From the NCBI GenBank assembly GCA_036679605.1, contig JAZDCZ010000262.1, forward strand, positions 1 to 12,687: a DNA stretch of 12,687 nucleotides. The letters are read 5' to 3'. This document shows, piece by piece, positions 1 to 12,687 of the stretch. The notes beneath the pieces are model-generated. The model worked only from the letters and a program-made list of their open reading frames with translations, was not told the DNA's origin and ran no database searches. Position 1 is the stretch's first letter; each line of letters opens with the position of its first letter. The stretch is from Gemmatimonadota bacterium (GTDB lineage Bacteria; Gemmatimonadota; Gemmatimonadetes; Gemmatimonadales; GWC2-71-9). The translations under genes and the position numbers were made by a program.

Positions 1-1
1 A

Positions 2-991
2 TCGGCCGGTAATGCGGGCGAGTACTACACCCCACGTGCTGTCACCGCTTTCATGGTGGACCGCATCGACCCCAAGCCCGGCGAGACCCTGTTCGATCCC
101 GCCTGCGGCACCGGCGGATTTTTGACTTGCGCCATCCGTCACATGCGTGAGCGCTATGTGAAGCGGCCGGAGGACGAGCAGACGACGCAGGCGTCCTTAC
201 GTGCAGTGGAGAAGAAACAGCTTCCTCACATGCTCTGTGTCACCAACATGCTGCTGCATGGCATCGAAGACCCGAGTTTCGTGCGCCACGACAACACACT
301 GGCCCTTCCCTACATTAGTTGGGAGCGCAAGGACCGGGTGGACATCGTTCTCACCAACCCACCCTTCGGTGGGAAGGAAGAGGACGGCATAGAATCCAAC
401 TTCCCGCAGCACTTCCGCACGCGCGAGACGGCGGACCTGTTCCTTGCTCTCATTATTCGTTTGTTGAAGCCGGGTGGGCGTGCCGCTGTGGTGTTGCCAG
501 ACGGCTCTCTGTTTGGCGAGGGTGTGAAAACCCGGCTCAAGGAACAGCTGATGGAGGAGTGCAATCTCCACACCATCGTTCGCATGCCCAACTCTGTCTT
601 CCGCCCCTATGCCTCCATTGGCACCAACCTCCTGTTCTTCGAGAAGGGTGAACCGACGAAGGAGACCTGGTTCTATGAGCACCGCGTGCCCGAGGGGCAG
701 AAGGCCTATTCGATGACTCGGCCAATCCGGCTGGAACACCTCCAGCCCTGCATCGACTGGTGGGGTGGGGCCGAGCGCAAAGGGCGCGAGGAGACGGAGC
801 GCGCGTGGAAAGTCACGACGGAGGAGGTGAAGGCGCGCGGCTACAACCTCGACATCAAGAACCCGCACACGGTTGAGGACGACCACGGCGACCCGGAAAA
901 ACTGCTGGCGCAGCTAACCAGCGCCGAGGCTGAGGCGGCGAAGCTACGCGACCGGCTCAAGGTTATCCTGGGGGAGGCCCTGCTGCGATGA
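2..991 (+). CDS. hsdM: Type I restriction-modification N6-adenine methyltransferase subunit, 5'-truncated by the window edge
   Basis: The frame is open from base 2 (SAGNAGEYYTPRAVTAFMVD, the conserved GE/QYYTP motif). Motif I is FDPACGTGGFL and motif IV is NPPFGG. The stop overlaps the hsdS start (ATGA). Confidence 0.95.
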   Translation, partial: SAGNAGEYYTPRAVTAFMVDRIDPKPGETLFDPACGTGGFLTCAIRHMRERYVKRPEDEQTTQASLRAVEKKQLPHMLCVTNMLLHGIEDPSFVRHDNTLALPYISWERKDRVDIVLTNPPFGGKEEDGIESNFPQHFRTRETADLFLALIIRLLKPGGRAAVVLPDGSLFGEGVKTRLKEQLMEECNLHTIVRMPNSVFRPYASIGTNLLFFEKGEPTKETWFYEHRVPEGQKAYSMTRPIRLEHLQPCIDWWGGAERKGREETERAWKVTTEEVKARGYNLDIKNPHTVEDDHGDPEKLLAQLTSAEAEAAKLRDRLKVILGEALLR

Positions 992-2706
992 ACGCGGAAC
1001 AGCTGCTTACCCATTACGACCGCATTGCCGACGCGCCCTGTGCGATACCGCGTCTGCGGCGGTTCATTCTAGATCTGGCTGTGCGTGGCAAGTTGGTGCC
1101 GTGGGACCCGAACGATGAACCGGCGTTGGAACTGCTGCAACGAATAGCAGAGGAGAAGGCAAGGCTGGTGAGAGCGCGTGAAATCAAAACGCAGAAGGTG
1201 CTGCCGCAGCTAGAGGAAGAGGAGATTCCGTTTCAACTGCCGAACGGTTGGCACTGGGCCCGCCTCGGACTGTTGGCGTCCTATATACAACGCGGCAAGT
1301 CTCCGAAGTACGTTATCAGCAACGGACTACCAGTCATCTCTCAGAAATGTATCCAGTGGTCTGGCTTGGACCTAAGCGTAGCGAAGCAGATCGACGCTGA
1401 CTGCCTATCCAAATATGAAGATGTCCGCTTTCTACGTGACGGCGATCTGCTTTGGAACTCGACGGGCACGGGCACCATCGGACGGCTGATCCGGTTAGCG
1501 TCGCCACCTGAGAAGCTGGTTTGCGATAGCCACGTAACAGTTGTTCGGTGCCTCCTTGTCGATCCTGAGTATATTCGGACGTGGCTGCGGTGCGACGAAG
1601 TCTATGGACTGATCGAGGAACGAGCAGCGGGGTCAACAAATCAGGTAGAACTGACTGCGGCAATGGCACTCAACCAACCTGTTCCCCTCCCGCCTCTCGC
1701 CGAGCAGCATCGTATCGTCGCTAAGATGGATGAACTGATGGTGCTGTGCGACCGGTTGGAGGCGGCACGTGAGGAGCGCGAAGCAACGCGTGACCGGTTG
1801 GCGGTGGCGAGTCTCGCTCGATTGAACTGTTCTGGCCCGGATAGACAAGCCTTACGCAAACATGCCGCTCAGGCGCTGGAAATCCTCACCCCTCTGACCA
1901 CCCGTTCAGATCAGATCAAGCTTCTCCGCCAGACTATCTTGAACCTGGCGGTGCGTGGAAAGTTGGTGCCGCAGGACCCGAGCGACGAACCGGCGTCGGA
2001 ACTGCTGAAGCGTATCGCGGCAGAGAAGGCAAAGCTGATAAACACGGGGCAGATCAGGAAGCCAAAACGCTTGGCCGCGATCGAACCGGAGGAGCCTTTA
2101 TTTGATCCGCCGCGTGGATGGGTGTGGTCGCGCCTTTTGGAGATCAGCCGAAGAATCCACTATGGCTTTACGGCATCAGCAAACCGAGCGATTGACGATG
2201 TTCGACTGCTTCGGATCACGGACATTCAGGACAACAAAGTCGAATGGAGTTCGGTGCCGGGCTGCGAAATCGACGAAAAGACGCTGCCTCAGTTCAAGCT
2301 TCAAAAGGGGGACGTTTTAATTGCGCGTACTGGCGGGACGATTGGCAAATCATTTTTGGTAAGAGACCTCCCGGTTACTGCGGTTTTTGCTTCCTACCTC
2401 ATCCGAGTGTGCGTTTTCTGTGGAGTCTACGACCGGTATCTGAAGCTCTTTCTGGAATCCCCGGTGTATTGGTCACAGTTGGAAGACGGTGCGCGGGGTG
2501 CTGGCCAACCCAACGTCAATGGGCAGACGCTCGGTAAGATGCTCGTACCCCTTCCCCCCCTTGCCGAGCAGCGCCGCATCGTTCACAAGGTCGATGAGTT
2601 GATGGCGCTGTCGGATAGGCTGGAAACACAGCTGGTCCTGGCACGAGATGCGTGTGGCCAACTGCTTGAAGCGGTTCTTCATGAAGCTCTCGCTTCGGCG
2701 GCGTGA
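988..2706 (+). CDS. hsdS: Type I restriction-modification specificity subunit with two TRDs, EcoAI/type IB-like layout
   Basis: It has a duplicated conserved block ILDLAVRGKLVP.DP.DEPA.ELL and two P.PPLAEQ.RIV.K.DELM.L.DRLE coiled-coil motifs, and is coupled to hsdM. Confidence 0.95.
   Translation: MNAEQLLTHYDRIADAPCAIPRLRRFILDLAVRGKLVPWDPNDEPALELLQRIAEEKARLVRAREIKTQKVLPQLEEEEIPFQLPNGWHWARLGLLASYIQRGKSPKYVISNGLPVISQKCIQWSGLDLSVAKQIDADCLSKYEDVRFLRDGDLLWNSTGTGTIGRLIRLASPPEKLVCDSHVTVVRCLLVDPEYIRTWLRCDEVYGLIEERAAGSTNQVELTAAMALNQPVPLPPLAEQHRIVAKMDELMVLCDRLEAAREEREATRDRLAVASLARLNCSGPDRQALRKHAAQALEILTPLTTRSDQIKLLRQTILNLAVRGKLVPQDPSDEPASELLKRIAAEKAKLINTGQIRKPKRLAAIEPEEPLFDPPRGWVWSRLLEISRRIHYGFTASANRAIDDVRLLRITDIQDNKVEWSSVPGCEIDEKTLPQFKLQKGDVLIARTGGTIGKSFLVRDLPVTAVFASYLIRVCVFCGVYDRYLKLFLESPVYWSQLEDGARGAGQPNVNGQTLGKMLVPLPPLAEQRRIVHKVDELMALSDRLETQLVLARDACGQLLEAVLHEALASAA
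1075..2037 (+). repeat. Internal ~93-bp direct repeat within hsdS (1075-1167 and 1945-2037)
   Basis: CTGGCTGTGCGTGGCAAGTTGGTGCCG..GACCCGAACGATGAACCGGCG aligns with CTGGCGGTGCGTGGAAAGTTGGTGCCG..GACCCGAGCGACGAACCGGCG. These encode the conserved regions flanking the TRDs. Confidence 0.85.
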
Positions 2707-2790
2707 GCGAGCCTGGCCATGAGGAGCCGCAACGTGATCCAGGAGGCCAGTCCATACCGTCATTCGCTCAGTTAGTTATCGCTCGCAAGA

Positions 2791-3528
2791 CTATGCCACA
2801 CGCGGTCTGGCCCAGATCCAACCCTCTTTGACGGCCAGAGCGTGGTCTTCGGGAGCGAAGCAACTCCCGTCGAGGAAGTCGAAACCGGCCAGCACGCAGA
2901 TCGCTGCGTCCAGCACATGGTCGCTGGACACGAGCTGTGTGCACACGTCAGCATCGAACAGCATTCTTGAGGTGAGGTCCTTTGCGATCTCCGCTCGCTG
3001 CGACTCGCGCCCCGTTTTTTTGTACTGCTTCGAACGGAGTCCGTGGGCGGAAAGGGTGACGGTGGGGTAAACCTCGATCACGGAGGGATCTGTCACCATC
3101 GGTTCCCAGGCAAGCGGTATGGGCAATTCGGTCGCGGCTCGAAGTTCGCCGAGAAACTGAACTGCTGCATGCGCGGTGCGCGCAATGTGATCAGCCCCAA
3201 CATCAAGCGGTTGTCTGTCGAGCTTCTGTTTGATGACACGATCGGTCTCGCGGCGAAACATCTGATTTGCCGGCACTGCGATGGGTTGTCCCGCCGTGTG
3301 CTTATTGAGATTCGAACCGAGCGGCGCAGGCCAGCCTAGAGGTGCGTCAAGCGCAAGCAGGCAGGCATCTCCCAATGGCATCCATGACATGACCTTCTCA
3401 AGGACGGTGGAATGACTACCAAGCCGATCAACAGCCAGGAGCCTCCTAGGAGTCGATGTAGAAAATTCGCCTACTGCAAGGCCGATGTTCTTGGGGTCAG
3501 TCGCGCAATCGACTCCGATGACAATCAC
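2791..3528 (-). CDS. DUF429-family predicted RNase H-like nuclease (cassette 8)
   Basis: Motifs are IGVD (N-terminal), LALDAPLGWP, VIEVYP and DHVLDAAIC. The GTG start has a GAGGTGAG RBS and lies just after a GTTGCAC core. Confidence 0.75.
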   Translation of the reverse strand: MIVIGVDCATDPKNIGLAVGEFSTSTPRRLLAVDRLGSHSTVLEKVMSWMPLGDACLLALDAPLGWPAPLGSNLNKHTAGQPIAVPANQMFRRETDRVIKQKLDRQPLDVGADHIARTAHAAVQFLGELRAATELPIPLAWEPMVTDPSVIEVYPTVTLSAHGLRSKQYKKTGRESQRAEIAKDLTSRMLFDADVCTQLVSSDHVLDAAICVLAGFDFLDGSCFAPEDHALAVKEGWIWARPRVA

Positions 3529-3548
3529 CGCTCACCTCGGTTGTCTCG

Positions 3549-3610
3549 GTGCAACGTCTTTACGTTCAGCGGTGAGGCGAAGCCTCGTCGGCTGAAGCGC
3601 CTTCCCGGGT
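3549..3610 (-). mobile_element. attC site 7, with degenerate R'' box
   Basis: The minus strand reads ACCCGGG-AAGGCG-CTTCAGCCGACGAGGCTTCGCCTCACCGCTGAAC-GTAAAGAC-GTTGCAC. It has a typical attC L''/L' stem and an R' GTT, but the AAC of R'' is replaced by GGG. Confidence 0.7.
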
Positions 3611-4309
3611 CGCTCGTGGTTCCAGCATTCCAATCAGCTGGCGCAGGTTCCTAATTTGCCGATCAATATCCGCCGCACGTGGTGTCTCAGTGCCGTGCAC
3701 GAGGTTGTTTCGGAACGCGCGCAGAGAGTCCCACAGCGTCGCGGCCTCACTAGACACGCCTTCAAGGAATTCCTGTTTCCAATAGTATGTAAAGTCGTCC
3801 TTCGGTGGGAGAAGCGTGCGGAGGCTGCGGTCGAACCTCGTCCAGAGCTGCAAGAATTCGCCGGTCTTCGTGTGAATAACAGTTTTTTCGTTGACGTGGG
3901 GAACATCACCGAATAGATTCTCGAACAACGCCAAGGCGACCTGGAAGTATGCCTCTACTCGGGCGCGCTCCACGGTAACTCCGTTGCCAGAATGGTAAAG
4001 CTGATTTCGAAGCCGGTGATACCACTCGATGTCGCCCAGGTCGACGCCGGTCAACTTATCGGCGGCGTAACGATCCAGCATGTCCAGCAGGGCCGGGAAC
4101 GATTCGCTGGCTGCCTCTAGTTCCTGGCGGCCAGGTCCATTCGTGCCACGCGCTCGCTTCGGGAGACCCAGGTGGGTCTTGATCGTTAGCTCAACCGCGT
4201 TGTCGATGCTGACCATCGCGATACGTCGATCAAAGTCTTCGCCCAAGCCGAGATGGTCGGCTGCGTGTTGCAGTAGCTCTCGAGGGCCATCTGTCCAAGG
4301 TCCGCTCAT
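3566..4309 (-). CDS. Putative HEPN-domain protein with two RxxxxH motifs, 247 aa (cassette 7)
   Basis: The real start is probably ATG 4309 (MSGPWTDG, AGGA RBS, 11 nt after a GTTGGGA core). It has an N-terminal D..VE motif, RNQLYH and RNNLVH. Confidence 0.65.
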   Translation of the reverse strand: MSGPWTDGPRELLQHAADHLGLGEDFDRRIAMVSIDNAVELTIKTHLGLPKRARGTNGPGRQELEAASESFPALLDMLDRYAADKLTGVDLGDIEWYHRLRNQLYHSGNGVTVERARVEAYFQVALALFENLFGDVPHVNEKTVIHTKTGEFLQLWTRFDRSLRTLLPPKDDFTYYWKQEFLEGVSSEAATLWDSLRAFRNNLVHGTETPRAADIDRQIRNLRQLIGMLEPRATREGASADEASPHR

Positions 4310-4320
4310 TGTTCCTGTCT

Positions 4321-4398
4321 TCCCAACTGTCGAACTCCACCGGCCACTAGGGGGCGCAAACCGCCGAGTATCGGTCCGGTGGCGAGTTCCGGTTCGGC
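4321..4398 (-). mobile_element. attC site 6, overlapping the DUF5131 3' end
   Basis: The minus strand reads GCCGAAC-CGGAACTCG-CCACCGGACC...GGCCGGTGG-AGTTCGACA-GTTGGGA. Its R'' GCCGAAC is the exact complement of GTTCGGC at the start of this cassette (6015-6009). Confidence 0.75.
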
Positions 4399-5126
4399 CC
4401 GCCTTGCCACCGTGTCTTCGGCTTGGGCATCTCGCTCCATGTGACCCCATCCAAAACGCGACCACTCGGCTTCTTGCGAACACCACCCCATTGCTTGAAG
4501 AAGAACGGCACCTCGAGGTGTACACACTGATCACGGATCTGACGGACCCAAGAAACATCGACCGGCCGTGCGCCGGGGCCAGACTCACCACCGGCGATCA
4601 CCCAGTCGATGCCGGTGAGCGACAAAGACGGCAGAGCAGAGAGCAACGGTTCGAGCGACAGGAATCGAACCCCGGATGGAACACGCCGCAGCAGTTCGAT
4701 ACGTTCGTAGTACTCCTCGGTCTCTACACTGACCCCTGCCCAAATCTGTTCCGGCCACGGAAGGCGATCGGCAAGGGACAACAGTCGTTCTGGTCGTTTC
4801 GTCAGGATCTGGAAAGTATGCTGAGGCGCGGCGGCCATCGTCTTGAAGACGCTCTCGATGAACGACGTGGGTACGTGTTCATGGAAAAGGTCGCTCATCG
4901 AGTTCACAAAGATTAGCCTAGGCTTTCGCCATGACAACGGGGCGTCAAGAAGGTCTCGCTGAAGGGTCACCGTAAACCCATGTCGATACCTTGGTTGTCC
5001 CATTGCCTCTAGACGCTTAGCCATTCTTTCTGCATAGCAGTACTTGCAGCCTGGACTCACCTTCGTGCACCCGGTTACGGGATTCCACGTAGCCTCAGTC
5101 CACTCGATCGAGGATGTTTGAGCCAT
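4347..5126 (-). CDS. DUF5131 (phage Gp37/Gp68-like, radical-SAM-like three-Cys motif) protein (cassette 6)
   Basis: Motifs are [61 protein letters not shown] and PFFFKQWGG. Confidence 0.92.
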
Positions 5127-5135
5127 TCGGATTTC

Positions 5136-5990
5136 CTAGAAGAGGCTCCCCTGCGCGTTTGCGTACTTCGAGGCTTGTCTCCAGAAGCGCTCGCCAAGCG
5201 GATGCCGACTGAAAAAGGCTAGGCGGTAGAGAGGGAGATTCTTCTTGTAAGACCGTATCAGCTCCGTACGAGCGATGCCCTCGTATCTGTATCCCAACTC
5301 CGTCATCGAGGCACCGAAGCTGTCTGTCAGGAAGCGATCGAACGTAATCCGCTGAGCTTGTGCAGCGGACCAGTCGATCCGCCAGGGCCTACCGAGGAAG
5401 CGCTCTACGGTCTCGTCCGCTGGTTGCAGGTATACCTTGTCCACATTGCGAGTCGCATCCATTCCCGTCGGTATGAGGATAAGAAAATCGATGAAGCGCT
5501 CTGCGGCAAGTGTGCGGATCGTTTCGAAACGGAGGTCGCGCATTCTGAACGGATCGACTAAGCAGAATGTTAGTACTTTCTGGCTTCTGGAGGGCGGCGG
5601 TAGCTTGGAGAGAATCTCATCAGTATTTGTATTTGCGTCGCCGGGCACAAAGTGCACGTTAATATCAGTAGTGAAGGTGGCCATGCGCTGTTCGAGAGCG
5701 GCAAGCTTGCTCGATTCCTCTTCGCAGAAGACGTAACAGTCGAAGTGGTCTGGCACTCCCAACGCGACGAACGGTGAGCCCCAGGTCAGACGACCTGAGC
5801 CGCGGATTCTGGACACGCCTGGTCCCGCGAAGAGATCGAGATACGCCCGGCAATCCCACTTGCCTTTCATAGCCGTAGAAAACAACGCGGCGTATATGCC
5901 CACCAGCTTCAACTTGTCTTCTGTCCAAGGGCCGACCTCCGAAACGACGAGGTCGTCTGGTCGAGGCGGAGATGCCGAATCGACGAGCAT
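5136..5990 (-). CDS. tcmP: Three-Cys-motif partner protein TcmP, SAM-dependent methyltransferase fold (cassette 6)
   Basis: Motifs are GPWTEDKL, YLDLFAGPG, GSP, GDAN, FCLVDPF and YRLAFFSRHPLG. It lies immediately upstream of DUF5131, the usual partner arrangement. Confidence 0.85.
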   Translation of the reverse strand: MLVDSASPPRPDDLVVSEVGPWTEDKLKLVGIYAALFSTAMKGKWDCRAYLDLFAGPGVSRIRGSGRLTWGSPFVALGVPDHFDCYVFCEEESSKLAALEQRMATFTTDINVHFVPGDANTNTDEILSKLPPPSRSQKVLTFCLVDPFRMRDLRFETIRTLAAERFIDFLILIPTGMDATRNVDKVYLQPADETVERFLGRPWRIDWSAAQAQRITFDRFLTDSFGASMTELGYRYEGIARTELIRSYKKNLPLYRLAFFSRHPLGERFWRQASKYANAQGSLF

Positions 5991-6008
5991 TAGCTAGAAC
6001 TCAAAGCG

Positions 6009-6070
6009 GCCGAACTGCCTCGGCATCAGCTGCGGCAAGCAGCGCTGTCAGACGCATGCCGTTGATACTC
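6009..6070 (-). mobile_element. attC site 5, with degenerate R''
   Basis: The minus strand reads GAGTATC-AACGGCATGCGTCTGACAGCGCTGCTTGCCGCAGCTGATGCCGAGGCA-GTTCGGC. It is closely related to attC2 (shared AACGGCATGC...GCTGAT). Confidence 0.7.
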
Positions 6071-6136
6071 ATCAAGCCCTCCTCCCGTACCCACCCATTA
6101 GGCGGCGTTCGGCTCAGAAGCATCCACAGCACCATG

Positions 6137-6523
6137 CTACAGCGGCGGAGCAAAACGTATCCAGTCTGCTCCGAAGAATAAGATCGTCGGTATCACTGCG
6201 TGAACGCCATTGTTGACAAACTCCGTCTCGAACTGAAAACCCTGGTTGTGGAAACATACGAAGCGCACCCAGCGAGCCAGAATACTGCTGACAGTAGAAT
6301 CCGAGTACTCCGTTTCGCGGTCGAAGTAACCGCGCCAGTTCTGGAAATCCACGGTAGCCTGTACGGATTCTGTCGGCAGGCCAAATTTAACGCAACAGGA
6401 AGGTCGAACAATATGATCGACCGGGACAACCGGGCCATTAGCCACGCCCCAGAACTCTAGACTTCGTTCGTAGTCATGCTCAGCGCAATCCACAAATACC
6501 GTGATAAGTCGGCTTCGATGCAT
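6137..6523 (-). pseudogene. Probable chimeric remnant (cassette 5): N-terminal ~28 aa of a VOC/glyoxalase-like protein joined to unrelated sequence
   Basis: It has a strong RBS (GGAGGAG). MHRSRLITVFVDC...SLEFWG resembles the start of glyoxalase-like proteins, but the rest has no recognisable VOC motifs. It is flanked by damaged attC sites. Confidence 0.4.
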
Positions 6524-6549
6524 GGCTTCTCCTCCTAGTGTCCCTCTCC

Positions 6550-6576
6550 CGCGCCAGCAGCAGTGCCGTGTTAGAC
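6550..6576 (-). mobile_element. attC site 4, truncated (R'' and L''-like part only)
   Basis: The minus strand reads GTCTAAC-ACGGCA-CTGCTGCTGGCG. The gene's TAA stop lies within R''. No L'/R' half precedes the next RBS. Confidence 0.6.
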
Positions 6577-7332
6577 CGGGGGCCTCCCGCGCATGGGATT
6601 GAACCTGAGGCAGTCGTGATAGAACTCCGGAAGTCCGGAGTTGGCATCGTGCTCGTCAATGTGGCCGATGATACTTTCCCACGAAAGAAGATCTACCACG
6701 ATCGCTTCGAGCGTTGGAAGAAACGAGTCTTTGAACCAAGCATCGTGCGTTCCATCGTACTGAGCGACACGCGCCTTGACCTGGCTGCGGATTTTCTTCT
6801 TGGTAACAAAATCCTCGAAGACGCCGGATTGGATTTGTTGCTCGGGCGCCGCGACAAAGAACCCGAGCGAGTGGAGAGCCCTAGGCTGGATGCCAGCTAC
6901 CTGGACGACATGTGCAACGCAGGCGACGTTGCGAGCGGCCTGTCCATAACCGCTGGAGTTCTTGACCCCCTTGGAAAGGCGACTCCCGAGCTTTGCTTCA
7001 ATGACGACGAATTGCTCGGCGTCCTTGCGCAGGGTCGCCTCGCCGCTCTCGCCGGGAGAGATCTCGAAGTGCCCCATGACGCCGTCAGCATGGGTGAAGG
7101 ACTCGGCGAGCGTATCTGTGCGCCGAGTCGGCAAGAATTGGGAGGCAAGCAACGCCTCCGAGTACCAGCGTGCGCCCTTCTGAACAGCGAACGGATGACC
7201 TGTGGTACGTTCTCGCTCAAACCAGTCGAGTACTAGGCGGAGTAGCCAACCTTCGTTGTAGAGCTCGGTAGGTGGAAGCACTGTCGCCTCCGTCCCGCAT
7301 CTGAGCAGCAATTCGGCTACACGCTTCGACAT
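6571..7332 (-). CDS. Hypothetical PD-(D/E)XK nuclease-like protein, 253 aa (cassette 4)
   Basis: The likely start is ATG 7332 (MSKRVAELL, GGAG RBS, just after the GTCAGAC core). Motifs are NEGW, THADGVMG, VVIEAKLGS and YGQAARN. Confidence 0.6.
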   Translation of the reverse strand: MSKRVAELLLRCGTEATVLPPTELYNEGWLLRLVLDWFERERTTGHPFAVQKGARWYSEALLASQFLPTRRTDTLAESFTHADGVMGHFEISPGESGEATLRKDAEQFVVIEAKLGSRLSKGVKNSSGYGQAARNVACVAHVVQVAGIQPRALHSLGFFVAAPEQQIQSGVFEDFVTKKKIRSQVKARVAQYDGTHDAWFKDSFLPTLEAIVVDLLSWESIIGHIDEHDANSGLPEFYHDCLRFNPMRGRPPV

Positions 7333-7342
7333 TCGCTCCGCC

Positions 7343-7413
7343 GTCTGACGTTGAGCCCAGCTGCCGTTTTTGAACGCAGCGAAAAACCGGTCAGCTGGAA
7401 ACCGATGTGAGGT
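7343..7413 (-). mobile_element. attC site 3, both cores mutated (AAC>CAC, GTT>GTC)
   Basis: The minus strand reads ACCTCAC-ATCGGT-TTCCAGCTGACCGGTTTTTC...AAAAACGGCAGCTGGG-CTCAAC-GTCAGAC, with a long inverted repeat and a bulged A in L''. Confidence 0.8.
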
Positions 7414-7435
7414 GCGACCGCAGTCACTGCCACTT

Positions 7436-7936
7436 TCAATCCATGAATAGAGGAATGTGGGCAGCAATATCCTCATACGGCACATAACAATCAAACTTCA
7501 CCACATCAGACTGGTTGCGCTCATAGAATTCCTTTGGTGCTACCAGGACAGTCTGGAAGTCGGAGTAAGAACGGTATTTGGGGTCACCTAGCCATTGGCG
7601 TGCTCGATACGGATACATATCGGGTTGCAGAGGCTCGAATTTACCGTCCTTTTTCTTGTTTTCAATATGTAAGGCGAATGCTGATCCATCTTCAGCCTTA
7701 AAAACTACAAGAATATCGGTTTCAGATTCTCTGACTACAACCTCGTGTTCACCGGTAACCGGATTGATCCAATCCAGTTTTATCGGTCTCCATGGATGGT
7801 TCGAACGGGACCAATGGTAGCGACCTCCCGAGTTCGCAAACTTTGTCCTTCGAAGGAACCAGGAAACAAACTGAGGGGACTCCTTGAATGCTGCATCCAA
7901 GGCAAGATCGAGGTCCTTTTCGGTCGCTTCAGTCAC
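7436..7936 (-). CDS. PD-(D/E)XK superfamily nuclease-like protein, ~166 aa (second gene of cassette 3)
   Basis: The GTG start at 7936 (or 7939) overlaps the 3' end of the upstream ORF. Motifs are EKDLD, ETDILVVF, LHIENKK and QPDMY. Confidence 0.65.
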   Translation of the reverse strand: MTEATEKDLDLALDAAFKESPQFVSWFLRRTKFANSGGRYHWSRSNHPWRPIKLDWINPVTGEHEVVVRESETDILVVFKAEDGSAFALHIENKKKDGKFEPLQPDMYPYRARQWLGDPKYRSYSDFQTVLVAPKEFYERNQSDVVKFDCYVPYEDIAAHIPLFMD

Positions 7937-8684
7937 CACAAACCCTTGCAACCACTGGTGAGCCGGCGGTCCATAGACCGCGGCGAGAAAGGTCGGCAAG
8001 GAAGTCTCGGACGAACGATTCCGAGACCTCCGCGCTACCGGCCGACTGTCCGTTCAAATGGTCGCCTACCTGCTGCCAAGTGGCGAAGCCTACACGCAAC
8101 TCCGAGCAAAGCTCGCGGTAACCCCGCTCCAAGGATCTAGCCTCCCGATTGCGCGCGAGCTTCTCCGACAAAGGGGCCCGCGCGAGTGCGTTTGCGAGAA
8201 CCTCGCCATTCTCGGGCGCCTCACGTGCAGGAGACCAGTGTTGAGCGAAAGGCTTCCCGGTGATGTAGACCAGCGACGGCGCCTTCGGGTACGGATCGCT
8301 GGAAGCGAGCTTGGCATGCAAGAGCGCGTACTTCTGGGCCTGCTCGATCCTCGTCTTTGCCTGAACCTTCAGTTCAACGAAGACCCGCTCGCGGAGCGAT
8401 TCAAGCTGGACATCGGCCTGAGTGAAGCTCGCGTCCTGCGCGTTCTGAACGTCTAGGGGCGCTCCGCGCACTGCAACGGCGCCTGTCAGCGAGAGAAGTG
8501 ATCGAGTCGCTGCTGGGGGTAGAGCGTAAAGCAGGATGTTGAATAGGAAGTTCAAGGGCACTTCTTGCGATCGAATCTTGCGGTAGAAGGCCGTGGTGCC
8601 GGGACCAAGGTGCTGCGGCTCCCAGCGGTAGTGTTCGACATATCGATAAACAAACTCGGGCCAGCTGTTTCGGTCGATGGGCAT
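7929..8684 (-). CDS. PD-(D/E)XK superfamily nuclease-like protein, 251 aa (first gene of cassette 3)
   Basis: The ATG lies 8 nt after the GTTAGGT core. Motifs are QEVPLN, TQADVQL, VFVELKV, QAQKY (QxxxY) and a C-terminal ATWQQV. Confidence 0.65.
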   Translation of the reverse strand: MPIDRNSWPEFVYRYVEHYRWEPQHLGPGTTAFYRKIRSQEVPLNFLFNILLYALPPAATRSLLSLTGAVAVRGAPLDVQNAQDASFTQADVQLESLRERVFVELKVQAKTRIEQAQKYALLHAKLASSDPYPKAPSLVYITGKPFAQHWSPAREAPENGEVLANALARAPLSEKLARNREARSLERGYRELCSELRVGFATWQQVGDHLNGQSAGSAEVSESFVRDFLADLSRRGLWTAGSPVVARVCGD

Positions 8685-8692
8685 GCGCCGCT

Positions 8693-8752
8693 ACCTAACC
8701 GCTTACCGATCAGCGGCCGGCGTAGCCGGTCCGCTGCATGCCGTTGTTAGAC
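8693..8752 (-). mobile_element. attC site 2, canonical 60-bp element
   Basis: The minus strand reads GTCTAAC-AACGG-CATGCAGCGGACCGGC-TAC-GCCGGCCGCTGATC-GGTAAGCG-GTTAGGT. It has RYYYAAC/GTTRRRY cores, and the HAD stop codon TAA lies inside R''. Confidence 0.92.
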
Positions 8753-9403
8753 CGCCACACGCCCGATGACAAGTCCAACAAGATCGCGCCAACTAGTGAC
8801 AGTCATTTGGTGCGCGGTAGTTTCCTTCTTCCCTGCATCGAATCGGAGGAACTCGACCCCAGCAGCCATCGCCATCTGCCGATCAGTATCAGTATCGCCA
8901 ACCATCAGAGAGGAGTCAGCGTCAGCCTGGAGAGGCCCGCAAATCAGATTAACCAACATGTCGGGATACGGCTTGGGTCGAGGGGCATCCCGATCCGTTA
9001 CGATAGCAACGATACAATCCTGAAGACCTTCACGAGTCAGTACCCTGTCAACATGCTGGCGCTGCGCCGTAGTCGCTATCCCAATATGACACAGACCAGC
9101 CAACCTCCGGATGCCCTCAGCGGCGCCCGAAAAGAGGGGGACTTTTGCCAACTCTGATTCCCATCGTGTATCCTTGGCCGCGCGAAGCTTCCTCTTGACT
9201 TCCGGCAAAAGACCCAGACCCTCAAACATCCGATTGCCCGAGTAGCCGCGGTACAGATTCCTCACCAAAGCCTCTTCGACCGCGTGTGGTACCGCAACAT
9301 CGCGCGCTGCACCTCTCCAGGCTTTCTCCTGTAAGGCCATGGAATCCACGATTACCCCGTCGTAGTCCAGGGCGACTGCCACTAATCCGTTCTTCGAATT
9401 CAC
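8747..9403 (-). CDS. HAD-superfamily phosphatase, subfamily IA (cassette 2)
   Basis: Motif I is ALDYDGVIVDS, motif II IATT, motif III RPKPYPD and motif IV MVGDTDTD. The GTG start overlaps the upstream stop (GTGA). Confidence 0.9.
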   Translation of the reverse strand: MNSKNGLVAVALDYDGVIVDSMALQEKAWRGAARDVAVPHAVEEALVRNLYRGYSGNRMFEGLGLLPEVKRKLRAAKDTRWESELAKVPLFSGAAEGIRRLAGLCHIGIATTAQRQHVDRVLTREGLQDCIVAIVTDRDAPRPKPYPDMLVNLICGPLQADADSSLMVGDTDTDRQMAMAAGVEFLRFDAGKKETTAHQMTVTSWRDLVGLVIGRVAV

Positions 9404-10086
9404 ACTTTTCCGGACGGGTCCCTTTGAGGGGCATCATGCCACGGGAGGAGACCTCGCTTGTCGGAGTCGAGGACGCTAATGTCAACCGCAAATACTGACG
9501 AAGGAGACCGGATCAGGCAGAAGGTCCTATGATCGATCCCCAATTGGGAGAGGTATTCACTAGCCTTCTTGATCGTTCCTCCCGTGTGGACCTCAGGGGT
9601 GACGAGTAGCACCCGCTTACCCGTGATCGCACCGGTCACAGATGTGGCTCCCGGGAGCGCCTCGACGAGAGAGACATCTAGTCTTTTTCCTTCCCACTTG
9701 AATGTCCGATTGACTACATAGACCAGCGGCTCCTCTCCCCGTTTAGCTGCGAGCATCTTTGCGATCATTCCTGCGATAATCGCGCCGCCAGGACCAAGCC
9801 CAATCACTAGGTCTGGGCCGAATTGTACCAGGCGATCAATGTTGGTTTGAAGCAGCCACGCCAAGAGGGTCCAGCGAACCGGGCGTAGACCAAGGACGGC
9901 TATGGTCGGCAGCACAGAAAGGAGCAAGGTTATTATGACTGTTGTCGGGCCACCCTCCACACCCGCTGCACTCGCGAGCCCCCAGAGGACACCGAAGACG
10001 GAAGCGGTGATGACAAATGCGCTGCTTGCCGTAGCAAGCCCCCCGGAGAACAAGTGGTTGAGCAGGTTTGCAATCTGACGCGTCAC
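9400..10086 (-). CDS. Two-TM N-terminus fused to a type I phosphoribosyltransferase-like domain with a variant PRPP-binding loop (cassette 2)
   Basis: Hydrophobic segments are AFVITASVFGVLWGLASAAG and VIITLLLSVLPTIAVLGL. PRT-like motifs are PDLVIGLGPGGAIIAGMIA, GKRVLLVTPEVHTGGTI and LLPW. Confidence 0.75.
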   Translation of the reverse strand: MTRQIANLLNHLFSGGLATASSAFVITASVFGVLWGLASAAGVEGGPTTVIITLLLSVLPTIAVLGLRPVRWTLLAWLLQTNIDRLVQFGPDLVIGLGPGGAIIAGMIAKMLAAKRGEEPLVYVVNRTFKWEGKRLDVSLVEALPGATSVTGAITGKRVLLVTPEVHTGGTIKKASEYLSQLGIDHRTFCLIRSPSSVFAVDISVLDSDKRGLLPWHDAPQRDPSGKV

Positions 10087-10127
10087 TCCACGAACCTCTT
10101 TTTTCTGATCCCTGCAATTCGTTGGCG

Positions 10128-10245
10128 GTCTAACGTTCAGGTTCAGCCGCCCAAAATCCGACGCGGATTTCTTGGTAAAGTGACGCGCAGCGACACAAAA
10201 AAGCGTGTAGCGGGTTTTGGGTCGGCCTGGAACCGCTTGTTAGGC
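10128..10245 (-). mobile_element. attC site 1, canonical 118-bp element
   Basis: The minus strand reads GCCTAAC-AAGCG-GTTCCAGGCCGACCCAAAACCCG...CGGATTTTGGGCGGCTGAAC-CTGAAC-GTTAGAC, with perfect consensus cores and a long imperfect hairpin. Confidence 0.93.
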
Positions 10246-10259
10246 CCAAAACCCACTAC

Positions 10260-11069
10260 TTAGCCAATTCGCTGGCGGCAATTTGCCGCACCACATTTGC
10301 AATCAAATGGTTTCGTAAATTTACCCTCTAAGATTGTATAGTCGATCGTTATTTCTTCGCCCTTCTTCAGTGTGCGTTTCGCATAGAGCCATCGATCAGA
10401 AAACTCTGCGTTTGGGCTACATGAGTGGTTTAGATTCCTAAGCGGATCTCGTGGTTCAACGATCTTCCCATCAAACGTTAGGGAAAATGCAGTTGGTTCG
10501 TTGACATACCTGCCTTCAAAATAGTGAATAATCTCAGATTCAAAAAAGTCCTTATCCGCGAGTACGCCGCTCCCATGTATCTGTTGACTAGTATTTACGA
10601 GCACTCTATTTCTTAACTCCACACAACCTTGGCGAATCCATACGTAACTATCAGCATTCGGCCGCTGTAAATCATCATCCATCCAGGAATAAAAGCCCTT
10701 AAGTATTTCTACTTTGTCCTTACCACCTCCCGATAACGTAAAACTGCCTCGATCTTTTCGATGTTCCGATGTTGCTGGTTCGTATATTGCTGCAAATACA
10801 TTTGCTTGTACTCTTCCGGTACATTTATAAACAATGCCGCCGTTCTTTTCTCCGTATTCTACAAACGCTGAAACTTTGCGCCCGAGCTGCCACAAATGCA
10901 CTGTTTCTTCGTGCAATCTACCTTCTTTAGCGAAATATGTCGTCCATGTTCCATTTAAGTCCTCTACAGGCATCCAGACTCGACGAACAACGCTGGCTAT
11001 TGCCTTTTGTAATTTCCAAAGGCGATAAGCCGCGCCCAGTGATTTAAGGGTAATTGAGTCTGACATCAT
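10260..11069 (-). CDS. SET + post-SET domain protein with an N-terminal beta-strand-rich (Cap15/S-2TMbeta-like) domain (cassette 1)
   Basis: SET motifs are IHGSGVLA, NLNHSCSPN and GEEITIDY, and the post-SET motif is CKCGAANC. The N-terminus has DLNGTW...DRGSFTL...LKGFYSW. It has a GAGGA RBS and is visibly AT-richer than its flanks. Confidence 0.8.
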   Translation of the reverse strand: MMSDSITLKSLGAAYRLWKLQKAIASVVRRVWMPVEDLNGTWTTYFAKEGRLHEETVHLWQLGRKVSAFVEYGEKNGGIVYKCTGRVQANVFAAIYEPATSEHRKDRGSFTLSGGGKDKVEILKGFYSWMDDDLQRPNADSYVWIRQGCVELRNRVLVNTSQQIHGSGVLADKDFFESEIIHYFEGRYVNEPTAFSLTFDGKIVEPRDPLRNLNHSCSPNAEFSDRWLYAKRTLKKGEEITIDYTILEGKFTKPFDCKCGAANCRQRIG

Positions 11070-11109
11070 GGTCCTCGTGGGTAATGACCTTTTCGATATG
11101 AATCATTGC

Positions 11110-11135
11110 GCCTAACCAAGTTCTGATCCGTCCCG
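11110..11135 (-). mobile_element. Putative attI site (core GTTAGGC at 11116-11110)
   Basis: The minus strand reads CGGGACGGATCAGAACTTG-GTTAGGC. It lies between the first cassette and the divergent intI remnant and has no attC-type hairpin. The core is complementary to the attC1 R'' GCCTAAC. Confidence 0.7.
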
Positions 11136-11232
11136 GCTCCGGTTATCACACGCATTGTCTCGGACCGGCGACACAAACCTGTCTATACTCCAACAACTTG
11201 GCTTGGCGCAAGGCAAGGGTGCTGAAGATGAT

Positions 11233-11415
11233 ATGCAGCGAGCTTATCCCTCCACGATGGAGCTGCGGCTGCTTGCCCAAGTGCGGGAGGACGATTCGTA
11301 CGAAGCGCTACAACCGACGCACCGAGAACACCTAGGTTCAATAGAATCGGCGGTTCATGTACTGCCACGGCAAACCTCATTCGACGTAGACGGTGAAGTC
11401 GAAGTCCGCGGCTAG
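11233..11415 (+). pseudogene. intI: Truncated integron integrase remnant (N-terminal SAM-like domain only), with 2 frameshifts and 3 internal stops
   Basis: Reconstruction: LRLLAQVRE / +1 at 11290 / TIRTKRYNRRTENT*VQ*NRRFMYCHGKPHST* / -1 near 11391 / GEVEVRG. This matches the IntI N-terminal consensus RLLDQVRE.IR.KHYS.RTE..Y..WIRRFI.FHGKRHP.EMG..EV..FL. It is divergent from the cassettes. Confidence 0.85.
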
Positions 11416-11448
11416 GCCGACGGTGTCGTCTGCGATTTCCGCCTGCAC

Positions 11449-11516
11449 AATTACGCAGGAATTACACAAACGCCCGCTAGCCTAGTCGCCGACTATCACC
11501 TAAGTATTTGATTTAC
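11449..11516. mobile_element. Putative genomic-island attachment end at the tRNA-Phe 3' side
   Basis: A direct repeat AATTACGCA/AATTACACA (11449-11457, 11460-11468) and the AT-rich TAAGTATTTGATTTAC (11501-11516) directly abut the tRNA 3' end. Confidence 0.45.
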
Positions 11517-11520
11517 AAGG

Positions 11521-11593
<73 letters not shown>

Positions 11594-11679
11594 ATGCAGG
11601 GGAAAACGCGGAACGTCATCATCTAGCTTCGCTCCGGCGGGGGGTCAAGCGGACCCGTGCACCTAATCCGCCCGCCCGC

Positions 11680-12066
11680 TTAGCCGACGAGCACCAGCTC
11701 GAGCCCTACGCGCTTCATCGTCCCGAAGTCGGAGTCACGAGAGAGAATCGGCACTCCGTGTGCGAGAGCGTAGGCCGCGATCAAAAGATCCAGCGATTTG
11801 ACCGTCGAGCCACGCCGTCCGAGATAGGAACCGAGATCTCCCGCTTCGTTCCACAGCGCGGACGGCTGTTCAAGGTTGTGACAGCCGTCCAGGAGGGGCA
11901 GTACCTTGGTCCGATCCTTACGAGATCGCAATCCGCGGCGCAGCTCGGTGACCACAGGCCCACACAAGGCGACTTCGTTCGTCTCGAGCAAGTCCGCCAC
12001 GATTCCGGCGAGTGGTTCCCGCCCGCGGAAGAAGTCGATCCAGGCGGAGGTGTCGACCAGAATCAT
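11680..12066 (-). CDS. vapC: PIN-domain toxin VapC
   Basis: Motifs are MILVDTSAWI, VVTEL.RG, SLDLLIAA and SRDSDF. It overlaps the antitoxin stop (ATGA). Confidence 0.93.
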   Translation of the reverse strand: MILVDTSAWIDFFRGREPLAGIVADLLETNEVALCGPVVTELRRGLRSRKDRTKVLPLLDGCHNLEQPSALWNEAGDLGSYLGRRGSTVKSLDLLIAAYALAHGVPILSRDSDFGTMKRVGLELVLVG

Positions 12067-12263
12067 CGCCGCGTTTTGCCGAGGTCGAGTTCGAAACGCA
12101 CCTTTCCACGAAGCGCTCGGAGCGCGGAGCGTTTGTCACTGCGCTCTATCTCCTTCAGGCCGGCAACAATGGTCGGTGTGATGCCGAGTCCCGTTATACG
12201 GGTGGCTTTCTCCAGCACGCGCTTCGGAACATTGACGGTTATCTTCTTGATCGGTTCTCCCAT
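12063..12263 (-). CDS. vapB: VapB-type antitoxin, ribbon-helix-helix-like
   Basis: It is a 66-aa basic ORF (KITVNVPKRVLEKA...LRGKVRFELDL) coupled upstream of vapC. Confidence 0.85.
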   Translation of the reverse strand: MGEPIKKITVNVPKRVLEKATRITGLGITPTIVAGLKEIERSDKRSALRALRGKVRFELDLGKTRR

Positions 12264-12269
12264 GGGAAC

Positions 12270-12298
12270 AGTATGAAGATATGGCTAGTTCTGGTCAA
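12270..12298 (-). promoter_or_regulatory. Sigma70-type promoter of vapBC
   Basis: TTGACC (12298-12293), 17-bp spacer, CATACT (12275-12270), then 6 nt before the vapB ATG. Confidence 0.6.
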
Positions 12299-12539
12299 TT
12301 ATATGGTCTCTCTCGGGAAGGCTACCAGTTGGAGCCCTGCGGTCGGCAGTGCTTGTTGCTGCCGACCGCAGGGCTCTAAACCGTTGCAAGTGCTAACGTC
12401 GCTCGCCTCGGTCGAAACCGTGAGTTTGGGATGACGAAACTCCGGCCCGTGCTTGCCGCTCGATCCGAGTCGGTTTCGATCTATCGAGGTTCCTGAATTG
12501 ACGTGACTAGCTCGGATTTTCTAAGCGCTTATTTTAGGG

Positions 12540-12686
12540 CTACCGTGCCAGCGCCTTGCACTTGGCCTCGACAAAGTCGATGACGTCGGCCTCGAGCTTG
12601 ACGCCGTCCAGCTCGTTGACCTCTTGAATGCCGGTCGGGCTGGTGACGTTCACCTCGGTGAGAAGGCCGCCGATGATATCGAGACC
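12540..12686 (-). CDS. gshB: Glutathione synthetase, C-terminal 48 aa (partial; not in the ORF track)
   Basis: GLDIIGGLLTEVNVTSPTGIQEVNELDGVKLEADVIDFVEAKCKALAR* contains the GshB signature GLD.IG..LTEVNVTSPTG. Confidence 0.9.
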   Translation of the reverse strand, partial: GLDIIGGLLTEVNVTSPTGIQEVNELDGVKLEADVIDFVEAKCKALAR

Positions 12687-12687
12687 G

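Follow-up and report, generated by a model that had tools for sequence, protein, structure and literature searches.

The stretch of DNA analysed here (the window, 12,687 nucleotides from a Gemmatimonadota bacterium) carries 11 genes between positions 11069 and 2791, and all 11 lie on the minus strand in the open reading frame layout, exactly as described with correct coordinates in the initial annotation. The genes form units numbered from the attI site outward, from 1 (cassette 1) to 8 (DUF429). Convergent with this array, the plus strand contains the 3' part of hsdM for a type I methyltransferase (2..991; Pfam N6_Mtase E 2e-69, PADLOC MTase_I), followed by hsdS for the type I specificity subunit (988..2706; Pfam Methylase_S, PADLOC Specificity_I E 1e-137). 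Positions 830-8330 and 8655-11545 were matched without a differing letter by Logan contigs from a single run, which is probably the source sample and therefore not an independent one. Comparison of the array with 30 relatives gave no substantial match. The Rfam search matched only a tRNA, Rfam having no attC family, and generic repeat finding in the window yielded nothing useful.

The attI core GTTAGGC is situated at 11110..11116 on the minus strand and is followed on the plus strand by the attI region and the 5' part of an integrase gene (11117..11408), which contains a frameshift and two TAG stops, ends after about 100 codons and lacks the catalytic domain. The remnant shows 74-75% DNA identity over 300 nt to two intact intI genes of the same assembly (contigs C407 and C73) and a tblastn E value of 5e-14, which agrees with the earlier description of a GTTAGGC core facing a divergent IntI-like remnant. 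Because homology to the intact integrons begins exactly at the core, the position of attI is fixed; the bases immediately upstream of the core differ from both intact attI sites. An 86-aa open reading frame had been regarded as IntI-like, and this is true of its first part but not of the rest, where the frameshift and both stops intervene. By these comparisons, the remnant descends from an integron integrase and would have lost its function. No sigma-70-like site that might serve as the Pc promoter of the array was found near attI (4 in the region vs 3.3 expected), and a scan for promoters and terminators gave background levels.

An attC covariance model was trained on 20 attC sites, all located outside the window; 88.8% of cells were paired, a value reached by none of 500 shuffles. 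It gave 16 matches in the window at E<=10. The six best-scoring ones all lie in gene gaps at proposed sites and on the minus strand, and the next, unrelated match scored 7.4 bits. Intact cores were found at 10128..10245 (30.7 bits, E 9e-6, bottom-strand fold z -3.1) and 8693..8752 (45.7 bits, E 3e-9, z -2.4), so that the cassette strand bears at least two attC sites recognised by a model built elsewhere. Both cores are altered (ACCTCAC / GTCAGAC) at 7343..7413 (15.7 bits, E 0.026, fold z -2.2). Degenerate sites occupy 6009..6070 (match 6009-6066, 11.3 bits, E 0.27, z -0.9), 4321..4398 (match 4329-4398, 7.5 bits, E 2, z -2.1) and 3549..3610, with an eroded R'' box (match 3556-3603, 7.9 bits, E 1.6, z -0.7). 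At 6550..6576, sequence inspection revealed only the left half of an attC on the same strand (R'' GTCTAAC and an L''-like box; fold z +1.1), for which the model gave no match, nor did it find an attC terminal to unit 8. In sum, there are two strong sites, a marginal one, three weak ones and a half site, the last four not being significant alone. Six of the seven palindromes proposed earlier took the top ranks, whereas 6550-6576 is a half site; the RYYYAAC...GTTRRRY-type cores ascribed to all seven were strictly matched in the window only at 10128-10245 and 8693-8752, not at the other five.

The homology of intI and attI to intact integrons, together with the outside-built attC model, supports the integron architecture proposed in the initial annotation, with two qualifications absent from it: nothing but a dead remnant is left of the integrase, and no more than two to three of the attC sites appear intact. 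The integron is genuine, though decayed. Cassette arrays that have lost the integrase are termed CALIN in IntegronFinder, and the array under study resembles such chromosomal or island-borne arrays in its intI-attI-cassette order, divergent intI, co-oriented genes and attC structure. It differs from them in that the integrase persists as a 100-codon remnant, attI is still recognisable, and the array closes a tRNA-Phe island, convergent with a type I restriction-modification (RM) system.

The boundary of this island, missed in the initial annotation, is a tRNA-Phe(GAA) gene (11519..11593, minus strand). Its 3' 44 nt (11520-11563) are repeated exactly and in the same orientation on contig C295, which provides a direct repeat for the far boundary. 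An 18-nt motif at 11450..11467 (plus strand), possibly an integrase arm site, has just one other copy in the 6.7 Mb assembly with <=2 mismatches allowed, which adjoins the second att site, on C295. That contig overlaps by 85 nt with C391, on which lie a gene for a tyrosine integrase and a primase-like one, and which terminates in nine codons resembling the start of HsdR; the join between C391 and the window contig is unassembled, and the matching hsdR is absent from the bin. From this we infer that the array sits at the tRNA-Phe end of a genomic island also bearing type I RM, integrase and primase; its other end would be the tRNA duplicate on C295, with primase, integrase and hsdR-hsdM-hsdS lying in that order in between. 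A sister locus on C174 has the same layout of RM followed by convergent cassettes, with PDC-S11. The bin has 6.3% contamination and 95 tRNA calls, and it is almost double the size of related genomes; recA and rpoB are each single in it, and the idea that it represents two whole genomes was rejected on that ground.

Cassette 1 (10260..11069, minus strand, 44% GC) encodes an eight-stranded beta-barrel joined to SET and post-SET domains, as indicated by PF00856 over its cut-off, a structure model (pLDDT 62) and fold searches. The NHSC motif of SET (N213 H214 S215 C216), the catalytic tyrosine Y243 and the post-SET cysteines C256 and C258 are invariant in all six sequences compared. This fusion is rare: only 5 other full-length proteins were found in a search of 5.8 billion, and viral contigs contained no relatives. 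The top structural match of the barrel is Cap15 (7n34, Z 13.1, rmsd 2.7, 98 aligned), although designed barrels and avidins tie with it at Z 12-13. In hhalign, the barrel and Cap15 gave P 0.005 over 102 columns, with 1 of 60 shuffles scoring higher, and the match is collinear and aligns two invariant tyrosines, which might correspond to the pocket tyrosines of Cap15. On the other hand, PF18153 (Cap15_CD_rec) matched none of 8 barrel-SET members at E<=1, and the barrel profile found no Cap15 among PDB sequences; no avidin that could have served as a control for the profile comparison was found in 401 genomes. Transmembrane helices were not detected in the cassette 1 protein (maximum hydropathy 0.6), while 4 of 10 homologues checked have one. 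No SMODS cyclase was found in the assembly. The protein is most likely a ligand-gated methyltransferase. It would share its eight-stranded barrel with the Cap15/S-2TMbeta effectors (CBASS Cap15, Panoptes OptE), as far as these are described in the available parts of the reports (PMC12657218, PMC12657230, PMC13692257), but has no two-helix membrane anchor, is fused to SET and has no cyclase nearby.

Cassette 2 consists of two minus-strand genes, for a two-helix membrane-anchored protein of phosphoribosyltransferase (PRTase) fold (unit 2a, 9400..10086; PF00156 33.6 bits, hydropathy, family alignment) and a HAD phosphatase (unit 2b, 8747..9403; PF13419 72.7 bits). The PRPP loop of unit 2a is non-canonical and lacks the usual acidic pair in the family alignment. 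Membrane PRTases occur paired with phosphatases of three unrelated folds, and this recurrence suggests that some uncharacterised reaction is conserved. A PRTase is likewise coupled to a phosphatase in the defence systems ShosTA (ShosT; PMC11961720) and Ophion (OpnB/OpnC; 10.1101/2025.09.30.679545). Compared with these systems as outlined in the accessible text of both papers, cassette 2 has two genes, a membrane anchor, a PRPP loop without the acidic pair and no PADLOC match, and it includes neither a DprA antitoxin nor a radical SAM partner. It does not belong to ShosTA, defined by a fused hydrolase-PRTase toxin with a DprA-like antitoxin, since its genes are separate and no DprA-like neighbour is present.

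Three PD-(D/E)XK proteins had been proposed; for unit 3a (7929..8684, minus strand, 61% GC), this fold is supported by structure, whereas the other two calls rest on motifs. In unit 3a, Q89, D91, E104, K106 and Q115 are invariant across 34 sequences, the model has pLDDT 92, and structural matches are mostly nucleases, headed by McrC (Z 6.5, rmsd 3.6, 118 aligned), BspD6I and FokI; the Z values are middling, yet the restriction-endonuclease fold dominates the list. Similarity to LmuA was found at E 0.003, and PDDEXK_4 matched 2 of the 34 family members at E 0.026. A 92%-identical copy is present on C174, where both the attC in front of it and the neighbour differ; no relative was found on plasmids or in viral contigs. 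Unit 3b (7436..7945, minus strand, 47% GC, start codon uncertain) is a probable PD-(D/E)XK nuclease by its motif ETD..HIENK, shared with a Methylibium plasmid homologue. Unit 4 (6571..7332, minus strand) is also a probable one, with AD..E[AG]K..Q kept in 4 of 4 aligned sequences; the Atlas cluster into which it falls at 0.98 comprises 2309 proteins, all unnamed, the nearest named proteins being restriction endonucleases at 0.80-0.81, and a plasmid search with it was blank. Units 3b and 4 have no family match and no similarity to the unit 3a family, and their motifs are conserved in few homologues.

The distal units are also on the minus strand. Unit 5 (6137..6523) has a strong ribosome-binding site and encodes an orphan of 128 aa, possibly degraded, which matched nothing in Pfam, PADLOC, NCBIfam, PHROG or plasmid searches and only itself in 101 genomes; a suspected resemblance to glyoxalase (VOC) N-termini was supported by no library. 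Unit 6 includes the three-Cys-motif partner TcmP (6a, 5136..5990; TIGR04474 125 bits, cut-off 53; PDC-M41A E 8e-21) and the radical-SAM-like DUF5131 (Gp37/Gp68) protein (6b, 4347..5126; PF07505 331 bits; PDC-M41B E 1e-114), the sole PHROGs match of the array. Unit 7 (3566..4309) encodes a probable HEPN protein with a 47% homologue on Leptospira plasmids; two RxxxxH motifs (RNQLYH, RNNLVH) are present, but HEPN_Swt1 reaches only E 0.019 and 15.7 bits, below the cut-off of 27.5. Unit 8 (2791..3528) is a DUF429 protein (PF04250 67.8 bits; PADLOC PDC-S44 E 9e-10). The earlier DUF429, DUF5131, TcmP, HAD, PRTase and SET calls all exceed curated cut-offs.

In PADLOC, 3 of the 11 array genes matched the candidate, unvalidated systems PDC-S44 and PDC-M41, and none matched a validated defence system. 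In the available portion of the source (10.1101/2024.01.29.577857), both systems are defined as candidates by embedding in RM, BREX or DISARM; here, PDC-M41 (TcmP and DUF5131) is represented by both genes, adjacent and co-oriented with strong scores, and PDC-S44 by DUF429, in this case as integron units. That integron cassettes often encode defence, and hence the concept of arrays as carriers of anti-phage genes, is already published (10.1101/2024.07.02.601686, in the part available). The Vibrio sedentary chromosomal integrons treated there likewise contain short nuclease-like and HEPN-like genes, a likeness by gene kind, but their attC sites recombine, while most of those considered here look dead. 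Around homologues of the array genes, one locus (L026) has TIR, GIY-YIG and HEPN-AbiU2 nearby, and another (L065) has HNH, Sir2 and an intI remnant.

Summarizing these data, it is probable that the locus is a decayed integron on the tRNA-Phe end of an integrative island, with cargo serving mainly as candidate defence against phages and other mobile DNA. Cassettes were added singly at attI (11110-11116) by a former IntI, so that cassette 1 is the latest arrival. The integrase afterwards became a pseudogene, and attC sites beyond the second are now degenerate, half-deleted or absent. Given how few attC sites still appear intact, most cassettes are probably fixed cargo. The two proximal ones could perhaps still be excised by an intact IntI encoded elsewhere in the assembly, although action in trans is uncertain because of the contamination, tRNA number and size of the bin, single recA and rpoB notwithstanding. 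Defence would probably be exerted through DNA cleavage by the three PD-(D/E)XK proteins, RNA cleavage by HEPN and ShosT-like growth arrest, in which the membrane PRTase and HAD phosphatase would disrupt nucleotide pools. A bolder version is quite unlikely as a whole: cassette 1 would be an immune effector whose Cap15-type nucleotide-sensing barrel, without pore-forming helices, would respond to a second messenger or RNA-breakdown product by switching on the fused SET methyltransferase, which would modify a protein of the phage or the host, and cassette 2 would be a separate new system draining or remodelling nucleotide pools.

The idea of a defence library, put forward in the initial annotation, is plausible, but it lacks a validated match, and the PADLOC rate of 3/11 is not clearly higher than the 4/33 among attC-adjacent genes of other arrays in the same assembly (two of those four being a generic methyltransferase; 1/7 for the window when restricted likewise). 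The cargo of the integron might instead be a mixed bag of metabolic or regulatory enzymes, selfish nucleases and orphans, with adjacency to RM reflecting shared island traffic rather than selection for defence. The PRTase and HAD phosphatase would then be metabolic, in line with a purine PRTase as closest solved relative and with a PRTase profile that also picks up soluble PRTases of the ordinary kind in 283 of 401 phylum genomes, this one included (the tally includes the unpublished genome G169; outside the window, the 150 matches listed have only the soluble core). The SET methyltransferase would have a small molecule or a protein of the host as its substrate, in keeping with the presence among its fold matches of BurB, a bacterial SET protein whose structure was determined with methionine, with a class I methyltransferase after a barrel-SET homologue in three cases, and with several homologues amid housekeeping genes (loci L024 and L028). 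Against this, six of the 11 genes (seven if the weak HEPN call is counted) are nuclease-like or PADLOC candidates, whereas arrays on C350 and C432 have PADLOC matches for 0/11 genes, most of which start with signal-peptide-like ends by eye; we regard a mixed cargo as unlikely. It is very improbable that true cassettes are confined to the first two or three units, with ordinary island cargo making up the distal genes and chance hairpins or terminators mimicking attC sites there. The three weak scores do lie near background, one site is halved, DUF429 has no attC, and in two other genomes DUF429 immediately precedes a unit 4 homologue with no attC match there; yet the six top matches share the minus strand and the gene gaps, 6009-6070 resembles unambiguous attC sites of contigs C1 and C329 (blastn 76-84%), and the L''/L' boxes align to the model.

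Anti-phage integron stores having already been published, the architecture itself is ordinary. In our opinion, the decayed array is of value because it offers, from a lineage not in culture, a small set of candidates with natural boundaries, among which cassettes 1 and 2 are rare, unstudied enzyme combinations. No description of nucleotide immune signalling joined to SET-type methylation was found in the literature searched; if the barrel senses a nucleotide, cassette 1 would tie bacterial immune signalling to this type of methylation.

The window is the entire contig C182 of the assembly G000 (6.7 Mb, completeness 96.5%, contamination 6.3%), and the locus on it is a genuine integron, now decayed, that sits on a tRNA-Phe island. 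All eleven genes from 11069 to 2791 lie on the minus strand, with hsdM-hsdS convergent with them, and make up an array of eight units. The assembly, with its 95 tRNA calls and single recA and rpoB, is large in comparison with the 2.4-4.4 Mb of 30 relatives.

Two intact IntI genes were found in the assembly, on contigs C73 and C407 (over 450 bits), and their 5' ends are matched at 74-75% by window positions 11110-11408. In a three-way alignment, identity starts at the GTTAGGC core and is followed by a one-base insertion and two TAG stops, and similarity is gone after about 100 codons; the window integrase is thus dead, judging by its sequence. The bases flanking the attI core are unlike those of the two intact attI sites, and a promoter scan could place no Pc promoter for the array. 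The intact integron of C407 (locus L010, 650-6584) carries large cassettes, with genes for a KAP-type NTPase of 1114 aa (PifA/QatA-like) and for a HerA-like membrane ATPase of 779 aa.

An attC model was made from 20 aligned sites, hand-picked from nine other contigs, with a hand-written consensus structure; 12 of its 20 pairs changed on both sides, a covariation score reached by none of 500 shuffles. It gave 16 matches in the window at E≤10. The top six (45.7, 30.7, 15.7, 11.3, 7.9 and 7.5 bits), on the minus strand, correspond to six of the seven attC sites proposed in the initial annotation, while the remaining one, 6550-6576, proved to be a left half only. Strict matches to the attC cores are confined to two places in the window; the attC pair nearest attI is intact and every distal attC is eroded. 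In the whole assembly, the same model found at least 51 sites at E≤0.01 among 150 scored candidates. A separate array on contigs C350, C432 (loci L015, L017) and C279 has near-identical 96-nt attC sites and one duplicated cassette; its genes are mostly secreted- or membrane-looking, and PADLOC matched none of them.

The 3' 44 nt of the tRNA-Phe gene (11519-11593) have an exact second copy on C295, and an 18-nt motif stands beside these two sites only. An 85-nt overlap joins C295 to C391, in translation these two contigs show a primase-like gene together with one for a tyrosine integrase, and nine codons at the C391 terminus resemble the start of a plasmid HsdR. On the simplest reading, everything from C295 to the window contig is a single island, its hsdR missing from the assembly. 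When 30 relatives were searched with the window, tRNAs gave the strongest matches, and whatever else matched was short and weak. Just beyond the island lies a vapBC toxin-antitoxin pair (11680-12263), its VapC above the NCBIfam cut-off. In the sequencing run X1, one contig links 11651 to 12540 and skips vapBC, which indicates a relative without this pair.

A sister locus, C174 (L008, 1-6181), has its first 114 nt in common with the window contig, an hsdM 87% identical, an hsdS with different recognition domains, an embedded NucS-like gene matching PDC-S11 and two convergent cassettes, among which is a copy of window 7941-8699 at 92% identity. The other end of C174 is a 112-nt repeat, also found on C250 and C398. 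Contig depth in the sole run with the locus, probably its source, was 11 for the array, 25 for the shared cassette and 19 for vapBC, a pattern that, depth being a weak measure, fits two copies and two strains alike.

Unit 3 probably consists of two fused cassettes, as its parts (3a, 7929-8684; 3b, 7436-7945) differ in GC content (61% vs 47%), its nearest homologues stop close to codon 241, and similarity to the C174 copy breaks off at the junction. An invariant motif, a model with pLDDT 92 and nuclease-dominated fold lists identify the predicted 3a product as a PD-(D/E)XK protein, with no Foldseek match reaching E 0.001 and a best Z of 6.5; for 3b and gene 4 (6571-7332), this assignment comes from the motif only. 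The TcmP and DUF5131 genes match PDC-M41 and the DUF429 gene PDC-S44, both described, in the part of the source available, as predicted candidates (10.1101/2024.01.29.577857). PADLOC thus matched 3 of the 11 array genes vs 4 of 33 control ORFs beside 38 attC sites on ten other contigs; with these unmatched sets, enrichment over other arrays was not established. In two other genomes (L068, L069), a gene identified by eye as DUF429-like lies immediately before a homologue of 6571-7332, and the two genes are 3 kb apart in the window; a functional pair is possible. The gene at 6137-6523 is an orphan with a strong ribosome-binding site and had no homologue in any of the searches run. A Methylibium plasmid (L065, 573-4327) has a similar layout, with an N-terminal intI remnant, attC (37.7 bits), HNH, Sir2 and a 7436-7945 homologue.

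Cassette 1 (10260-11069) encodes a barrel-SET fusion. Among 5.8 billion proteins it had nine matches, namely itself, five full-length relatives and three SET-only proteins; metagenomes yielded ten loci, two with barrel fragments and eight with barrel and SET (three of these as two ORFs and two identical to proteins known from the protein search). In the SET domain, the aligned relatives show no variation at the catalytic or zinc residues. The structure model is modest (pLDDT 62). A fold search with the N-terminal barrel placed Cap15, the CBASS effector, at the top, tied with designed barrels and avidins, and in the Atlas Cap15 came up only as a lead, at 0.76. An hhalign comparison with three Cap15 proteins yielded P 0.005 across 102 collinear columns at a probability of only 6.8%, one of 60 shuffles scoring higher; in this alignment the two invariant tyrosines, Y95 and Y126, pair with Y153 and Y188 of L071. 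Conserved pocket tyrosines are noted for such barrels in the accessible part of a 2026 preprint (PMC13692257), their equivalence to Y95/Y126 being putative. Sequence HMMs found no barrel-Cap15 link, the assembly search found no SMODS cyclase, and Cap15 has membrane helices whereas the cassette 1 protein has none. One membrane helix is present in three barrel-SET homologues among L025-L028 plus L026. Genomic contexts are mixed, including one defence cluster (L026), three cases with a class I methyltransferase and others among housekeeping genes. An attC-like site (17 bits, E 0.054) lies directly 3' of the homologue in L023. In L025, L027 and L029, the homologue is followed by a DOT1-like class I methyltransferase gene, hinting at a two-methyltransferase module. 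No published description of the fusion was found in the literature searched, most subscription journals being outside its reach.

Cassette 2 pairs a membrane PRTase (9400-10086) with a HAD phosphatase (8747-9403). At E≤1e-10 there are 59 representatives of this PRTase, and the pair also occurs in a Phycisphaerales genome, flanked by housekeeping genes. A PRPP loop usually has two acidic residues; here its sequence is TPEVHTG, the E being found in 37 of the 59 sequences and the G in 58. Fusions to histidine phosphatase (17/30) or PAP2 (1/30) were seen among 30 relatives hand-picked, mostly as long ones, from 150 among the matches listed; these fused proteins, matching at E 3e-9 or weaker, are remote relatives and may form a sister clade. 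The relatives P0104 and P0071 are fused to DUF4062 (PDC-S60-like) or an unannotated C-terminal domain. ShosT couples a PRTase with a pyrophosphatase and disrupts purine metabolism, according to the part of the report available (PMC11961720), and PRTases are likewise at work in Ophion and DS-32, as far as the accessible text goes. Cassette 2 may act like these systems, of which it is not a member.

The cargo of the integron, as read from its genes, is defence-leaning. Integrons as anti-phage stores are already established, according to the portion seen of an earlier study (10.1101/2024.07.02.601686). In our opinion, with such storage already known, the main value of the locus lies in cassettes 1 and 2.

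Follow-up and report, generated by a model that had tools for sequence, protein, structure and literature searches.

An integron cassette pairing a two-helix membrane pseudo-PRTase with a HAD phosphatase: a candidate nucleotide-gated defence system

Analysis of an integron cassette from a Gemmatimonadota bacterium (assembly GCA_036679605.1) has identified two coupled genes that encode a PRT-fold protein with two membrane (TM) helices, in which the acid pair of the PRPP loop is lost, and a HAD phosphatase with intact catalytic motifs. We propose that these proteins constitute a nucleotide-gated membrane defence effector and a signal-clearing phosphatase that operate by a logic like that of Metis, a reading for which we see the chances as evenly balanced; that the pair has an anti-phage role of one kind or another is quite probable. 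According to this proposal, a nucleoside 5'-monophosphate accumulating during infection would be bound by the PRT domain without being turned over. Ligand binding would drive the membrane helices, with membrane damage and abortive infection as the outcome, while the HAD, in the manner of an antitoxin, would keep basal ligand low by clearing it. Both the membrane damage by the TM-PRT protein and the antitoxin role of the HAD are postulated.

The two genes form a single integron cassette

The host assembly comprises 6.7 Mb in 434 contigs, one of which (JAZDCZ010000262.1) carries the two-gene cassette; the window is the whole stretch of 12,687 nucleotides of this contig that was analysed. Two minus-strand open reading frames, the TM-PRT gene at 10086-9400 (228 aa) and the HAD gene at 9403-8747 (218 aa), lie where they had been predicted and are coupled, as was also predicted, by a GTGA start/stop overlap at 9403-9400 on the minus strand, an overlap that recurs in one locus outside this genome (L010, described below). 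The whole cassette occupies 8699-10134 on the minus strand (about 1.4 kb), and its start (10134-10123) is a perfect 12-nt complement of the R'' end (8757-8746). The upstream attC (10128-10245, minus strand), which belongs to the adjoining SET-gene cassette, has canonical boxes and a hairpin z of -2.5, and its R' core GTTAGAC is the opening of the two-gene cassette. The cassette's own, downstream attC (8693-8752, minus strand; z -2.4) has the R'' box GTCTAAC, within which the stop codon of the HAD gene is located. Spans of the form RYYYAAC...GTTRRRY occur just twice in the whole window, and both flank the TM-PRT/HAD pair. In a strict box test the upstream attC passed (200 approximate dinucleotide shuffles gave a mean of 0.01, with 2/200 as high), while the downstream attC failed, its gap before R' being 9 nt as opposed to 7 nt in the upstream site. 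Because the cassette ends are complementary over 12 nt, the HAD stop codon falls in R'' and, in run X1 (possibly the source of the window), the neighbouring cassette is also present behind another attC with the same core, we conclude that the TM-PRT/HAD unit is a real integron cassette with a slightly irregular attC of its own. The original prediction of one cassette with intact attC sites thus stands as regards the cassette, which has complementary ends and an attC on each side, and as regards the upstream site, but the downstream site cannot be called intact by the box test.

The cassette array begins below a tRNA-Phe gene, which was the sole match in an Rfam scan of the window. An integron integrase is absent from the cassette's contig, and two that exceed the cut-off are present on other contigs of the assembly. 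No excision joint was found in the contigs of run X1, and a promoter scan of the window performed at chance level (2 vs 2.0). Integron cassettes often encode defence functions, and about one-third of those described have TM helices, according to the available portion of a recent preprint (10.1101/2024.07.02.601719).

Several other genes of the window are of interest in their own right. Matches to PADLOC candidates were obtained for 3 of the 11 neighbouring proteins scanned (PDC-M41A/B and PDC-S44, E <1e-9). The first two belong to a DUF5131 gene and its partner at 4347-5990 (minus strand), and the third to a DUF429 protein; the genes at 2791-3528 and 3566-4309 (minus strand) encode this DUF429 protein and a protein with weak HEPN-like matches. 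The adjoining cassette (10260-11069, minus strand, 44% GC) encodes a protein with a C-terminal SET domain (PF00856, E 6e-9) and an N-terminal part of about 150 aa that has no Pfam match, and is itself a possible defence gene. On the other side, four ORFs at 6137-8684 (minus strand; 128, 307, 187 and 251 aa) gave no notable match in Pfam, NCBIfam or PADLOC, and run X1 contains the next cassette, at 8301-8684, in a second and slightly divergent copy that stands behind another attC with the same core. Weak attC-like hairpins occur near 5985-6075 and 3540-3610. The start of the array (11100-11220 and 11519-11593), which is 300 nt below the tRNA-Phe, has a stable hairpin (z -3.2) that ends in a GTTAGGC core and may be a degenerate attC or attI-like. 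The window additionally contains a PIN-domain gene with a small upstream gene (11680-12263, minus strand), vapBC-like, and at 1-2706 on the plus strand the end of a methylase gene and a specificity subunit with duplicated halves, which on the basis of their translations we take to be type I R-M-like.

The TM-PRT protein retains a phosphate pocket and lacks the acid pair

In PRTases the acid pair of the PRPP loop holds Mg and the ribose hydroxyls, and a later Asp serves as the catalytic base. The 228-aa protein encoded at 9400-10086 (minus strand) is a 2-TM pseudo-PRTase in which helices at residues ~16-40 and ~47-65 precede a type I PRT fold at ~70-220 that matches PF00156 with an E-value of 2.9e-8, over the cut-off. 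The two hydrophobic N-terminal helices that had been noticed earlier are recovered both by a scan for hydrophobic 19-mers, which start at residues 23 (KD 1.9) and 49 (KD 2.4), and by an AF2 model (pLDDT 91) with helices at 16-40 and 47-65. The structure prediction that had been recommended as a check also bore out the PRT fold, as the best structural matches of the model are purine PRTases (4z1o, Z 17.0, rmsd 2.2, 137 aligned; 1vdm, Z 16.8, rmsd 2.9, 142 aligned), and an Atlas search with the TM-PRT protein returned only PRT clusters, under 0.9. The PRPP, PPi and flexible loops of the fold (loop architecture as in the available text of PMC7326950) are all present, with a PPi loop GLGPGG at 96-101, a PRPP loop TPEVHTGGT at 163-171 and a C-terminal RGLLPW hood at 211-216. 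The loop reads VLLVTPEVHTGGT as compared with VVIVDDVSDTGKT in 1vdm, which places the acid pair at residues 163-164.

A homologue search of 1.84 billion representatives returned 104 hits, 33 of them with E <1e-10, and alignment A2 (36 rows) was made from the query, three closer homologues and 32 of these 33, P0037 having been moved to group B. An acid at 163 or 164 is present in 0/36 rows, so the predicted loss of the acidic pair, evident from the comparison with 1vdm, extends to the family as a whole. In contrast, 8/8 of the other PF00156 proteins of the host with a readable loop (13 matches overall) have the first acid and 7/8 have both. Residues that are conserved in A2 include E165 (35/36), R127 (35/36), G169 (34/36), T171 (32/36), H167 (31/36; Asp in 1vdm) and R211 (31/36; Trp in 1vdm), and the position of the PPi-loop Arg is occupied by Pro in 23 and by Arg in 7 of the 33 rows that have a residue there. 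Two hydrophobic N-terminal segments are found in 24 of the 28 full-length family rows and one in the remaining 4.

Since the acid pair is gone but a Glu persists at a shifted position, His mostly stands in for the following Asp and the 5'-phosphate loop survives, the TM-PRT protein is likely a binder rather than a canonical enzyme, with the chemistry probably lost and the phosphate-and-base pocket retained under selection. The PRPP loop binds ribose-5-phosphate and PRT domains can bind monophosphate nucleotides, and the fold is used for regulation in PyrR and PurR, as stated in the accessible part of PMC9005727. As the protein retains the phosphate loop and the hood but has neither the ribose/Mg acids nor, mostly, the PPi arginine, the ligand is most likely a purine monophosphate, possibly deoxy or modified; here we infer from residue conservation.

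The protein is also predicted to self-associate via its PRT core. A four-copy model, the largest that fits, gave an ipSAE of 0.65 as compared to 0.00 for the best control, a mark that 20/30 solved pairs and 1/23 single chains reach, although the score may owe something to the resemblance of the listed interface, which lies in the PRT core, to PRT dimers of solved structure. The runs shared at least 52% of contacts with a pLDDT of at least 66, and no confident TM contacts were listed.

A dedicated HAD phosphatase with an invariant cap

The second gene (8747-9403, minus strand) encodes a 218-aa HAD phosphatase with a helical cap that matches PF13419 at E 5.4e-20, over the cut-off. The four catalytic motifs claimed for it are confirmed by D13/D15, T111/T112, K144 and G169-D170-D174. 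A profile search recovered 21 proteins with E <1e-20, and among the 20 that were aligned all catalytic residues are invariant, as are W29, G53, R74, K77 and W81 of the cap. The cassette HAD sits in a small dedicated clade, and the invariance of catalytic and cap residues suggests one specific substrate. Its solved structural neighbours are generic small-molecule phosphatases, including AlnB, and give no hint as to the substrate.

The pair recurs at mobile and scattered loci

Four loci outside the host genome were read (L008, L009, L010 and L011). In three of the four (L008, L009 and L010) the HAD gene lies directly downstream of the PRT gene, overlapping it or at most 1 nt away, which supports the conserved pairing that had been anticipated; the exception is L011, from a Bryobacteraceae record, where a solo PRT gene (53% GC in surroundings of 60-62%) occurs in a genome in which the clade HAD was not found (best 78 bits vs 255). 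The pair in L010, from a Phycisphaerales record, has a GC content of 51% as opposed to 65-67% around it and is the sole content between lysS and a repeat of ~110 bp of the lysS 3' end (duplicates at 5780-5891 and 7405-7515), forming a minimal island that does not contain an integrase gene. It is, therefore, an integrated island without other cargo. The flanks of the outside loci are housekeeping genes (lysS/dnaX, a 2-oxoacid dehydrogenase E2 gene/ompH, a zwf fragment and a glycosyltransferase), known defence genes are absent from these four sets of flanks, and no attC-like span was found in L008-L011. None of the four (0/4) lies in a purine-salvage operon, the context that the original prediction had named as speaking against a defence function. 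As a separate observation, a fragment of a glucose-6-phosphate dehydrogenase gene at 1-304 of L008 breaks off just upstream of the pair, which is possibly another insertion scar.

Comparison of contig sizes between 42 PRT and 20 HAD records yielded 6 exact matches, comprising L008, L009 and 4 new ones, where a jittered null (20,000 draws) had a mean of 0.15 and a maximum of 3. From the identical sizes we infer four additional PRT + HAD pairs. Identities of PRT and HAD co-vary across 8 pairs (rho 0.69; 33/10,080 permutations), which shows co-inheritance only and not function. By the same size comparison alone, 11 family records on contigs >3.6 kb are without a HAD match.

The family has a very patchy spread across unrelated phyla. 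It was found in 1/401 genomes in each of two phylum samples, both times in the seed genome, and the second, weak match in the host-phylum sample (L013) proved to be a PRT that is soluble and has a DE pair. A single-protein pattern scan of metagenome contigs gave 175 candidates, 0 of which were related. Viral contigs contained no family member, no group B member and one generic HAD, and tblastn against plasmids and phages gave no PRT match and generic HADs of no more than 35% identity among the matches listed.

Distant relatives carry other partner domains

In the wider set of homologues, the xxE loop is present in 74 of 103 aligned hits, and a hydrophobic segment in 51 of the 59 hits that have an N-terminus of at least 45 aa. 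In a second 2-TM PRT-like group, group B, the Glu too is missing and the PRPP loop is fully eroded; the members are P0037, P0043, P0054, P0067, P0070, P0076, P0078, P0081 and P0083. Three scanned group B proteins gave no Pfam match, and a search for group B in a 401-genome phylum sample found nothing beyond the seed genome's own family member. Both group B and the other distant group align to A2 at 99.9% probability. In a quick tree of 98 rows, from which 10 short or spurious rows had been dropped, the 2-TM groups stand apart from the rest with a support of 100, and a single origin of the xxE loop is left undecided by this tree. When a group C profile was run against 301 genomes, it recovered the seed, two ordinary PRTs and a 1-TM PRT in one genome, where the neighbouring genes that were read do not include a phosphatase.

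A Pfam scan of 26 chosen hits identified, in distant relatives with the same motif, fusions of the PRT to His_Phos_1 (7) and EAD11 (1, E 3.5e-10), together with a weak DUF4062 match in 1/26 (P0097) that falls below the cut-off (E 1.3e-4, 22.5 vs 24.7 bits). These xxE PRT fusions are P0063, P0069, P0071, P0074, P0088, P0090, P0101, P0086 and P0097, and any of them could be a defence system of a single gene. In the available text of 10.64898/2026.09.04.749371, DUF4062 is described as an NADase with a role in defence. The presence of a second unrelated phosphatase and of non-TM fusion partners is suggestive of a modular sensor, albeit in distant proteins. A broader proposal, tentative and in our view somewhat doubtful, is that the xxE pseudo-PRTase is an unrecognised immune nucleotide sensor, for which TM hairpins, a DUF4062 NADase and EAD11 serve as exchangeable partners and two unrelated phosphatases, HAD and histidine, would have been recruited independently as signal erasers, the signal being a danger nucleotide other than m6dAMP.

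Alternative explanations and significance

That the cassette is not a defence system at all, but a mobile module for detoxification, resistance or sensing (directed for example at a base or nucleoside analogue), is an explanation that we consider unlikely. The PRT would then be anchored in the membrane as a binder or regulator, with removal of a toxic monophosphate as the task of the HAD. Integron cassettes carry many non-defence functions, and the absence of known defence neighbours at the outside loci, the lack of a PADLOC match and the generic small-molecule phosphatases (AlnB included) among the structural neighbours of the HAD would all fit such a module. It is harder to reconcile with the very patchy occurrence (1/401 genomes per phylum sample) across unrelated phyla, with relatives fused to EAD11 and, weakly, to DUF4062, with candidate defence genes in the same array, and with the lack of an attached transporter or regulator domain.

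A second explanation, likewise unlikely in our estimation, keeps the defence role and has the TM-PRT protein as a membrane-tethered, non-canonical but active PRTase that together with the HAD drains PRPP or nucleotides in two steps (from base + PRPP via nucleotide to nucleoside, or in the opposite direction), both enzymes being needed. E165 (35/36), R127 (35/36) and H167 (31/36) are conserved as they would be in an active site, and a catalytic role for E165 and H167 is conceivable; ShosT and similar defence PRTases are also described, in the accessible portion of the literature on them, as disturbing purine metabolism. Additionally, in PUA-Cal-HAD (Metis type I) the HAD is essential and part of a dNTP sink according to the available part of a preprint (10.64898/2026.01.15.699771), so the role of the HAD is contested even within the Metis precedent. 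Against a drain stand the missing acid pair, the absence of the PPi arginine in most rows, the related 2-TM group B that has given up the Glu too while keeping its TM part, the solo PRT copy in L011, and the conserved TM helices, which a drain does not need.

Signal-loss guard systems exist, and together with a dedicated, co-varying HAD with invariant cap residues they lend something to a third possibility, that the HAD makes the ligand (for instance NMP from NDP or NTP, or ribose-5-phosphate from PRPP), which would act as an alarm or would be present constantly as an inhibitory signal, the effector being freed when it disappears, but this is improbable given that L011 tolerates a solo PRT gene, contrary to an obligatory inhibitory signal, and that the phosphatase is dispensable in both of the closest precedents, type II Metis and Vesta.

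We consequently retain a nucleotide-gated membrane effector with a ligand-clearing HAD as the best explanation, while the solo PRT gene of L011, the PRT records on longer contigs that lack a HAD match and the housekeeping flanks of the outside loci count against this reading also. If it is true, the PRT fold joins the list of immune receptors, and a role is provided for a broader group of TM-PRT proteins and PRT-phosphatase fusions that are today annotated as salvage enzymes. The system lends itself to analysis: the 1.4-kb cassette is compact and suited to direct tests in E. coli, there are many solved PRT-nucleotide structures with which the pocket of the TM-PRT protein can be compared, and the dedicated HAD offers an easy way to the ligand through its substrate.

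Comparison with known systems

The expectation that this pair is not a named system holds in that neither protein matched any PADLOC model. No description of a TM-PRTase + HAD system was found in the literature searched, which covered few subscription papers, and the sensor fold was not found in the defence libraries and papers searched. PADLOC likewise gave no match with the 36 family rows except for mad8 at E 0.06. The PRT sensor domain is probably new. Membership of CBASS or Thoeris was rejected, as a Pfam scan found no CD-NTase or TIR synthase in the cassette or among 13 window proteins.

The TM-PRT protein shares with purine PRTases (1vdm, S. solfataricus HGXPRT, XGPRT) and with non-catalytic PRT binders the fold, the 5'-phosphate loop TGxT, the C-terminal PW hood and a predicted dimer via the core. 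It differs from them in having other residues in place of the acid pair, of the Asp that follows and, in most rows, of the PPi Arg, in its N-terminal TM hairpin, and in being mobile and paired with a HAD. A housekeeping purine salvage PRTase was rejected given the absence of the acid pair (0/36), the TM segments, the cassette and island contexts and the occurrence in 1/401 genomes. PyrR, PurR and ComFC provide precedents, in the source text available, for PRT folds co-opted as non-catalytic binders. PRT domains also occur in anti-phage systems such as ShosT/PsyrT, the retron type III effectors, Ophion OpnC and DS-32A, but in the accessible parts of the sources (10.1101/2025.09.30.679545, PMC9122126, PMC13092281 and its preprint) the known defence PRTases pair with DprA, RT, rSAM+PHP or NADAR, whereas here the partner is a HAD. 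ShosTA, PsyrTA, retron III, Ophion and DS-32 were rejected as assignments because there is no PADLOC PRTase match and a HAD partner instead; Ophion and DS-32 are newer than the PADLOC copy used and were set apart by their descriptions.

Vesta consists of a NIR/DUF4062 NADase with a putative ligand-binding domain and an alkaline phosphatase (bioRxiv 10.64898/2026.09.04.749371, available text). The cassette resembles it in combining an effector with a phosphatase, which is dispensable in Vesta, itself a system triggered by degradation of the host genome, and in the weak DUF4062 of the distant relative P0097. It differs in its TM effector and in having a HAD as its phosphatase, and the accessible part of the Vesta paper names no PRTase (0 occurrences).

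The closest logic is that of type II Metis (MisC + MisB), the 'Hydrolase + 3TM' of Rousset 2022, in which a TM protein senses m6dAMP and a PF13419 HAD that is dispensable for defence clears basal m6dAMP (bioRxiv 10.1101/2025.11.05.686725). Each is a two-gene operon in which a PF13419 HAD accompanies a TM protein with an intracellular pocket for a nucleotide, a predicted one in the cassette. MisC, however, has 3 TM and no annotated domain, whereas the cassette protein has 2 TM and a PF00156 PRT fold. Type II Metis forms an octameric membrane ring; our model of four copies, with its confident interface in the PRT core and no TM contact listed, speaks neither for nor against such a ring here. MisB has the motif DxDx(T/N) and the cassette HAD has DxDG, the two being set apart by this motif and by PADLOC model rather than by direct alignment. 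The PADLOC 'Hydrolase' model, which we take to be the HAD of Hydrolase + 3TM, did not match the cassette HAD, matched 9/20 of its relatives weakly (best E 2.7e-5), and had no match anywhere in 201 genomes, controls included. As MisC was called by TM content in Table S1 of the Metis preprint, such TM-PRT proteins might be included there. The host has two PF02086 adenine-methylase matches, which allow for an m6dAMP signal and no more. The original prediction had the HAD either generating or removing the ligand, and of these removal is favoured because the type II Metis HAD removes the activating nucleotide, a precedent that the prediction had not cited. The Metis preprint further predicts systems that sense other nucleotides freed by phage degradation of host DNA (10.1101/2025.11.05.686725), and the cassette pair is a concrete candidate for such a system, with a different sensor fold drawn from a repurposed salvage enzyme. 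Thus, type II Metis is the nearest known system in its logic, yet the cassette pair is not a member of it, as both the sensor fold and the HAD subfamily differ.
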